A stretch of DNA of 64,000 bases from Ferruginibacter sp. (GTDB taxonomy: Bacteria > Bacteroidota > Bacteroidia > Chitinophagales > Chitinophagaceae). The translations under genes and the position numbers were made by a program. Shown here piece after piece: positions 1-64,000 of the stretch. The DNA lies in NCBI GenBank assembly GCA_037045295.1, contig JBAOHS010000008.1, forward strand, positions 401,171 to 465,170. The letters run 5' to 3'. How positions within the stretch are numbered: the first letter of the stretch is position 1; the number at the start of each line of letters is the position of its first letter. The notes beneath the pieces are model-generated. The model worked only from the letters and a program-made list of their open reading frames with translations, was not told the origin of the DNA and searched no databases.

Positions 1-3000
1 TTTCCATATCGGTAAGCAATGTGGCCGATGCGCCTGTACCCAGGGTGAAGTTCTTAATGATCCTTCCACCTGCTGTTAAGAAAACCGGTGCATTGGTACC
101 GTTGATGGTTAAACTGGATGTGGCAGAACCTCTTAATGAACCGCTCGACCTAACCAGCGTATTCACTGCAAGTGTATTGCCATTGATGTTAAATGAACCT
201 GTAGTAAGCCTTAGCGTACCATTTACGGTATACGTGCTGGCTGCATTGAACAATGTAACACCCGATGTATTGGAGATCGTAAGATCATTTACGGTAGTAG
301 GTAACCCATTACCGGTATTGGTAGAACCTGTACTCAGGTAAATATAATTGGCTCCTGTGCTGAAACTGCGGGTTGTGGTAGTGATATTACCTGTACCTCC
401 GGAAGAAGTAATACCCTGGTTTGAACCCAGACTGATGGTTGCACCCGATTTCAGGTTAAATGAACCGGTACCTGAAACTACATTGGTCGCACACACCATC
501 GTTGCTCCACTGTTTACATCGAATGCTCCATTGGTAGTAATACCTGCACCCGGAGTTAAGGTTACATTAGATTTTACAGTGGTAGTACCCGAAATGGTAA
601 CAGTTCCAGTTGTGATACGATTTGCCGTACCCGAACCCGAGCTGTTGGTCAGAATCAGGTTACCATAGGTTGGCGTATTATAAATGGTTTGAGTAATCGT
701 ATTGTCTCCATCATACTCAATGGTACTTGTTGGAGAAATCGTCATGGTAGTGAATCCGCCCGGGAAATTACTACCCGGAACAACAACTCCTCTACCACTG
801 GAAGGACTTGGTATTGACTCATCATTACCCAGTATCAGTTTAGAAGTTCCATTCATGGTAAATGAACCACCCGAAACATCCCTGATCCACTGGCTAGTTG
901 CCAAATCTAATACAGATGAACCGTTGATTGTTAGGCTATTATAGAATATTATCTGGAGTATAAGTTCCGGTAACATGACGAACGATCGGGTTGTTGGTAT
1001 TTCCTACGATTACATCATAGAAATTAGAGAAGTACATGTTGTTGTTCCAGAGAACCTCCTGCAAACCGATGCCATCAAAGATAACCTGGCCAGGGCGTGT
1101 ACGAACCTGAAATTACGTTTGTACGACCCAGCAGCAGATCAGCCCTGAAAATCAATTTGCTGTTTGCGGTACCCAGGAAGATAACTTGCTTTTCCAGACC
1201 CACTGGACTGACGCATTGGTACCGATGGTAACATTGCCTTTGAAATCTACAATTCCGGCTCCTGCTGCGGAGAATTCGCCGATACCAACCCTTGAGCTAT
1301 TGACTGGCTCCGCTGCGCAAATCAATATTTGCATCCCCATTTATGGTGAGGGTATATCCTGCTGTATGCAGAATACTCAATGCGGCATTTTCTGAAGTTA
1401 AATTCAGGTTGTATACAGCAATATTTGCACTGAGCGCTATGGTCACACTCGCATTGCAACGCATTGTCAACATTGGTACAGGCAGTGGGTGCCGAACCAG
1501 ATGCCACATAAGACCCTGAACTGGTAGACCAGTTTGAAGCTGTATTAAAATCTAGTAGTAGCCGATCCGTTTGCAATTACACTACCGGTTCCAGCCCAGT
1601 AAAGTGTTGGATTAGATCCGCATGCTACGTTGGTTAAAGTAGTGGCTGACCCTGTTAAAGGAGAAGTTGTATTGTACATTGGAGATGGTACCGCAACTTC
1701 CGGTATTGTAAGCATAAACCCAATAGTAATAAGTAGTGCCCTGGAGCAAACCATTTGAACTGAAAGTACTATCCGGACCAGAGTATTCAACATAAGTACC
1801 GGCACCCAATACAGTAGACCCTACTGTATAAGTAGTACCATTTGTACGGACTTGTTGGAGCAACGTTTGTTGTTCTTCTTACTACCAGGTATTGACTTGC
1901 CGTTGCACTGGCTGAGAAATCAGCAATGAAACTGGTTACACCGATGGTAGAAAAAACCAATGAGGTTGGTTGTGTTGTAGGTGCAACAGCCGCTGAATTA
2001 ACAATAAGCGCTACATAATCTGATTCCTCTGAACCACAACTATTGGAAATTTCGCAGCTATAATCTGAAGCTGCATCACCCAACACCACACCGGTAATGG
2101 TTAGTGATGATGATGTAGCACCTGATATTGTACCTCCGTTAGAGAGTGCTACTACCATTTTTCTTCCACTGATAAACCAATGAACCACCAGTTCCTGTAA
2201 TGGTAAATGTTACAGTACCACCCACACAAGTTGTCTGATCTGTTGGTTGAACCGTAATAGCAGGCGCAGCACTGATGGTTACAACAGCGCTTCCGCTCAT
2301 ATTGGCAGAACAACCTGTTGTAGCATTGGTTGCTGCAACGGTATAGGTAGCACTGGATGTTTGTCCGCCAAAACTTATGGCCGAACCTGTTCCTGCTACT
2401 ACCGTACCTGATGGAGAAAGGGTATAATTAACACCCGATTGTGATCCGCTTAATCCAACATTAACACTGCTACATGAAGTACCACCACCGGTTACATTAT
2501 AAACGGTTGGTAAAGGATTCACGGTTAATGTAGCCGCTGTTGATGTTACAGATGTACAATTGGTTACTGAAACAACCACATCATAGTTGGCAGCATCACC
2601 GGCAACTACTGATGGAATGGTATATGAACTGGAGTTGGCCCCTGTAATGTTGGAACCATTTTTTCTCCATTGATAACCTGGTGACGAACCTGAAGCGGTT
2701 ACGCTAAAGGTTACCGACTCCCCTACGCATTTAGCCTGGGAAGCCGGATTTACTGAAATACTTGGCGCAGTACTTACTGTGATTACAGCAGAACCAGTCA
2801 TGTTCCTGGTACAACCACCTGTTAAGTGTGTTGCCACAACTGTATAGGTTCCGGCTACTAATTGTGCACCAAAGCTGATGGCAGCACCGGTGCCGGTAAC
2901 CGGAGATGCCTACCGGAGTCGCACCGCGGAATAAGCTGGTATTCAGCAGCTAGCCTGAGAATTGCTCAATCCAATTGCTGCACCCGGGCCAGTGCTACAT

Positions 3001-4995
3001 AGTAGCACCACCACCCGTAACAGCATATTGTGTTGGCTGACTTACAACTGTAAGCACAGCAACACTGGAAGTTAAGGATGCACATGAACTTACGGATATC
3101 ACTACATCAAAGTTTCCGGCATCTCCCGCTACAACTGAAGCAATGGTATAAGTAGAAGCGTTTGCTCCGCCTATATTAGTGCCATTTTTTCTCCATTGGT
3201 AAGAAGGAGATGTTCCTGCGGCCGTTACACTGAAAGTAACCGATGAACCCACACATTTAGTTTGTGAAGCAGGTTGAACGGAGATTGATGGCGCTGTATT
3301 TACTACAACCACCGCAGATCCATTCATATTTCTTGTACATCCACCTGTTAAATGAGTTGCCACTGCAGTATAAGTTCCTGCTACGGCTTGTAACCCAAAA
3401 CTCAAAGCTGCGCCTGTTCCTGTTACCGGTGAGTTCCTACAGGTGTTGCCCCGCGGTATAACTGATATTCGGATGAAGTTTGTGAATTATTTAATCCAAC
3501 TGCTACACCAGAACTGGTACTGCAAATCGTACCACCGCCGCTCATATTGAATTGTGTAGGCTGATTAACAACTGTTAATACAGCTGTTGAGGATGTTAGA
3601 TTACTGCAACCGGTAACAGAAATAACCACGTCAAAATTTCCAGCATCACCTGGATTTACAGAAGCAATGGTATATGATGAAGAAGTTGCTCCGCCTATGT
3701 TTGAACCATTTTTTCTCCACTGATAAGTAGGTGAAGTACCCGCTGCTGTAACACTGAAGGTTACACTGGATCCCTGGCATTTTGTTTGGGAAGCAGGTTG
3801 TACCGAAATGGAGGGTGCTGTATTAATCGTTACTACAGATGAACCGGTTTGTGTTCTGGTACATCCTGTTCCTGTATTGGTTGCTACAACTGTATATGTT
3901 CCGGAGACAATCTGATTGCCAAAGGCTATTGCCAGACCAAGTCCGGTAACAGGAGCACCCGTTGCCACACCATTTCTATATAGCTGATAAGATATGCCTA
4001 ATTGAGAGCCGCTTAACCCAACTGCTACGCCCGAACCGCTGCTACATGCTGTTCCGCCACCTGTCATTGTATAAGCATTGGGAGCAGCGTTTACAGTAAA
4101 AGTTCCTGCGCCATTGGCTGTTCCACCCAATGTTGTAACGGAAACGGTACCGGTTGTGCCTGAACCTACAACAGCCACGATCTGTGTGGCCGTATTACTA
4201 GTTATCGAAGAAACCGCTGTACCTCCAATGGTCACAGCAGTTGCACTGGAAAGATTCGTTCCATCAATGGTAATGGAGCTTGTAAGCGCACATCCACTGG
4301 AAGGCGAATAACCGGTAATGGTTGGTGCCGGTGGAGCTACATATGTTAATGATACATTGTCAACAGCAGGATTTGCATGCGGACTGCCACCATCGGATCT
4401 GAAGGTAAAAACCAATCTTACAGTAGTACCTGCAAGCGCTGTCAGATCTACATCCGACATGGTAGTAAATGATGCATAAGTCGTTGCCGTATTTGAAAAT
4501 ATCTGTGTATAACCTGTTCCAGGAACAGTTCCGGAAACAGGCGTATTGGATGTTGTAGTTGTATATACCCGAATGTAATCGATCCCCATTATCAGTAGTT
4601 GGCATCCTGAGATCGAACCTGAAAGTAACACTGGTTGCTCCTGTTGGAATGGCTACGTCCCTGTAGAAATGCTGCACACTACTATTATTCGCACCGTTGT
4701 AATTGGAAGCACTTCCTACATAGGCTGCTTTTGTACTTCCGCCGGCTGCAGTTCCTACCTGCCATTGACGGGTATTGCCCGGCTGTGCAGTAGACCAGTT
4801 GTTGGCTGCAAAAGTGGATGTTGCATTTTCAAAAGTACGGTCGGTATTGTTAATCAACTGAACCTGTGCCCGGGTTCCCAGAAAAAGGAAACCAAAGAAC
4901 ATAAACAGAAGAACCGACTTAAAAATTGTTGATTTCAGCAGCGGTTGATTAACCTGCAGATTGCTGGAGTCAGTTGAGGGTAATGATGTAAGCAT
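1..4995 (-). CDS. Giant secreted adhesin-like protein, running off the left edge and broken by many frameshifts. Domains: signal peptide, IPT/TIG, tandem Ig-like/SprB-like repeats, FN3-like, beta-helix/passenger-like repeats
   Basis: ORF fragments 4360-4995, 3423-4631, 2995-3405, 2139-2837, 1787-2188 and smaller pieces join into one coherent protein. The minus frame at about 1-900 reads ...SNFPGGFTTMTISPTSTIEYDGDNTITQTIYNTPTYGNLIL..., resembling the 2769-aa protein. Example break: CCCC at 4584-4587 where CCC restores D-N-G-I-D-Y-I-R-V. Confidence 0.8.
2160..4080 (-). repeat. About 3.5 intragenic tandem repeats (about 525 bp, 175 aa), each a SprB-like TGGG domain plus an Ig-like domain
   Basis: The QWRKNG/QWKKNG codons recur at about 3711, 3187, 2661 and 2160. 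APSISV(Q/N)PASQ(T/A)KC recurs three times. Confidence 0.85.
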
Positions 4996-5279
4996 TGTCT
5001 TTCGTTTTCTACAGTTATGGAACTGTATTGTTTGGATAATGGAATTAGGTAACCCGAAACACCCAAATTGGCACTACGGGCTACCAACTATAACGAAAGC
5101 CTAGTTCTTTTATTACACGCTGTAATATAAATACTACAGGAAAAAGTAAGAAATTACTTAAGTAAAAAGTCAAAAGGTAAAGATAATATAATAAAATTAT
5201 ATATAATTTCATTTTAAACAAGTTGTGAACCTTATATTGATTTTTTATTTTATATTAAATTCAAGCCAAGATATAGAGA

Positions 5280-5310
5280 TAAAAAAAGAAGGAACGTTTG
5301 TCCCTTCTTT
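5280..5310 (-). terminator. Rho-independent terminator after the 5336-11567 gene
   Basis: AAAGAAGGAAC-GTTT-GTCCCTTCTTT near-perfect inverted repeat with an adjacent A-run (U-tract on the minus strand). Confidence 0.7.
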
Positions 5311-5335
5311 ATCTGAAAATCAGCCTTTAATAAAT

Positions 5336-8300
5336 TTAAAGTACCAGCACTTTGAGAGAAGAAATGGTCTGATCTGCCCCTGTAACAACCAATTGATAGT
5401 TTCCTGCCGGAGTATTTCCTAATGGGATCGATCGTACCGATTGACCATTATTAATGCTGAATTCTGTCTTAAAGACAACCTGTCCGGCCTGGTTAATCAG
5501 TTTCAATCCATACTTACCAGCCGCAAATTGTTCGGTACGGATATGCATGATTTTTTGCTGAACCGGGTTCGGCGTAACCATCAAACCTGGAACTGATTTA
5601 ACCGGGTTAACCCTGACAATATTACTATACTGTATGGTTCCATTCTGACTGATGGCTTTGATCCGATAAAAATTAATACCGGTAAGTGGTTTTCGGTCGA
5701 TAACAGAATAACTGGCAGCTCCACCAGAATTGTGATGCGGCAATTGGCTGGTTAAAGCAATGAAGCTGGTTCCATCCCCACTCCTTTCAACTTCATATTT
5801 TACCAGGTTAATTTCGTTCTCCGATTTCCAGGTAACAACGATCTCATCAGCATTCTTTCTGCTGGCAGCAACTCTCAGTAAAAGTAACCGGCAATACCAC
5901 TGTCGGGCGGAAAACCAGGTAAAAACGATCTGCGGCGGCTGAAGCGGCATTGTCTGTTATGGTGAAATCGATAAAAGTACTATCGGTCAGACTTACCGGC
6001 GTTTCTGTTTGCAGGAAGCGGTCAATCAACCAGGCTGATGCAGTGGTGTTACCCATGTTCATCGCTTTAAAGCGGAACTGGTAGGCTTGCTTACGCAGAT
6101 TTGAAAGAGAATAGAAAACCGTATCATTTCCTGTTGGCAAACTTCTGGCCTCAATGGTAAGCATTTTATTATTGCTGCTGATACCAAAATTCTCTCCGCT
6201 ATTTGCAACTTTCAAAGCATCATCACTGGTATAAGCGTTGGTATAATCTGTATCAAAAGCTGCCACATTACCATCAGCGATTTTAGCTTCTGGTCCGGCA
6301 CCTGTAAACAGGAATGCCCTCATAAACTGCCTGTTTTCGAACCTGGCAGAGGGCTGCCTGTATAATAACTGACTTCCGGAAACCTTGGCATTTTCGGTAA
6401 AAGAAATATTACCGCCACTGCCTGGTCCGGTTGCATGAACGAGGAATGCTTGTCCGGATTCAATTCTTGTATAAGGATTACATCCGCAGTAATTACTGGT
6501 TCCTCCCGGTATCGGGTAGTAGCCATTGGCGCTGCTGATGGTTTGAAACCCACCCAATCCCCTTGTTCCTGGCAACAATGGATCCCAAACATAGAATACA
6601 TCATCAACCAGTGCACTGGATGGTTTATTGATAGAAAGAAAATCGATTGCAGATGCATATGGATTTCCGATTGATTCGAATTTATCGGCAGGCACGGTGG
6701 TTACCGGAGGCAATTCACCTGCAGTAGCAGTATATAATTTTCCTTTAGCCCTTAATACAGTAGTATTGGCAGGAGCTGAAGAAGTGATAATGGTACGATC
6801 TCCTCTAACAAAGATCATGTAGCCTTTTTTATTTTGTATTGCCTGAGTGGTCGTATTGGCTACTCCTTCCCAGTTATTGGTAACAGGATTGTACGTTTTC
6901 ATTGTTGCCCCTGATGGAGTATACACATCAAACATTGCCGGCAATGGAGAAATATTGCTTGTGATCTGTGTACCATAACCACTGTACCTGCTCTGGTTAG
7001 GAGCAGTGGCGGTATCCTGCCATGCCTGGTTGATGGTTTGAGTTCCACTGATCGGTACTGCCAGGAACTGCCATGATTTACCATGTGCAATACCGGTAGG
7101 AACAAACCTTTCAACCGTTGCGTTTCCGGTGATCGTTTTACCGGTAACGTTACCCAGCCAGGCTGTTTCAGTTGCGGTAGATTTGAAAGTAAGGTGATCT
7201 CCGGTATTGAGTTTCAAACCGGATACAGAAAAATTAAGGGAACGGTAAATATCAACCGCACCAGCAAGGCTAACTCCCGCAACACTGCTGTTACCTATTA
7301 CCAGGTTCAGACATTTGTTTTCATGGAATAAACCCGCGGGAATGGTTTGTGCATTGGTACCATTCATTTCTATAGTTGCTGCTGAAGCTTCAATGCTACC
7401 ACCTGTACGGGTAACATTTCCATTTATTTGTAAAGTAGCACCTGCAGTAAGGGTGAGCAAAGGTGCTACACCTGGTGCCGACATTGCAAGGCCATTGATT
7501 GCCTGAACATTGGTTATTTCCGGCATGAATGTATATCCACCGGTGATGCTTACATCCGTAGATCCATCAGGTACCACATTCGATTCCCAATTGGTTGCAT
7601 CCATCCAGTCGGTAGAAGTTTTACCTACCCATGATGCGGTGCCAGGAGCTACAAATTCATCACAACCGATATCAGGAGTCAAACCGTTACGGGAATGATT
7701 GTCGATATCATTCAGCACTACAGCTGTTATTGCGCCTCCTTTATCATTCAATGAAGTATTAGAAGCTGGAACAAGGTGCAGGTCGGAAGCAGAAACAAAT
7801 ACAGGCGTGATATTTACGGATGCTGCATCTTTACCAGTTGCTGTTTTCCAGGCAGCCAATGTGGTTTGAGCAGTGTTGCTGATCATACCAAATGCTTTTA
7901 CACCCGATCCGGTAGGATTGATATCGTAATTATTATTGTTCAGAACAGTAAACTGGGTATTGTTGGTAGATGCCATCAATCCGATGGTGCCATAACCCAA
8001 TGAAGCCGATCTGCCAAGATAATTTACCATCATGTTGTTCCTGATATCGGCGAATCCAGCACCCTGGATACGGATACAGGTTGAAATGGCATTGTTCTTA
8101 TTCAACGTATTGGTAAAGCCCGGTAGTACCGCCGAGGTAAATCGAATTGTGGTAAATCTGGAAACCGGATTGTGTACCCGACATTAATATACCACTTGTA
8201 TTGTTCAACGTTACAGATGCATTGGTATAGTCATCTCCATCACCCGACAGATTTGAAATCATGTTATTGGCAATGCGGATGTTTGCATTGTTCACCCCGG

Positions 8301-11300
8301 TATTTGCATAAATGCCCTGAGCGCCAAATCCTGCAGTTCCGGTATAATTGAGGTTGCTGATAATATTCTCAGTAACCACAGCATTCTTCACGTTTGCAGA
8401 TAACCAGATACCTTTATCGGCTGCATCATCTGAACCATTGAAGTTACCGATGCGATTACCCTTTACCGTTACGCCATCAAAACCCTGAATGAACAAACCA
8501 GCAAACTGAATGGCATTACCACCTGAAGTATTCAGGTCATTTGATTCGATGTATTAAACCAGTACCGCTTCCTCCGGCTACTGCATTGCAATAAATACCG
8601 TAAAATGCTTTCTGAATATTATTATTCTGTATACTGATATTGCTGAAATAACCTGCAGTATTAATGGCCGCTCCATCCGAAACAACAATTGCATTCGAGA
8701 ACGGTGTTCCATTGATTACGATACAATTCTTTAAAGTTGTATTGATTAAAGCGAACGTACTGGTTGAACCTAAAACCAATGTTCTTGCTGCCGATGTACC
8801 TAAATTGGTAATGGTCAAGATTACGGCTGCTGCTTCCGTTATTGGAACCATCGATGGTTACATAACTACCCAGCACTTTAAACAGCGCATTGCTGTTCAC
8901 CGTTCCTGAAATGGTAGCATTTACACCTGGAGCAGGCTTGATGGTTAAAGTATTCACCGCACTTGCTGCTGTATTCCTGTTGATGATAAGCGGGAATGTT
9001 TCTCCGGCGCTATAGGTTGCATCGGTAAGCAAAAAGGTTACAGGCCCTGAAATACAAACTGAATTGTATGCACTGATGGCAGCCGTAAGTGTAGCATAAT
9101 TTCCTGCAGCACCTACTGTATATGTGCCGTTCAAAGGAGCAGAAACAGTTACTGTTGTGGTAGCATTGTTTGAACAGCCGGTACCCGTATTCGTTATAAG
9201 TACATTATAGTTGGTTGTTGCAGTCATTGCATTGGCAACCGGGTTGCTGATGCTGGTACTGCTGAGGAATGTAGAAGGCGTCCATAAATAAGTGAGACTT
9301 CCTCCTGCCGGTGGATAAAATCCCCAGGCTTCTGCCGCACCGAGATTAAAGATTTGTTTGTTGCGACCTGCAGGTGTTACTGCCAGTGTTCCTGATGGAT
9401 TTTCAATCCCCATAGTTTTAGACAATGAAGTTCCATTGTCATTGATGGTAGTTGCTGCAATTTCAATATGACTATCGGACTCGTATAAACGAATTTGTCC
9501 GGTTACATTTCCTGTATTCGATGGCAAACTATAAAAGCTGATGCCATTGTATTCAATCACCATTACCCTGTTAGGTGCAACACCGTTTACAAAATACCTG
9601 ATATTGGCTCCTGCATTAACAGAAGGATCGAGGATCAGATCCTGCCAGGCCAGTGCAATGATGCTGTTTGGAGTGAGTGCGTTGGGCAATGTTTGAACCA
9701 CATTTGAGCTGCTTCCGGTATTTGTTTGCAATTGAATATATCCATTCGCAACAACATATAACTGGCTTACTGCACTGCCATAATAATTAAAAGCAAAAGG
9801 AATGCTGATGGCTGAAGAAACCGCTTCATCTGTAAAACTATTCCACAATGTGGTAGGCAGACCTTCAGGTTGAAGTACCTGGTAAGTTAATGACTGCAGT
9901 GTATAATTGTTACTGATCGCTCCGCTGTTGGCCTGGAGTTGACTGTTTTCACCTGTACAAATTGCTGAAGGCGTTGCAGTAGCTGATGCAGTTGGCAGAT
10001 CATATATAGTTACATTCGTAACAGCAGTATTGGTACAGCTGCCATTGCTGAATGTATAAGTAACAGTATAGGTTCCTGCTGTACTGGTTGATGGTGTTAT
10101 TGATCCATTAGCGAGGTTGATGGTTAAACCAGGGCCGCTGATGCTGTAGGTACCACCACCTGTACCGGTTTGTGTGATACTGATGCTGCCTGCAGTACTT
10201 TTACAATAAGAAGCTGAAGGGTAAGCTATAGTTGCAGAAGGTTTGGCATTTACTGTAATGGCAAGCGTTGATGCGGTACCGTTACCACAGAGATTACCAG
10301 GGGTAACACTCAATGTACCGCTGGTTGCACCTGCTGCAAATGCAATGATGTTCGATGCTGCTGTTGTTACAGTGGTAAAGGTAGCTCCCGAGCCGCTGTA
10401 ACTCCAGGTATAAAAACCTGCACCGGCAACCGGTGCCAGAGAATAAGTCTGGGTAGATACTTACACAAACAGATCCTGCACCACTGATAGCTCCTGCTAC
10501 CCCCGGAGAGGTAATGCATGGAGACCAGGTGAAAGTAAGTCCGCTTGAAGGATTTATTGTATTGCTGAAAGACAAAGTATTTGTATTGGCTACTGCAGCG
10601 GTAGTAGCCGACCAGTTGGTGGTGGTTGTTCTGGCGTTAAAATCTGATGAAGTTGCGCCCCTCAATCCAACCTGAACGTTTAAAGTTGTGGTACTGCTGG
10701 TTGTGCAGGTACCATAAATTACCTGGATGGTTTGCAATTGTGCCAATCCACCACCTTCATTCAGTACAATCTGGAAGTTGATGTTTTCTGCCAGATACCA
10801 GGTTGTTTCTTTTAACCTGCGTCCATTGAATTACAAACTGACGGTTGGGTGCAGTACCTCTTTCAAAAGCGTATACGCTTGAATGTGGTGTTATGCTGGT
10901 AAGTCCGGATGCAGTTGCTGCACTCGTCATTGTGATCGTTTGAAGTCCGGCATCAAAAGCCGCTACCACTGTACCATTGGTGATGCCTGTACCATGCAAT
11001 CTTGTTCCGATCTGTATATTGGCAAATGAAGTAACACCTGTAATGGTATTGCTGCCATTGGTAAGTGTACCGGAAATTATGGTAAAAGGTCTCTCTTCAA
11101 TATCTGCATTAAAACCAGCAAAGCCATTGTTGTTTCCGGTTCCATTCAGGTAAATACCGGTTGGATCTGTAACGGTTGCGAATGAACCACCAGCATAAGT
11201 TCCTGTCATGGGAATCGGGCTGCTGGTGCTGAAAGCGATCCAGCCATCCGAATCAACTCCTAATCCTGAACCAGCAGGATAATTGGTTCCATTGTAATGA

Positions 11301-11567
11301 AATGCAAAAGGCAATGTATAATTACGATACGTTGTATCATCCCAGATCACATTAAAGATATCTGCCGGTGTGTTAGAAGTACTTGAAACACCGGGCGTAT
11401 AAGTTCCCGACGATTGTGAAAATATGTAATTGGAAACCTGGGCTTCTGCTTTCGCATTGATTCCAAAAAACAAAACAATCAATGCAACCCACCTGCTGAA
11501 TGAAATGTTCAGCATCCTTAGGTGTTTGGCCAGTAGTGTTAGCGTAACGAGGTAAATTTTTCTTCAT
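5336..11567 (-). CDS. Large T9SS cargo protein (about 2070 aa if repaired) with PKD-like, right-handed beta-helix and C-terminal sorting domains; about 7 frameshifts
   Basis: Fragments 10757-11515, 10294-10746, 8661-10313, 8537-8851, 8098-8496, 5847-8105 and 5336-5950 chain into one protein ending in a T9SS CTD (VTPNPVQQK...GNYQLVV...KVLVL). The true start is probably the ATG at 11567 (MKKNLP...), with an extra G near 11516. Confidence 0.8.
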
Positions 11568-11785
11568 CTTCTGCTTATTTAAACCAGTTTTGATTAAATA
11601 AGTGTATCATAAATACACGGGGTTAACGGCATTCCGGGGGATATGAGGATGAAGGTTGAAGTTGTATATAAGTTGGCGAAAACTAAAACTTCAGAGGTAT
11701 CAATAATAATAAAGGAATGTGTACGGAAATTCTCTTAAGATAGTGGAGCTGAGAACTCACTAGGAAGGTGCTCAGGGGTTAAGTG

Positions 11786-11793
11786 CAAAACTA
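11786..11793 (-). promoter_or_regulatory. Bacteroidetes -7 promoter element TAGTTTTG
   Basis: Matches the TAnnTTTG consensus and points toward the 11567 start. Confidence 0.55.
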
Positions 11794-11929
11794 TACATTA
11801 AATCCGGATTTTTCAGCATTTTTTACCGGATATTTTAAAAAAAACTTATTTAAACCATCAAAAAAGCTGATTATTTGTCCACAACGTATGTCCCGGGATT
11901 TTATTATGCTTTTGCTGGACTTTTTTTAT

Positions 11930-11958
11930 AAAAAGAAAAAAGCGCCATTGCTGGCGCC
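11930..11958 (-). terminator. Terminator after the 2769-aa gene
   Basis: GCGCCA-TTGC-TGGCGC hairpin with an A-run on its left. Confidence 0.6.
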
Positions 11959-12000
11959 ATTTCAGTTTGGTTCGTGTGTAGGTTAGGGTAATACGGGCCC

Positions 12001-15000
12001 TTAAGGTATAAATACCGGCAAAACAGTTGTTTTTCCATCTGCCGAAGTAATGCTCATTTTATAATTGCCTGATGGGAACTGGTTACCCAAAGACAATGTT
12101 TTGATTTCTGCTGCTGAATTAATTTTAACCTGAGCCTGCTGTACCAGTTGTGCACTGGTATTGTAAATTTTTACAGTGTAGGTTCCTGCAGCCTGGTTGG
12201 TGAAATGAATGCGTGCAATCCTGTCGGCAACCGGATTCGGATATACTGTAATCGTTCCTGGCGTTTTAACCGGTTCAACTTTTACAATATTGCTGAACTG
12301 AATATATCCGTTTGCACTGATCGCTTTAATTCTGTAGAAATTGTTTCCGGTGAATGGATGCTGATCGATTTGCTGGTAATCGGTATTTCCACCATTATTG
12401 AGTTTTGGCAACACATCAGCAATTGATGTAAACTGACGACCATTGTCACTTCTTTCGATGCTGTATTTTTCAATACCAATTTCATTGTCTGCTTTCCAGT
12501 TTACAGCAATCGTAGCATCACTGTTACGGCTAGCCGAAAGTTTAGTGATGATCACCGGAACAGTTCTCAGTGCTTTGAAAACAACATAGAATCTATCAGC
12601 AGCAGCAGAAGCTGCATCGGTAGTAACAGTGAAATCCACAGAAGTGATTCCGTTCAATGCAACCGGTGTGGTGGTATTGAGGAACTTATCTACCAATTTG
12701 GCTTCAAGACCTGCATTGGCCATATTCTCAGGATTGAACCTGAACTGGTAAGTTTGTCTGCGTAGATTATTCATCCTGTAATAAACAGTATCGCTGCTGT
12801 TCACCATTTTCCTGGTTTCGAGCGCATAATTGTTGCCCGATTTTACCACGCCGATGTTTTCACCTGTATTCATGATTTTCAGGGCGTCGTTGGCATCGTG
12901 ATCATTTGAAAAATCATCATCCAATGCTACCACGTTTCCATCAGACAAAGGTGCATCGTTTGCATTTCCGGCATGTAAAGCAAGGCGGAAGTATTGCCTG
13001 TTGGCCAAACCTGAAGCATTGTTTGCATTTCCACGGAATACCATGTTATGTGCATTTACTTTACTTGCTTCAGTGAATGTTACGGTTCCTCCTGCATTGG
13101 TTGAGTAAACAAAGAAGGCTTGTCCGGATTGTATTAACTGATAAGGAGTGTTGGCATCATAATTTGCCGTACCACCCGGAATGGGTTTCCAGCCATTGGC
13201 CTGACTGATGGTTTGATACCCTCCCAGCCCGTTGTAATTCGCAGTAAGCAATGGATCCCAAACATAATATTTCTCATCAACTCCTCCGGTTTTTCCAACC
13301 AGGCTGAAATCAATGGCTGATGCATACGGATTACCGACTGCTTCAAATTTATCGGGCATTACAGTAGTTGGCGGTGGTGCATCAACAGTTAGGGTTGAAG
13401 GAATATACAATTTACCCCTTGCCCTGAGTATGGTTGCATTCGCAGGCTGATTGAAAGCAGTTATGCTTCTGTCGCCCCGAACGAATATCATGTATCCTTT
13501 CTGGTTAGTAATGGGTAAAGATGTTGTGCTGCTGATTCCATCCCAGCCATGTGTAACATGATTATATGTTTTCATCGATGGGCCAGGTGCAGTGAATACA
13601 TCAAAACCCAATGCCGGTGTAGTGGCGCCAGCCAGGTTGCTGGTAATCTGTGTACCAAAACCTGGTACCGGATTCGCATTCGGCGTTGCTGCTCCTTCCT
13701 GCCATGCCTCTTTCACAGTTTGTGTGGTATTCAACGGAACAGAAAGGAATTGCCATGATTTAGCATGTTCGCCCGGATTCACACCGGTAGCAATGAATCT
13801 TTCTACAACAAATCTTCCGGTGCCATAAGTGATGGCGTCGTTGGTATTGATTTTATCAACATTCGCTGTATGAGCCATACCCGACTTCAACGTAATATCT
13901 CCTGTTGCGAGATTCAACTTACCCGCAGTTAAAAGCGATAATTGTTTATCAATGGCGAGGTTTCCATTTACATTTACTCCCACCGTATTATCTACATTAA
14001 AATTGTAAAACTGTATACTGGTACCTGTAGAATTATATTGTTGTGCTACAGTTCCATTCAATAATAATGTACCATTGTTATGACTGAAAGCACTGTTGCT
14101 GTTACTGAAGTTACCCTTCACCGTTAGTGTTCCGGCCGGTGCTGTTTTAACCGATGTACCAGAAAGTGTTAACCCTTCGTAATCTATCAGGTTGGTAATG
14201 GTTTGAGCAACGGTTCCGGCAGGACCTCCATAATACTCAACAGTGGAGTTTGGTTCGAGAACTATAGACGGACTATTTGTATTTTCAATAGAAGTCACCA
14301 ATGAACCGGTAAAACCTGCTGCGTTACCGATTTTAAACACACCGCCATTCTTTACTGTAAAGGTTCCGCCTGATTGCATCTTAACGCCTGTTGCAACTGT
14401 TGGGTTGGCAACATTACTTCCGGAGACATTCAGGTTATAATAAGTTGGCAGATCGAGCCTGATGTCTTCGGTTGTACCTGCAACATTATTTGTAAAATCA
14501 ACCGTTGTACCTGTACCTAATGAATATGTACCTAAGGCATCGGGTTTAATACCGGTACCGGCTGTACGATAAACAGAAGTTCCTGTCATGGTAAGATTGG
14601 TACCTGCACCACCGAATACATAATTCTGTGCATCCACGATGGCCGCATCTTTAATCTGTATTGTTCCTGTTACAGATGGAGTGGCATTATTCAGTGTTTT
14701 AGTACCACTGGTTGAGAAGGTAAGATTCCTGTAATTTCTTCCACCACGTAATAACTGATTACCTGAACCATACAATTCAATTGTACCTCCTGTTATGTTA
14801 TAAGTCGCGATATCAAATTCAGGTAAAATAGTATTCAAACGGGCAAGTTTCAAAAGTCCTGCTGAAATATTAAACGGACTGGTATTGCTGTGCAGTCTGA
14901 ACGTTCCGGCATCATGAGTGCCTGCAGACAGTGTGTAGGCTGAAGAACCTGCACCCTGCACAAATACATCCGACAATTGGGTTAATGTACTGGCGGCTGT

Positions 15001-18000
15001 TTTTCTCAGCTGGTAGAATGTTTCTCCACCAGTTGTATTGATCGTTTGTGTTGTAGTACCATTGAAGTCTACAATACTGTTTTGTTCATTAAAACCTGAT
15101 TGGTTGTAATTCGTCCAGTTTCTTCCCAATGAAATGGTTCTGGTACCACCAATAAATATTGCAGCACCGGTAATGGTAATATCATTTACTACGGTAATAT
15201 TACCAGTTGGATTCTTATTATCTGCATTACTCAAAAGAAGATTTCCATAAACTGGTATATGATGAACTGTTTGACCAATCGGGGCATTGTATTCTACCGT
15301 ACTGGTTGCATTAAAATTATAAGTACTGTAGTTTGCAGGGAAATTACTGGTTCCCACACCGCCATTGTTTCTTCCTATTTTTAAAGTAGAGCCAGCCGCA
15401 AGATTGATACTGCCACCTGCGCTGTTCCTGTTGATCAGTTGTTGAGCGATGTCCAAAGTTGCATTGGTATTTACATTCAGGTTACCAAAATTTCTGAAAC
15501 CACCTGAACCTGATCCCGCCAATACAACTACCGGTGCATTTGTTTCACCAACTTCAGTTGAAGTAGCAGAGAGATAAATAACCTGGCTTCCTGAATTCTG
15601 CGTTACTGTTTGTGTTCCTGTACCATCAAAAATTACCTGTGCCGGTTTGTTGGAAGCATCATTTCCGATACCACCAAGGTTGGCATTTCCCTGCAGATAA
15701 AATTTGCCGGTATTATTGGTTGATGCATACAATGGCATCACCTGGTTGGTAGACGCTGTACCCACCGTAGTTAAATTACCTCCGTAGCGTACAACACCAC
15801 CAGTAGCCACACTGATTTGTGTGATTGAATTGGCAATGGGTATACCGCCACAGTTTGTTGTTAAAGATGTATTATTTAAGATATTTAATGTTCTTGTTCC
15901 CACATTCAACCGGAAGGTTGTTGGTGTGAAATTAAAGAACTGATCTCCTGTTAAATTAGTTGTAAGTGATTTAATGGTTACGTTGTTATTAAAATCAATC
16001 ACTGAATTGGTACCAAAAATGAAAGATGAAAAATCCACATTCATCACAACATCGTTACAATCTGAAGGCACACCTTTAGGCAACCAGTTTTGTGGATTAT
16101 TAAAATTATCATCTCCTGTACCGCCGGTAACACCATCACCATTCCAGGTTTTGGTAACTGCACCTTGTGTGATGGTCATTGCTGAAGCTGCAGAGTTACA
16201 ACCATTGGCGTCAGTAACTGTGAGGCTGTAATTGGCCGGATAAGCAACAGGTGTAGCAGTAGGATTGGCTGCAGATGCAGAACTCAATCCGGTTGCAGGT
16301 GACCATGTATAAGTATATGGACCTGTACCGTTTGATGCTGCCGGCGTTCCACCAATTACAGTTGATGTAACTGAAGTACAGAGTACCTGGTTTCCACCGC
16401 TATTGGCAACCGGTAATGGGTTTACAGTAACGGAAACAGCTGTGGTTGAAAAACAACTTCCTGCTGTTGCGGTTATAGTGAAGTTCGTTGTTTGTTGAGT
16501 ACCGGTATTATTGGTAAGCGTACCTGCAATTGTACTACCCGTTCCATTGTTGGCGATGCCGGTTAAATTTCCGGTATTATTTCTCGACCAGCTGAAATTG
16601 GTACCGGGTACACTATTCGGATTGGTAATAGTAATAGTACCGATTGCTGATCCTGAACATCTTGTTTGTGTTGATGGAGTAGCATTTACTGTTGGTCTTG
16701 GGTTAACCGTAACCGTTACAGTAAAGGTTATAGTACATGGCGGTGTTGAACCATACACAGGAGTAACTGTGTAAGTAGCTGTTTGTGCTGTAGCTGTATT
16801 ATTGGTAAGTGTTCCGGAAATACTGTTGCCTGATCCAGCTGCACCACCGGTCATGCCACCGGTAACTACAGGTGCCGACCAGCTATAACTTGTTCCTGAT
16901 GGGAAACCCGATGGCGTTACCGTAAATGCTGTACCACTACATCCGGTTGTACTGGTAGAGCCTATCGAGCTGGTAGGGTTTACCGTTAGTGTAACTACAT
17001 CACTGGTAACTGTACAACCACCAGACTGCATAATCACTCTGAACTGATGTGTTCCAATAATAGAACTGAATGATGCAACAGGATATTCAGTTGCATTCGC
17101 CGGTAATCCTGCACTAGTCCATGGACCAGCATTGGTAGAATACTGCCAGTTAAAAGTAGCTCCGCCTGGAACTGTATAGTTATAAAGATCAATATCATGT
17201 TCTCCACCTGGGCCTATTTCGCCACAAGTGATAATGGTTTCACTGTTATCATCAGCCACTTGATTAAAACTGATATTCGGAGCCGTAGGAGGATTAGAAA
17301 AAACAATATTTACGGTTGACTGTGAAGTACAGGTTCCGTTGGTGATTGTCCAGCGCAACTGGTATGTTCCTGCACCACCAGCACGGGTAAACGTAGCTGT
17401 AGGGTTAGTTGTACTGCTGAATTGTGCCAAGGAGGTATTCGGTCCTGAAACTACAGACCATGCGCCGGTTCCTACAACGGGAGTATTCGCTGCCAAAACA
17501 ACATTGTTAGCTGGCATACAAACGCTCTGATTGCTTCCAGCAACTGATGTTGTTGGTACCTGGGTTACAGTCACTGCTTTTGTTCTTACAGCACTTGTTC
17601 CACATGAATTACCTGCAGTTACGGTTATATTACCGTTATCACCAGCGGCGCCGGCTGTAACTGTAATGGCAACGGTACCCTGTCCTGCGGTAATTGTCCA
17701 TCCTGCAGGAACAGTCCAGGTATAAACGGTAGCATTGGGTACTGCTGTTATGCTATATGCGTTACCGGTAGTGTTTGAACAGGCAGCATTGGCGCCTGTT
17801 ATGGTACCAGGTGTGGCCGGTACCGGAGGATTCATTGTAACTGTAAGACTTCTGATAGAAGCATAGTTAACAGTGAGCACCGGTGCATTGGCCGCTGAAG
17901 AATAACCAAAGAAATTATACGTTGCAGTTCCTCCTCTTACCAATCCCATTCCGATCCAACCCGGAGCTGCAATCCTTCCCTGGATATCTGTATTGGCCGT

Positions 18001-20310
18001 TGCATTCAGGTTCAGGGATATCTGACCTGTATTAGCCCATGTACCAGAATTATAATTTGCACCGCTTCCGCAGGCAGTGTATAATGTATTAGCGGCAGTA
18101 CTAACAGGATCATTTCCTCCCAGTGCGTTAACCGTATTGGTTGCACCCGAAGCAGAACTACCGTTATTGGTTAAACGAAGTATAGAAGATGTGATGGTTG
18201 ATCCTGTTGGAATTCCACTTAACGGGAATTTAAGGTATCCCCTTCTTTCTGCTCCACCACCTTGCACTGAAATATTATCGGTTGTTTTCGGACCGTTATT
18301 ATCTGTCCAACCTGTATTGTTGGTAGCTGCTACCGGTTTAATATTGATTACCTGAGCCACATCACTGCTTCCGCAGGAGTTTACAGCAGCCACTGTGAAG
18401 TTACCGCCAGCAGCACCTGTAGTGACTGTGATTGAATTGGTGCCCGACCCTGAAGTGATAGACCATCCGGCAGGAATCGTCCAGTTATAACTGGTGGCGT
18501 TCGCAACAGGTGTAACACTATAAACTTGTCCGGTTGTGTTCGGACAAGCCGGTGATGGTCCAGAAATTACACCCGGTGTGGCAGGTGCTGCAGGGTTAAC
18601 CACCACTGCTTTGATCTGAGCTGTACTTGTACCGCAGCCATTGCCAGCAGTTACAGTGATATCGCCATTCTGACCAAATGAACCGGCTGTAACTGTTATA
18701 GAAGTTGTTCCTGCACCAGCGGTAATTGACCAACCGGTTGGAACAGTCCATGTATAGGTTGTTGCATTGGCAACAGGAGCAATCGTAAAAGATAAACCAG
18801 TAGTTCCGGCACAAGCCCCGGCTACTCCGCTGATCACTCCCGGTGTTACAGGAATTGCAGGGTTAAGGGAAATTGCTCTTGTTTGAGTACCGCTGTTACC
18901 ACATGAATTTGCTGCATTCACAGTTATGTTACCAGCAACTGTTCCTGAAGTAACGGTGATGGATGTAGTACCTGCGCCTGCAGTGATCGTCCAGCCGCCT
19001 GGTACAGTCCAGTTGTAAGTTGTTGCATTGGCAACCGGAGCGATGGTATATACCAATCCTCCCGTTGAAGGACACACAGGTGAGCTACCCGAAATTGATC
19101 CCGGTGTAGCGGGTGCCGGTGGGTTCACATCCTGTGAAAGAACAGATGAAGTAGAAGTCGTATAATCAGCATCTCCTGAATATACGGCTGTTAAACTATG
19201 TGATCCTGTTGAAAGAGTTGAAGTACTGAATGTTGCTGAACCAGCAGTAATTGTTGCTGTTCCTAATAAAGTAACCCCATCAAAAAACTGTACTGTTCCG
19301 GTAGCGACAGCAGGGTTAACCGTTGCCGTTAGTGTTATTGAAGAAGAGAAACAAGATGGGTTGATATCTGAAATAAGTGATGTTGTAGTAGAAGCCTGAC
19401 TTACTGTAAAATCGTTTGTTACAGAGAAAGTCAATCCCGATGCATTGGCCATCAGTTTCTTTACACCAGCGGCATTGATCTGCAGATCAGTGTAGGCAAT
19501 GGTTCCGTTACCGGCAGCCGTTCCAATATCGAGGATTGTTGTCCCTGATAAAATACCTGTACCGGCAGAAAGTGTAATGGTAACATTTTTGCTGGCACCC
19601 AGTCCATTGGTACTCGGATTACCAAACTGGTCTTCTGTTATCACTATTGGTTGCTGAGCAAAAATATTTCCAACAACAGCTCCCGATGGTTCAGTGGTAA
19701 ACACCAGAACGGCGGCATCTCCCGGCTGTTGTGATAAGCTTCCAAAATCAGTTCCTGAAGATCCATCTGTATTGCTGGTAGTTATAATGCCGGTAATGGT
19801 AGCTGTTCCCGGGTTTGCAGTTGCAACATACAATTGTCCTGATGAAGGGATGGCAGCACCATCTGTGGCCTGAACTTCTATACCTGAAATGGTAATTACA
19901 TCCAGGGATGATATAGCAGTAACGTCTATGGTTAGGGTAATTTCTGTTGAGCTAACGGCAAGGGATACACTACTAACATCTGCTCCTGTAGCTGCAACAG
20001 CACCAGAAGCTGTATTAAAAGTCCAGCCTGCGGGTGCAGTTATAATAAGTGTTTTAGCAGTTCCGCCGGTATTGACAAAATCATCAGCAGCAGACTCGCT
20101 TATGATGATATCACCCAATGGCGAAAAAACAGGAGCACTTGCATTGGCAGCTTTATCGGCAGATATCAAAGTACCGCCGGTTGCAGGAGTTACAATAACA
20201 TCAGCTTTCAGGCTGAATGAAAGCAACAACAGCAGGCTGATGATTCCCGTTAGCCTCACTTTATTAGCGAAAGCTTTAGATGCAGTTGAATTTTGTAAAC
20301 GTGTTTTCAT
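12001..20310 (-). CDS. 2769-aa T9SS-secreted adhesin-like protein with Ig-like group 3, four PKD-like repeats, a DNRLRE-like domain, SprB-like and beta-helix-like regions, a shared C-terminal module and a CTD
   Basis: Intact ORF with a signal peptide (...LLLLLSFSLKA-DV), a C-terminal TVYPNPV...GNYKMSI...VFIP sorting domain and recognisable repeats. Confidence 0.92.
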   Translation of the reverse strand: MKTRLQNSTASKAFANKVRLTGIISLLLLLSFSLKADVIVTPATGGTLISADKAANASAPVFSPLGDIIISESAADDFVNTGGTAKTLIITAPAGWTFNTASGAVAATGADVSSVSLAVSSTEITLTIDVTAISSLDVITISGIEVQATDGAAIPSSGQLYVATANPGTATITGIITTSNTDGSSGTDFGSLSQQPGDAAVLVFTTEPSGAVVGNIFAQQPIVITEDQFGNPSTNGLGASKNVTITLSAGTGILSGTTILDIGTAAGNGTIAYTDLQINAAGVKKLMANASGLTFSVTNDFTVSQASTTTSLISDINPSCFSSSITLTATVNPAVATGTVQFFDGVTLLGTATITAGSATFSTSTLSTGSHSLTAVYSGDADYTTSTSSVLSQDVNPPAPATPGSISGSSPVCPSTGGLVYTIAPVANATTYNWTVPGGWTITAGAGTTSITVTSGTVAGNITVNAANSCGNSGTQTRAISLNPAIPVTPGVISGVAGACAGTTGLSFTIAPVANATTYTWTVPTGWSITAGAGTTSITVTAGSFGQNGDITVTAGNGCGTSTAQIKAVVVNPAAPATPGVISGPSPACPNTTGQVYSVTPVANATSYNWTIPAGWSITSGSGTNSITVTTGAAGGNFTVAAVNSCGSSDVAQVINIKPVAATNNTGWTDNNGPKTTDNISVQGGGAERRGYLKFPLSGIPTGSTITSSILRLTNNGSSASGATNTVNALGGNDPVSTAANTLYTACGSGANYNSGTWANTGQISLNLNATANTDIQGRIAAPGWIGMGLVRGGTATYNFFGYSSAANAPVLTVNYASIRSLTVTMNPPVPATPGTITGANAACSNTTGNAYSITAVPNATVYTWTVPAGWTITAGQGTVAITVTAGAAGDNGNITVTAGNSCGTSAVRTKAVTVTQVPTTSVAGSNQSVCMPANNVVLAANTPVVGTGAWSVVSGPNTSLAQFSSTTNPTATFTRAGGAGTYQLRWTITNGTCTSQSTVNIVFSNPPTAPNISFNQVADDNSETIITCGEIGPGGEHDIDLYNYTVPGGATFNWQYSTNAGPWTSAGLPANATEYPVASFSSIIGTHQFRVIMQSGGCTVTSDVVTLTVNPTSSIGSTSTTGCSGTAFTVTPSGFPSGTSYSWSAPVVTGGMTGGAAGSGNSISGTLTNNTATAQTATYTVTPVYGSTPPCTITFTVTVTVNPRPTVNATPSTQTRCSGSAIGTITITNPNSVPGTNFSWSRNNTGNLTGIANNGTGSTIAGTLTNNTGTQQTTNFTITATAGSCFSTTAVSVTVNPLPVANSGGNQVLCTSVTSTVIGGTPAASNGTGPYTYTWSPATGLSSASAANPTATPVAYPANYSLTVTDANGCNSAASAMTITQGAVTKTWNGDGVTGGTGDDNFNNPQNWLPKGVPSDCNDVVMNVDFSSFIFGTNSVIDFNNNVTIKSLTTNLTGDQFFNFTPTTFRLNVGTRTLNILNNTSLTTNCGGIPIANSITQISVATGGVVRYGGNLTTVGTASTNQVMPLYASTNNTGKFYLQGNANLGGIGNDASNKPAQVIFDGTGTQTVTQNSGSQVIYLSATSTEVGETNAPVVVLAGSGSGGFRNFGNLNVNTNATLDIAQQLINRNSAGGSINLAAGSTLKIGRNNGGVGTSNFPANYSTYNFNATSTVEYNAPIGQTVHHIPVYGNLLLSNADNKNPTGNITVVNDITITGAAIFIGGTRTISLGRNWTNYNQSGFNEQNSIVDFNGTTTQTINTTGGETFYQLRKTAASTLTQLSDVFVQGAGSSAYTLSAGTHDAGTFRLHSNTSPFNISAGLLKLARLNTILPEFDIATYNITGGTIELYGSGNQLLRGGRNYRNLTFSTSGTKTLNNATPSVTGTIQIKDAAIVDAQNYVFGGAGTNLTMTGTSVYRTAGTGIKPDALGTYSLGTGTTVDFTNNVAGTTEDIRLDLPTYYNLNVSGSNVANPTVATGVKMQSGGTFTVKNGGVFKIGNAAGFTGSLVTSIENTNSPSIVLEPNSTVEYYGGPAGTVAQTITNLIDYEGLTLSGTSVKTAPAGTLTVKGNFSNSNSAFSHNNGTLLLNGTVAQQYNSTGTSIQFYNFNVDNTVGVNVNGNLAIDKQLSLLTAGKLNLATGDITLKSGMAHTANVDKINTNDAITYGTGRFVVERFIATGVNPGEHAKSWQFLSVPLNTTQTVKEAWQEGAATPNANPVPGFGTQITSNLAGATTPALGFDVFTAPGPSMKTYNHVTHGWDGISSTTSLPITNQKGYMIFVRGDRSITAFNQPANATILRARGKLYIPSTLTVDAPPPTTVMPDKFEAVGNPYASAIDFSLVGKTGGVDEKYYVWDPLLTANYNGLGGYQTISQANGWKPIPGGTANYDANTPYQLIQSGQAFFVYSTNAGGTVTFTEASKVNAHNMVFRGNANNASGLANRQYFRLALHAGNANDAPLSDGNVVALDDDFSNDHDANDALKIMNTGENIGVVKSGNNYALETRKMVNSSDTVYYRMNNLRRQTYQFRFNPENMANAGLEAKLVDKFLNTTTPVALNGITSVDFTVTTDAASAAADRFYVVFKALRTVPVIITKLSASRNSDATIAVNWKADNEIGIEKYSIERSDNGRQFTSIADVLPKLNNGGNTDYQQIDQHPFTGNNFYRIKAISANGYIQFSNIVKVEPVKTPGTITVYPNPVADRIARIHFTNQAAGTYTVKIYNTSAQLVQQAQVKINSAAEIKTLSLGNQFPSGNYKMSITSADGKTTVLPVFIP
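17565..19125 (-). repeat. Four intragenic PKD-like repeats of about 85 aa (TPG.I.G...C......Y.I..V.NAT.Y.WTVP.GW.IT.G.GT..ITVT)
   Basis: Three consecutive copies at about 18345-19125 and a fourth at about 17565-17830, after the DNRLRE-like insert. Confidence 0.85.
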
Positions 20311-20594
20311 ACCCTTATCATTTAATTACCCGGTTAATTCCGGTAATTGATTTACAAACTGAATTTGTAAGGCAGTTTTTTCATATTCGGTATACAACCG
20401 GAAATTGAAAATCAACTGTTTGCGATAAGTTAGGGATTAGCGAAACAGTGGTTTAGCTAAGAGATGGATAAGGGTTTATCTACCAAGAATGATGGATGCG
20501 TGTTAACGGAAAACGGTTTTGAGGAAGAGGAAATTTAAAGGTAGTACGGACTTTTCAGAGATGAAGGAGTGAATAGTAATTTTACTATTTGGTA

Positions 20595-20602
20595 CAAATA
20601 TA
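20595..20602 (-). promoter_or_regulatory. Bacteroidetes -7 element TATATTTG for the 2769-aa gene
   Basis: TAnnTTTG match about 285 nt upstream of the ATG at 20310. Confidence 0.55.
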
Positions 20603-20735
20603 GAAAATTAAAATCCAGAATTCAAAGCATTTCAAAAAGGAATTTTGAAAATAAATTTTAAATAATTTATAACGCCACTCATAATCAGTTGATTCAGCAA
20701 TACTTTGTGGATAACAACGCTCAGGTTACAGAAAT

Positions 20736-20763
20736 AAAAAAATGGCATTTAGAAAAATGCCAT
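20736..20763 (-). terminator. Terminator after the 20797-21903 gene
   Basis: ATGGCATTT-AGAA-AAATGCCAT hairpin with an adjacent A-run. Confidence 0.7.
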
Positions 20764-20796
20764 CGTGAGTAGGGATTAAAAACGGGTTAGTACCTA

Positions 20797-21903
20797 TTAT
20801 AAAACATTGATTGTTTTTACAGTGATGGTGTTAGCCGGACTGATTATTTTAAGTCGGTATACACCTGGCGCAACAGTTTTTGGCAGATTAATAACCTGTA
20901 CTGACTGGCCTGAACCTGCCTGTATTGACGATAATGGGATCATATTACCATTTACCGTATATAACATCAGGCTATACTTACCTTCTGTTCCTGCAGGTAA
21001 AATCAGGTTGAGTTTTCTGTCGGCTACCGGGTTAGGATAAACGATCATCTCACTTACAGGAGCGGCGATACTTACTTTCTGGATTGAAGAATAAATCACT
21101 TTACCTTCCAGCGTAGTCGCTTTTATTCGGTAATAATTATCGGCCTTTCTTGAAACAAGATCCGTTGCATTATATGTTTTACTTCCTCCGGCATTTTCAG
21201 GCGCTACAATTTGTATTGAACTGAAATGATTGCGGTCTGTAGAATGTTCGATATTGTAATCAACTATTTCTGATTCGTGTTCAACGACCCATTGCAGATG
21301 AATGGCTGCACCGGAGATTTCTACATTAAATACTCCGATTGTAGGCGTTGGGATCAGTGCCCTGTTTCTGAAAACTACACGAAAGCGATCGAGTGCATAA
21401 GATGCAGCATCGCTGGTTACATTAAAATCATACGTATTATCACCATTCAGAAACAATGCGGTTTTTGATCCGGTAAAAGCATCTTCGAGGAAACCTAACA
21501 GTCCCGGGTGCTCGAGGTTTTTCGTACTAACGATTAACCTGTATTGCCTTTGCAGCATATTCCACATGCAGAAGAATGCGGTATCTTTTACATTTACTTT
21601 TTTACGTTGTTCAATTGCCAAACGGGTGCCTGCACGGAGGATACCGAAATTCTCCCCAAAATTGTTCATTTTAATAGCATCGTCGCCGAGACCATTGGTG
21701 AACATATCATCGTAATTGGTGAGGTTTCCGTCGACCATCCTGGTGGTGCCATTGGCTTCCAGGTGATATAAATTGGCGGAGAGAGATTCTTCAAGACCCT
21801 GCTGGCTTGTATTCTGAGCGCCGGATTGATGTGCAGTGATCAGTAGTAATACAGCTGAGATCAATGTTTTCCCACGCTTTTGCAGTGTAGTTAGCTTTTT
21901 CAC
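20797..21903 (-). CDS. 368-aa T9SS cargo protein made of a signal peptide, the shared C-terminal module, an Ig-like domain and a CTD
   Basis: GTG start; DDAIKMNNFGENFGI...LAIEQR...DAASYALDRFRVVF aligns with the two giant neighbours; ends in VYPNPV...PGVYRLKI...INVL. Confidence 0.88.
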   Translation of the reverse strand: MKKLTTLQKRGKTLISAVLLLITAHQSGAQNTSQQGLEESLSANLYHLEANGTTRMVDGNLTNYDDMFTNGLGDDAIKMNNFGENFGILRAGTRLAIEQRKKVNVKDTAFFCMWNMLQRQYRLIVSTKNLEHPGLLGFLEDAFTGSKTALFLNGDNTYDFNVTSDAASYALDRFRVVFRNRALIPTPTIGVFNVEISGAAIHLQWVVEHESEIVDYNIEHSTDRNHFSSIQIVAPENAGGSKTYNATDLVSRKADNYYRIKATTLEGKVIYSSIQKVSIAAPVSEMIVYPNPVADRKLNLILPAGTEGKYSLMLYTVNGNMIPLSSIQAGSGQSVQVINLPKTVAPGVYRLKIISPANTITVKTINVL

Positions 21904-22115
21904 GTTTAGTTTTTTCAGATTAGGATTTGGATACTACCCTAAAACGCAGGACGAAAATTTCTATTGTGTTCGGGACTAAATACAGGCAAAAAAAAGTTCA
22001 TATGACTTAACTTTTAGTCAATTGAAGAAAAACGCCATACACTTATATATATACTAGTACTTCAGTCTGCCTTCTTAGTGTTTCAGAAAAAATAGCCGTA
22101 TTTTTTTTATTTTTT

Positions 22116-22147
22116 TTTGTTTGAGTAAAAACGCCCCCTTATCTTTG
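22116..22147 (+). promoter_or_regulatory. Bacteroidetes housekeeping promoter for tRNA-Val
   Basis: TTTG at 22116-22119, a 20-nt spacer, then TATCTTTG at 22140-22147. Confidence 0.75.
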
Positions 22148-22165
22148 CCGTCCTTAAAACAGGAA

Positions 22166-22240
22166 GGGAGTTTAGCTCAGTTGGTTTAGAGCATCTGCCT
22201 TACAAGCAGAGGGTCGGCGGTTCGACCCCGTCAACTCCCA
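22166..22240 (+). tRNA. tRNA-Val (anticodon TAC), CCA not encoded
   Basis: GGGAGTT/AACTCCC acceptor stem with discriminator A, GCTC/GAGC D-stem, TCTGC-CTTACAA-GCAGA anticodon arm, GGCGG-TTCGACC-CCGTC T-arm. Confidence 0.97.
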
Positions 22241-23047
22241 CAGAGCCTCACAATTTGTTGTGAGGCTTATTTATTTTTCCACGAATAAAAGATTTTAGCG
22301 CTGTTCTGTTTTGAGCATCCCGATTTACAATCGGGAGGGTCGGCGGTTTCCCGATGATTCGGGATCAACTCCCACAGAGCCTCACAATTTGTTGTGAGGC
22401 TTATTTATTTTTCCACGAATAAAAGATTTTAGCGCTGTTCGGTCTAGAGCATCCCGATTTACAATCGGGAGGGTCGGCGGTTTCCCGAAGATTCGGGATC
22501 AACTCCCACAGAGCCTCACAATTTGTTGGGAGGCTTATTTATTTTTTCCACGTATAAATGATTTTAGCGCTGTTAGGTTTGGAGCATCCCGATTTACAAT
22601 CGGGAGGGTCGGCGGTTTCCCGATGATTCAGGATCAACTCCCACAGAGCCTCACAATTTGTTGTGAGGCTTATTTATTTTTTCCACGTATAAAAGATTTT
22701 AGCGCTGTTCGGTTTAGAGCATCCCGATTTACAATCGGGAGGGTCGGCGGTTTCCCGATGATTCGGGATCAACTCCCACAGAGCCTCACAATTTGTTGTG
22801 AGGCTTATTTATTTTTTCCACGTATAAAAGATTTTAGCGCTGTTCGGTTTAGAGCATCCCGATTTACAATCGGGAGGGTCGGCGGTTTCCCGATGATTCG
22901 GGATCAACTCCCACAGAGCCTCACAATTTGTTGTGAGGCTTATTTATTTTTCCACGTATAAAAGATTTTAGCGCTGTTCGGTTTGGATCATCCCGATTTA
23001 CAATCGGGAGACTCGGCGGTTTCACGATGATTCGGGATCAACTCCCA
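22241..23047 (+). repeat. Six tandem 134-135 bp tRNA-Val-derived repeats, each a terminator hairpin plus a remodelled pseudo-tRNA
   Basis: Units start at 22241, 22375, 22509, 22644, 22779 and 22914. Units 4 and 5 are identical; the others differ from them by 4-6 changes. Every unit ends in the tRNA 3' sequence TCAACTCCCA. Confidence 0.97.
22244..22278 (+). terminator. Terminator-like hairpin after tRNA-Val, repeated at the start of every array unit
   Basis: AGCCTCACAA-TTTG-TTGTGAGGCT perfect 10-bp stem followed by TATTTATTTTT. Confidence 0.8.
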
Positions 23048-23168
23048 CAAACCCCGCATTTCAGTGTAAGGTTTTACTTTTTATATCATAGCTGCCTGCC
23101 CCGTATTTCTGTTATATAGCATTCCAACATTGATATTCCTGAAAAATGCTACTTTTGTACTTTGATAT

Positions 23169-23471
23169 ATGTCAGCATTTCCATCATACAACACTTCTAC
23201 AAAGCAGGATATAGAAACAGATGTTCTTACCCTTACGGAACCACCCTGTAGTTTACTCGTTTGGAACGACGATGTAAATACATTTGAGTGGGTAATAGAA
23301 ACCCTGATAGAAATCTGCGGCCATTCACAGGAACAGGCAGAGCAGTGTGCCTTCCTGATTCATAGCAAAGGCAAATACGCTGTTAAAAATGGCAGCTACG
23401 ACGTTCTGAAGCCTCAATGCGATGCGATAACCGATAGAAAAATCGGTGCCACCATTGAAATCCTCGCCTGA
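23169..23471 (+). CDS. clpS: ATP-dependent Clp protease adaptor ClpS
   Basis: LLVWNDDVNTFEWVIETL...HSKGKYAV motif; TACTTTTG promoter at 23150-23157. Confidence 0.92.
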   Translation: MSAFPSYNTSTKQDIETDVLTLTEPPCSLLVWNDDVNTFEWVIETLIEICGHSQEQAEQCAFLIHSKGKYAVKNGSYDVLKPQCDAITDRKIGATIEILA

Positions 23472-23604
23472 TTTACGGCCGCTGTGAAATCCTATTTAAT
23501 TCTTTAAATTTTGTTAAAGCCCTGACTCAGGTGCAGCCTTTTAATTCAAGTGCTGGTCTTGGGTAAGTCAAAGCATAATTTAAAAACCCTATTAATTAAC
23601 TAAA

Positions 23605-24222
23605 ATGAAAAATGAAATGACAAAGAAATGTATCCTGTTTGGTTTAGCCTCAGTAATGGCATTCGGAACGTATGCTCAGAAAAATACCTTATTGGTTGGT
23701 GGAAATGTAGGCATAAGCAGTTCAAAAAATGAAAACACGCAGTTTGAAACCAAGAATACTGCTTTTACATTTGACCCTTATGTAGGCTACCAATTCGATA
23801 ACCATTGGACAGCCGGTGCAGTAGTTTCAGTAGGAAGCAACAAGCAGACAATCAGTAGTTCACCTGAAGAAGTTGATAAAACAACCGCTTTTGCTGCCGG
23901 TCCGTTTATCAGGTATACGCATAAACTATCTGATGTTTTTATGGTTTACGGACAGTTGCAGGGACTATTCGGTGGATATAAAAATACTTCCAGTCTTGGA
24001 AATGTATCTATTACCGATAAAGGCTCTGTTTTTAGTGCTACGCTATTCCCTGCCGTTTTCATCAACCTGAAAAACAATTTTGGTTTGAATTTCAATTTCG
24101 GTGGCTTGACTTATGGTAGCTTAAAACCAGACGGAGGCAAAACCAACAGTTCTGTTAATTTCAACTTCGGTCAGGTAGCAAACATTGGTATTTCTAAAAA
24201 CTTTTCTTTCAGAAAAAAATAA
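23605..24222 (+). CDS. Outer-membrane beta-barrel protein (porin-like)
   Basis: Signal peptide, alternating amphipathic strands, aromatic-rich C-terminal strand (GISKNFSF). Confidence 0.75.
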   Translation: MKNEMTKKCILFGLASVMAFGTYAQKNTLLVGGNVGISSSKNENTQFETKNTAFTFDPYVGYQFDNHWTAGAVVSVGSNKQTISSSPEEVDKTTAFAAGPFIRYTHKLSDVFMVYGQLQGLFGGYKNTSSLGNVSITDKGSVFSATLFPAVFINLKNNFGLNFNFGGLTYGSLKPDGGKTNSSVNFNFGQVANIGISKNFSFRKK

Positions 24223-24241
24223 CTAAATCCCAAATGAAACT

Positions 24242-24273
24242 AAAAAAGGGTTACCTGCTTCGGGTAACCCTTT
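24242..24273. terminator. Bidirectional terminator between the convergent OMP and tex genes
   Basis: AAAGGGTTACC-TGCTTCG-GGTAACCCTTT inverted repeat. Confidence 0.85.
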
Positions 24274-24289
24274 CCGTTATTAAGATATT

Positions 24290-26512
24290 CTATCGGGAGA
24301 ATTTTTCTTTTAATAAAGCCAGGGCATCTTTCATCGTTGGTGGTTCCTGTTTGGCTGCTGACTGAGGTTTCAGCATTGGTTTAGATTTTGAACGAACAGG
24401 CGCTGTTTCAGTTTGTTTGATGGACAATACAATTCTTTTTCTTGAAAGGTCGACTTCCAGCACTTTTACCTTTACCTGCTGGTTAAGTTTTAAAACCTCT
24501 GAAGGATCCTGTATAAAACGATGGGCAATCTCAGAAACATGTACCAATCCATCCTGCTTCACGCCTATATCCACAAATGCACCGAACCTGGTAAGATTGG
24601 TTACGATGCCGGGTAATTCCATTCCTACCTGTACATCTTCAATGGCGTATATGGCAGCAAATTCAAACAACTGTACTTCTTTCCGCGGATCAAGTCCAGG
24701 TTTTTTTAATTCGGTAATGATATCCCTGATAGTGTGTTCACCGGCATTCTCTGAATGGTATTTTTTGGTTTCAACTTTCTGCAGCAATGTTTCGTTTCCG
24801 ATCAATTCAGCAACCGGTACCGAAAGATCGGTTGCCATTCTTTCAATTAATGGATATGCTTCGGGGTGTACCGCACTTGCATCAAGCGGATTAACGCCTC
24901 CGGTTATACGCAGAAATCCTGCACATTGTTCATAGGCTTTCCCACCCAACCGGGGTACTTTCAGCAATGCTTCCCTGCTGCTGAACTTTCCTTCCTGGCT
25001 TCTGTACTTCACAATATTTTCTGCCAGCCCGGAGCCGATTCCACTTACATAAGCCAGCAACTGACTGCTTGCTGTATTTACATTCACACCTACACTGTTT
25101 ACACAGCTCATAACAGTCTGGTCTAACCGCTCTTTTAACCTGGCCTGGTTTACATCATGCTGGTACTGACCTACCCCAATACTTTTAGGATCAATTTTTA
25201 CCAGCTCTGCCAGTGGATCCATCAATCGCCTGCCAATACTAACCGCTCCCCTCACCGTAATATCATGATCGGGAAATTCTTTACGGGCAACTTCTGAAGC
25301 CGAATAAATGCTGGCTCCATCTTCATTCACGAGATAAACCGGGATGTCGAGTTTCAATCCTTTTATAAACTGTTCTGTTTCTCTTCCTGCTGTTCCATCC
25401 CCGATGGCAAATGCCTGGATAGCATGTTTATGTACCAGTTGTTTTATTTTATCGGCTGCTTCCTGTAACCTGTTTTTTTCATGAATAAATATCAGTCCGT
25501 TTTCGAGTAACTCTGCCTTCTCGTCGATGCAAACCACTTTACATCCTGTTCTGTAACCCGGATCGATGGCCAGAATCCTTTTGCTTCCGAGTGGCGCACT
25601 CAACAGCAACTGTCTCAAATTTTCTGCAAATACATTGATGGCTTCTTCATCGGCTGCAGTTTTCAACGCCGTGCGGAATTCCGTTTCGAGGGAAGGTTGC
25701 AGCAATCTTTTATAACTGTCTTTCACTGCTTTTCGTACATGCGTTGCCGATGGGCTCATCCCTTTGAGGTATACCGATTCAATTAATTCGAGCGCCAGTT
25801 CCTCTGACGGTTCTATTGATATGCGTAGAAAACCTTCAAGAAAACCTCGGAGCAGGGCCAGGGTACGATGTGAGGGAATGCTGCTGATTTTTTCTGAAAA
25901 CTCAAAATAATCACGGTATTTGGCTGCTTCCTGTTCTTTCTCTGCATCGATTTTACTGATGATGTCAGCCTGCTCCCTGAATAATCTTCTTAGTTTATCC
26001 CTTACCGTTGTGTCTTCATTGATCAATTCTGCAATAATATCTCTTGCCCCTTGTAAAGCCTGGTCAACCGAAGTAATTTTTTCATTGAGGAATGATTCGG
26101 CTGCAACTTCAGGAATAGCATCTTCCTGCAAAAGGAGCAGGTCGGCCAAAGGTTGTAATCCGTTTTCACGGGCGGTATCAGCTTTCGTTTTTCTTTTCTG
26201 CTTATAAGGCAGGTAAATATCTTCCAGTTGTGCAAGTGTGGTTGCTGCATTGATCTTTGCCTGCAGCGCTTCAGTCATCTTGCCTTGTTCGGTAATTGTT
26301 TTTTCGATGAATGATTTCCGGTCGGCAAATTCCTGCAATGCTTTCTGTTCTTCCTGTATCTGTTGAATCTGAAGTTCATCGAGGGCACCGGTTTTGTCTT
26401 TGCGGTAACGGGCGATAAAAGGGATCGTTGCTCCTTCAGCCAGTAATTCAAGAACAATTTCTACCTGCTGTTTTTTTATATTTAATTTTTGCGCAATGGG
26501 TTCTATAAACAT
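24290..26512 (-). CDS. tex: Tex/YhgF family RNA-binding transcription accessory protein
   Basis: GATIPFIARYRKD, AIDPGYRTGCK, DPKSIGVGQYQHDV and a C-terminal S1 domain. Confidence 0.95.
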   Translation of the reverse strand: MFIEPIAQKLNIKKQQVEIVLELLAEGATIPFIARYRKDKTGALDELQIQQIQEEQKALQEFADRKSFIEKTITEQGKMTEALQAKINAATTLAQLEDIYLPYKQKRKTKADTARENGLQPLADLLLLQEDAIPEVAAESFLNEKITSVDQALQGARDIIAELINEDTTVRDKLRRLFREQADIISKIDAEKEQEAAKYRDYFEFSEKISSIPSHRTLALLRGFLEGFLRISIEPSEELALELIESVYLKGMSPSATHVRKAVKDSYKRLLQPSLETEFRTALKTAADEEAINVFAENLRQLLLSAPLGSKRILAIDPGYRTGCKVVCIDEKAELLENGLIFIHEKNRLQEAADKIKQLVHKHAIQAFAIGDGTAGRETEQFIKGLKLDIPVYLVNEDGASIYSASEVARKEFPDHDITVRGAVSIGRRLMDPLAELVKIDPKSIGVGQYQHDVNQARLKERLDQTVMSCVNSVGVNVNTASSQLLAYVSGIGSGLAENIVKYRSQEGKFSSREALLKVPRLGGKAYEQCAGFLRITGGVNPLDASAVHPEAYPLIERMATDLSVPVAELIGNETLLQKVETKKYHSENAGEHTIRDIITELKKPGLDPRKEVQLFEFAAIYAIEDVQVGMELPGIVTNLTRFGAFVDIGVKQDGLVHVSEIAHRFIQDPSEVLKLNQQVKVKVLEVDLSRKRIVLSIKQTETAPVRSKSKPMLKPQSAAKQEPPTMKDALALLKEKFSR

Positions 26513-26580
26513 GCTTTTTTATTTGGGGCTGCGAAAATAGGAAGATTCAATCTGACAATACTTAAGAAATACCAAATCAA

Positions 26581-27930
26581 TTATGCGTTGCTGAAGGTTA
26601 ATTTTTTTTCAGGGTAACTGGCTGCAAAAGAATAAAGACTATTGCGGATAAAATCATTGTCGGCATAAGGATGAATCTTCTCTTTCAAAATATAAGCAGA
26701 ATCTATTTTTTCATCTGCCGGAAGATATCCCATGCCCCAGAAACTACCTTTTTCAATGAGCAGGTACAATCGTTCTGTTGGTTCTTTGCCTTCATCTACA
26801 ATGGCAAAAGTGGGCAATTGTTTTTCCAGTTCCTGCAAAGCCTGGTTCACTTTTTTGTTGTAGCGTACCGGTGAATCTAGGTGTTCAAAGTCTTTCTCGG
26901 TAATGGCGGTTTTATCTATAAAACAAAGTTTGTGATTCAGTTCGAATTGTTCAATGATTTTCCTGAGCATAACCAATCCTTCATGTAAAAGATTGAATCG
27001 GTACAATGCCGGAAAGTGTTTCTTCCGTTTGTCAATCGCCAGTCGCATGTATCCCCTGTTGTCTTCAAAACAATACAATCCATATTGCTGTACAGGTTGC
27101 TTCTGACTATAATTGTATTTCGGCCAGAGCCGCCTGATTTCGGTACTTTCCAGCACCAGTGCATGCAATTCACTGGCACAAACGGTATGACTGATGTTTG
27201 CAACCAGCCTTAGAAAATGCTGGCGTTTTTTCTCACCATCATTGTGTGTAAAATGACTGCTTACCCTTTTCCTGATATTAATGGCTTTGCCTACATAGAT
27301 GATTTTGCCTTTGCTGTTGTGGAAATAATAAACACCGGGCGCTGCGGGCAACTGATCAATCACTGATTTATCGAGTTGCATCGGCAACCACTGATCAGCT
27401 GATGTTTTCTTCAGCATTTTATTAATATGCTCCAATGCTCCGCCTGCCAGTAACTTATCAAACAACACAACCGTAGCTGCTGCATCACCTTTGGCTCTAT
27501 GCCTGTTTTCAATACTTATATTCAGGTTGCGACAGAGGTTACCCAAACTATAAGAAGGCAATCCCGGAAATACTTTTCGGCTAAGCCTTACCGTGCATAA
27601 TTTTTTTTCATTCAGATCGAACCCGGATTGTTTCAGGTGATGCTTCAGAAAAGAAAAATCGAAATTCACATTGTGTGCTATAAAAACTTTTCCCTGTAAT
27701 ATGTTGTAGACCCTTTCTGCAATGTCAGAAAATACAGGAGCGCCTGCCACCATACTTCCCGAAATACCGGTGAGTGCAGTGATGTACAATGGTATATTTC
27801 TTTCGGGATTGATCAGTGTATGAAAAGTTTCCACCACCTGCACACCATCATGCACAAAAATGGCCAGTTCTGTAATGCCATTGCCTACAGCATGACCTCC
27901 GGTGGTTTCTATATCAACAATTGCATACAT
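26581..27930 (-). CDS. DEDDh (DnaQ-like) exonuclease fused to a GIY-YIG (UvrC/Cho-like) nuclease domain
   Basis: AIVDIETTG, AHNVNFD and HRAKGDA exonuclease motifs; PGVYYFH...IIYVGKAINIRKRVSSHF. Confidence 0.9.
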   Translation of the reverse strand: MYAIVDIETTGGHAVGNGITELAIFVHDGVQVVETFHTLINPERNIPLYITALTGISGSMVAGAPVFSDIAERVYNILQGKVFIAHNVNFDFSFLKHHLKQSGFDLNEKKLCTVRLSRKVFPGLPSYSLGNLCRNLNISIENRHRAKGDAAATVVLFDKLLAGGALEHINKMLKKTSADQWLPMQLDKSVIDQLPAAPGVYYFHNSKGKIIYVGKAINIRKRVSSHFTHNDGEKKRQHFLRLVANISHTVCASELHALVLESTEIRRLWPKYNYSQKQPVQQYGLYCFEDNRGYMRLAIDKRKKHFPALYRFNLLHEGLVMLRKIIEQFELNHKLCFIDKTAITEKDFEHLDSPVRYNKKVNQALQELEKQLPTFAIVDEGKEPTERLYLLIEKGSFWGMGYLPADEKIDSAYILKEKIHPYADNDFIRNSLYSFAASYPEKKLTFSNA

Positions 27931-28081
27931 GGATGTAAAACGTAAATTGAAGGATTTAATTTTTCCTGATGGTTACAGGCGCTAAAATACTAACTATTTT
28001 AGTTTTGCGGCAAAAAATATAAGATATGCGCTATCAGCCGAATGGGCTGCATTTCGTACCTTCGCCATCCTGAAAAAATTA

Positions 28082-30706
28082 ATGCCCGGCATGGAACTTA
28101 GTAAAAATTTTGAACCGCAATCGATAGAAGATAACTGGTACAGTCATTGGCTCAGCAAGGAGTATTTTAAAAGTACGCCCGATGAAAGAGAGCCCTACAC
28201 CATCGTCATTCCTCCTCCGAATGTTACCGGTGTGTTGCATATGGGCCATTGCCTCAACAATACGATTCAGGATATCCTGATCCGCAGGGCGAGGATGCAG
28301 GGTAAGAATGCCTGCTGGGTTCCGGGAACGGATCATGCATCCATTGCTACAGAAGCAAAAGTGGTAGGCATGCTGAGGGAAAGAGGTATCACCAAATCAT
28401 CGCTTACCCGGGATGAATTTTTGGGTTATGCCTGGGAATGGAAAGAAAAATACGGCGGCATCATTTTGCAGCAGTTAAAAAAACTGGGTTGCAGTCTGGA
28501 TTGGGATCGTACTTCGTTTACGATGGACAAAGATTATTACGATTCTGTGATCAATGTTTTTGTTTCATTGTACCGCAAAGGTGTAATCTATCGTGGAAAG
28601 CGAATGATCAACTGGGATGTAAAAGCGTTTACGGCACTGAGTGATGAAGAAGTGATCAGGAAAGAAACAAAACAGAAGCTTTACCATATTCGATATGCGA
28701 TTGAAGGATCCGATGAAGGGGTTGTGATTGCAACGGTTCGACCTGAAACCATCATGGGCGATACGGCGATCTGTGTTCATCCGGATGATCAGAGATACCA
28801 CCACCTGCATGGAAAATTTGCAGTGATTCCGTTGATCAACCGTCGCATTCCGATCATTACCGATGATTATGTAAGTATGGATTTCGGAACCGGTGCATTG
28901 AAAGTTACGCCTGCGCACGACATGAACGATAACCAGCTCGGTATTAAACACCAACTGGAAGTTGTAGATATTTTTAATGAAGACGGAACGCTCAACGAAA
29001 CAGCACAGATTTATTTAGGGCTCGATCGTTTTGATGCCCGCAAAAAAATTGCGCTTGAACTCGAAGAAAAAGGATTCCTGATTAAAACGGAAGACTATAC
29101 CAGTGAAGTGGGTTACAGTGAAAGAACAGATGCGGTAGTAGAACCGAGGCTTAGTTTGCAGTGGTGGGTAAGCATGAAAGATTTGTCGACTCCGGCTTTA
29201 AGAGCGGTGATGGACGAAGAAATAAAATTCTATCCGCCCAAGTTTAAAAACCTCTACCGCCACTGGATGGAGAACATCAAGGATTGGTGTATCAGCCGGC
29301 AGTTGTGGTGGGGACATCGCATTCCTGCATGGTATGATGCCGATGGAAAATTTGTGGTTGCTGCCAGTGAAGCAGAAGCAAAGGAAATGTTTGCAAAAGA
29401 ATTCGGCATCAGCAATGCTGTTTTAAAACAGGATGAAGATTGTCTGGATACCTGGTTCAGCAGCTGGTTATGGCCATTTGAAGTTTTCAAAGGATACAGC
29501 AATCCAGGCAATGCAGAAATAAAATATTATTACCCCACCAATACATTGGTTACTGCACCCGAAATTATTTTCTTCTGGGTAGCACGTATGATCATGGCGG
29601 GCTTTGAATACATGGATGCCAAGCCATTCCAGGATGTATATTTTACCGGTATTGTAAGAGACAAGCAAGGCAAAAAAATGAGCAAGCAGTTTGGTAATTC
29701 ACCAGACTTACTGGGACTTATTGATCAATATGGCGCTGATGCTACCAGGTTCGGTATTATGATTGCCTCTCCTGCTGGTAATGATATTCTGTTTGATGAA
29801 TCATCATTGGAACAGGGAAGGAATTTCAATAACAAAATGTGGAATGCCCTGAAGCTGCTGAAAATGTGGGAAGGAAGGGTGAGTAAAGAGGTAAGTGCCG
29901 ATGATGCTTCTTTTGCCATTGAATGGTTTCGTCAACGGTTAAACGAAGTTAAGATTGAAGTGGATGGCATGATGCAACAGTTCCGGTTAAGCGAAGCATT
30001 GAAAACCATTTATTCACTGATATGGGATGATTTCTGCAGCTGGTACCTCGAATGGGTTAAACCAGGTTTTGAACAACCGGTTTCAGAAAAAGTATACCAG
30101 CAAACGACTGCATTCTTCACTGAGTTAATGCAATTGCTGCATCCGTATATGCCATTTATCACAGAAGAGATTTATCATCAGCTGGAAGAACGTACCGATG
30201 ATCTCTGTGTTAAAATACAAACTCCGGGCGTATCCCCTTCTGCTGAAATATTGCAAAACGGAAACCTGCTGAAAGAAGTGATCAGCGGATTGCGTGACCT
30301 GCGCAATAAGAACCAGGTTAAACCAAAAGAAACGATTGAGCTGTTTATACAAACTGACAATAAAAAAGTATTCAGTGCGATCGAAAGCATGTTGATCCGC
30401 CAGGTGAATGCTTCTAAAATTTCCTATACTGAAGAAGCCGTTGCTGGTTCAATTACATCAGTTATCGGTAAAGACAAATTTTATGTAATTACTTCACAAC
30501 CGATCAATACTAGCAATCAGAAGGATGACTTGCAGAAAGAACTGACACACCTGAAAGGATTTCTTTTATCGGTAGAAAAAAAGCTGGGCAATGAAAAATT
30601 TGTTCAGAATGCAAAACCGGAAGTGATCGCTATGGAACAGAAGAAAAAATCGGATGCGGAAACTAAGATCCGGGTAATCGAAGAAAGCCTGGCTTCATTA
30701 TCCTGA
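28082..30706 (+). CDS. valS: Valyl-tRNA synthetase (start may be 28091)
   Basis: PPPNVTGVLHMGH, DWCISRQLWWGHRIP, KMSK motif and a C-terminal coiled coil. Confidence 0.98.
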   Translation: MPGMELSKNFEPQSIEDNWYSHWLSKEYFKSTPDEREPYTIVIPPPNVTGVLHMGHCLNNTIQDILIRRARMQGKNACWVPGTDHASIATEAKVVGMLRERGITKSSLTRDEFLGYAWEWKEKYGGIILQQLKKLGCSLDWDRTSFTMDKDYYDSVINVFVSLYRKGVIYRGKRMINWDVKAFTALSDEEVIRKETKQKLYHIRYAIEGSDEGVVIATVRPETIMGDTAICVHPDDQRYHHLHGKFAVIPLINRRIPIITDDYVSMDFGTGALKVTPAHDMNDNQLGIKHQLEVVDIFNEDGTLNETAQIYLGLDRFDARKKIALELEEKGFLIKTEDYTSEVGYSERTDAVVEPRLSLQWWVSMKDLSTPALRAVMDEEIKFYPPKFKNLYRHWMENIKDWCISRQLWWGHRIPAWYDADGKFVVAASEAEAKEMFAKEFGISNAVLKQDEDCLDTWFSSWLWPFEVFKGYSNPGNAEIKYYYPTNTLVTAPEIIFFWVARMIMAGFEYMDAKPFQDVYFTGIVRDKQGKKMSKQFGNSPDLLGLIDQYGADATRFGIMIASPAGNDILFDESSLEQGRNFNNKMWNALKLLKMWEGRVSKEVSADDASFAIEWFRQRLNEVKIEVDGMMQQFRLSEALKTIYSLIWDDFCSWYLEWVKPGFEQPVSEKVYQQTTAFFTELMQLLHPYMPFITEEIYHQLEERTDDLCVKIQTPGVSPSAEILQNGNLLKEVISGLRDLRNKNQVKPKETIELFIQTDNKKVFSAIESMLIRQVNASKISYTEEAVAGSITSVIGKDKFYVITSQPINTSNQKDDLQKELTHLKGFLLSVEKKLGNEKFVQNAKPEVIAMEQKKKSDAETKIRVIEESLASLS

Positions 30707-30808
30707 TTGATGGGATAGAATTCAGATGAATCAGATTTAGCAAAAAGTTAAAAACAGTTTCATCTGTGGTTTCTGTTGTATATTTAATTCAACTTAATTG
30801 TAAAAACA

Positions 30809-31285
30809 ATGCGCTATTTTAAAGTACTGGTACTGACACTATTGATTTCCTGCAGCTTTTCCTATGCACAAACAAAACCTGCTGAACCTGTAGTTACACC
30901 GGTAAAAAAATTCAAAGCGCCGCCTTTAAAAACACAGTTGTCTATTTACAAAGATTCCGTTTCACTATCTGTTGAAGAAGCTAAGAATGTAATTGCGGCT
31001 GCATTGAAAGTAACCGATGACAAAAAGAATGATTACAGGATTACTTATTACAATTTCCTTTATCGCAGAAGAGTAGTTACGGAAGATGAAAAAACCGGAC
31101 AAGCCATTCCAACGGAAGCAGTGGTATCAGATGATTTTAGTGTAACTCCCCTGCCTGCATTGTGGATCAGTACCATCAAGGATCAGTTAAGAAGTGGTGA
31201 AGAGTTATTCTTTTTCGACATCATTGTGAAAGATGCACAAGGAAGAGTGATGTATGCACCCAACTTCAGGATAAAGGTGAAATAA
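30809..31285 (+). CDS. Hypothetical exported protein
   Basis: 158-aa ORF with a signal peptide; no family recognised with confidence. Confidence 0.7.
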   Translation: MRYFKVLVLTLLISCSFSYAQTKPAEPVVTPVKKFKAPPLKTQLSIYKDSVSLSVEEAKNVIAAALKVTDDKKNDYRITYYNFLYRRRVVTEDEKTGQAIPTEAVVSDDFSVTPLPALWISTIKDQLRSGEELFFFDIIVKDAQGRVMYAPNFRIKVK

Positions 31286-31290
31286 AATCA

Positions 31291-31791
31291 TCACCATACC
31301 AACTGGTGAGTTTGTTTGATTACGCCCATTACAAAAACACTCTGCACATTGCCAACATTGTCGAGCTGACTTAACCTGTTTACGTGAAAGTCGTAATAGC
31401 TGTCCATATTCTCTTCCACCACTTTCAGCATAAAATCAAATTCGCCACTGATATTATAGCATTCAATCACTTCATTCAGTTCATTGATTGCTTTGATAAA
31501 CCGTGTACCTGCATTGCGGTTGTGTTCCTTGAGTGATACATAACAGATCACCATCAATCCTTTTTTAACTTTAGCATGATCAACCAAGGTAGCATATTGC
31601 CTGATCACCCCCGATTGTTCCAATCGTTTGATTCTTTCATGTACAGGTGTAGTACTGAGGTGAATCTTCTGCGAAATTTCCTTTACGGTGATGCGGGCAT
31701 TTTCCTGTAATAATTTCAGGATGGCATAATCATTTTTATCAAGCACGGGAAGTGCAATAGCTGTTTGTTCTTTTTGAGCTGTTTTTTTCAT
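31291..31791 (-). CDS. Lrp/AsnC family transcriptional regulator
   Basis: LDKNDYAILKLLQENAR...LSTTPVHERIKRLE HTH; ECYNISGEFDFMLKV. Confidence 0.93.
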   Translation of the reverse strand: MKKTAQKEQTAIALPVLDKNDYAILKLLQENARITVKEISQKIHLSTTPVHERIKRLEQSGVIRQYATLVDHAKVKKGLMVICYVSLKEHNRNAGTRFIKAINELNEVIECYNISGEFDFMLKVVEENMDSYYDFHVNRLSQLDNVGNVQSVFVMGVIKQTHQLVW

Positions 31792-31882
31792 CTTTAAAAG
31801 CTATTTTATTCTATTATTGATAATAAATATACGCATTTATTCCAAAATAATAAATAATATCAGAATATCTCACTACAAATTG

Positions 31883-31890
31883 TAAGTTTG
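31883..31890 (+). promoter_or_regulatory. -7 promoter element TAAGTTTG for ahcY
   Basis: TAnnTTTG consensus 19 nt upstream of the ATG. Confidence 0.7.
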
Positions 31891-31909
31891 CTGTCTAAAA
31901 ATCATATAA

Positions 31910-33235
31910 ATGTCAAACACATTAACTTCCATTGATTTCAACCTAAAGTACAAGGTAAAAGACATGAGCCTCGCAGAATGGGGCCGTAAAGAAATAAAAC
32001 TGGCTGAAGCTGAAATGCCGGGTCTGATGGCTATTCGTGAAGAATATGCTGCCAGTCAGCCTTTGAAAGGAGCCCGCATCGCTGGTTGCCTGCACATGAC
32101 CATTCAAACTGCTGTTTTGATCGAAACCCTGGTTGCCCTGGGTGCAGAAGTAAAATGGAGCAGTTGCAATATCTTCTCTACACAGGATCAGGCTGCTGCT
32201 GCGATTGCTGCTGCCGGTATCGGTGTTTATGCCTGGAAAGGTCAAACGATTGAAGAAGCAGATTGGTGCATTGAACAAACATTGTTCTTCGGTAGTGCCG
32301 ACAAACCTTTGAATATGATCCTTGATGATGGTGGTGATCTTACCAACATCGTGTTTGATAAATATCCTGAACTGATTCAGCATATTAAAGGATTGAGTGA
32401 AGAAACCACTACTGGTGTTCACCGTTTATACGAGCGCATGGAAAAAGGTACTTTGCCTATTCCTGCCATCAATGTAAACGACTCAGTTACCAAATCTAAA
32501 TTCGACAACAAATATGGCTGTAAAGAATCACTGGTAGATGCGATCCGTCGTGCTACTGATGTGATGATGGCTGGTAAAGTTGCTGTAGTTGGTGGTTATG
32601 GTGATGTGGGTAAAGGTTCTGCAGAAAGTTTACGTGGAGCAGGTGCTCGTGTAATCGTTACCGAGATTGATCCGATCTGTGCTTTACAAGCTGCAATGGA
32701 CGGTTTTGAAGTTAAGAAAATGATCGACGCAGTAAAAGAAGCTGATATCATCGTTACTGCAAGTGGTTGCCGCGACCTCATCACTGAACAACATTTCAGG
32801 TTGATGAAAGACAAAGCGATCGTTTGTAACATCGGTCACTTCGATATCGAAATCGATATGGCCTGGTTGAATGGTAATTATGGTAACACCAAAAATACCA
32901 TCAAACCACAGGTTGATTTGTATACCATCGAAGGTAAAGATGTGATTATCCTGGCTGAAGGCCGCCTGGTTAACCTGGGTTGTGCAACTGGTCACCCAAG
33001 TTTTGTAATGAGCAATTCATTTACCAACCAAACACTTGCTCAAATTGAATTGTGGACCAACACAGACAAATACGAAAACAAAGTATATGTGTTGCCTAAG
33101 CACCTCGATGAAAAAGTTGCCCGTTTGCACCTTGCTAAAATCGGTGTGGAACTGGAAGTACTTACTGATGCTCAGTCTTCATACCTCGGTATCAGCAAAG
33201 AAGGTCCATTCAAAGCTGAAATGTACCGTTATTAA
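31910..33235 (+). CDS. ahcY: Adenosylhomocysteinase
   Basis: [56 protein letters not shown]. Confidence 0.98.
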
Positions 33236-33272
33236 TCTTTTATATTCCCGAAAAGGAATTCAATGTATACTG

Positions 33273-33305
33273 AACCCTGTCCTGGTGGCAGGGTTTGGTT
33301 TTTAA
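33273..33305 (+). terminator. Terminator after ahcY
   Basis: AACCCTGTC-CTGGT-GGCAGGGTT stem followed by a T-rich tract. Confidence 0.7.
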
Positions 33306-33455
33306 TTCAGATCCAGTATTTTCTTTTGAAATTCATTCAACCCAATTGCATCCAGCAGCAATCTTTACAGCTTTTTTGTTTTGAAATAAAAAAATTAAAC
33401 AAACCTGCTAAAAAAAGTTTTCAACTGATGCAACCCTTCGTAACCTATTCAAGTC

Positions 33456-33971
33456 TTGGTGGAGATGTCTACAATTGGTGATGAAAAGGCTTTTAAGGCC
33501 ATATACGATAAGCTTGCAGGCAAAATGTACAGTTTATGCCTTCGCTATGCCGGCAACTCTTATGATGCAAACGACTTCTTCCAGGAAGGCATAATCCGGG
33601 TATACAAAAATCTTTCAGGTTTCAAAGGATCAGGATCTTTTGAAGGATGGGCGAGAAAAATTTTTGTGAACACCTGTCTCGACATGCTCAAAACCAAGCA
33701 AAGAACCGTATTCGATCCGCTCAGTGATGATATGCAACTAACCAGTTCAACCATCCAGGGACTGGAAAAACTATCGCAGGCTGAATTACTAAAAATGATT
33801 CAGCAACTGCCGAATGGTTACCGAACGATCGTAAACCTTTACCTGGTAGAGGAATACAATCATAAACAGATTGCAGAAATGCTGGGTATATCAGAAGGAA
33901 CCAGTAAATCTCAATTATCGAGAGCTAAAACAATCCTGCAAAGAAGTATTACGGAAATTAATGGAAGATAA
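33456..33971 (+). CDS. ECF RNA polymerase sigma-70 factor (start uncertain)
   Basis: DFFQEGIIRVY...FEGWARKIFVN region 2; LPNGYRTIVNLY...IAEMLGISEGTSKSQLSRAK region 4. Confidence 0.93.
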   Translation: MVEMSTIGDEKAFKAIYDKLAGKMYSLCLRYAGNSYDANDFFQEGIIRVYKNLSGFKGSGSFEGWARKIFVNTCLDMLKTKQRTVFDPLSDDMQLTSSTIQGLEKLSQAELLKMIQQLPNGYRTIVNLYLVEEYNHKQIAEMLGISEGTSKSQLSRAKTILQRSITEINGR

Positions 33972-34827
33972 CGCTAACATATTGAAAGAGCTTCAGCACC
34001 TGGAGGTACAGCCTCCCGAGGGATTGTATTCCGCTATCTGGAATGCAGTTTCGGGGGAAGGTAATCCAGACACCTATTCACCTATCCCCGACCTGGTTAC
34101 CACAACACCTGAAACAAAAATCATTAACCTGGATATTCCGGTTCAATTTATTCAGTTAAAGGATTATATAGCTGAAGATGCTCAGCCTCCCACATTTGAA
34201 AAAGTATTTCAATCAAAGGAAACAATAGTCAAACAACAGGATCGGTCGGGATTAAAATACAATTGGCGGAAAATTGCTGCCATCTTTGTATTGCTGATAT
34301 CTACAGGCATTGCCATCATTGTTTACAATGGTAAAATGAATAAAGGGAATGATTCACTGGCCAAGAACTTTATAGCTAACAGCGCAACGATCGATAGTGC
34401 AGCTTTGAATGAACACGCAAAAAGCCACGGAAACGATAAGAAAAAAGTAAACAGGGAAGATATTGAACTCAATACAAAAGCGTCTACACATATCAGTAAA
34501 AATGTGAGCACTGCGTTTACAGATGCTGATTTTATTTACCTGTTGACTAGCTTTAATCCTGATACTGCCGAATTACTGATGCAGGATCTTGCCAACAAAT
34601 CGCTTCTCTACCTGAACAGGTTCTCTTATGTGAATATTTCAGATAAGATGCGGGAATTTCTTGAAACACTTTATAAAACAAAGAAAAATAAAAAACCAAC
34701 CAGGAAGGCAAGAAAAGCAAAACAAAAACTCGAAAAGTGGAAACAGGCAGATGAAAATTATTTTGATAACGAAGTCAGCAAAAATCCACTTGACATTTTA
34801 GATCTTTCTGAATTTATTCTAAAATAA
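33961..34827 (+). CDS. Probable anti-sigma factor-like single-pass membrane protein
   Basis: Overlaps the sigma stop codon; N-terminal EVQPPEGLYSAIW and a central TM helix WRKIAAIFVLLISTGIAIIVY. Confidence 0.65.
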   Translation: MEDNANILKELQHLEVQPPEGLYSAIWNAVSGEGNPDTYSPIPDLVTTTPETKIINLDIPVQFIQLKDYIAEDAQPPTFEKVFQSKETIVKQQDRSGLKYNWRKIAAIFVLLISTGIAIIVYNGKMNKGNDSLAKNFIANSATIDSAALNEHAKSHGNDKKKVNREDIELNTKASTHISKNVSTAFTDADFIYLLTSFNPDTAELLMQDLANKSLLYLNRFSYVNISDKMREFLETLYKTKKNKKPTRKARKAKQKLEKWKQADENYFDNEVSKNPLDILDLSEFILK

Positions 34828-35508
34828 ATGATGCGCATTATACTACTAACGATATTGTTTTATTTTACAGGCACTGCTGTACACAAAGCTTCTGCTCAGG
34901 CAAAACCCGAAATAGCAGCTGAATCATTCACATTGGTATATGATATAATCATCAGTACCCCTGGAAAAAAAGCCGGAATAGAAGAAACCTACAATGGCGG
35001 GATCAGAACCATCATGAAATCGGGTAACCATTACCGCTTGCGACAGGTAAGCCTGATGCGTATTCAGAATCTTTACTTCTATGATGCCGGAAAAAAAGAA
35101 CAGCAGATTATCCTATCGAAGGAATCTGGTCAGCGTAAATACCAACAGCACATTTCTACATCAGACTGGAACAGCATGAATGCGAAATACGACGAGGCAA
35201 CCTATACTCAAGCGTCAGAAACATTGCATCTACTGGGTTATACCTGCAAGAAAATGACCATTGCTTTAAAAAGCGGACAATTGATTACTGCTTATTACAG
35301 CCCTGCCATGCCTGCATTACACAAAGTAGTGGAACCAATGTTTGAAAAAGTTCCGGGTATGGTATTACAATATGAGATCAGCAACGGCAAAGGCACAATA
35401 AAATATGTGGCATCGAAGATGATCAAAGCATCCATAGATGAACAGGTGTTTAAAAAACCCGGGGCTGATTATCCGCTGAAAAAACGCTCTGCTACAATTA
35501 ATCGATGA
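34828..35508 (+). CDS. Exported GLPGLI/DUF4412-like protein
   Basis: Signal peptide; TLHLLGYTCKK...YYS...VPGMVLQYE pattern. Confidence 0.6.
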   Translation: MMRIILLTILFYFTGTAVHKASAQAKPEIAAESFTLVYDIIISTPGKKAGIEETYNGGIRTIMKSGNHYRLRQVSLMRIQNLYFYDAGKKEQQIILSKESGQRKYQQHISTSDWNSMNAKYDEATYTQASETLHLLGYTCKKMTIALKSGQLITAYYSPAMPALHKVVEPMFEKVPGMVLQYEISNGKGTIKYVASKMIKASIDEQVFKKPGADYPLKKRSATINR

Positions 35509-35512
35509 GGTT

Positions 35513-36061
35513 TTATTCGGCCGAGCTTCCTTTTGCCCAATCAGTATCCTTTCTTTTGCTCTTCTGATAAAGGCCCAGGGTTAAGTATTGTTTTCTACGG
35601 AAAGAAAGAAAAATACCAGCCATCACCAATAGATGAATGCTTCCGAATGAACCGGAAAACCGAATGATGCCGGAGTTCTCTTTCTGAACAATGTCTTCCA
35701 CAGCTTCCACTACAACTTCCTGGTTAATGAGCCAGGCCCAGTGCAGTGATAAGAAATTCTTTGAAGTCCACTCTATCTCTCCGTATTTTACAACAGTTTC
35801 AAATCGGGTAGAACCGGAAAACGGAAAAAAAACGGGCAATGCTATTTCACCGATCTTTTCTGCATCGGCTTCACTGAAAACGGTATAACAGGATGGGATA
35901 CCCGCTTTACGTTGTATGATAAAATTATCATCCAGCGCTTCAATATGGATATACCATTTATTCTTTCTGCCCTCTTCAATAATTCCAAACAAAGTATCAT
36001 CCAGAAAAACTTTGTACCCATTTTCTATCTGGCTTATTCTGTACTCATGATCCTGCATCAT
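35513..36061 (-). CDS. Hypothetical protein
   Basis: 182-aa ORF with beta-rich segments and a C-terminal hydrophobic helix. Confidence 0.6.
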   Translation of the reverse strand: MMQDHEYRISQIENGYKVFLDDTLFGIIEEGRKNKWYIHIEALDDNFIIQRKAGIPSCYTVFSEADAEKIGEIALPVFFPFSGSTRFETVVKYGEIEWTSKNFLSLHWAWLINQEVVVEAVEDIVQKENSGIIRFSGSFGSIHLLVMAGIFLSFRRKQYLTLGLYQKSKRKDTDWAKGSSAE

Positions 36062-36079
36062 ATTTCACCGAATTATAAA

Positions 36080-36121
36080 AAAAGCAACAAAAAAAGAAGG
36101 AGCTGTAAGAATACAGCCCCC
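36080..36121 (-). terminator. Intrinsic terminator-like structure just upstream of the 36061 gene
   Basis: Minus strand GGGGCTGTA-TTCT-TACAGCTCC (9-bp stem with one G-U) followed by TTCTTTTTTTGTTGCTTTTTTT. Confidence 0.55.
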
Positions 36122-36264
36122 GCCAATTCCTAAAAGCTGCATTATACAGCTGGCTTATAGATTGTTTCTGAAGAAAAAGGGTTGCATGGTATTAAAATTT
36201 TTCTTCAATAATCCCCATTTTCATGGATGAGTAATTTTAAAAGCTTTCATAACTTACCGACTGA

Positions 36265-36924
36265 ATGAGCAGTCTCTACATCAATATACACAGTCACCAC
36301 TCCCCTGCACCAGGCGAAAGGTGCATCCGGAGTATTTATCGCAACTTTTCTGAAAATACAACTTCAGTTCCGGTTTCAATGGGATTGCATCCCTGGCATA
36401 TCAAAGCAGAAACGGCAGCAGCGCAATTTGTGGAATTGCAACAGGCAAGCATACATGAAAATGTGTGGGCGATTGGCGAATGCGGATTGGATAAAGCGAT
36501 TGTGACCGATATAAAATTCCAGGAGAAAATTTTTGTGCAACAACTGTTATGGGCAAACGAAATCGGTAAGCCATTGATCATACATTGTGTTCGTGCCTAT
36601 GATGAAATACTGCTCTTACTCAAAAAACACCAGAACAAAGTGCCCGTTATTTTTCATGGGTTTAATAAAAAGATGGATACTGCTCAGAGAATCATACAGG
36701 CCGGTCATTGGCTATCTTTTGGCGCTGCCCTGCAACATTTCCGCACAAGGGAAGTATTTGAACAGCTTCCGTTAAATCATATTTTCCTGGAAACGGATGA
36801 TGGCAACCTGGATATCCGAACGATCTATCAATTGGCAGCTTCCATCCGGAATATTACAGAAGAACAGTTAAGTTTGCAGCTTCATCAGAATGTAAAAACT
36901 GTTTTCAATACTGATATAACATGA
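36265..36924 (+). CDS. TatD family hydrolase
   Basis: NIHSH, GLHPW, AIGECGLDK, IIHCVRA, FLETDD. Confidence 0.92.
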   Translation: MSSLYINIHSHHSPAPGERCIRSIYRNFSENTTSVPVSMGLHPWHIKAETAAAQFVELQQASIHENVWAIGECGLDKAIVTDIKFQEKIFVQQLLWANEIGKPLIIHCVRAYDEILLLLKKHQNKVPVIFHGFNKKMDTAQRIIQAGHWLSFGAALQHFRTREVFEQLPLNHIFLETDDGNLDIRTIYQLAASIRNITEEQLSLQLHQNVKTVFNTDIT

Positions 36925-37643
36925 TGACCGATATTTCCTGGCTGGGCCGTACGAGTTTACTCATCGGTGAAGAAAAAGTAAACCGTTTAACAAAGAAGCA
37001 TGTAATGGTAGTAGGCATGGGAGGTGTTGGTTCCTTTGCCGCAGAGTTTATCTGCAGAAGCGGCATTGGTAAAATGACAATCATTGACGGCGATGTAGTT
37101 GATCCAACCAACCGTAACCGCCAACTACCAGCACTTTCAACCAATCATGGTGTATCGAAAGCCGATATCATGGCCGAAAGATTGAAAGCCATCAATCCCG
37201 AACTCGAACTGATCGTAGTAAAAGAATTCATCAATCCGGAAATGGTAGAAAAAATTCTTGCGTTTGAGCCTGATTATATTGTGGATGCCATCGACAGCAT
37301 CACACCCAAACTTACTTTTCTGCGCATGGCTTATGAGAAAAAAATTCCGCTGGTAAGCAGTATGGGCGCCGGCGCTAAATTAGACCCAACAAAACTTAAG
37401 GTTATTGATATTTCAAAAACCTACAATTGTCCGTTTGCTCAACAGGTTAGAAAAAATTTAAAGAAGCACCATATCTATCGTGGTATCAAAACAGTGTTCT
37501 CTCCTGAAGAACCGATCAAAGAAAGCCTGATGCTCACCGATGGAAAAAATTTTAAAAAATCTGCATACGGCACGATCTCCTATCTGCCGGCCACATTCGG
37601 TGCAGTTGCTGCATCCGTAGTAATCAGGGACCTCATAAAATAA
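36921..37643 (+). CDS. tcdA: tRNA threonylcarbamoyladenosine dehydratase (ThiF family)
   Basis: VVGMGGVGSFAAE, DGDVVDPTNRNRQL, SSMGAGAKLDP, GTISYLPATFG. Confidence 0.88.
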   Translation: MMTDISWLGRTSLLIGEEKVNRLTKKHVMVVGMGGVGSFAAEFICRSGIGKMTIIDGDVVDPTNRNRQLPALSTNHGVSKADIMAERLKAINPELELIVVKEFINPEMVEKILAFEPDYIVDAIDSITPKLTFLRMAYEKKIPLVSSMGAGAKLDPTKLKVIDISKTYNCPFAQQVRKNLKKHHIYRGIKTVFSPEEPIKESLMLTDGKNFKKSAYGTISYLPATFGAVAASVVIRDLIK

Positions 37644-37781
37644 AACCTGTACTATAGATTTTCAATTCATAATGAAATCTTAAAACCTTTCTTTTCACTT
37701 AACAGCAATTGCTAAGAACGTTTTCGTTTACCATTTTGTTAACGGGTGCGCTGCTATTTTTGAGCAACCAAAAAACATAAT

Positions 37782-38177
37782 ATGTTACAACAAAAACCTT
37801 CAAACGCATTTATTGCTGCATCATGGATTGCACTCGGAGCCGGCATGCTGGGCTTCCTGATCGGTTTATGGAGAGTAGAAATGCAGTTGAATGAAAAGGG
37901 TTACTATTTTACTGTTTTAATGTTTGGATTGTTTGCAGTGGTTTCGGTACAAAAATCAGTTCGTGACAAACTGGAAGGGCTACCCGTAACCGAAATCTAT
38001 TATGGTCTGTGTTGGTTTGCCACCATCTTATCCATTGTTCTGCTGGTAGTCGGATTATGGAATGCAGAAATATTACCAAGTGAAAAAGGTTATTACTCCT
38101 TTGCCTTTTTACTGGCACTATTTGGTGCCATTGCGGTGCAGAAAAATATCCGCGACAGCCGCAACAGCAACGCTTAA
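37782..38177 (+). CDS. yiaA: Inner-membrane protein YiaA (yiaAB two-helix domains)
   Basis: [28 protein letters not shown] and a duplicated second half. Confidence 0.9.
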
Positions 38178-38239
38178 TTTTTTAAGCCGTACCCTATCTT
38201 TCCCTAAACACATTAACTTTGAACATGTTAAATTCTGCC

Positions 38240-38959
38240 ATGACAAAACTTTCTGTAAACATCAATAAACTGGCTACCCTTCGCAATTCCAGGGGTGGCA
38301 ACAATCCCGATCTGCTGAAAGCCGCCAGAGACATTGAAGCTTTCGGAGCCGATGGCATTACGGTTCATCCAAGGCCAGACGAAAGACATATCCGTTACCA
38401 GGATGTATATGATTTGAAAAAAATAATCAGCACAGAGTTCAATATAGAAGGTAACCCCACTGAAGATAAGTTTACAGAACTTGTTCTGGCCAACAAACCC
38501 ACCCAGGTTACGCTTGTTCCGGATGCAACCGGACAACTCACCAGCAATCATGGGTGGAATACCATTGAACACCAGGACTACCTGAAAAGCATAATCGCAG
38601 TTTTTAAAAATGCCGGTATACGTGTTTCTATTTTTGTAGATCCGGTAGAAGAAATGGTGGCAGCTGCCAGTACAACAGGTACCGATCGGATCGAATTGTA
38701 TACTGAAGGTTATGCCAAAGAATATGCAACCGGTAATTCGAGGAAAGCGATTGAACCCTATATCAAAGCGGCCATCAAAGCCAATGAAACCGGACTGGGC
38801 ATTAATGCCGGGCATGATCTCGACCTGAATAATCTCTGCTACTTTGCACAACAGATTCCTGGATTACTGGAAGTATCCATCGGCCATGCCCTGATCTGTG
38901 ATGCTATTTACCTGGGTTTGGAAAATACAGTACAGTTATACAAAAGGCAGCTCAAATAA
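38240..38959 (+). CDS. pdxJ: Pyridoxine 5'-phosphate synthase
   Basis: [44 protein letters not shown]. Confidence 0.97.
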
Positions 38960-38991
38960 AGCTGCCTTTTAATCTTTTAATTTCTTTTTAT

Positions 38992-40071
38992 TTACTTCAG
39001 TAAACTTTCCAGTTTGGCGTCCAGTGCTGGTCCACGTAGATTTTTAGCAATCACCTTACCGGAAGGATCGATGAGGAAGTTTTGCGGTATACTTACAATC
39101 TGAAATTGCTGAGCAACACTGTTAGCCCAGCCTTTAAGATCGCTTACATGCGTCCACGTTAGTCCATCCATATTTATGGCATCAATCCAAGCCTGTTTGG
39201 CTTTGTCGAGTGATATGCCCAAAACGGTAAAATTCCTGTTTTTGTATTTATTGAAGGCAGAAACTACATTCGGATTTTCCTGACGGCAAGGACCACACCA
39301 GCTTGCCCAGAAATCAACCAACACATATTTTCCCCTTAGAGAAGAAAGTTGAAATGGTTTACCGGTTGTGTCTTCCTGGGTGAAATCGGCCAATACTTTT
39401 CCCATGGGATTCTTTTTGGCTTCACCGATCTGCTGCGCTACATAATTTCCTATGGGTGATGTTTGTGCTTCAGGCGTGAGGCCCAGATACAGTGATTCCA
39501 TCCTATCACTGTTGGAGGATAATTGATGGTACCTGAAGATGGCCAATGGAGATACATAAGATGCCGGATGTTTTTTTACAAAATCTTCCAGCAATGCTGC
39601 ACCATTAGCAGCAATGGCAGAATCAGCTTGTTCCTGCTGTGCAAAATATTTTTCGAATGGTTTGGTGATCGACATATACTCATAAAACTCATCATTGGTA
39701 ACAGAACCTTTAATAATGGCTTTATCCAGCTGGTCCTTTTTAGCAGTCACGGTAACATTGCTGTTGTCGAGAAAAATCGGGATATAAGGCGCTGTTTTGT
39801 TAAATGAAATCAACTTAAAATCCGGGTAGTCGAGTTTGCCTTTGAAAGAAAATTTTCCGTTGATGACTTTTGAACTGAGTTCAGGCATGCCGTTATTGCC
39901 ATTTAAAAGATCTACTACGGTACCTTCCGGATAACCACTAACTGTACCGTTTATCTGGTATCCTTCCGGTTGTTTAACGACTGCAGGCTTTTTTTCTGCT
40001 GTTGTTTTTGGCTTTACCTGCCCAATAGTGATCAATGGAAACATCAATAAAATCAGGATGAGTTTCTTCAT
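38992..40071 (-). CDS. TlpA-family disulfide reductase with a DUF4369-like N-terminus
   Basis: LVDFWASWCGPCRQENP CxxC motif; signal peptide. Confidence 0.92.
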   Translation of the reverse strand: MKKLILILLMFPLITIGQVKPKTTAEKKPAVVKQPEGYQINGTVSGYPEGTVVDLLNGNNGMPELSSKVINGKFSFKGKLDYPDFKLISFNKTAPYIPIFLDNSNVTVTAKKDQLDKAIIKGSVTNDEFYEYMSITKPFEKYFAQQEQADSAIAANGAALLEDFVKKHPASYVSPLAIFRYHQLSSNSDRMESLYLGLTPEAQTSPIGNYVAQQIGEAKKNPMGKVLADFTQEDTTGKPFQLSSLRGKYVLVDFWASWCGPCRQENPNVVSAFNKYKNRNFTVLGISLDKAKQAWIDAINMDGLTWTHVSDLKGWANSVAQQFQIVSIPQNFLIDPSGKVIAKNLRGPALDAKLESLLK

Positions 40072-40204
40072 ATGTTATGCTTAAACCTTTACTTATTTGA
40101 ACGGTTATTAAGATCACGCAAATTAAGGTGTTTCGTGGTTTTTACCTAACCACTCCTTTCATTTAACAAGTAAAAAGGGATTTCTGAAAATTACCACCAA
40201 TTGG

Positions 40205-40858
40205 TCAGGATGCCGGGTTTCCGCTGTGTTTTTTCACCTGGTGAATAAATCCGAGCAGGGAGGCCATATCTTTTACCCCGGGCTCTTTTTCAAAATAACA
40301 ATTCAGGTCGATCCCATAAAAATCGGGATGCCTGAAACTACTGAGCTTCTCCGCATCTTCCGGCTTGATTCCACCACCCAGGAAAAATGGCTTTTCTATA
40401 CTTGCATTGGCGAGTTTCGTCCAGTCGAACTGGTCGGCCAATCCGGAAAAATCCTTCTTCATAATACTGTCAAATGAGTAATAATCGCAGGCTTCGTCAA
40501 ATTCATTCACTATCATTTCCAGGCTGTCAGCATCAGAACGGTTGATATAAAAAGTTTTGATAACCTCTAGTTTTTTGGACAATTCCCAACAAAACTCAGC
40601 AGGTTCATCACCTTCCAGTTGTATCATATCTAAACCATATATTCCGGCTATATCAATTATTTCATTCCGGGAAGCATTGGAGAAAATACCCACTTTCCTG
40701 ATATCAAGATCTGCGGCAATCAGTTCTTCGCCGGTAATCCGGCCATCCAGGTACTGGGGAGATAATTTGTTAAACACCAATCCGGCAAAATCTACATTCA
40801 TGCCATCAAGCTGCACCAATTGTTTCATGCTGGTTACACCGCATACTTTTATATTCAT
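40205..40858 (-). CDS. trpF: Phosphoribosylanthranilate isomerase-like protein, degenerate at several conserved sites
   Basis: IKVCG, FFLGGGI and EKEPGVKD motifs, but SPQ replaces SPR and QLEG replaces QLHG. Confidence 0.8.
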   Translation of the reverse strand: MNIKVCGVTSMKQLVQLDGMNVDFAGLVFNKLSPQYLDGRITGEELIAADLDIRKVGIFSNASRNEIIDIAGIYGLDMIQLEGDEPAEFCWELSKKLEVIKTFYINRSDADSLEMIVNEFDEACDYYSFDSIMKKDFSGLADQFDWTKLANASIEKPFFLGGGIKPEDAEKLSSFRHPDFYGIDLNCYFEKEPGVKDMASLLGFIHQVKKHSGNPAS

Positions 40859-40900
40859 AAAACTTGTATTTATGTAACATAGGGCAGTTTGTAATCAATT

Positions 40901-41692
40901 TTATTTTCCTTGCTGATTCAGCGCTTTCATAAATATGCTGAAGGCTTCTCCGGGATCGGCATTTTTCATAAATGTTTCACTGATCATAAAACCTTTGAAA
41001 CCCTTGTTTGAAGCATCCAATATATTCGCCGGATCGGTAATGCCACTACCCGCAACTGTTAGCCTGTTTTCGCTGATGACACCCGACAATTCCTTTGCTT
41101 TTTGTCTGTCGGCTTCAAAGTTGCTGATATTACGGTTATTGATACAGATTACATCTGTTTCGCTGCAGATATATCCTGCTTCATCGGCACTGTGAATTTC
41201 AAGAACCGTTTCCAGCCCAAGTGATTTTGCCTGTGCTGCCAGTTCCTGTAGTGAAGCCGGTGTATGACAGGCTGCAATCAGCACAACTGCATCTGCCCCC
41301 ATTGCTTTACTGGCCACTACCTGGTATGGATCGATAATAAAATCTTCCCTGATCAAAGGAAGGTTTACAGATCTTGCCAATACAATGTCTTCTGTGTTCC
41401 CACCGAAAAAATGATTGTCGGTATACACAAATACGGCACAGGCGCCATGCTTTTCATACGCATTCACCACTTCATCGATTCCAGCTTTCTGGTTGATGAA
41501 TCCTTTTGCCGGCGTCTTTCTTTTAAAACCTGCTATCACTGCCGGCCCAGGGTGGTTTTGTAATGCAGCAACCAGCGACAAACAATTCCGGTCAAAGTAA
41601 GCTGAATCTTCCAGCTCGCTTTGCTCAACCATGAGTTTTCTTACAGCCAACTCTTCCTTCTTGTAAGCAATAATTTTTTCAAGTACGTTCAT
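40901..41692 (-). CDS. trpC: Indole-3-glycerol phosphate synthase-like protein, a probable pseudoenzyme
   Basis: TrpC motifs are recognisable (TD..FFGG, DFIIDPYQV, GADAVVLI, INNRN), but several catalytic residues are substituted. Confidence 0.82.
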   Translation of the reverse strand: MNVLEKIIAYKKEELAVRKLMVEQSELEDSAYFDRNCLSLVAALQNHPGPAVIAGFKRKTPAKGFINQKAGIDEVVNAYEKHGACAVFVYTDNHFFGGNTEDIVLARSVNLPLIREDFIIDPYQVVASKAMGADAVVLIAACHTPASLQELAAQAKSLGLETVLEIHSADEAGYICSETDVICINNRNISNFEADRQKAKELSGVISENRLTVAGSGITDPANILDASNKGFKGFMISETFMKNADPGEAFSIFMKALNQQGK

Positions 41693-41791
41693 TTCCAGGT
41701 AATTTTTATTAAGAAAATCCTGGTATTATTCGGTATAGTGGTTCAGGAAAGATAAGCATATTTCATGCAATAAAAATTCTGCGGAAAAATT

Positions 41792-42373
41792 TTATCTGCC
41801 CTGTTTGAGCCAGTTGCTGAGCATCGTTTCACCATCTGGTGTAAGCACACTCTCGGGATGGAATTGTACGGATTGAAGATCGTAAAACTTATGCTGCATA
41901 GCCATGATATAACCCTGTTCATCGATGGCAGTCACCTGGAAATCCCGGGGCAATGAATCCCCATCTACTACCCAACTGTGATACCTTCCTACAAGCTGGT
42001 TGTTATCAAGATGCTGAAATATATTATTGTTCCGATCAAGAATGCGGATGGGCGTTGCTACGCCATGAAATACGTTTTGAAGATTGATCAGTTTTGCCCC
42101 GAATGCTTCCCCGATTGCCTGGTGGCCAAGGCATACACCCAGTATGGATTTAGTAGCAGCATATTTTCTGATCAATGGAATGAGCAGCCCTGCTTCGGAA
42201 GGAATTCCCGGCCCTGGTGATAGTATGATTTTATCAAAATCGGCTACCTCTTCCAATCTGATCTGGTCATTTAGCCTAACCGTCACTTTTGTATGCAGGA
42301 TTTTTTCAACCAGGTGAACCAGGTTGTAGGTAAATGAGTCGTAGTTATCGAAAACCAGAATTTTTGCAGACAC
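41792..42373 (-). CDS. trpG: Anthranilate/aminodeoxychorismate synthase component II (glutamine amidotransferase; TrpG/PabA). Start is probably the GTG at 42373; the ORF extends to 42454
   Basis: DNYDSFTYNL, SPGPG, GVCLGHQ, GRYHS, QFHPES; the Cys-His-Glu triad is intact. Confidence 0.9.
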   Translation of the reverse strand: MSAKILVFDNYDSFTYNLVHLVEKILHTKVTVRLNDQIRLEEVADFDKIILSPGPGIPSEAGLLIPLIRKYAATKSILGVCLGHQAIGEAFGAKLINLQNVFHGVATPIRILDRNNNIFQHLDNNQLVGRYHSWVVDGDSLPRDFQVTAIDEQGYIMAMQHKFYDLQSVQFHPESVLTPDGETMLSNWLKQGR

Positions 42374-42463
42374 TTGTTTAAATCCCTTTGGCGGGTTTAC
42401 CTTTGAAGAAGCAATTAGGGATCGAAAGTAAATCAAATTTTCAAATCCATTCAATCAATATAA

Positions 42464-42748
42464 ATGCAGATCGAACAGAGAGAAACCGGATCCAAAGGTG
42501 CCTTTTTCATCAATGTAAATGGTGACCAGCTGGCGGAAATGACTTATTCTTTAACTGATTCCGATATACTGATCATAGATCATACGGAGGTGGATGATTC
42601 ATTGCGTGGACAAAATATCGGCATGCAGCTTGTTGAGCATGCAGTGGAATATGCCCGGAAAACAAACCGGAAAATCATTCCGCTCTGTCCTTTTGCAAAA
42701 TCTGTATTCGACCGTAAAAAGGAATTATTTTCAGACGTACTCCGATAA
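42464..42748 (+). CDS. GNAT family N-acetyltransferase (YjdJ-like)
   Basis: IIDHTEVDDSLRGQNIG...IPLCPF. Confidence 0.9.
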   Translation: MQIEQRETGSKGAFFINVNGDQLAEMTYSLTDSDILIIDHTEVDDSLRGQNIGMQLVEHAVEYARKTNRKIIPLCPFAKSVFDRKKELFSDVLR

Positions 42749-42759
42749 AAATCAAGATT

Positions 42760-43395
42760 ATGATCATAACTATTTTTGGCGCTACCGGCACAGTAGGTAA
42801 AGAACTGGTGAAACAGGCATTGTTTAACGGGCACCAGGTAAGGGCTTTCGGCAGAAATGTTTTTACGGCCGGATTTCCCGAAGACAAAAACCTCGAACTC
42901 ATCCAGGGTGCGCTGTTCGATGAAACGCAGGTATTCGATGCCGTTAGTGGAGCAGATGCTGTACTTTCTGCCATTGGTGGTGGCTTCGACGGAACCGACA
43001 AAGCCCGCTCCCTTGGTATAAAAAACATCATTGAACAAATGGTGAAGGCAGGTGTAAACAGGATTGTTGCATTGGGCGGTTTGGGAACATTGGAAAACGA
43101 AGAAGGTAAACTCATCATGGATCATCCTGAATTTCCTCCTCAATACCTTCCCGTTAGCCGTGAACATTACCAGGCTTTCCAGTTCCTGAAGGCATCTCCG
43201 CTTGCCTGGACCTTTGTTTGTTCACCCGATATTGTAAATGCGGGAGCAACCGGATTATTCGTTACAGCAGCCAATGCAGTACCTCAACCTGATCTCGGTA
43301 AGATAAATGCCGGTGACCTGGCGTTGTTTATGCTGAAGGAATTATCAGCCAATGAATTTGTACTATCAAAAGTGGGGATTTCTACTACTGAATGA
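42760..43395 (+). CDS. NAD(P)-binding oxidoreductase (SDR/flavin reductase-like)
   Basis: IFGATGTVGK Rossmann motif. Confidence 0.88.
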   Translation: MIITIFGATGTVGKELVKQALFNGHQVRAFGRNVFTAGFPEDKNLELIQGALFDETQVFDAVSGADAVLSAIGGGFDGTDKARSLGIKNIIEQMVKAGVNRIVALGGLGTLENEEGKLIMDHPEFPPQYLPVSREHYQAFQFLKASPLAWTFVCSPDIVNAGATGLFVTAANAVPQPDLGKINAGDLALFMLKELSANEFVLSKVGISTTE

Positions 43396-43474
43396 TTTAA
43401 CAATTGAAACAAGCATTTTAAGATTCGCTTAACAGGATTATTTACAGCTTTGCGCATCTTTATTGCAAGATTGA

Positions 43475-43879
43475 ATGAAAAAAATTTTACTGTCCATATT
43501 GATTGCGGGTCCTTTATTTGCTGCTGCACAGAAGGTAGATAGTATCTATGTGAATCTTTACACCGACAGTTTAAAGAAAGGGACTTATAATTATATCAAT
43601 ATTGATGGACTGATGTCGAATGGAAGGTATCTTCCTTTGGATACCAATCACCTGATCTTCAGCAGTTCTACCGGTAAATTTTATGGCAATAGTTTATTGC
43701 TGGATGCAGATTGCAAAGAAGAAAAAGTAAATATTAAAGTCAGGCTGAAACATTCTGAACTGGTGAAACAGTTTGATGTTTACATCAAGAAGAAACCCGA
43801 TGATGAGCGATTACCAACTGCAGATGAATTGCTCCGGAATATGCAACAAACTCAAAAGAAAAAAAAGAATACGCATTGA
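43475..43879 (+). CDS. Hypothetical exported protein
   Basis: 134-aa ORF with a signal peptide. Confidence 0.7.
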   Translation: MKKILLSILIAGPLFAAAQKVDSIYVNLYTDSLKKGTYNYINIDGLMSNGRYLPLDTNHLIFSSSTGKFYGNSLLLDADCKEEKVNIKVRLKHSELVKQFDVYIKKKPDDERLPTADELLRNMQQTQKKKKNTH

Positions 43880-43902
43880 CGCTGCCTTCGAACTGATAAA
43901 AT

Positions 43903-43931
43903 AAAAAATGCCGGAACTAATCCGGCATTTT
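43903..43931. terminator. Bidirectional terminator
   Basis: AAAATGCCGGA-ACTAA-TCCGGCATTTT between convergent genes. Confidence 0.85.
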
Positions 43932-43951
43932 CATTTATAGCTTAAAATCAA

Positions 43952-44605
43952 TTATGCAAACTTCTTCGCATCTTCCAGGAATTTCGCCAGACCGATATCT
44001 GTCAGCGGATGTTTCAGCAAACCGAGGATAGAATCCAACGGACAGGTACAAACATCAGCACCGGCTTCTGCACATTTGATGATATGATTCGGATTGCGGA
44101 TGGAAGCTGCAAGAATTTCTGTACGGTAACCCTGTACACTGAATATCTGCCTGATCTGGTGAATCAGTTCCATACCATCCCAGCCACTGTCATCAATGCG
44201 ACCAATGAATGGTGAAACATAAGAGGCACCTGCTTTTGCAGCCAATATGGCTTGTCCGGCAGAAAACACCAATGTACAATTGGTACGGATACCATTTACA
44301 GTGAACCATTTGATCGCTTTGATGCCATCTTTGATCATCGGCACTTTTACTACAATATTTTTGTGCATAGCTGCCAGTACTTTTCCTTCGGCAACGATAC
44401 CATCAAAATCGGTTGAAATTACTTCAGCACTGATATCACCATCTACCATTTCGCAGATTGTTTTATAATGCTGCATCACAGCTTCCTGTCCTTTGATGCC
44501 TTCTTTGGCCATCAGGGAAGGATTGGTGGTTACGCCATCCAGGATTCCCAGGTCATTGGCTTCTTTTATCTGAGCAAGATTTGCTGTATCAATAAAAAAT
44601 TTCAT
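43952..44605 (-). CDS. fsa: Transaldolase / fructose-6-phosphate aldolase (TalC/Fsa type)
   Basis: MKFFIDTAN, GVTTNPSL, VVKVP, NCTLVFS, SPFIGRIDD; TACCTTTG promoter at 44659-44666. Confidence 0.93.
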   Translation of the reverse strand: MKFFIDTANLAQIKEANDLGILDGVTTNPSLMAKEGIKGQEAVMQHYKTICEMVDGDISAEVISTDFDGIVAEGKVLAAMHKNIVVKVPMIKDGIKAIKWFTVNGIRTNCTLVFSAGQAILAAKAGASYVSPFIGRIDDSGWDGMELIHQIRQIFSVQGYRTEILAASIRNPNHIIKCAEAGADVCTCPLDSILGLLKHPLTDIGLAKFLEDAKKFA

Positions 44606-44798
44606 AACAGAGTGTATTTTTTTGTAATGGTTTATACAATGGAGAAAATGAATCGCCGCAAAGGTAGCAGGCAAAAACGTAGCCTCCATACTATTGAAGG
44701 GAATTTTTTACAGATTCAGTGCACAATTTGTAATAAGGATGAAAACCAGGCTTATTAAAGCAAGCTTTACAGGCGGGGGAATAGCAGAAATAAAAAAT

Positions 44799-44892
44799 GG
44801 CAAGTTACTTACATCGCACCGCTCAACCATCTACCCTTGCTACCTTCCGGTCCTGGGGGAGTTCAACAGGAGCTGGTCGTATAAGACTTGCC
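44799..44892 (-). ncRNA. ffs: Signal recognition particle RNA (small 4.5S type)
   Basis: Minus strand GGCAAGT...CCAGGACCGGAAGGTAGCAAGGG...ACTTGCC, with the domain-IV GGAA tetraloop motif and a closing terminal stem; TATATTTG promoter at 44897-44904 and a U-tract after the 3' end. Confidence 0.9.
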
Positions 44893-44974
44893 GGTGCAAA
44901 TATAGGTTACCGCTATCAAATATGCTTTCGAATTCTATTTTTTTGTTTAGCAGGAAAAAGTTAAAGAATATGAC

Positions 44975-46267
44975 TTAAAAACTGAATCCAGGGCGATCAT
45001 TGCGGGAATTGATACTGCTGACGCCAATTAACTGATCATTGCGATCGGTGAATGACTTATAGTAAATAAGAATGGTATATGAATTTTCCGTTTCCCAGTA
45101 ATTGCCTTCCAGCTCTGTTGTTCTCCTCGTTGGATCAGCAGGATCCACAGACATATAGGTATAGTTATAATATCCCTGTTTCAGGAATGCAGTGGATTCA
45201 TAACGCCCTTTTTCGGGATTATAATTCATTTTCCACTGATCGGTAAGTTGAAAACCAGTGAATCCACCGGCGAGATAAATTTCTTTATTCGGATACGGGT
45301 TACCGTCGGGCCGGGCAAAATTAAAATGTATGGTCGCATAATCACCTTGCCAGAAAGGATTGATGCTTTCATATGTACTGATATTGTACATCCCGTTCAA
45401 ATCGGGGAAATAGACATATCGCTGCCCTGTTCTGTCTACATCTGTTTTAAGATATAACTCTGTTGTAGACTTTGTATAACGCCCGCTATCAACCCGATCG
45501 CTCTGTAAACGAAAACTCCTCAGGTCAAGCCAACGCCATTCTTTACCACCTGGGAAAGTACCTACATTCTCCATATTATACTCAAGCACGTTTCCGCGAA
45601 CAAAAGTAGGAATGATGTCTTTCTGAGCAATATCCCAGCGGTTGTTCTGAAGGATCACCGCTTTTACCTGTTGTGCAGCGCTGAAACTATTGAGTCCTTT
45701 GATATTAACGGAGAAGCGTAACCGCTGATGCGTATTGAACAATTCGGGTGTAAATGGTTGTACAACGGTGGCTGTAATGGCTGCTTTCTGATCAATCACC
45801 AGCATTTGCCTGGTAAAAACTGTTTTACTGGTATCTCCATCCAGAAAAACTTTCAGGAGATAATTCCCCGATTTTACCGGCTCGCAATTTCGCTCAGGAA
45901 GTATGGCCTGGTAATGAGTATATCGGGTAAATGCGATGGATGAATAACGGTAAGTATTGATGCGGTTTTGCGTAAATCCTTTTAAATAATCAAACGGACT
46001 TAAGTTAACGGGGCGCCAGTTGTAATCGCACAACACATAAGTATAATAGTAATTTTTAACATTTCCTTCCATGTCATCGAACTCCAGTTCAAGGCGGGTA
46101 TTGCCATTGAGGACATATACCGGTAATCCCTGCTGGTTGCCATATTCAAACAACTGTGCCGTTTGAATATATGGTTTAAATACCTGTTCCACGGGCTGTG
46201 CCTTAAGTACAGCTGCCAATTGCATGAAGAATAAAATGGCACAGATGCGTGTGAGAAGAGAATTCAT
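44975..46267 (-). CDS. DUF5103 protein (T9SS translocon plug-like)
   Basis: LELEFDDM...CDYNW...RYTHY...SGNYLL...FPGGKEWRWLDLRS...LKQGYYNY...ETENSY pattern. Confidence 0.75.
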   Translation of the reverse strand: MNSLLTRICAILFFMQLAAVLKAQPVEQVFKPYIQTAQLFEYGNQQGLPVYVLNGNTRLELEFDDMEGNVKNYYYTYVLCDYNWRPVNLSPFDYLKGFTQNRINTYRYSSIAFTRYTHYQAILPERNCEPVKSGNYLLKVFLDGDTSKTVFTRQMLVIDQKAAITATVVQPFTPELFNTHQRLRFSVNIKGLNSFSAAQQVKAVILQNNRWDIAQKDIIPTFVRGNVLEYNMENVGTFPGGKEWRWLDLRSFRLQSDRVDSGRYTKSTTELYLKTDVDRTGQRYVYFPDLNGMYNISTYESINPFWQGDYATIHFNFARPDGNPYPNKEIYLAGGFTGFQLTDQWKMNYNPEKGRYESTAFLKQGYYNYTYMSVDPADPTRRTTELEGNYWETENSYTILIYYKSFTDRNDQLIGVSSINSRNDRPGFSF

Positions 46268-46314
46268 GTAACGTTTTAATTAATTACTTTTGAAAGATAC
46301 CAAAATTATACCGA

Positions 46315-47545
46315 TTGAATGTTCCGTTCTTCATAGCCAAAAGGGTTGCTTTTAAAAACAGGCAGACATTTTCACGCTTCATCATCCGGTTGGCCATTGG
46401 TGCAACAGCGCTGAGTGTAACAGTGATGATTGTGGCATTGAGTTTTGTAAACGGATTTCAACAGGTTATCAGCAATAAGGTTTTCAGTTTCTGGGGACAT
46501 ATCAGGGTACAGCAGAACCTCGATGATAAAGTGAGTGTGGCCGAAGAATTCCCGATCTCCCGTGATTCATCGGTGGAGCGTTACCTGCAATCACTTCCGC
46601 AAACTGTTTCTGTTGAAAGATATGCCACCAAATCGGCCATTCTTAAATTTCAAACCGGCATTGAAAGTGTATTGCTCAAAGGCATCGACAGCAGTTTCAA
46701 CTTTAACCGCTTGCAATCTTTTTTAATAGAGGGCAAATGGCTTTCGTTCAAAGACAGTGGTTACAGCAACGAAATCAATTTAAGCGCCCATACAGCACGA
46801 CAGCTGGATATCAAAACCGGCGATAGTTTACTCGTTTTTTTCTTCCGCCAGGATGGAAGCAGAACTGCACGGCGTTTAACCGTAGCCGGTATATTCAAAA
46901 CCGGTATTGAAGAATATGATAAGAATTTTGCCTTCAGCGATATTAATCTCATCAGGCGGCTTAACAACTGGGAGCCCGATCAGATCGGGGGTTATGAAAT
47001 TTTCCTGAAAGATTACCGGCAGACCGACAGCCTCAATCAAAAGATTTACGACGAGCTACCGCAAAGCTGGTACAGCCGCAGCATACGTGAAATTTATCCG
47101 AATATTTTCGACTGGCTGAGCCTGCAGGGTCAACTCAAAAACATTCTGCTGGTGATCATGATGATCGTGGCGGCAGTAAACCTCGTGACCTGCCTGATCA
47201 TACTCGTTCTTGAACGCACCCGCATGACAGGCATCCTTAAAGCAATTGGTGCTGCTGATTGGGATATACAGAAAGATATTTTTATACCATACTTCTTACA
47301 TCGGCATTACAGGTATTGTTCTGGGAACTTTTTTTGGTTTGCTGATTTGCTGGCTACAGGAAAAAACAGGATTTATTCCATTAAATGAAGAGGCTTATTT
47401 TATGTCGAAAGCGCATGCGCAGGTAATCTGGTGGCAGGTTGTACTGGTAGACCTGGCAACGCTTGCAGCCTGTTTGATTACTTTGATCATTCCTACCCTG
47501 CTGATCAGAAAAGTTTCTCCTGTAAAAGCGATCCAGTTCAGGTAA
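46315..47545 (+). CDS. LolC/E-type ABC transporter permease with one frameshift at about 47272
   Basis: ORFs 46315-47388 and 47246-47545 join if one A is removed from CAGAAAGATA, giving Q-K-I-F-L-Y. Confidence 0.85.
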
Positions 47546-48304
47546 TTAAATTTTGCTGATTTCTTTAAGGCTGAATAAAACAATACCGGTGGCAACAGCT
47601 GCATTCAGCGACTCAGCCTCACCGTAACCCTGGATGGTGATTTTTTCATTCGCGAGTTTCAAAACATCATCAGATATTCCATTGGCTTCATTGCCCATGA
47701 TCAAGATAGCTTCATTGCGTTTCTCCAGTTTATGAACAGGCTTACCTTCCAGTGTGGTCGCCATTATGTTGACAGATTGATGATCCTTTAACCATTTTTC
47801 AATATCTGTATAGATCAGGTTCACCCTGCCCAGGCTTGCCATAGTGCTTTGCACTACTTTGCTGTTGTACATATCTGCCGTATGGGCAGAGCATACGATA
47901 TTGTGAATGCCAAACCAATCGGCAGTCCTGATGATCGTACCTAAATTTCCCGGATCCTGAATTCCATCTAAAACGAGTGTAATATGTTGCTTCAACTCAA
48001 ATGTGGGTTGTGATGCTTTCTTTTCAAACAGGGCTACAACCTGGTTGGGCGTTGTATAGGCGGCGATCCTGCTCAATGCAACCTCATCGATGATTTCAAG
48101 TTTTGCTGAAGCTGCTTTTTTCGTCTCTGCATCGATGTTATCTGCCCAATCTTTCAAAGCATAAATGGCTTTGCAGCTGAAAGCAGCTGAAAGCAATAGT
48201 TCCCGTACAACCTTTGGACCTTCTGCCACAAAGCAGTTGTATTCATCCCTGAATTTTTTGTGCTGTAAACTTTGAATATATTTGATGGTTGGTTTGCTTA
48301 ACAT
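47546..48304 (-). CDS. TrmH/SpoU family RNA methyltransferase
   Basis: LDGIQDPGNLGTIIRTA, MGNEANGIS, ESLNAAVA. Confidence 0.93.
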   Translation of the reverse strand: MLSKPTIKYIQSLQHKKFRDEYNCFVAEGPKVVRELLLSAAFSCKAIYALKDWADNIDAETKKAASAKLEIIDEVALSRIAAYTTPNQVVALFEKKASQPTFELKQHITLVLDGIQDPGNLGTIIRTADWFGIHNIVCSAHTADMYNSKVVQSTMASLGRVNLIYTDIEKWLKDHQSVNIMATTLEGKPVHKLEKRNEAILIMGNEANGISDDVLKLANEKITIQGYGEAESLNAAVATGIVLFSLKEISKI

Positions 48305-48316
48305 CTCCTGAAATTT

Positions 48317-50767
48317 ATGCCCGACAAAAAGATAATGGTGAATAAAATGCTTCGTTTAACGGGATTTGTTATGCTCCTGATGGCCTTGCTCAGTTCCTGT
48401 GGCAAACCATTTGTTTCAAAAGCGCCGAAAGACAAATATTACCATTATCAGAATAACATCGAAATTAAGCAAGGAAATATTACCAAAGCAGAAAAAACAG
48501 CCTTGCTTCAAAGATTGAATGGTCAGCTCGACGACAGTTCCCGCATCCGAACCAAGCGCAGGTGGGTTTTCATTAATACCCTGAAAAAGCCCCTGGTATA
48601 TGACAGCAACTATACTGTTTCCTCGGCAAAAAGCATGCTGGCTTCTCTTTTCCATCTCGGCTATTATCATGCAAGCATCCGGCATTATACAGATAGTAAC
48701 GGAAAAAAAATTACCGTCAACTATGATGTATATCCTGGTAAACAAACATTGATAGATACGGTGAATTACAAATTAAGAAAACCGGATCTTCAGAAACTGG
48801 CCATACAATGGATGCCACAATCTGCGCTGATTAAAAATCAACCGATCACTAAAACAGCTGTGTTGACAGAAATCAACCGATTGGTAGATAGTTTCAGGAA
48901 CAATGGCTATTATAAATTCACTTCTGCCGAATTAAGAGTGCGTGGCGATACTACCATCGAAGCGCTCACTTTTGTAAGTGATGACCCATTTGAACAGTTA
49001 CGCATACTCGCAGAATCTCAACAAAAAAAAGATTCACCAAGGATCAGGCTGCAGGTAGTACTGAATACAACAAACGACAGCAGCAGACTTGAAAAATATT
49101 ATATCAGGCGGATTTACATTTTACCCGACTTCAGGCAAGGTGACAGCAAAAATGATACGACCAATATAACGGTAGAACGTACACGAAGTTTTATTATTCA
49201 GTATCATGAGCAGTTGTATAAAAACAGATTGTATGCCCGGAACATTACATTCAGGCCAGGACAACTGTTCAGGCAGGTTGAATATTACAAAACACTCAAT
49301 AATCTTTCTAAAACCGGTGTGTGGCAAAGTGTAAACATCCAGGTGGAGGAAGTTTTAGATACTCCTAACCTCGTCGACCTCATTGTGGAAATGATCCCTT
49401 CCCGCAAATTTGGTTTCGAAACTGCTTTGGAAGTAAGTTACTCGGCTGCCAGTAATACCAGCAATGTACTGGCGGGAAATCTTTTCGGATTATCGGGCAA
49501 TATATCGTTGCTCAACCGAAACCTGGCCAAAGAAGCCATCCGCATGACACAAAACATCAGGGCGGGTGTTGAACTGAACAGCAATAACAGGGGTTCCGGT
49601 GGGAAACTGATCAACTCCAATGAACTGAGTTATGGCAACACCACTTCATTCCCAAGATTGCTCTTGCCGAAAATTCCCAACTTCTTCAGCAGGAACCGGC
49701 AAACAGCCAATAGTCGCGGAGAAACATTTATCAATCTCGGACTTGCTTATAACAACCGATTGAATCTATTCAATCTGCAATCAGTGAATGCCGGATTTGG
49801 ATGGAGTGCGACCAATAAAAAAGGATGGAAATGGACCTGGACCGGATTAAACATCGGCTTCAGCTATTTATTCAATGAAAGCGATAGTTTCAAAACCATT
49901 CTGAAAGAAAATCCATTCCTGCAGTTTTCATATAATACTGCTTTCGTAACGGGAATGGCTATAGGCTTTTCAAAAAGCATTCCTAATCTCAAACATTCAC
50001 ACAGCCAGCTCAGAGAATTAGGCACTCGTTTTAACCTGGAAGAATCCGGATTAACATGGGGATTGTTGCCTGTATTAAATAAATACAAACGCCGCTATAT
50101 AAAAGCAGATGCAGAATTGAAATACACGGTCTCTTATCCGAAAACAGTACTTGCTTTCCGTGGATTTCTGGGGGTGGGCGTGCCTTTGCTGGGTATCGAT
50201 ACCAATCGAACCCTGCCTTTCTTCAAACAATATTTCAGTGGAGGTAGTAATAGTATGCGTGCCTGGCCGGTAAGGGGTTTAGGACCCGGAGGAAGAGCAT
50301 TGGTACCTTTTTCATCTACCAAAACTATCTTTAATGATCGTACGGGAGATATGCAGTTGGAACTGAATGCAGAATACCGCTATACCATTGCAAGGATAAT
50401 CCCCAATACACTAACATTGAAAGGAGCCTTGTTTGCCGACATCGGTAATATCTGGAACCTGAGAAGTACCAAAGACGGAGGAACGACTGACAGTGCACAG
50501 TTTAAATTTAAAAACCTTTATAGTCAACTAGGTGTTTCAGCAGGAACAGGCCTGCGGCTGGATTTCAGTTATTTTATTCTGCGGCTGGATTTTGGTTTCC
50601 GTTTCAAAAGGCCGGAATTATTCTACGATAACAACGGATGGAAAGCACCTAAAATAGGCTTCGATGATTTGTTTCAGAAATTGTTTACGAGAGGAAAAGA
50701 TGATGAATACCGCCGCTGGAGATATGAGAATTTCAACTTCACCATCGGAATCGGCTATTCGTTCTAG
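48317..50767 (+). CDS. BamA/TamA (Omp85) family outer-membrane lipoprotein, TamL-like
   Basis: Lipobox ALLSSC; YFSGGSNSMRAW, ELNAEYRY and RLDFGF motifs; C-terminal GYSF. Confidence 0.88.
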   Translation: MPDKKIMVNKMLRLTGFVMLLMALLSSCGKPFVSKAPKDKYYHYQNNIEIKQGNITKAEKTALLQRLNGQLDDSSRIRTKRRWVFINTLKKPLVYDSNYTVSSAKSMLASLFHLGYYHASIRHYTDSNGKKITVNYDVYPGKQTLIDTVNYKLRKPDLQKLAIQWMPQSALIKNQPITKTAVLTEINRLVDSFRNNGYYKFTSAELRVRGDTTIEALTFVSDDPFEQLRILAESQQKKDSPRIRLQVVLNTTNDSSRLEKYYIRRIYILPDFRQGDSKNDTTNITVERTRSFIIQYHEQLYKNRLYARNITFRPGQLFRQVEYYKTLNNLSKTGVWQSVNIQVEEVLDTPNLVDLIVEMIPSRKFGFETALEVSYSAASNTSNVLAGNLFGLSGNISLLNRNLAKEAIRMTQNIRAGVELNSNNRGSGGKLINSNELSYGNTTSFPRLLLPKIPNFFSRNRQTANSRGETFINLGLAYNNRLNLFNLQSVNAGFGWSATNKKGWKWTWTGLNIGFSYLFNESDSFKTILKENPFLQFSYNTAFVTGMAIGFSKSIPNLKHSHSQLRELGTRFNLEESGLTWGLLPVLNKYKRRYIKADAELKYTVSYPKTVLAFRGFLGVGVPLLGIDTNRTLPFFKQYFSGGSNSMRAWPVRGLGPGGRALVPFSSTKTIFNDRTGDMQLELNAEYRYTIARIIPNTLTLKGALFADIGNIWNLRSTKDGGTTDSAQFKFKNLYSQLGVSAGTGLRLDFSYFILRLDFGFRFKRPELFYDNNGWKAPKIGFDDLFQKLFTRGKDDEYRRWRYENFNFTIGIGYSF

Positions 50768-50780
50768 TTATCTTAATCAA

Positions 50781-51539
50781 TTATATAATCCCCCAGCCAT
50801 CGCCTTTTTCAGCAGCATCTACTGAAAACTCACCGATCCTTGTCCGGCGTAACTGCGATAAATAAGCTCCACAGCCCAATGCTTGCCCGAAATCATGCGC
50901 TATACTCCGTATATACGTTCCCGTTGAACATACAATCCTGAAATGAACAACAGGCAATTCAATAGTGGTTAACTCAAATTCACTGATCCTTATCTTACGT
51001 GATTTTAGTTCAACCTCCTCTCCTCTCCTGGCCAGTTCGTACATCGGCGTTCCCTTTATTTTAATGGCAGAATAGATGGGCGGGAACTGATCAATTTCAC
51101 CGGTAAATTTTGCGGTAGTAGCGTGCAGCTCTTCAGCATTGATCATACTGAAATCTTTCTGCTGTTCCGGTAAACTCTCCAGGTCGTATGTAGGTGTTAC
51201 AGCACCCAATGTAAAAGTTCCGGTATACTCTTTTTCACTGGCCATGTACTCATTGATTTTCTTCGTGAATTTTCCGGTACAAACAATGAGTAACCCTGTA
51301 GCCAATGGATCCAGTGTTCCGGCATGACCCACTTTCTTGATACGTAATCGGTTCCTGATTTTGCGTACAACATCGAAAGAAGTCCAGTGAAGTGGCTTGT
51401 CTATCAGCAACACTTTACCTGCTTCAAACAATGCTCTTTCAGCTTCATCAAGCGGCGTTACTTCTTTTCTTTGAGGTTGCAGCAATCCTGTTTGCTCAAT
51501 ATGCTTCTGGCGGTATGTTTCTTTCCTGGCCAATATCAA
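50781..51539 (-). CDS. truB: tRNA pseudouridine(55) synthase
   Basis: KVGHAGTLDPLATG, CSTGTYIRSIAHD. Confidence 0.96.
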   Translation of the reverse strand: MILARKETYRQKHIEQTGLLQPQRKEVTPLDEAERALFEAGKVLLIDKPLHWTSFDVVRKIRNRLRIKKVGHAGTLDPLATGLLIVCTGKFTKKINEYMASEKEYTGTFTLGAVTPTYDLESLPEQQKDFSMINAEELHATTAKFTGEIDQFPPIYSAIKIKGTPMYELARRGEEVELKSRKIRISEFELTTIELPVVHFRIVCSTGTYIRSIAHDFGQALGCGAYLSQLRRTRIGEFSVDAAEKGDGWGII

Positions 51540-51573
51540 TTTTTCTGCGAAACTAAGCTTTTAGACATGAAGA

Positions 51574-52917
51574 TCAGATGGCTTGCCGTTTTTTAAGTTC
51601 CAGGTATTTGTTTACAGAATTAACAGTGAGATTTTCGGGAGAGGTAAGAACTGATAGTATACCATACTTCTGAAGCTCTTTAACGATCAGCCGTTTTTCA
51701 AAACTGAACTTTTCTGCAATGGTTTTTACATATACATCTTCCAGGCTTTTGGCTTCTGCATATGAAAGCTTTGTAAGTTCTGTATTCTCAAAGAAAACTA
51801 CCAGTAACAAATGATGACGGGCAATGGAACGGAGATAATTGAGCTGACGTTTCAGTCCGTTCAGTGATTCAAAGTTGGTATAGAGGATCAGCAGGCTGCG
51901 TTGTTTGATTTTACTTCTCACCTGCATGTACAGCATTTCGTAATCACTTTCGAGGAATGCAGTTTGTTGTTTGTATAAAACTTCGAGTATCTTATCCCGT
52001 TGTACAGGATTACGGCTGGCAGGAAGGGTTGCGCCCATTTTATCGGCAAATGTAAAAACGCCGATCTTATCCTGCTTCTGTAAACATACATTAGACAATA
52101 CCAATGTACTGTTGATCGCATAATCCAGTAATGTCAATCCCCCGAAAGGCATTTTCATCAACCTGCCTTTGTCGATGATACAAAATACCTGTTGTGATTT
52201 TTCATCGGTATAATTGTTGATCATCAGGTTCCCTTTCCTGGCAGTAGCTTTCCAGTTTACCGCACGAACATCATCACCGGTTACATATTCTTTGATCTGC
52301 TCAAACTCCATGCTATGGCCCAATTTGCGCAACTGTTTACTACCGTGTTCATTGATCATTGCTGCCTGAGCTGATATCTGGTACTTGCGAAGTTGCTGGA
52401 ATGATGGATATACCGCTACATCCTGTTCGGCACTAACGGCAAATCTCCTGGTAACAAGGCCCAGCATCGATTGAATGAATAATACAATCTGTCCGAATTC
52501 ATAAACACCTCTTTGTGTGGGTCTGATATTGTACTGCAATTGTTTCTCCTGCCTTGCATTGAACACTTTATACATGGAAAAGGCCCGTTCCTGGAACTGT
52601 TCGGGTAACTCATCTATTATATGTACCCTGATGGTGAAGTTCATGCGGTTTACAATCCTGATGGAAACTTTATTCTGATCTCCGTTGCTCAACCTTTCAC
52701 TCACCGTTCTTTTTGCTATCGGCGACCTTCCCAACCAGAAAAGAAAAACATAATCCAGTAATAGCAAAATCAGGAACGCATAGAAAATAATTTTTGCCAA
52801 CGGATATAAGGCGGGAATTAAAAACGAGACCAGAAACATTACAGCACAAATTCCTGCTGCGATGTAAAACCGCAGCGGCAGAAATAAATCTCCAATATAT
52901 TTTTTTATAAAATCCAA
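51574..52917 (-). CDS. DUF58 (vWA-like) protein
   Basis: EFEQIKEYVTGDDVRAVNWKATAR. Confidence 0.92.
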   Translation of the reverse strand: MDFIKKYIGDLFLPLRFYIAAGICAVMFLVSFLIPALYPLAKIIFYAFLILLLLDYVFLFWLGRSPIAKRTVSERLSNGDQNKVSIRIVNRMNFTIRVHIIDELPEQFQERAFSMYKVFNARQEKQLQYNIRPTQRGVYEFGQIVLFIQSMLGLVTRRFAVSAEQDVAVYPSFQQLRKYQISAQAAMINEHGSKQLRKLGHSMEFEQIKEYVTGDDVRAVNWKATARKGNLMINNYTDEKSQQVFCIIDKGRLMKMPFGGLTLLDYAINSTLVLSNVCLQKQDKIGVFTFADKMGATLPASRNPVQRDKILEVLYKQQTAFLESDYEMLYMQVRSKIKQRSLLILYTNFESLNGLKRQLNYLRSIARHHLLLVVFFENTELTKLSYAEAKSLEDVYVKTIAEKFSFEKRLIVKELQKYGILSVLTSPENLTVNSVNKYLELKKRQAI

Positions 52918-52952
52918 ACTGATTTCGAATTTGACTGTTGTTTCTTTACAAA

Positions 52953-53930
52953 TTAACGAGGCACTTCAACGGTCTTCATGATGCTTTCAATCAATTCATC
53001 CGGACTGATACCTTCCATCTCTTTTTCTGGCGTCAGCATGATTCTGTGACGAAGCACATGTGGCGCCATACTGATAACATCTTCCGGTATCACAAAATCG
53101 CGGCCATTGATGGCAGCAAAAGCTTTTGATGCTTTGAGTAAAGACAAGGAAGCCCTTGTTGATGCACCAAGAAATAAGGATGGATTGTTCCTTGTTTCGT
53201 TGATGATCATGGCGATGTATTCCACCAGCCGTGGTTCTATGCGCACTTCACGAACAATATTCCTGAAACGCCCGATCGCCTGTGGGGAAAGAACTTTATT
53301 CACTTCCTGTAACAATTCATTTTGCGAACGGCTTTGCTGATTGCGCAGAATAGAAATTTCTTCCTGCAGCGTTGGATAGTTCACCTGAATTTTAAACAGG
53401 AAACGATCCAGTTGTGCTTCGGGCAACCGATAAGTTCCTTCCTGTTCTACCGGGTTCTGTGTTGCCAGTACAATGAAAGGATGCTCCATAAAGTGCGTAT
53501 AGCCGTCAACGGTAACCTGCCGTTCTTCCATTACTTCAAACAAGGCCGCCTGTGTTTTTGCCGGTGCACGATTGATCTCATCAATCAAAACAATATTGCT
53601 GAATACGGGCCCTGGTTTAAAAGTAAAAGCCGCTTCTTTAGGATTGAAGATGGCCGTTCCGATTACATCACTCGGCATCATATCGGGAGTAAACTGTAAC
53701 CTCGAAAACTTCACATCAATGATCTTCGCAACGAGCTTTGCGGCGAGTGTTTTGGCAACACCGGGCACACCCTCGATGAGGATATGACCATCACAAAGTA
53801 ACCCGATGAGCAACAGGTCTACCATCTGGTGCTGACCAACAATAACTTTTGAAATTTCCTGCCGGATATTACCCAGTGCTGTATTCAGCTCTGTGATATC
53901 ACTGTGTTCCTGGAATAAATTTTCTTCCAT
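52953..53930 (-). CDS. MoxR family AAA+ ATPase
   Basis: EGVPGVAKT, RLQFTPDMMPSD, DEINRAPAKTQAALFE, ATQNPVEQEGTY. Confidence 0.96.
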   Translation of the reverse strand: MEENLFQEHSDITELNTALGNIRQEISKVIVGQHQMVDLLLIGLLCDGHILIEGVPGVAKTLAAKLVAKIIDVKFSRLQFTPDMMPSDVIGTAIFNPKEAAFTFKPGPVFSNIVLIDEINRAPAKTQAALFEVMEERQVTVDGYTHFMEHPFIVLATQNPVEQEGTYRLPEAQLDRFLFKIQVNYPTLQEEISILRNQQSRSQNELLQEVNKVLSPQAIGRFRNIVREVRIEPRLVEYIAMIINETRNNPSLFLGASTRASLSLLKASKAFAAINGRDFVIPEDVISMAPHVLRHRIMLTPEKEMEGISPDELIESIMKTVEVPR

Positions 53931-55150
53931 TATTTTCTGATTTTATAAAATTGCTGAATCTGTTCGTTTAAAGTTAATAGTTCATAATCATCCACCGTCG
54001 CTTTAGCTGAAACGGTGTCGATCGCTTTGTACAATGCGGTGGTTTTTTCAAGGGAAACGCCACTTTTCCTGCTCAGAGAATTAAGAAAATCCTCACTGCC
54101 CGGTGTGCCAGTAAGGAAATAATGACTGCGGATATGTTCATTAAAATAGGCAATCATTTTATCAGACAGGTTTTTATTGTCCTTTTGCTGAAGATACAAC
54201 CTTGCAATCGTTTCTGTGAAAGCTACAGAACTGTTTACATTAGGTTTTAACTGACGGATGATGCGTTGTTTTCTTTTTCCACTGAATAAAATATACAAAA
54301 TCAATAAGGCCAGAACCAGCCAGAATGCTGAGGCCAACGGCGGATACTTCATGATTTCGCTGAAACTGGAGAAACCCTTGCTGCTGTTTTCATTACCGGA
54401 TCCTGCCCTGTTCTTTTTGGCATAATATTCATTCCAGTAAATATTTGCAGGATTAGATTGCAACAGCTGCAATAACTGTTGCATATACAGATAGTTCTTT
54501 CCTGTTAAAAGAAAATAATTGCTGAAAGCCCTGGCATCGGTATGCAGTAACATTCTACCCTTACCCCAGTAAAACATAATACAATTCGGGTCGCCATTAC
54601 TATTATATCCCAATACCCTGCAATAACCCTCGTTGATTTCGGAGAATCCGGATGAAAAAGGTAAATAAAAGTACCTGAATATTTCTCCGGATACATTTAC
54701 CTGTGGAATCAAACGAACAGAGTCATATCTTAAACCCGGTTCCAGAATAAAATCCAACTTCCCTGTATTAATTGTTTTACAGTACAACCTTTTTAAGAAA
54801 CTACTATCAATATTAGACGAAGCGAGGAAGAATGTATTGCCATTGTAAACGTAATCCAGAATGGCATCCGCATCCAGACTATCTGCATAAAAATTTTTGC
54901 TGATCACACAATACAAAGCTCCTGAATCAGACATTGAAATCATATCTGTATAAGCAGAATACTTTGTATGATGAATAAAATTATCCGGAAAACTATTTTG
55001 CAAAATACTGCTGGCAATATAACCGCCAAAGGGTCGCTTGTCGGAAGGCAGATAAGTTTCCCGCAGGTCTTTACCCGGATCATTGCTGCGGGAGCAACTA
55101 TTCAGCAGAACCGCGATCAAAATGATATATAAAAATAGTGAGCCCCTCAA
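53930..55150 (-). CDS. DUF4350-like membrane-associated protein
   Basis: DKRPFGGY, FSNYFLL, FTETIARLY; position in the MoxR cluster. Confidence 0.75.
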   Translation of the reverse strand: MRGSLFLYIILIAVLLNSCSRSNDPGKDLRETYLPSDKRPFGGYIASSILQNSFPDNFIHHTKYSAYTDMISMSDSGALYCVISKNFYADSLDADAILDYVYNGNTFFLASSNIDSSFLKRLYCKTINTGKLDFILEPGLRYDSVRLIPQVNVSGEIFRYFYLPFSSGFSEINEGYCRVLGYNSNGDPNCIMFYWGKGRMLLHTDARAFSNYFLLTGKNYLYMQQLLQLLQSNPANIYWNEYYAKKNRAGSGNENSSKGFSSFSEIMKYPPLASAFWLVLALLILYILFSGKRKQRIIRQLKPNVNSSVAFTETIARLYLQQKDNKNLSDKMIAYFNEHIRSHYFLTGTPGSEDFLNSLSRKSGVSLEKTTALYKAIDTVSAKATVDDYELLTLNEQIQQFYKIRK

Positions 55151-55155
55151 GTCAT

Positions 55156-56001
55156 TCAGATTTTTGCATTGAACCCGTTAAATAAATTTGCTATCTGCCC
55201 ATATTGTTCCTGGTTGATATCGATATGGCCATACCACACATAATCATAATTCAATACAAGTGCGGTAAAAGGCTTTCTTTTTTCAGCTTCAATTTCATTT
55301 ACATACTGGTAATTCGTTTTCTCGGCCGCCAATGACAGAGATCCTTTTTCGGATAGGCGTTGCAGTGTGTTTAAAAAATGAAAACGTACGGCCAGCCTGT
55401 AGTCTCCCTTACCAACTGCCTTACTGATCATTGATGGATAATCGGAATCATCAGGCAGTTTGTCTTCCTCACTGATTTCATTTACAGTTTTTGCCGAAAC
55501 ATTTCTGCTGAACACGCCATTACTGAGGAATATCCTGTACAGTATAAACAATACAAATGCGATGGCAAGTCCCCAGAAAATAACGGATGCTCCTGAAGAC
55601 GATAAAAAATTCTGCAGAAATGAATCACTACCCGAACTATCCACTATCGGTGCAGACGACTGATCAGATTTTTTCTCTTCATGGGCTTTGTGTAATAAAC
55701 TATCCAGTTCATTGATATAGGCCAGTTCTTTTTTCCAAGCCCTGATGGTATCAGTGGGAATGTTCACAGAACGAATGTATAATGTAGTATCACTCTGAAT
55801 ATAGGTTTCATAGGGATCTGTATCAACCGCTTCCGTTTCTTCACTGGCCGGAAAATGTGCCTCCTGGTTTAAAGGCTTATCATTCATATTGGTTTCACCT
55901 TCCAATAAAGATGAATCGGTATACTCATAACCGGGTTGCTGGGCAACTACATTAATGGCAGCGCCGAGCAACAGCAGGAATATAAAAAGCCCTTTATACA
56001 T
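55156..56001 (-). CDS. DUF4129-like membrane protein
   Basis: GDYRLAVRFHFL...EKTNYQY...YVWYG. Confidence 0.78.
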   Translation of the reverse strand: MYKGLFIFLLLLGAAINVVAQQPGYEYTDSSLLEGETNMNDKPLNQEAHFPASEETEAVDTDPYETYIQSDTTLYIRSVNIPTDTIRAWKKELAYINELDSLLHKAHEEKKSDQSSAPIVDSSGSDSFLQNFLSSSGASVIFWGLAIAFVLFILYRIFLSNGVFSRNVSAKTVNEISEEDKLPDDSDYPSMISKAVGKGDYRLAVRFHFLNTLQRLSEKGSLSLAAEKTNYQYVNEIEAEKRKPFTALVLNYDYVWYGHIDINQEQYGQIANLFNGFNAKI

Positions 56002-57013
56002 CTTTATTGTTTAACCTGGAAACGATCCCGTCGTCTTTAATCAACCGACCCTTTTTAGAAAGCCGGATGGGATAAATTACAAAATACCAGAGGATGAGCA
56101 GAAATGAACCAGTAAGTATGAGTATACTAACGGGAACGGGCATCCCATTGGAAGCTTTGCTGTAAGTCTGACTCATCAGCCTGGTGATATATCCTTCAAA
56201 AAAAGCGGCAAGGATGAAAAATGGTATTAATGAAAGCAGAATTTTTACAGCATCTTTAGCATTGCGTTTAAAAGATTCGAATCTGCTGTAAGTTCCCGGG
56301 AACAGGATTCCGTTTGCGAGTACAAATCCGGCTGCGCCTGCAATGATGATAGACGAAATTTCTATCACACCGTGAATCCACACTACCAGGATTGAGTTAA
56401 TGCCCAGTTCATTGGCAAAAAACAACTGATGAAAACTGCCCAGCATAATGCCGGTATCCCACATCATTTTAAGCGTAAAAAATCCCAATGTAAATCCACC
56501 CAGGAAGGTTCTGAAAGCAACCTGGATATTGTTAAAAGCAATTTCAATAAACATATTGAATTGCGACATAGAACTATAAACACCAAATGGATTTCCATTG
56601 GCAATATTGTCTTCCGTTCTGTTTACATAGGCATCTCCCAAAACGCCACGAACAAAATCAGGATCATTGGCTGATGAGAGGTATCCAACAACAACGAACA
56701 GGACAAAAATGATCGTAGTAAAAAGAAAAACGCGGTGATACTTTCTGAAAATCAGCGGGAGTTCATATTTCCAGAAACCGAAAATGCGACTGTACTTTTC
56801 TTTTTTATTGCGGTAGATGCTCTGGTAAATAGATGCAGTGATGCCATTGATCCAACGGGTTGCTTTACTTTTCGGATAAAAAGTTTTTGCATAAGACAGA
56901 TCATCAATCAATGTTATAAACCGCTCAGCTGTTTCATCAGGATTCCTGGTTTCTTCATGCTGGTAAGTTTTCCATTTTTCAGCATTCTTCTTAATGAACA
57001 TTGCTTCTCTCAT
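55994..57013 (-). CDS. Stage II sporulation protein M (SpoIIM)-like membrane protein
   Basis: MREAMFIKKN, DLSYAKTFYP, NNIQVAF, IHGVIEI, AAFFEGYIT. Confidence 0.88.
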   Translation of the reverse strand: MREAMFIKKNAEKWKTYQHEETRNPDETAERFITLIDDLSYAKTFYPKSKATRWINGITASIYQSIYRNKKEKYSRIFGFWKYELPLIFRKYHRVFLFTTIIFVLFVVVGYLSSANDPDFVRGVLGDAYVNRTEDNIANGNPFGVYSSMSQFNMFIEIAFNNIQVAFRTFLGGFTLGFFTLKMMWDTGIMLGSFHQLFFANELGINSILVVWIHGVIEISSIIIAGAAGFVLANGILFPGTYSRFESFKRNAKDAVKILLSLIPFFILAAFFEGYITRLMSQTYSKASNGMPVPVSILILTGSFLLILWYFVIYPIRLSKKGRLIKDDGIVSRLNNKDV

Positions 57014-57157
57014 GATACTGCGCTGTTGCATCCGCAGCTCATGGTTTCACTGCAGGCAAATCCGGGCGCCGGATTCTTTTTCTATTACAATATGCTGCAT
57101 TTTTGATAAATAAAAAAATATGCTTTTCGTGTTGGTTCATAGTATATTGCAGTTACC

Positions 57158-57943
57158 ATGTCTGTAATCAGAATTACAACGGCATTTAACATCGACCTTG
57201 AATTTGAACTCGCTGCATTTCATAAAAGGTTGCTGGCATACCTGGTAGACTATGCCCTGCTGATCATATACCTGTTCAGCATGAAATATGTTTTGTATGA
57301 AGGTTTTGAAATAAGTATGCAGGAGAACATCGGTCTCGACATATTGGTTGTTTCACTGCCTATGTTATTGTATTCCCTGCTGATGGAATTATGGATGAAC
57401 GGACAAACCCTGGGAAAAAAAATAATGAAAATCCGTGTCATCAGCCTTGATGGCGGAGAAGCAACGCTCGGGCAATACATCACCCGATGGATCACCAAAT
57501 TTTTTGAATGGCCGTTTTTATTCGGCTATGTAATATTAACCGGAACTACTTTGATGTTCTATATTATCATCACGGGTATTTTCGGCATTGCAGTACTCAT
57601 TACCATTGCTGTAACACCCAAGGGGCAACGTTTGGGTGATCTGGCAGCAGGAACGGTAGTGGTTGATACAAAATCGGCCATGAGCATAGAAGACACTGTA
57701 TTCATGGAAGTTCAGACGCAGAATTACCAGGTGACTTTCCCGCAGGTAATGCGTTTAAGCGATGGCGATATCAATACCATTAAAACGGTTCTCACACAGG
57801 CACGAAAAACCAACAATGATGAAATGTGCTACCGTGTTGAAGCCAAAGTAAAAGAAGTACTCGGCATACAATCCGTTTTATACCCTACCACTTTCCTGGA
57901 AAAATTACTGGAAGATTATAATTATCTCGCCACCCGGGAATAA
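57158..57943 (+). CDS. RDD family protein
   Basis: RLLAYLVD, GQTLGKKIMKIRV, QRLGDLAAGTVVV. Confidence 0.92.
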   Translation: MSVIRITTAFNIDLEFELAAFHKRLLAYLVDYALLIIYLFSMKYVLYEGFEISMQENIGLDILVVSLPMLLYSLLMELWMNGQTLGKKIMKIRVISLDGGEATLGQYITRWITKFFEWPFLFGYVILTGTTLMFYIIITGIFGIAVLITIAVTPKGQRLGDLAAGTVVVDTKSAMSIEDTVFMEVQTQNYQVTFPQVMRLSDGDINTIKTVLTQARKTNNDEMCYRVEAKVKEVLGIQSVLYPTTFLEKLLEDYNYLATRE

Positions 57944-57949
57944 TACTGT

Positions 57950-58375
57950 TTATTGTCTGGTTGCTATTGCCGATAGCCCGATGATGATTGCAATGGTAAT
58001 GAATACAAGGGCAATGATGGTGAAGATACCCGTTATTTTAAAATACTTTGTCAGTTTAGCCAACCCCATATTAAACAATTCCTGGTCATAACCTGCGATC
58101 GAAGATTTTAGTTTACCCGTTGCCGATAGCAATGTTGTATTGAGCAGCAGCGACAGCAGTGCAGCAAAAATAGCTGTGGTAAAGGATGAGATAGCATCCG
58201 GGGCTTCAGGAAATTTTACTGCCGTATATATATTCGATGAAAAGGAACATACCATCGCCAAAAGGCTCAGGATGGCATTCCATCTTGCCCATTGAGCTAT
58301 CTGCGATAATTCATTTAATCCTTCATCATTCAGCTCAGCCTGCGGTTGAATATTATTTAATAAATCTTCTGTCAT
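57950..58375 (-). CDS. DUF5362-like membrane protein
   Basis: L....L.QIAQWARW...KYFKITG pattern; paralogous to the next gene. Confidence 0.6.
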   Translation of the reverse strand: MTEDLLNNIQPQAELNDEGLNELSQIAQWARWNAILSLLAMVCSFSSNIYTAVKFPEAPDAISSFTTAIFAALLSLLLNTTLLSATGKLKSSIAGYDQELFNMGLAKLTKYFKITGIFTIIALVFITIAIIIGLSAIATRQ

Positions 58376-58821
58376 GCTATCAGTTTTGAAATGATTCCCA
58401 TCAGGTTAATCAACAGAATTAAACCGGAAAAGATGGTCGTGATGATAAAGTAAATTTTCAAAGATCTTAACCCATCGTTTACAAGCGTGGCAGATTCAGT
58501 TTCAAACCCTTTTTTAATGCTGACCGAAAACTTAAAAAGAAAATAGTAGATCGCAGCAATGATTGCAATCACAGCTATAATCATACTAAAAAAAAACCAG
58601 AACCTCGCCCCACTACTTTCTCCGATACCCATTTCACGATTCAGGTAAAAGACCATTTTATCTTTGGCTGCAAAGAGAAAAATAAACAGCATGGCACCGA
58701 GCGAAAAAACAGAAACGGAAATAAATTTAGTCCACCTGCTTGTTTTGTAAAGACTGGTTCTGGATTCATCATCGAGTTTTAATCCAAACTCAGAGAGACT
58801 ATCTTGAATTTTTTGTTCCAT
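58372..58821 (-). CDS. DUF5362-like membrane protein
   Basis: LYKTSRWTKFISV...LKIYF. Confidence 0.6.
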   Translation of the reverse strand: MEQKIQDSLSEFGLKLDDESRTSLYKTSRWTKFISVSVFSLGAMLFIFLFAAKDKMVFYLNREMGIGESSGARFWFFFSMIIAVIAIIAAIYYFLFKFSVSIKKGFETESATLVNDGLRSLKIYFIITTIFSGLILLINLMGIISKLIA

Positions 58822-58836
58822 GTAAATAGGATTAAT

Positions 58837-58864
58837 AAAAAAGCTGTTGATTGATCAACAGCTT
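58837..58864 (-). terminator. Terminator after proS
   Basis: AAGCTGTTGA-TTGA-TCAACAGCTT with an adjacent A-run. Confidence 0.75.
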
Positions 58865-58889
58865 AAATATAATAAACAGTTTGAAATGA

Positions 58890-60368
58890 TTAGTAAGCCC
58901 GGGCAAATAAAACTCTTTGCGTGCTGGCATTTCCTGTCAATATGCATTTCCCCGCTTCCTGTTCATTGTTGAGTGGAATGCAGCGGATAGTGGCCTTGGT
59001 TAATTCTTTTATTTTTTCTTCGGTATCACCCGTTCCATCCCAATGAGCAGCAACAAAGCCTGCTTTCTCATCCAGCAATTGTACAAACTCATCCCAGCTA
59101 TCGGCCTTGCGTATATTTTCATTGCGGAAGTTTAAGGCCTTGTTGAAAATATATTGCTGAATTTCTTCAAGCAGATTTTTGATGTACTCACCCAGTCCAT
59201 CAATTGAAACCGTTTTCTTTTCTTTCGTATCCCTGCGGGCAATTTCTACCACATTGTTTTCAAGATCACGCAATCCCAATGCAACCCTTACCGGAACTCC
59301 TTTCAATTCATACTCTGCAAATTTCCATCCTGGTCGGGCATGATCACTGTTGTCGTATTTTACTGAAATGCCCAGCGCTTTGAGTTCTTTGGTTATTGCT
59401 GCAACTTTCTCATCTATCACTGCTTTGCTTTCTTCTCCTTTATAAATCGGAACAATCACAACCTGTAATGGAGCAATCCTTGGCGGCATGATCAAACCCT
59501 GGTCATCGCTGTGTGCCATGATCAGTGCACCGATCAGCCTGGTAGATACACCCCAGCTTGTTGCCCAAACATATTCCTGCTTGTTTTCTTTGTTCAGAAA
59601 CTGTACATCAAATGCTTTGGCAAAGTTTTGTCCGAGGAAATGTGAAGTTCCTGCCTGCAACGCTTTTCCATCCTGCATCAGCGCTTCGATGCAATAAGTA
59701 TCTTCTGCTCCTGCAAATCTTTCATTGGCCGTTTTAACTCCTTTGATCACCGGTACTGCCATATAGTTTTCTACAAAATCTGCATATACATCCAGCATCT
59801 TACGGGTCTCTTCTACTGCTTCTTCTTTGGTAGCATGTGCAGTATGACCTTCCTGCCACAGAAATTCTGCGGTACGAAGGAACAAGCGGGTACGCATCTC
59901 CCATCTGACCACATTGGCCCACTGGTTTACAAGAATAGGAAGATCACGGTAAGATTGTATCCAACCTTTGTAAGTATTCCAGATGATGGCTTCACTGGTT
60001 GGCCTGATGATCAGTTCTTCTTCCAATTTTGCATCCGGATCTACCATCAGTTTTCCTTTATTGTTGGGATCCGTTTTCAATCGGTAATGCGTAACGATGG
60101 CACATTCTTTGGCAAATCCTTCAGCATTTTTTTCTTCTGCTTCAAACAAACTTTTTGGCACAAACAAGGGAAAATAGGCATTCACATGGCCTGTTTCCTT
60201 AAACATCCTGTCGAGTTCATCCCGCATGTTTTCCCATAAGGCATAACCATAAGGTTTAATCACCATACATCCACGAACAGCTGAATAATCTGCCAGTTCA
60301 CCTTTCAGCACCAGGTCGTTGTACCATTGAGAGTAGTCCTTTTCCCTCGAAGTAATTTCTTTGCTCAT
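58890..60368 (-). CDS. proS: Prolyl-tRNA synthetase (archaeal/eukaryote-like type typical of Bacteroidetes)
   Basis: [55 protein letters not shown]-terminal FARAY. Confidence 0.98.
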
Positions 60369-60576
60369 ATAATGCTTTTATCTGTCTCTGATTAAAAAAA
60401 GAAGTTCTTGTTTCAGCGGAATTTTCAGCCTTTTCAAGCCCGGTTTTACTTTAGCACATCTTTAACAGCAAACCTTTCTGAATGAACGTCTTACCCATAT
60501 AGCTTTGTGCAGTAACCTTCGCCGAAACCGCACAAAAGTAATAACTTCAAACTATAATCCTTTTAATCGTTGCGCC

Positions 60577-61203
60577 ATGAATCTTAAAATTTTACTTTTC
60601 CTTGCTTCATCAGCGGTATTTGCCAGTTGCAGCAATAGTTACAAGAGTACACAAACACCCGATGATGTGTATTATTCCCCGGTAAGAAATATCGAAGAAG
60701 ACAGTAAGAAAGAGGAGGAAACAAGGGTAACCCGTTACAGAAGTTCAGAAGATCGTGAAATAATCATGTCGAGGTACGACAGGCGTTGGCGGGATTTTGA
60801 TGACGATTTCAATTGTCATTACAATCCTTACCGTTATGGTTACAGTTACGGCTATTACTACAATCCCTATTATTACCCCGCTCCTGTTTTCATCAGCAAT
60901 ACACCGATCAGGAATCCAAAAAACACAACGCCGAGGATGACCAATCTCGGCAGTTATCAATACAGTGCTACCCGATATGTGGATCCGAAAACAGGAACCG
61001 GACAATGGATCTACACCGGAAGAAAATACAACAACAGCAATAACAGCAACAGCAGGCGCATTATTACTCCATCGTACGATAATAACAACAATTCAAATAA
61101 CCGGTCAGACAATAATACCAGGTCTTATACACCTTCAACCAATTCGTCTTCCGGTGGAAGCAAAAGTTCAGGCACTCCTGTCAGCCGTCCGGGCAGAGGT
61201 TAA
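60577..61203 (+). CDS. Lipoprotein with a Tyr-rich core and an Asn/Ser-rich low-complexity tail
   Basis: Lipobox VFASC; DDVYYSP motif. Confidence 0.8.
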   Translation: MNLKILLFLASSAVFASCSNSYKSTQTPDDVYYSPVRNIEEDSKKEEETRVTRYRSSEDREIIMSRYDRRWRDFDDDFNCHYNPYRYGYSYGYYYNPYYYPAPVFISNTPIRNPKNTTPRMTNLGSYQYSATRYVDPKTGTGQWIYTGRKYNNSNNSNSRRIITPSYDNNNNSNNRSDNNTRSYTPSTNSSSGGSKSSGTPVSRPGRG

Positions 61204-61296
61204 ACTGCTGCCAAACCAATCTGCTCAAATGAGAAAGCCGGTTTCATTTATCCGGACTGTACCGGAGTGTACGTCCTTTATCAAATTTTTCCAGAT

Positions 61297-62841
61297 ATGA
61301 AAAAATATTTACTCGCCCTTTTAATTCTTTCCAGCACGCAACTAACGGCACAGGTACCCGAAGATGCATTGCGTTTCAGTTGGTATCCGCACAATGGAAC
61401 AGCCCGTATCATGGCAGTTGGCGGTGTGATGGGTTCCCTCGGTGGTGATATCACGGCAACTTATGTAAACCCGGCGGGGTTAGGTTTCTTTAAAACAAGA
61501 GAAGCGGTATTGTCTGCCGGATTGTTGAGGACAGATTATTCAATCAATTACCGCGACAGTAAAAATGAATACAATAAGAATAGTTTTTCATTTGCGCCAA
61601 GTGGTGTAATTATTGGTGCACCTAACCGTTACAATAAAACGAAGAGCAGTGCATTCAGTATTGCTTTCAGTCAGCAAGCCAGTTTTAAAAATGATATCCG
61701 TTACAGCGGATTTAATAACTACAGTTCTTTCAGTGAACAATTTGCCGAAGAATTTGCCAAAAGCAACCAGAGCATTTCTGATGTTCTCTTCAGTAATTCA
61801 TCCATGCCTTATACAGCAGCTCCGGCCTTATTCACTTACCTGATTGATACAGTTAGAATAAATGGTTTGTTACAGGTTAAAGCGGCACCGGAATACCTGC
61901 TGGATTCGGGCAAAGCAGTTTTCCAGGATATGAATAAATCTACCAGAGGAGGTATTTATGAACTGGCCGTAGCTTTTGCAGAAAACAATAAAGACAAATG
62001 GTACTGGGGTGTTACATTGGGTATTCCGATCATCAGTTACCAGAGTACAACGATCTTCACAGAATCTGATCTTTCCGGAGATACATCAAACCGTTTCAAT
62101 TCCTTCAGATTTACAGATGATTTTAAAACAACCGGTGTTGGTGCCAATCTGAAATTCGGTGTTATCTATCGTCCGCAGGATTATATCCGGCTTGGACTGG
62201 CTGTACATACGCCCAGCATTATGTCACTAACGGATACGCGTAGTACCAGTTTAGTAACTTCACTTGAAAATCCGGTTAAAGAGTTCAATGCCAGTTCAAA
62301 CTTATTTACTAACGGAGAGCCAGGTGAAAGTAAATATTTTCAAACTACGCCATGGAAAGCCATCCTGAGTGCTTCTTATGTATTCCGTGAAATAGAAAAC
62401 ACCAAGAAACAAAGGGCATTTATTTCTGCTGATGTTGAATATGTGCATCACCGAGGAAGCAGGTTCCAGAGTTACAATGAAGAACCAACAGAAGAAGAAA
62501 AAGCTTATTTCAAATCGTTGAATAAAGTGATTAAAAACGATTACAAAGGAACTTTCAATTTCAGGGTTGGTGGAGAATTAAAATTCAATACGATCATGGG
62601 CAGACTTGGATTTGCTTATTATACCAATCCTTACCAGGATGCCGCATTAAAAGCCAACAGGATGATGCTGAGTGGTGGACTGGGTTACCGCAACAATGGA
62701 TTTTTCATCGATCTTACTTATGTACACAGTGTGCAGAAAAATGTTGATATGCCTTATCGCCTCGAAGATCGTGACAATACTTTTGCCAATCTTAACCAGA
62801 CACAGGGAAACATCATTGCAACATTTGGTGTGAAGTTTTAA
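61297..62841 (+). CDS. OmpP1/FadL family outer-membrane protein
   Basis: GTARIMAVGG..GSLGGD.TA...NPAGLG N-terminal hatch motif; C-terminal GVKF. Confidence 0.85.
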   Translation: MKKYLLALLILSSTQLTAQVPEDALRFSWYPHNGTARIMAVGGVMGSLGGDITATYVNPAGLGFFKTREAVLSAGLLRTDYSINYRDSKNEYNKNSFSFAPSGVIIGAPNRYNKTKSSAFSIAFSQQASFKNDIRYSGFNNYSSFSEQFAEEFAKSNQSISDVLFSNSSMPYTAAPALFTYLIDTVRINGLLQVKAAPEYLLDSGKAVFQDMNKSTRGGIYELAVAFAENNKDKWYWGVTLGIPIISYQSTTIFTESDLSGDTSNRFNSFRFTDDFKTTGVGANLKFGVIYRPQDYIRLGLAVHTPSIMSLTDTRSTSLVTSLENPVKEFNASSNLFTNGEPGESKYFQTTPWKAILSASYVFREIENTKKQRAFISADVEYVHHRGSRFQSYNEEPTEEEKAYFKSLNKVIKNDYKGTFNFRVGGELKFNTIMGRLGFAYYTNPYQDAALKANRMMLSGGLGYRNNGFFIDLTYVHSVQKNVDMPYRLEDRDNTFANLNQTQGNIIATFGVKF

Positions 62842-62851
62842 CTAAACGGAT

Positions 62852-63751
62852 CTATTTGATTTTTTCGTGGATAAAAGCCAATACCTCATCGTATTCCGGC
62901 CTTAACCATTGATATTCTGGATCTTTTTTAAACCAGGTGAGTTGCCTTTTGGCATAATGACGGGTATTCTGCTGAATCAGTTCTACAGCACGTTCCAGCG
63001 AATGTTTGCCGCCAAAATAGTCAAACAATTCCCGGTATCCAACAGTTTGCAATGCATTGAGGTTCCGAAAAGGATAAACTGATTTCGCTTCAGCCTCCAG
63101 GCCATCCATCATCATCTGTTTCACCCGTTGATTAATGCGGTCATATAATATTTCCCTGGGCAATTCGAGTGCAATTTTTATAATGGAAAAATCACGTTGG
63201 GCTTTTTTCCCTTTTTGCAAAACAAGAATCGACTGGCCGGTTTGTTCCATCACTTCCAGTGCACGCATCATACGCCGGGGATTGTTACAATCTCCTTCTT
63301 TCCAGAACAATGGATCTTTTAGTTGCACCTGCCATTGCAGCCACTCCATTCCTCCTTTTTCATACGCTGCTGTGATGTTATTTCTAACAGATTCCTCTGC
63401 TGGTGGAATTTCATCCATGCCTTCGCAGAGCGCTTTCAGGTATAATCCTGTACCTCCGGTTACAATGGCAATATCATTATTTAAGAAAATCGTTTTGAGT
63501 GACCGGAGTGCATATTGTTCAAAATCGGCGGCCGACAGCTCTTCGTGAATGGAATGAGAATCGATGAAATGATGCTTTACTTTTTCCAGTTCATCAGCAG
63601 ATGGTTTTGCCACCCCGATGGAAATCTCACGGTAACACTGACGGCTATCCGCAGATATAATTTCTGTTGAAAAGTATTCAGCCAGTTGAATGGCGAGGGC
63701 TGTTTTTCCAACCGCAGTCGGGCCAGCGAGTATAATGCAGGTTTTTTGCAT
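62852..63751 (-). CDS. miaA: tRNA dimethylallyltransferase
   Basis: GPTAVGKT, SADSRQ, GGTGLY, QTVGYRE, TRHYAKRQLTWF. Confidence 0.97.
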   Translation of the reverse strand: MQKTCIILAGPTAVGKTALAIQLAEYFSTEIISADSRQCYREISIGVAKPSADELEKVKHHFIDSHSIHEELSAADFEQYALRSLKTIFLNNDIAIVTGGTGLYLKALCEGMDEIPPAEESVRNNITAAYEKGGMEWLQWQVQLKDPLFWKEGDCNNPRRMMRALEVMEQTGQSILVLQKGKKAQRDFSIIKIALELPREILYDRINQRVKQMMMDGLEAEAKSVYPFRNLNALQTVGYRELFDYFGGKHSLERAVELIQQNTRHYAKRQLTWFKKDPEYQWLRPEYDEVLAFIHEKIK

Positions 63752-63812
63752 GATCTGGTGCTGAGTTTGTACAGAACTCTACAACAAATGATTGTTAATT
63801 TATAGTGGGAGA

Positions 63813-64000
63813 TCAGAAACCGTCATTGGCTTCATCGGCTACTACATCATCTTCACCCTGTGCATCTTCTTCTCCATCTTCACCTTCTTCACCAAAACCA
63901 TCTTTCATGGCATCAGGCTGCAGATCATATTTTTCTTCCATTTCTGCCAGCCTGCTGTCGATGATTCCTTTGGTGCCATATTGTGATGGAGCGATTCCTT
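63813..64000 (-). CDS. 3' end of a gene running off the right edge, with an acidic tail and a probable +1 indel at about 63908
   Basis: ...GIAPSQYGTKGIIDSRLAEMEEKYDL.. continues after a frame switch (GCCC read as GCC) as DGFGEEGEDGEEDAQGEDD..GF*. Confidence 0.55.
   Translation of the reverse strand, partial: GIAPSQYGTKGIIDSRLAEMEEKYDLQPDAMKDGFGEEGEDGEEDAQGEDDVVADEANDGF

Follow-up and report, generated by a model that had tools for sequence, protein, structure and literature searches.

Here we report a tandem array of six pseudo-tRNA units directly 3' of the tRNA-Val(UAC) gene in a 64,000-nucleotide stretch of a Ferruginibacter sp. genome (hereafter the window). Its membership in a family of tRNA-linked GIY-YIG/hairpin cassettes is well supported. 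The full cassette consists of a tRNA 3' end with a terminator, a single-domain GIY-YIG nuclease gene (80-100 aa) and a further copy of that tRNA, truncated at its 5' end; a perfect GC-rich hairpin, its stem opening with TCC(C) and closing with (G)GGA, takes the place of one or two arms of this copy. The window array retains only the terminator and a two-hairpin pseudo-tRNA-Val module, in six copies. With modest confidence, we read it as a non-autonomous, nuclease-less satellite of this selfish family, which would have expanded by break-stimulated unequal recombination and is possibly cut in trans.

The intact tRNA-Val(UAC) gene (22166-22241, forward strand) was identified with ARAGORN (as TAC) and Rfam (RF00005, 70.1 bits); of the 37 tRNAs encoded in the genome, it alone is Val-UAC. 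In a regex scan, canonical TAnnTTTG boxes ahead of the array were limited to the Bacteroidota-type -7 promoter box of this gene (TATCTTTG; 22140-22147, forward strand); a second match inside unit 3 arose by substitution, and a TATCTTTGCC box is also present upstream of tRNA-Val in relatives. The six units of 134 or 135 bp follow the tRNA directly (22241-23047) and were reported by Tandem Repeats Finder as 22231-23049, with a period of 135, 6.1 copies, 96% matches and a score of 1505. Each unit consists of the tRNA's terminator hairpin (GAGCCTCACAATTTGTTGTGAGGCT), a short A/T-rich linker and a 5'-truncated tRNA-Val copy, which reads TTTAGCGCTGTTCGGTTTAGAGCA-TCCCGA-TTTACAA-TCGGGA-GGGTCGGCGGTT-TCCCGA-TGAT-TCGGGA-TCAACTCCCA. 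The anticodon arm (TCTGC-CTTACAA-GCAGA in the native tRNA-Val) and the T arm are both swapped for TCCCGA-loop-TCGGGA hairpins, the anticodon loop being kept as UUUACAA, and the 5' acceptor strand GGGAGTT is missing.

All units lie on the forward strand. Unit 1 (22241-22374, 134 bp) has its terminator at 22243-22267, the anticodon-position hairpin at 22318-22336 and the T-arm-position hairpin at 22349-22364; the corresponding features of unit 2 (22375-22508, 134 bp) are at 22377-22401, 22452-22470 and 22483-22498, the last with the loop AGAT. Unit 3 (22509-22643, 135 bp) has one mismatch in its terminator (22511-22535), an anticodon-position hairpin at 22587-22605 and one broken pair (TCAGGA) in the T-position hairpin (22618-22633). 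Units 4 (22644-22778; terminator 22646-22670, hairpins 22722-22740 and 22753-22768) and 5 (22779-22913; terminator 22781-22805, hairpins 22857-22875 and 22888-22903), both of 135 bp, are identical in sequence. Unit 6 (22914-23047, 134 bp; terminator 22916-22940, anticodon-position hairpin 22991-23009) is the most decayed and also has one broken pair (TCACGA) in its T-position hairpin (23022-23037). The hairpin is thus perfect in all six units at the anticodon position and in four of the six at the T position. Unit 4 folds into three hairpins (DNA z-score -6.7). The diverged, terminator-like sequence that follows the last unit (CAAACCCCGCATTTCAGTGTAAGGTTTTAC...; 23048-23085, forward strand; direct reading) is apparently an ancient unit terminator that persists at the distal margin of the array, judging from an alignment by eye. 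It is followed, outside the element, by clpS (23169-23471, forward strand; PF02617, E=4e-18), and the neighbourhood encodes a T9SS-sorted protein, ClpS, a hypothetical protein and Tex. A 112-aa ORF inside the array (22623-22961) had no family match and was rejected as spurious.

The first-pass annotation had described six units that cannot be charged tRNAs and are not CRISPR repeats, and these points hold. The units lack GGGAGTT and drew neither an ARAGORN call nor an Rfam tRNA match at E<=1, a threshold at which the true tRNA was the sole accepted match, and whole 135-bp units repeat without unique spacers. Two tRNA arms have been rewritten to one shared stem, and this is not drift. Rfam matches to RefA1 (17-20 bits against a cut-off of 94 bits) were dismissed as chance.

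The unit sequence is unique to the tRNA-Val locus within the genome, and pseudo-tRNA arrays of similar type are present at tRNA-Ser, tRNA-Met and tRNA-Glu, each with a GIY-YIG nuclease gene of 80-100 aa. All four GIY-YIG ORFs of the genome (C5:569253-569504, C10:396096-396341, C10:396441-396686 and C10:168517-168765) lie directly 3' of a tRNA on the same strand (two at Glu, one each at Met and Ser). Pseudo-tRNA repeats with TCC...GGA hairpins number four at tRNA-Ser, where they precede the tRNA, and four or five at tRNA-Met and two at tRNA-Glu, where they follow it. Those at the tRNA-Ser locus carry the same TCCCGA stem as the window units, a stem that occurs in none of the 37 native tRNAs. 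No GIY-YIG ORF was found within the window or on contig C8, and no Val-clade nuclease ORF in the genome; since the nuclease gene is missing from the window, any nuclease action would have to be in trans.

In same-genus relatives, tRNA-Val cassettes combine a nuclease gene with this hairpin pseudo-tRNA and form tandem arrays of as many as six. In one of them (G006), an ORF-less two-hairpin pseudo-Val is followed by a GIY-YIG ORF that closes in the same two-hairpin pseudo-Val, and a pseudo-Val copy of G006 shares 85% identity with positions 58-135 of the window unit. A second relative (G017) has 6.2 tandem units of 341 bp with 99% identity, each consisting of the ORF and a TCCCGA pseudo-Val. In a third (G034), the order tRNA-Val, two-hairpin pseudo-Val, clpS is syntenic with the window, so that clpS marks the syntenic position; the G034 genome showed no GIY-YIG ORF although the pseudo-Val is kept, and such units can therefore persist without a nuclease. 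The two-hairpin module is conserved in three species. The window array thus shares with the family both the defining structure (a truncated tRNA copy with an arm turned into a perfect TCC...GGA hairpin, in tandem with an intact tRNA) and unit homology to nuclease-bearing units, namely those of G006.

The family extends well beyond the genus. Among 30 loci picked by the ORF alone, a same-strand tRNA was located 13-75 bp upstream of the ORF in 21 and within 300 bp in 25, and a perfect TCC...GGA hairpin was found near the ORF in about 21. At least 120 loci contained the pattern GCATCCCGA-N4-9-TCGGGAGGG; among the matches listed, nearly all were from Bacteroidota and most adjoined a tRNA, frequently as arrays with as many as 21 copies. 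Culturable carriers include Paraflavitalea speifideaquila BL16E and Pedobacter cryophilus AR-3-17. Similar cassettes are present in some Proteobacteria, and the motif was found on only 14 viral contigs, the family being chromosomal. Genomes of the genus have between 0 and 26 GIY-YIG ORFs each. The nuclease ORFs group by tRNA type, and the hairpin stems differ between lineages, with TCCGCC at Met, TCCCAACC at Asp and TCCCGT at Asn. Analogous arrays that contain 5' halves are found upstream of tRNAs. Arrays of this kind also yield false tRNA calls, such as 'tRNA-Asn(ATT)', 'tRNA-Ile(TAT)' and 'tRNA-Stop'. The proposal of a novel repeat system is partly supported: the array is real, but it belongs, without a nuclease gene of its own, to a large tRNA-linked family and is not a stand-alone system. 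This context is invisible from a single window; related cassettes are present at three more tRNA loci of the genome, at tRNA-Val in same-genus relatives and across Bacteroidota.

The cassette ORFs encode single-domain proteins of 79-100 aa (PF01541, E=1.8e-11), in which Y6, Y17, G19, R28, H32 and E64 are invariant; Y6, Y17 and E64 are also the residue numbers of the SsnA mutants (PMC11893778). SsnA of Neisseria meningitidis belongs to the Ssn family, single-domain GIY-YIG nucleases (cd10448, about 94 aa) that cut single-stranded DNA beside TTCCCG...CGGGAA hairpin repeats (Chenal et al. 2025; PMC11893778). SsnA binds its hairpin only as single-stranded DNA, cuts 5' of it and does not bind RNA, and its homologs have diverse, partly exclusive cleavage specificities, each being flanked by its own repeat variant (PMC11893778). 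In genomes with exact NTS copies, a profile built on the cassette ORFs matched small ORFs (E=1e-14 to 1e-26). Shared domain, size and residue numbering, together with these profile matches, suggest that the cassette ORFs are homologous to Ssn. NCBIfam contained no model for the cassette ORF, and a PDB sequence search with the ORF returned only UPF0213 structural-genomics entries as the nearest solved structures. The window hairpins and the NTS (CATTCCCGCG...GCGGGAATC) have only a TCCCG...CGGGA core in common, and the conserved GTC 5' flank of the NTS is absent from the window hairpins. A regex search with the published SRM motif HGTCWYN(0-2)YYVSBRHN(0-5)WNVSBRGN(0-2)RNCYNB, which matched a canonical NTS example, gave no matches in the window and three scattered, chance-like matches in the whole genome.

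By analogy with Ssn and SegB, we infer a mechanism based on the cutting of single-stranded DNA at the hairpins, action in trans and break-driven expansion. Replication or intense transcription of the tRNA would leave the region single-stranded, and the hairpins would then fold. An Ssn-like nuclease from elsewhere in the genome would bind them and introduce a nick a few bases to the 5' side of each stem; the best candidate is the gene at the tRNA-Ser locus, because its pseudo-tRNA repeats share the TCCCGA stem. The sequence immediately 5' of each hairpin is identical to that of the true tRNA (GGTTTAGAGCA and GGGTCGGCGGTT, respectively), so that the broken end would be able to anneal, shifted in register, to an adjacent unit or to the true tRNA, and homologous repair would gain or lose whole units. 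The true tRNA would be spared because it lacks the hairpin. Identical central units and decayed edge units are expected under such unequal exchange. The position of the hairpins, precisely at the former tRNA arms, and the remnants of the anticodon loop are unaccounted for by this nuclease-satellite model.

The alternative that deserves most weight, although we consider it unlikely, is that the array is a passive relic: a cassette would have lost its nuclease gene, and the leftover unit would have been multiplied by replication slippage or unequal crossing-over alone, with no present nuclease role or function. The missing ORF at the locus, the missing Val-clade ORF in the genome and the pseudo-Val retained by G034 are all as such a relic predicts, as are the decaying edge units with a broken T-position pair in two of the six, and direct repeats of 135 bp suffice for RecA-dependent expansion. 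Yet the remaining hairpins are still perfect at both positions, the two-hairpin module is conserved between species, and the genome encodes a nuclease whose own locus has the same stem type. Across loci, 210 distinct hairpins were perfect as against 18 with one mismatch, which suggests either maintenance or very recent spread.

That the units instead form a functional array of tRNA-like RNAs, transcribed and processed to RNAs of about 135 nt (for example as decoys for a tRNA-binding enzyme or anticodon nuclease) with the stems as protein-binding RNA hairpins, appears improbable. Predicted RNA folds are strong (z-score -4.8), the UUUACAA loop is retained, and the G006 copies contain T.G (that is, G.U) wobbles. 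Across loci, on the tRNA-sense strand, seven G.T mismatches compare with four A.C (and seven others), counts that lack the power to tell which strand folds. Unit contigs of low depth without flanks were present in some RNA-labelled metagenome libraries, but their signal was only 2-4x, and carry-over of DNA from a six-copy sequence is possible. Because every unit opens with a strong terminator and contains no promoter box, very little transcription is expected of the distal units. RNA is not bound by SsnA, which is the relative of the associated protein that has been characterised, and the units match no Rfam family. The array is probably without an RNA function.

Two further explanations invoke other enzymes, and we regard each of them as very improbable. 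Stacked att sites, left by repeated integration and excision at the 3' end of tRNA-Val, would explain why the tRNA 3' end (TCAACTCCCA) closes every unit and an element-type terminator comes next, like the attL/attR of tRNA-targeting islands, and why the distal edge carries a different terminator. The neighbourhood of the array, however, contains no integrase, transposase or other recombinase gene, the units hold nearly the whole tRNA body and not just an att core, and the gene associated with the family is a GIY-YIG nuclease; moreover, att duplication is unable to produce the analogous arrays upstream of tRNAs with their 5' halves. REP/BIME-like repeats handled by a Y1 (HUH) transposase or another hairpin-binding host protein, and not by GIY-YIG nucleases, are likewise intergenic, array-forming hairpins, and the genome has one Y1_Tnp-like gene (C5:168628-168973). 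This gene lies near none of the arrays, the elements with which they are associated by position being GIY-YIG ORFs and tRNAs, and the CCCGA...TCGGG hairpin is not dispersed: of its 35 matches in the genome, 15 are in two arrays, and control palindromes gave 3-43.

There is next to no chance that a single copy, or fewer copies, were inflated by the assembler, given the unit-to-flank depth ratios of about 4-7 in four independent metagenome runs, the 16 substitutions between units with their nested pattern and the homologous arrays in many other assemblies, complete genomes included. In Logan contigs of these runs (X1, X2, X3 and X5, from four studies), the flanks had 8-15x and a collapsed unit contig of 131-164 bp had 38-82x coverage. 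The copy number that these data suggest, about 4-7, is based on the depth ratio of collapsed contigs and not on spanning reads. Compared with the unit consensus, the six units show 19 differences, of which 16 are substitutions, in line with the earlier description of the differences as mostly substitutions, and three are length changes, all in one T-run; units 3 and 6, towards the edge, are the most diverged. An apparent deletion joint in X5 and X25 (22242 to 23032) was rejected as an empty allele; with 21 foreign bases and a side of only 20 bases, it was judged to be another organism's tRNA-Val locus. Such arrays also disrupt short-read assemblies at tRNA loci.

More tentatively, and with rather less than even confidence, we propose that the array and its nuclease-bearing relatives may represent an undescribed class of mobile or self-amplifying elements that needs no integrase or transposase. 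An Ssn-like single-strand nuclease would nick beside its own hairpin inside a tRNA-gene copy; with the hairpin planted there, the freed end would carry tRNA-identical sequence and could invade the real tRNA gene, spreading or amplifying the cassette at that tRNA, lineage by lineage, and gene-less arrays would be satellites served in trans. Literature searches retrieved no account of a tie between GIY-YIG/hairpin cassettes and tRNA genes. With respect to a match with an already described repeat family, the outcome was mixed: the hairpin core resembles dRS3 and NTS, but the published SRM motif is unmatched, and the tRNA-derived unit is absent from Rfam and from the literature searched. If the nuclease-hairpin reading is true, a type of selfish element not found in that literature resides at tRNA genes throughout Bacteroidota and in some Proteobacteria, and the recently discovered ssDNA-specific Ssn nucleases would gain a defined genomic niche as well as a link to copy-number dynamics. 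Every nuclease lineage has a hairpin of its own (TCCCGA, TCCGCC, TCCCAACC, TCCCGT and others), so that the lineages provide a catalogue of candidate site-specific ssDNA cutters. The window array is a clean nuclease-less example for testing action in trans.

Among known systems, MITEs resemble the array in being short, gene-less derivatives with the cis-acting structures of an autonomous relative, which could serve them in trans; unlike them, the window array has no terminal inverted repeats or target-site duplications and is tandem at one locus instead of dispersed. The 178-bp terminator repeats of E. coli tyrT, proposed as the nearest precedent in the first-pass annotation, are likewise tandem and directly downstream of a tRNA gene, and each closes in a copy of the tRNA 3' end, but they contain only this short piece and are not known to have rewritten arms, a common hairpin or an associated nuclease family.

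The NIMEs, described as Neisseria-specific, are heterogeneous families of 50-150-bp RS units surrounded by dRS3 hairpins (ATTCCC-N8-GGGAAT; PMC1797815). Both systems form arrays of units of about this size punctuated by GC-rich inverted repeats (20 bp in NIMEs), vary in copy number and are considered recombination substrates. NIME units, however, are not derived from tRNAs, and the window hairpins (TCCCGA-N4/7-TCGGGA) lack the ATTCCC/GGGAAT ends, so that the architecture is only analogous. SegB of T4/T6 phages is a free-standing GIY-YIG homing endonuclease encoded in a tRNA cluster, which cuts double-stranded DNA inside tRNA genes and thereby causes recombination-dependent tandem amplification of segments with tRNA and nuclease (Chihara et al. 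2026; PMC13096335). Its gene adjoins tRNAs, and the amplified units resemble the six-unit array of G017, but they hold full-length tRNAs and not hairpin-rewritten pseudo-tRNAs; SegB is a phage gene, whereas the cassette family is chromosomal and the window units have no nuclease ORF.

The nearest published system to the tRNA-linked cassettes, and a closer one than the tyrT repeats, is the Ssn family with its NTS/SRM hairpins, although the report on it mentions neither tRNAs nor Bacteroidota nor tandem arrays (PMC11893778). In contrast to the hundreds of dispersed SRM copies, the hairpins of the cassette family are restricted to tRNA loci and lie inside tRNA-derived units in place of tRNA arms, and the window array has no adjacent nuclease gene, whereas those of G006 and G017 do. 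Both systems combine a GIY-YIG protein that has a single domain and some 80-100 aa, with Y6, Y17 and E64 as apparently equivalent catalytic positions, and short perfect hairpin repeats (core TCCCG...CGGGA) that flank the nuclease gene in lineage-specific variants.

The sole intact tRNA-Val(UAC) gene lies at positions 22166-22241 of the window (ARAGORN; Rfam tRNA, 70.1 bits) and is followed directly, to position 23047, by six head-to-tail units of 134 or 135 bp (Tandem Repeats Finder on the window: period 135, 6.1 copies, 96% matches, score 1505). Every unit consists, in this order, of the tRNA's terminator hairpin (GAGCCTCACAATTTGTTGTGAGGCT) with a T-rich tract, a short linker, and a tRNA-Val look-alike without the 5' acceptor strand. 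Within the look-alike, two arms are recast as one common stem: the anticodon arm, TCTGC-CTTACAA-GCAGA in the tRNA, reads TCCCGA-TTTACAA-TCGGGA in the units, and the T-arm segment, CGACCCCG in the tRNA, reads TCCCGA-TGAT-TCGGGA. The new hairpins coincide exactly with the former tRNA arms, and remnants of the anticodon loop persist. As DNA, a unit is predicted to form three strong hairpins (z-score -6.7; 0 of 200 shuffled sequences folded as well). Differences from the unit consensus comprise 16 substitutions and three length changes, the latter confined to a single T-run. Units 4 and 5 share one sequence; divergence is greatest in units 3 and 6. One substitution in unit 3 yields a TAnnTTTG box (22574-22581; TAGGTTTG) that fits the Bacteroidota -7 promoter consensus, probably by chance. 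The window also contains a very large ORF of 2769 aa (12001-20310, minus strand), upstream of the gene of a T9SS-sorted protein.

In four metagenome runs from different studies, contigs break off at the tRNA and resume in the last unit, and the collapsed unit contig has 4-7 times the depth of the flanks, which supports the multi-copy state independently, if indirectly. The first-pass annotation had described tandem units after an intact tRNA-Val, without the 5' acceptor strand and differing mostly by substitutions; the tRNA call, the repeat analysis, the depth ratio and the unit sequences bear this out. A search of the genome, which it had suggested, found the 135-bp unit at the window locus alone.

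The tRNA-Val loci of same-genus relatives were compared. In genome G017, tRNA-Val is followed by 6.2 tandem units of 341 bp (99% identity), each composed of the tRNA 3' part, a terminator, an 84-aa GIY-YIG ORF (PF01541, E=1.8e-11) and a truncated look-alike (pseudo-Val) with TCCCGA-TTTATAA-TCGGGA. In genome G006, an ORF-less pseudo-Val shows the window's two-hairpin layout, and farther along a GIY-YIG ORF is closed by a pseudo-Val of like layout, in which TCCTGA forms both 5' arms, so that each hairpin has a T.G wobble. At the syntenic locus of genome G034, a slightly variant tRNA-Val precedes a two-hairpin pseudo-Val that tracks G034's own tRNA, and then clpS; no GIY-YIG ORF was found in this genome (99% complete). 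The remaining genus members examined have an empty tRNA-Val locus or the ORF alone. Because relatives' Val loci pair the same module with a nuclease ORF, the window unit is the cis module of a Val-type cassette, lacking the gene and multiplied to six copies.

The genome of the window carries the same design at other loci. The TCCCGA/TCGGGA stem occurs in none of its 37 native tRNAs, and the CCCGA...TCGGG hairpin is not dispersed; besides the window array, it clusters only upstream of tRNA-Ser(GGA), where four pseudo-tRNA-Ser units of about 120 bp lie between promoter and tRNA (contig C5, 568600-569504). In these, TCCCGA-TCGAA-TCGGGA stands in place of the D arm and TCCCGC-TGAATTG-CGGGA in place of the anticodon arm, and the tRNA is directly followed by a GIY-YIG ORF. 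All four small GIY-YIG ORFs of the genome lie immediately downstream of a same-strand tRNA (Glu, two; Met and Ser, one each). At the tRNA-Met locus (contig C10, 168500-169400, minus strand), a single pseudo copy precedes the tRNA, and the downstream side holds the ORF together with four or five ORF-less pseudo units of about 100 bp, with the hairpin TCCGCC-TGA-GGCGGA. After tRNA-Glu (C10, 395979-396760) come two ORF units, each finishing in a pseudo-tRNA in which a TCCC...GGGA hairpin divides the T loop. Among the Val, Ser, Met and Glu loci, the nuclease gene is absent only at the Val array, and the ORF tree contains no Val-clade ORF from this genome. Since TCCCGA hairpins flank Ser-clade ORFs of relatives and recur in the repeats at its own tRNA-Ser locus, the ORF at that locus is the best candidate for a putative trans-acting partner of the window array. 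The interpretation as a novel repeat system is thus partly supported: the array stands, and its stand-alone novelty does not, given the pseudo-tRNA arrays at tRNA-Ser, tRNA-Met and tRNA-Glu.

A scan of species-representative genomes for the pattern GCATCCCGA-N4-9-TCGGGAGGG yielded at least 120 stretches, and the matches listed among them are nearly all from Bacteroidota (Chitinophagaceae, Bacteroidales, Flavobacteriales, Pedobacter, Saprospiraceae). The 80 parsed loci hold 145 hairpins, most of which adjoin a real tRNA (Val-UAC is commonest; Lys, Met and Asn also occur); many are arrayed, with a maximum of 21 copies, and a GIY-YIG ORF ends just 5' of the hairpin in 27 of these loci. Arrays consist of 5'-truncated units downstream of the tRNA or 3'-truncated units upstream, as in the complete genome of Paraflavitalea speifideaquila, with seven 3'-truncated units ahead of tRNA-Met; Pedobacter cryophilus has three ORF units of 345 bp. 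Among 30 genus loci picked by the ORF alone so as to avoid hairpin bias, a same-strand tRNA precedes the first ORF by 13-75 bp in 21 and is found within 300 bp in 25; a perfect TCC...GGA hairpin is close by in about 21. The ORF tree groups by tRNA type (Ser, 97/92; Met, 96/86; also Arg and Val), and stems are lineage-specific: TCCCGA at Val, Ser, Arg and Leu, TCCGCC at Met, TCCCAACC at Asp, TCCCGT at Asn and TCCCGC at Pro. Distinct hairpins in the loci collected were perfect in 210 cases versus only 18 with one mismatch, and viral contigs seldom carry the motif (14 matches). In some Burkholderiales, three to six tandem GIY-YIG ORFs lie after tRNA-Arg(ACG), and a TCCCGAC-TTAA-GTCGGGA hairpin accompanies each of them (L204/L209 in G245:C10; L205/L210 in G230:C10); the tRNA-nested design therefore extends beyond Bacteroidota.

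Within the genus, genomes carry 0 to 26 GIY-YIG ORF copies. The 26 copies of G017 are distributed over six or more tandem arrays of roughly 340-390-bp period (for example L027, 679-2789; also C4:316953-318420, C4:341958-342858, C1:158483-159492, C1:188812-190511 and C10:242556-243578 of that genome), an extreme expansion compared with the 0-11 copies of other members. Of two short-read contigs of G034 (C76 and C58; L031 and L030), one ends and one begins inside a pseudo-Val unit. Such arrays interrupt assemblies at tRNA loci, and draft genomes consequently understate their copy numbers. ARAGORN reports some hairpin-rewritten pseudo-tRNAs as genes, namely tRNA-Asn(ATT), tRNA-Ile(TAT), tRNA-Stop(TTA) and tRNA-??? 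(L039, 480-689; L098; L124, 5609; L059; L120; L122), and such odd-anticodon calls are an annotation hazard.

Most likely, the window array is a non-autonomous satellite of the GIY-YIG/hairpin cassette family. In a single-stranded DNA state the hairpins would fold, and an Ssn-like nuclease encoded elsewhere in the genome would nick immediately 5' of them. The free end could then pair out of register, since the 5' flank of the hairpins has the same sequence as the real tRNA (GGTTTAGAGCA; GGGTCGGCGGTT), and units would be gained or lost through homologous repair; the real tRNA, having no hairpin, would be spared. Nuclease action at the window array is in doubt, because G034 keeps such a unit without the nuclease, and a passive relic multiplied through ordinary unequal crossing-over is the foremost alternative, albeit an unlikely one. 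Units at the centre match exactly and those at the edges have decayed, promoter boxes are lacking within the units save the substitution-made one, and a strong terminator opens each unit; these features fit continuing unequal exchange and make a functional tRNA-like RNA improbable. Handling by a Y1 transposase, as for REP elements, is very improbable; the genome has one such gene, located elsewhere. Integrase scars are equally improbable, as the neighbourhood of the array has no recombinase gene. An assembly artefact is least credible of all in view of the raised depth of the collapsed unit contig.

The cassette family to which we assign the array as a satellite resembles the Ssn/NTS system. 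SsnA of N. meningitidis, a 94-aa single-domain GIY-YIG protein (CDD cd10448), binds the NTS hairpin repeat (CGTCATTCCCGCGMAVGCGGGAATCYRG, core dRS3 ATTCCC-N8-GGGAAT) in the single-stranded DNA form only and cleaves it a few nucleotides to the 5' side of the hairpin, without acting on dsDNA or RNA; cutting is lost in Y6A, Y17A and E64A, and SsnA homologs are accompanied by their own hairpin variants (Chenal et al. 2025, PMC11893778). Cassette ORFs are likewise single-domain and SsnA-sized, with Y6, Y17 and E64 (SsnA numbering) invariant, and cassette hairpins share the TCCCG...CGGGA core with NTS; however, the window hairpins lack the NTS GTC flank and do not match the degenerate SRM motif of that study. 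A profile built on the cassette ORFs retrieves small ORFs (E=1e-14 to 1e-26) in genomes holding exact NTS copies, and exact Neisseria-type NTS repeats are also present in the Burkholderiales genomes G245 and G230. Neisserial NIME arrays, with 50-150-bp units flanked by dRS3 hairpins and variable copy number, are held to be recombination substrates (PMC1797815), and SegB of phage T6, a GIY-YIG nuclease, cuts within tRNA genes and causes segments made up of tRNA and nuclease gene to be amplified in tandem in a recombination-dependent manner (PMC13096335). The terms 'tRNA', 'Bacteroid' and 'tandem' do not occur in Chenal et al. (2025), and literature searches found no account of tRNA-nested cassettes. 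The pairing of Ssn-type nucleases with hairpin repeats is thus known, whereas the tRNA-nested form was not found published, and the window locus exemplifies that form without a nuclease gene.

Follow-up and report, generated by a model that had tools for sequence, protein, structure and literature searches.

Small GIY-YIG enzymes of the Ssn type bind a hairpin, TTCCCGCG...GCGGGAA (NTS), in single-stranded DNA only and cut just 5' of it (PMC11893778). For SsnA of Neisseria meningitidis, the catalytic mutants Y6A, Y17A, and E64A have been described, and RNA is not bound (Chenal et al. 2025, PMC11893778). The hairpins flank the ssn genes, and the NTS-ssnA-NTS layout resembles an insertion sequence; tRNA is nowhere mentioned in that paper (PMC11893778). 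Another described system, SegB, is a free-standing GIY-YIG homing endonuclease in the tRNA gene cluster of phages T4 and T6, which cuts tRNA gene DNA, with recombination at short homologies leading to tandem segmental amplification of a tRNA-containing unit (PMC2330249, PMC13096335). Here we describe a locus in a 64-kb stretch of DNA (the window) that carries remodelled tRNA copies, together with related cassettes composed of a small GIY-YIG gene and a GC-rich hairpin beside a tRNA gene. Ssn/NTS is the closest known system to these cassettes.

The tRNA-Val gene of the window, the only one with the anticodon UAC in the genome tRNA list, is followed by an array of six tandem units of 134-135 bp apiece, each made up of the tRNA-Val terminator, a spacer, and a 5'-truncated tRNA copy. 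The following features were identified.

22120..22147, + strand: likely tRNA-Val promoter, TTTG followed by TATCTTTG at 22140-22147, assigned by reading the sequence
22166..22241, + strand: intact tRNA-Val(UAC) (ARAGORN; Rfam RF00005, 70.1 bits; genome tRNA list)
22231..22242, + strand: TCAACTCCCACA, the tRNA 3' end, a 12-nt direct repeat that closes each unit
22243..22376, + strand: unit 1, 134 bp (terminator at 22243-22268, spacer, 5'-truncated tRNA copy with both hairpins)
22318..22336, + strand: hairpin 1 of unit 1, TCCCGA-TTTACAA-TCGGGA, replacing the anticodon stem
22349..22364, + strand: hairpin 2 of unit 1, TCCCGA-TGAT-TCGGGA, replacing the T loop and the 3' T stem
22377..22510, + strand: unit 2, 134 bp
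22511..22645, + strand: unit 3, 135 bp, with T>G in the terminator and no call by the terminator scan
22646..22780, + strand: unit 4, 135 bp
22781..22915, + strand: unit 5, 135 bp, equal to unit 4 in sequence
22916..23049, + strand: unit 6, 134 bp, the furthest diverged (GGATCA, GACTC, TCACGA)
23050..23084, + strand: AACCCCGCATTTCAGTGTAAGGTTTTACTTTTTAT, weak hairpin and T tract past the last unit, read by eye
23169..23471, + strand: clpS, the downstream neighbour (Pfam ClpS, 65 bits)

The repeat TCAACTCCCACA starts again at 22365, 22499, 22634, 22769, 22904, and 23038, and TRF delimited the array at 22231-23049 (period 135, 6.1 copies, 96% matches). Pairwise identity among the six units is 94-100%, and no ORF was found within any of them. 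The segment past the last unit probably derives by decay from the tRNA terminator, its homology to the unit terminator having been judged by eye. The promoter region of tRNA-Val fits TTTG/TAnnTTTG, which we take to be the sigma-A consensus of Bacteroidota, and a TAnnTTTG box likewise lies upstream of tRNA-Val in relatives. The units lack the 5' acceptor strand GGGAG, and the acceptor stem is broken. ARAGORN called one tRNA only in the window and none of the six copies, and Rfam at E <= 1 over 21800-23300 matched tRNA only at 22166-22240, the other hits being chance ones to RefA1. A functional second tRNA was dropped as a candidate, given the lack of a paired acceptor stem and of any call by the tRNA models. 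In four independent DNA metagenomes, word depth on the exact unit contig (131-164 nt) exceeded that on the exact contigs of the flanks by a factor of 4-7; assemblies of short reads are interrupted at the repeat, and it is these depth ratios, rather than junctions, circles, or empty alleles, that the data provide. The depth ratios show that the six-unit array is no assembly artefact.

The intact gene reads ...GAGCA-TCTGC-CTTACAA-GCAGA-GGGTC-GGCGG-TTCGACC-CCGTC-AACTCCCAC, and the first copy reads ...GAGCA-TCCCGA-TTTACAA-TCGGGA-GGGTC-GGCGG-TT-TCCCGA-TGAT-TCGGGA-TCAACTCCCACA. A preliminary description had reported TCCCGA/TCGGGA stems in place of both tRNA hairpins at 22317-22364; the stems are present as described, but that interval covers the first of six units only. 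Hairpin 1 is identical in all six units (the others at 22452-22470, 22587-22605, 22722-22740, 22857-22875, and 22991-23009), with 0 of its 19 columns variable compared with 14 of 135 for the whole unit; with so few variable columns about two would be expected in the hairpin, and its invariance within the array is not significant. The other copies of hairpin 2 lie at 22483-22498 (loop T>A), 22618-22633 (stem G>A), 22753-22768, 22888-22903, and 23022-23037 (stem C>A), so that two T-arm hairpins carry uncompensated stem mismatches.

The pattern TCCCGA-N(3-10)-TCGGGA has 10 occurrences in the window, where 100 dinucleotide shuffles give an expectation of 0.00, and 18 in the whole genome, where a reversed-pattern control gives 0. 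Fourteen of the 18 sites lie in two pseudo-tRNA arrays, two in ordinary terminators, one in a 5' leader, and one in a coding region. These counts bear out the earlier view that the repeated stem is not a product of drift. The same fixed hairpin signature recurs at numerous tRNA copies, both here and in the genomes of relatives and of other phyla; it is no one-off, and the preliminary description is therefore not refuted by the outcome that it had itself named, a one-off local rearrangement. Its picture of hairpins being actively overwritten in place was not supported: the six units copy one already-converted unit, and the converted arm is common across species, which implies that it was inherited or moved as a module. 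Palindromic repair scars of the P-nucleotide type were also considered, and were dropped because the palindrome is fixed and not derived from local flanks.

In single-stranded DNA folding, both hairpins form, hairpin 1 growing to 8 bp (TCCCGATT-TAC-AATCGGGA), and the unit has a folding z-score of -3.8. The units might give rise to tRNA-like transcripts that serve as decoy, sponge, or processing element and whose stems are kept for RNA structure or an RNA-binding protein. The stable fold, the strong tRNA promoter upstream, the good intrinsic terminator credited to each unit (unit 3 without a scan call), and exact array fragments in libraries labelled RNA-Seq are all consistent with such a function. 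In four of these possible RNA runs, however, the array depth is very shallow and similar to that of neighbouring genes, so that DNA carry-over is possible; the units contain no promoter-like box of their own and are each preceded by a terminator. What is kept, moreover, is the stem sequence (TCCCG/CGGGA), which recurs across phyla at varied tRNA places (the D arm, the anticodon arm, after the anticodon loop, and the T loop), and not a common RNA shape. Together with the broken acceptor stem, the lack of an Rfam family match, and the failure of SsnA to bind RNA (PMC11893778), these observations make an RNA-level function quite improbable.

Elsewhere in this genome, hairpin-bearing partial tRNA copies flank 11 of 37 tRNA genes. 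Three hairpin classes are each accompanied by a small GIY-YIG gene at one of their loci, so that such genes occur at three tRNA loci outside the window. The preliminary description was right in stating that no responsible enzyme is encoded in the window, where no small GIY-YIG nuclease gene was found in the 64 kb; candidates are encoded on contigs C5 and C10. The genes of interest outside the window are the following.

C5:569253-569522: candidate small GIY-YIG gene adjoining tRNA-Ser
C10:168520-168765: candidate GIY-YIG gene
C10:396096-396683: candidate GIY-YIG gene
C5:168628, C9:63867, C8:223528, and C4:48206: Y1_Tnp-like genes (PF01797)

The 89-aa protein encoded at C5:569253 belongs to a clade whose members in relatives accompany TCCCGA stems. 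No GIY-YIG ORF of the Val clade was found in this genome; an 84-aa protein of that clade is encoded in the MAG CAVWGU01 (L044:244-495). A second hairpin family (CCTGCCCGAC...CAGGCGGG) is cleanly inserted at GGTTC^GA of T loops.

The four Y1_Tnp-like genes bear on the candidate named first in the preliminary description, a REP/RAYT-like HUH transposase. In a system of this type, a Y1 enzyme would carry the palindrome to hairpins in single-stranded DNA. REP/RAYT and IS200-IS605 elements likewise comprise short palindromic hairpins recognized in single-stranded DNA, with non-autonomous copies served by an enzyme encoded elsewhere, and the clean insertion of the second family at GGTTC^GA resembles an IS200/IS605 target. 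The Y1 genes, however, adjoin other repeat families, with arrays of 55 bp at C9:64388 and of 44 bp at C8:223108, and none lies within 50 kb of any TCCCGA hairpin in this genome. Neither an associated Y1 gene nor the hundreds of dispersed extragenic copies typical of such systems was found, the 18 TCCCGA sites being nearly all confined to tRNA copies, and the T-loop hairpin of the second family also occurs 14 nt past the stop codon of a GIY-YIG gene at tRNA-Glu. HUH enzymes, in addition, act through a covalent intermediate, whereas GIY-YIG enzymes are hydrolytic. We regard a REP/RAYT-type origin as very unlikely.

In relatives, the full cassette has the order working tRNA gene, terminator, GIY-YIG ORF, 5'-truncated tRNA copy, and tRNA 3' end, the copy deriving from the same tRNA with one or two arms replaced or interrupted by a GC-rich hairpin, which in this lineage reads TCCCGA...TCGGGA. 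The homologous unit encodes an 81-100-aa single-domain GIY-YIG ORF and nothing else, and ORF-bearing units measure 341-366 bp. In the Chitinophagaceae MAG G017, six units of 341 bp come after tRNA-Val(TAC), each with a terminator, an 84-aa GIY-YIG ORF, and GATCAGTTGGGTTAGTGCA-TCCCGATTTATAATCGGGA-GGGTC with the T arm intact. G006 contains ORF-less and ORF-bearing units together, both kinds with both hairpins as in the window, and G019 and G334 have one ORF-less unit apiece at the orthologous tRNA-Val-clpS locus, for which clpS serves as the marker. ORF-less short-period arrays recur in the congeners G001, G006, G012, G017, G020, G326, G348, and G358, and in G010, G013, G021, and G024 an identical tRNA-Val is followed by the terminator only. 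Filled and empty sites are thus found beside identical tRNA-Val genes in congeners.

CA-TCCCGA-N(3-9)-TCGGGA-GG is present in 32 of 61 congeners, with 0 control hits, and the module CA-TCCCGA-loop-TCGGGA-GG extends to further families of the same order and to Nitrospirota. In Thermodesulfovibrionia, tRNA-Asn is followed by a GIY-YIG ORF and GGCTGTTAA-TCCCGAATGCTTTCGGGA-TCGGGGGTTCG, and copies with TCCCGC..GCGGGA are found in Thermobacterium salinum. A search for related loci with one cassette protein as query returned only 9. In relatives, ARAGORN lists such copies as tRNAs, e.g. tRNA-Asn(ATT) or tRNA-Arg(TCT).

Partial tRNA copies are also the usual mark of genomic islands and prophages integrated at tRNA genes, which leave the tRNA whole and have a direct repeat of its 3' part beyond the inserted DNA. 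Repeated integration and excision at the tRNA 3' end could in principle have left attL/attR copies, and the 12-nt direct repeat bounding each unit would agree with this. No site-specific recombinase is encoded in the inserted DNA, however, which amounts to 135-366 bp in tandem arrays: the units of the window (134-135 bp) lack an integrase, and the 341-366-bp units of relatives encode the GIY-YIG ORF only. In the 5' direction the copies include the D and anticodon arms, farther upstream than a crossover could plausibly have occurred, and they contain a foreign hairpin that is the same at different tRNAs. Integrase-type footprints therefore appear extremely improbable. Tyrosine-recombinase core sites were also considered, and were dropped because the copied arms do not share the loops of the real ones.

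The cassette proteins match Pfam GIY-YIG at 44-55 bits and consist of the catalytic domain only, with Y6, Y17, R28, H32, and E64 invariant among the six proteins of alignment A1. The best match among PDB structures is the UPF0213 protein BH0048 (E = 0.0067), and NCBIfam gave no match. A same-strand tRNA lies upstream of 67 of 85 distinct ORFs, <= 90 bp away in 53 of those 67. In 49 cassettes, the hairpin starts at a median of +7 nt past the ORF stop codon, as determined with a restricted automated choice of hairpins, the unrestricted choice having fallen on terminators. On the protein tree, hairpin class requires 5 changes compared with a mean of 15.8 and a minimum of 13 in 300 label shuffles, and tRNA identity requires 16 compared with 50.4. 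The three traits, namely protein clade, hairpin type, and tRNA identity, are co-inherited; physical linkage alone would already predict the co-inheritance of ORF and hairpin. Which genes accompany the motif across genomes had been raised in the preliminary description, and small GIY-YIG genes do: the TCCCGA motif occurs in 31 of the 50 ORF-bearing genomes and in 1 of the 11 that lack the ORF (Fisher p = 0.002; Spearman 0.50), a comparison that ignores phylogeny and MAG incompleteness. Among the causes proposed earlier, a nuclease or protein-binding stem fits best, in that the hairpin travels with the small GIY-YIG gene; binding is suggested by analogy with Ssn/NTS.

We favour, with some reservation, the reading that the array in the window is the ORF-less form of a cassette living beside tRNA genes. 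The array could instead be a dead relic, descended from a cassette, with fossil hairpins and six copies produced by ordinary unequal crossing-over of 135-bp repeats. This would account for the units without an ORF, the uncompensated mismatches in two T-arm hairpins, the decay of unit 6, and the similar copy number (about 4-7) in the four metagenomes. It is also in line with the single unit of G334, a 99% complete genome in which no small GIY-YIG gene was found and yet the hairpins are perfect, so that the hairpin can persist alone or has another role. Against it, the 94-100% identity of the units implies recent amplification or homogenization, ORF-less short-period arrays recur in many congeners, and the genome encodes small GIY-YIG genes of the TCCCGA-paired clade. 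On balance, we consider a relic unlikely.

The cassettes have several features in common with Ssn/NTS. The proteins encoded in the cassettes of relatives, though absent from the units of the window, are single-domain GIY-YIG proteins of ~100 aa that share the catalytic positions Y6, Y17, and E64; in both systems a GC-rich hairpin directly adjoins the gene, its loop sequence is free, and many enzyme/hairpin pairs co-vary. A hairpin flanks the gene, as do the 20-50-nt hairpin repeats of Ssn, and the core TCCCG(N)...(N)CGGGA can be set beside NTS TTCCCGCG-MAV-GCGGGAA and dRS3 ATTCCC-N8-GGGAAT. In contrast to Ssn, the hairpins are built into truncated tRNA copies beside a working tRNA, often in tandem arrays; they lack the orienting GTCWY flank and number 18 in this genome rather than hundreds. 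The published SRM pattern, HGTCWY-N(0-2)-YYVSBRH-N(0-5)-WNVSBRG-N(0-2)-RNCYNB (Chenal 2025, PMC11893778), had no match in the window, its array included, and 3 matches genome-wide; neither window hairpin agrees even with the SRM core, which only the TCCCGC..GCGGGA hairpin of the tRNA-Ser array in this genome fits. The placement of a GIY-YIG gene and hairpin beside tRNA genes is widespread, yet no description of such tRNA-embedded cassettes was found in the literature, PMC1564403, a 2026 genome-language-model preprint, and a tRNA-fragment preprint included.

As in the SegB system, a GIY-YIG nuclease gene is lodged among tRNA genes, and presence/absence polymorphism at a conserved target gene, as known for Seg-type enzymes, is seen beside tRNA-Val. 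SegB, however, is a multi-domain, sequence-reading double-strand cutter of phages, whereas the cassettes are chromosomal and encode the catalytic domain only: the ORFs span 81-100 aa, short of the ~200 aa or more of a nuclease with a DNA-binding domain. A dedicated hairpin and a remodelled tRNA copy, moreover, accompany the cassette proteins.

By analogy with Ssn/NTS pairs, the hairpin may be the cognate recognition site of the nuclease. The tRNA-derived segments on both sides of a cassette would act as portable homology arms and direct repeats, and units would be gained, lost, and transferred by recombination between them. The trigger may be cutting by the nuclease where hairpins lie exposed on the non-template strand during heavy transcription of the gene. 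Selection would preserve the single intact tRNA-Val. The units in the window may be non-autonomous copies served in trans by the small GIY-YIG genes of the genome, or a recent relic, and the array may have been enlarged through recombination between the repeated tRNA 3' ends. GIY-YIG nucleases hydrolyse DNA and cannot join strands, so each step of mobility would, by conjecture, depend on host recombination.

More broadly, and as a tentative proposal about which we are ourselves doubtful, small Ssn-like GIY-YIG nucleases and their hairpins may form an unrecognized class of selfish elements that needs no transposase or integrase. Such an element would carry the full tRNA on one side and the hairpin-disrupted 3' part on the other, and would use the tRNA gene as promoter, cross-species landing pad, and homology arms. 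It would spread by host recombination into the corresponding tRNA gene of further genomes, its arrays would grow by hairpin nicking on exposed single-stranded DNA, and the ORF-less arrays would be MITE-like members mobilized in trans.

For the window alone, the striking 'rewritten tRNA' gains a concrete, testable candidate cause. If the proposal is true, tRNA genes in many phyla would host a minimal nuclease-plus-hairpin element, which would explain common unannotated tRNA-like repeats and odd 'tRNA' calls and would make a large number of new enzyme/hairpin pairs available for single-stranded-DNA tools. The Ssn single-strand nucleases, discovered only recently, would acquire a natural setting in the genome and possibly a selfish life cycle, and the SegB-driven amplification of tRNA loci in phages would have a chromosomal parallel.

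The tRNA-Val gene of the window is followed by an array of repeat units, and the locus comprises the following features.

22140: Bacteroidota-type promoter box TATCTTTG, 5' of tRNA-Val
22166-22241, + strand: tRNA-Val(UAC) (ARAGORN; Rfam tRNA, 70.1 bits), the sole tRNA gene of the window
Directly 3' of tRNA-Val: intrinsic terminator GAGCCTCACAATTTGTTGTGAGGCTT and T tract
22243-23049: array of six head-to-tail 134-135-bp units (TRF: period 135, 6.1 copies, 96% matches)

Each unit contains, in this order, the tRNA-Val terminator, an A/T-rich spacer of ~27 nt, and a tRNA-Val copy without its first five bases and with mutations in the D-arm region. In these copies, the anticodon stem TCTGC/GCAGA has become TCCCGA/TCGGGA, enclosing TTTACAA, and TCCCGA-TGAT-TCGGGA stands in place of the T loop and 3' T stem (TCGACCCCG), while the variable loop with the 5' T stem (GGGTCGGCGG) and the terminal 12 nt (TCAACTCCCACA) are unchanged. 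Re-reading of the sequence showed that the preliminary description of TCCCGA/TCGGGA in both tRNA hairpins at 22317-22364 was exact; its coordinates are right but represent only part of a six-unit array with twelve hairpins, and the 'retained TTACAA loop' is in part a consequence of the palindrome continuing through TT/AA. Both hairpins formed as expected upon folding as single-stranded DNA, the first reaching eight pairs that enclose the anticodon triplet. A weak hairpin and T tract, which look like a decayed terminator copy, are located 3' of unit six and are followed by clpS. TCCCGA-N(3-10)-TCGGGA occurs 10 times in the window versus 0.00 times in shuffled sequences. In four metagenomes from different studies, the word depth of the exact unit contig was 38-82, compared with 8-15 for the exact flank contigs (ratio, 4-7), and the array was therefore judged not to be an artefact. 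The window also contains a very long ORF (2769 aa; 12001-20310, - strand) upstream of the tRNA-Val locus and a 449-aa protein (26581-27930, - strand) in which an RNase_T (DEDD) exonuclease domain precedes a GIY-YIG domain and DUF7508; the latter is of a different, multi-domain GIY-YIG type with no link to the array.

In the entire genome (G000; 3.75 Mb), TCCCGA-N(3-10)-TCGGGA was found at 18 sites, versus 0 for the reversed control. A second array (contig C5:568588-569099; 689-1200 of DNA piece L016) consists of four 119-120-bp pseudo-tRNA-Ser units upstream of tRNA-Ser(GGA), in which TCCCGA-TCGAA-TCGGGA takes the place of the D arm and the anticodon arm has its 5' side replaced by TCCCGC-TGAATT-GCGGGA. 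Downstream of this tRNA gene is an ORF for an 89-aa GIY-YIG protein. The four sites outside both arrays are two ordinary terminators, one coding site, and the rplU (L21) leader, where TCCCGA-AAAAA-TCGGGA (C5:109810-109826; L018 261-277) directly follows a TAnnTTTG promoter box and may form a structure of the leader that has nothing to do with the repeats discussed here. A survey with TRF and blast of all 37 tRNAs against the genome identified hairpin-bearing partial copies at 11 of the 37 tRNA genes (Val-TAC, Ser-GGA, Ser-GCT, two Met, Arg-CCG, Arg-CCT, Phe, Leu-CAG, Leu-CAA, and Glu), including five units at Arg-CCT. The hairpins are of three types, namely TCCCGA/TCGGGA (variant TCCCGC/GCGGGA), TCCGCC/GGCGGA, and CCTGCCCGAC...CAGGCGGG. 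All 16 copies of the last type are in the tRNA sense (16/16) and reside in T loops of partial tRNA copies, sometimes two or three stacked per loop; most lie cleanly between GGTTC and GA(A/T)TC, and the others abut another inserted hairpin in the same loop. The sites outside the window are as follows.

C5:908557, C5:1330962, C5:1053564-1054089, C6:331381-331459, C8:323359-323563, C10:396352, C10:396697: CCTGCCCGAC...CAGGCGGG hairpins

At the tRNA-Glu locus of G000, the 345-bp repeat unit contains an 82-aa ORF, and a CCTGCCCGAC...CAGGCGGG hairpin begins 14 nt past its stop codon. Similar ORFs are present 3' of tRNA-Ser(GGA) and of the tRNA-Met array, and the tRNA-linked ORFs in the genome scan are stand-alone GIY-YIG domains (Pfam, 44-55 bits). 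We refer to such an ORF with its hairpin-bearing partial tRNA copy as a cassette. Relatives were searched with the unit sequence of the window, and reading of the matches showed that congeners share its TCCCGA anticodon arm. The Chitinophagaceae MAG G017 carries six 341-bp units after tRNA-Val, each composed of the terminator, an 84-aa GIY-YIG ORF, and a pseudo-tRNA in which TCCCGATTTATAATCGGGA is present and the T arm is intact. The stop codon of this ORF lies inside the pseudo D loop, and its ATG touches the terminator T tract (L044, G017:C1, 212-246). No promoter is visible there, and transcription starting at the tRNA promoter would have to read through for the GIY-YIG gene to be expressed. 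G006 has one unit with and one without the ORF, each with both hairpins, and G019 and G334 have one ORF-less unit each at the orthologous tRNA-Val-clpS locus, the hairpins of the latter being TCCCGA-CATCAG-TCGGGA and TCCCGAG-AC-CTCGGGA. Three units are located upstream of the tRNA in G011, and four genomes (G010, G013, G021, and G024) represent empty sites, in which an identical tRNA-Val is followed by the terminator alone. ORF-less short-period arrays resembling that of the window are common (G001, G006, G012, G017, G020, G326, G348, and G358).

The TCCCGA anticodon arm also follows tRNA-Lys, Thr, Gly, Arg, and Ala in other genomes, and the ORF adjoins a tRNA gene in 6 of the 8 relatives' loci scanned for tRNAs. 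The loop triplet differs among relatives (TAT, TCT, CTT, and others), consistent with a free loop. The window units contain no internal promoter, a terminator precedes each, and it is their sequence rather than a common shape that is conserved, making an RNA-level function unlikely. Units after tRNA-Asn in G020 (L130, G020:C183, 361-600) combine two hairpin classes within one pseudo-tRNA, with TCCCGACA-TTGTA-TGTCGGGA as the anticodon-arm hairpin and TCCGCC-TC-GGCGGA as that of the T loop. ARAGORN reads hairpin-converted tRNA-Lys copies as tRNA-Asn(ATT) and tRNA-Arg(TCT) (L129, G326:C75, 380-589; L047, G008:C229, 197-269); such copies can make automatically annotated tRNA gene sets too large or inaccurate.

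With a profile built from six cassette proteins, the small GIY-YIG ORF was detected in 50 of 61 congeners, often arrayed and with up to 26 copies per genome. Within the DNA fetched around each ORF, a same-strand tRNA was present upstream of 67 of the 85 distinct ORFs (≤90 bp away for 53 of these 67), and the median distance from the stop codon to the start of a GC-rich non-terminator hairpin is 7 nt. Mapped onto the protein tree, hairpin class shows 5 changes (mean of 15.8 and minimum of 13 in shuffles) and tRNA identity 16 (mean of 50.4 and minimum of 46 in shuffles). Nuclease clade, hairpin, and tRNA type thus travel as one unit. CA-TCCCGA-N(3-9)-TCGGGA-GG was found in 32 of 61 congeners (control matches, 0), i.e. 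in 31/50 genomes with the ORF versus 1/11 without it (Fisher p = 0.002; Spearman 0.50; raw genome counts that ignore phylogeny and MAG incompleteness). In other families of the order, the module occurs in 15/301 genomes, including an eight-unit 366-bp array. Two Thermodesulfovibrionia MAGs contain tRNA-Asn followed by a GIY-YIG ORF and GGCTGTTAA-TCCCGAATGCTTTCGGGA-TCGGGGGTTCG, and in Thermobacterium salinum, tRNA-Arg and tRNA-Pro are accompanied by TCCCGC...GCGGGA copies. The module therefore reaches beyond the phylum.

The earlier observation is thus confirmed and its interpretation partly supported: the proposed fixed, protein-linked hairpin signature does recur at many tRNA copies, coupled to a GIY-YIG ORF, but it was passed on as a module and not written into the hairpins on site. 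Y1 transposase genes, which a REP/RAYT-like origin of the hairpins would require, exist in G000, but they adjoin other repeat families, and the signature is GIY-YIG-linked instead; this origin is very improbable. The Y1-transposase-like (RAYT-like) genes (C9:63867-64651 and C8:223108-223746, outside the window) lie beside their own short tandem or palindromic repeats with 55-bp and 44-bp periods and form a separate repeat system. That the units are footprints of integrase-type islands is hardly credible, as no recombinase is present and the units fall far below the size expected of such islands.

SsnA, a single-domain GIY-YIG enzyme, binds the NTS hairpin repeat (CGTCATTCCCGCGMAVGCGGGAATCYRG) only in single-stranded DNA and only in one orientation, and cuts just upstream of it irrespective of loop identity (Chenal et al. 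2025, PMC11893778). Such a hairpin lies beside the gene in 71% of SsnA homologues, and the authors likened this layout to an insertion sequence; the word tRNA is absent from their paper (PMC11893778). Cassette proteins share the catalytic positions Y6, Y17, and E64 with SsnA, and the hairpin core TCCCG...CGGGA is also shared, whereas the published SRM pattern fits neither window hairpin. The system thus appears to work like Ssn/SRM, and its membership in that family is plausible. A second parallel is phage SegB, a GIY-YIG nuclease encoded among tRNA genes, whose cuts lead to recombination at short homologies and tandem amplification of a tRNA-containing segment (PMC2330249, PMC13096335). As far as the literature was searched, the architecture of tRNA, GIY-YIG ORF, and hairpin was not found described.

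Anatomy, ORF linkage, co-inheritance, polymorphism, and arrays are established, and the following mechanism may be proposed. The hairpin would be the binding site of the GIY-YIG nuclease and would be cut while the tRNA-sense strand is single-stranded, in transcription or replication. Repair of the break via the direct repeats (tRNA 3' end and terminator) would expand or contract the array. The window array reads as a gene-less member of the cassette type, a plausible variant of the Ssn/hairpin module; its units may be served in trans or be a recent relic, and for this array in particular a dead relic is a real possibility. In the cassettes, the complete tRNA at one end and the 3' tRNA part at the opposite end may provide homology arms for entry into the same tRNA gene of another genome, which would account for the tie between protein clades and a single tRNA type.
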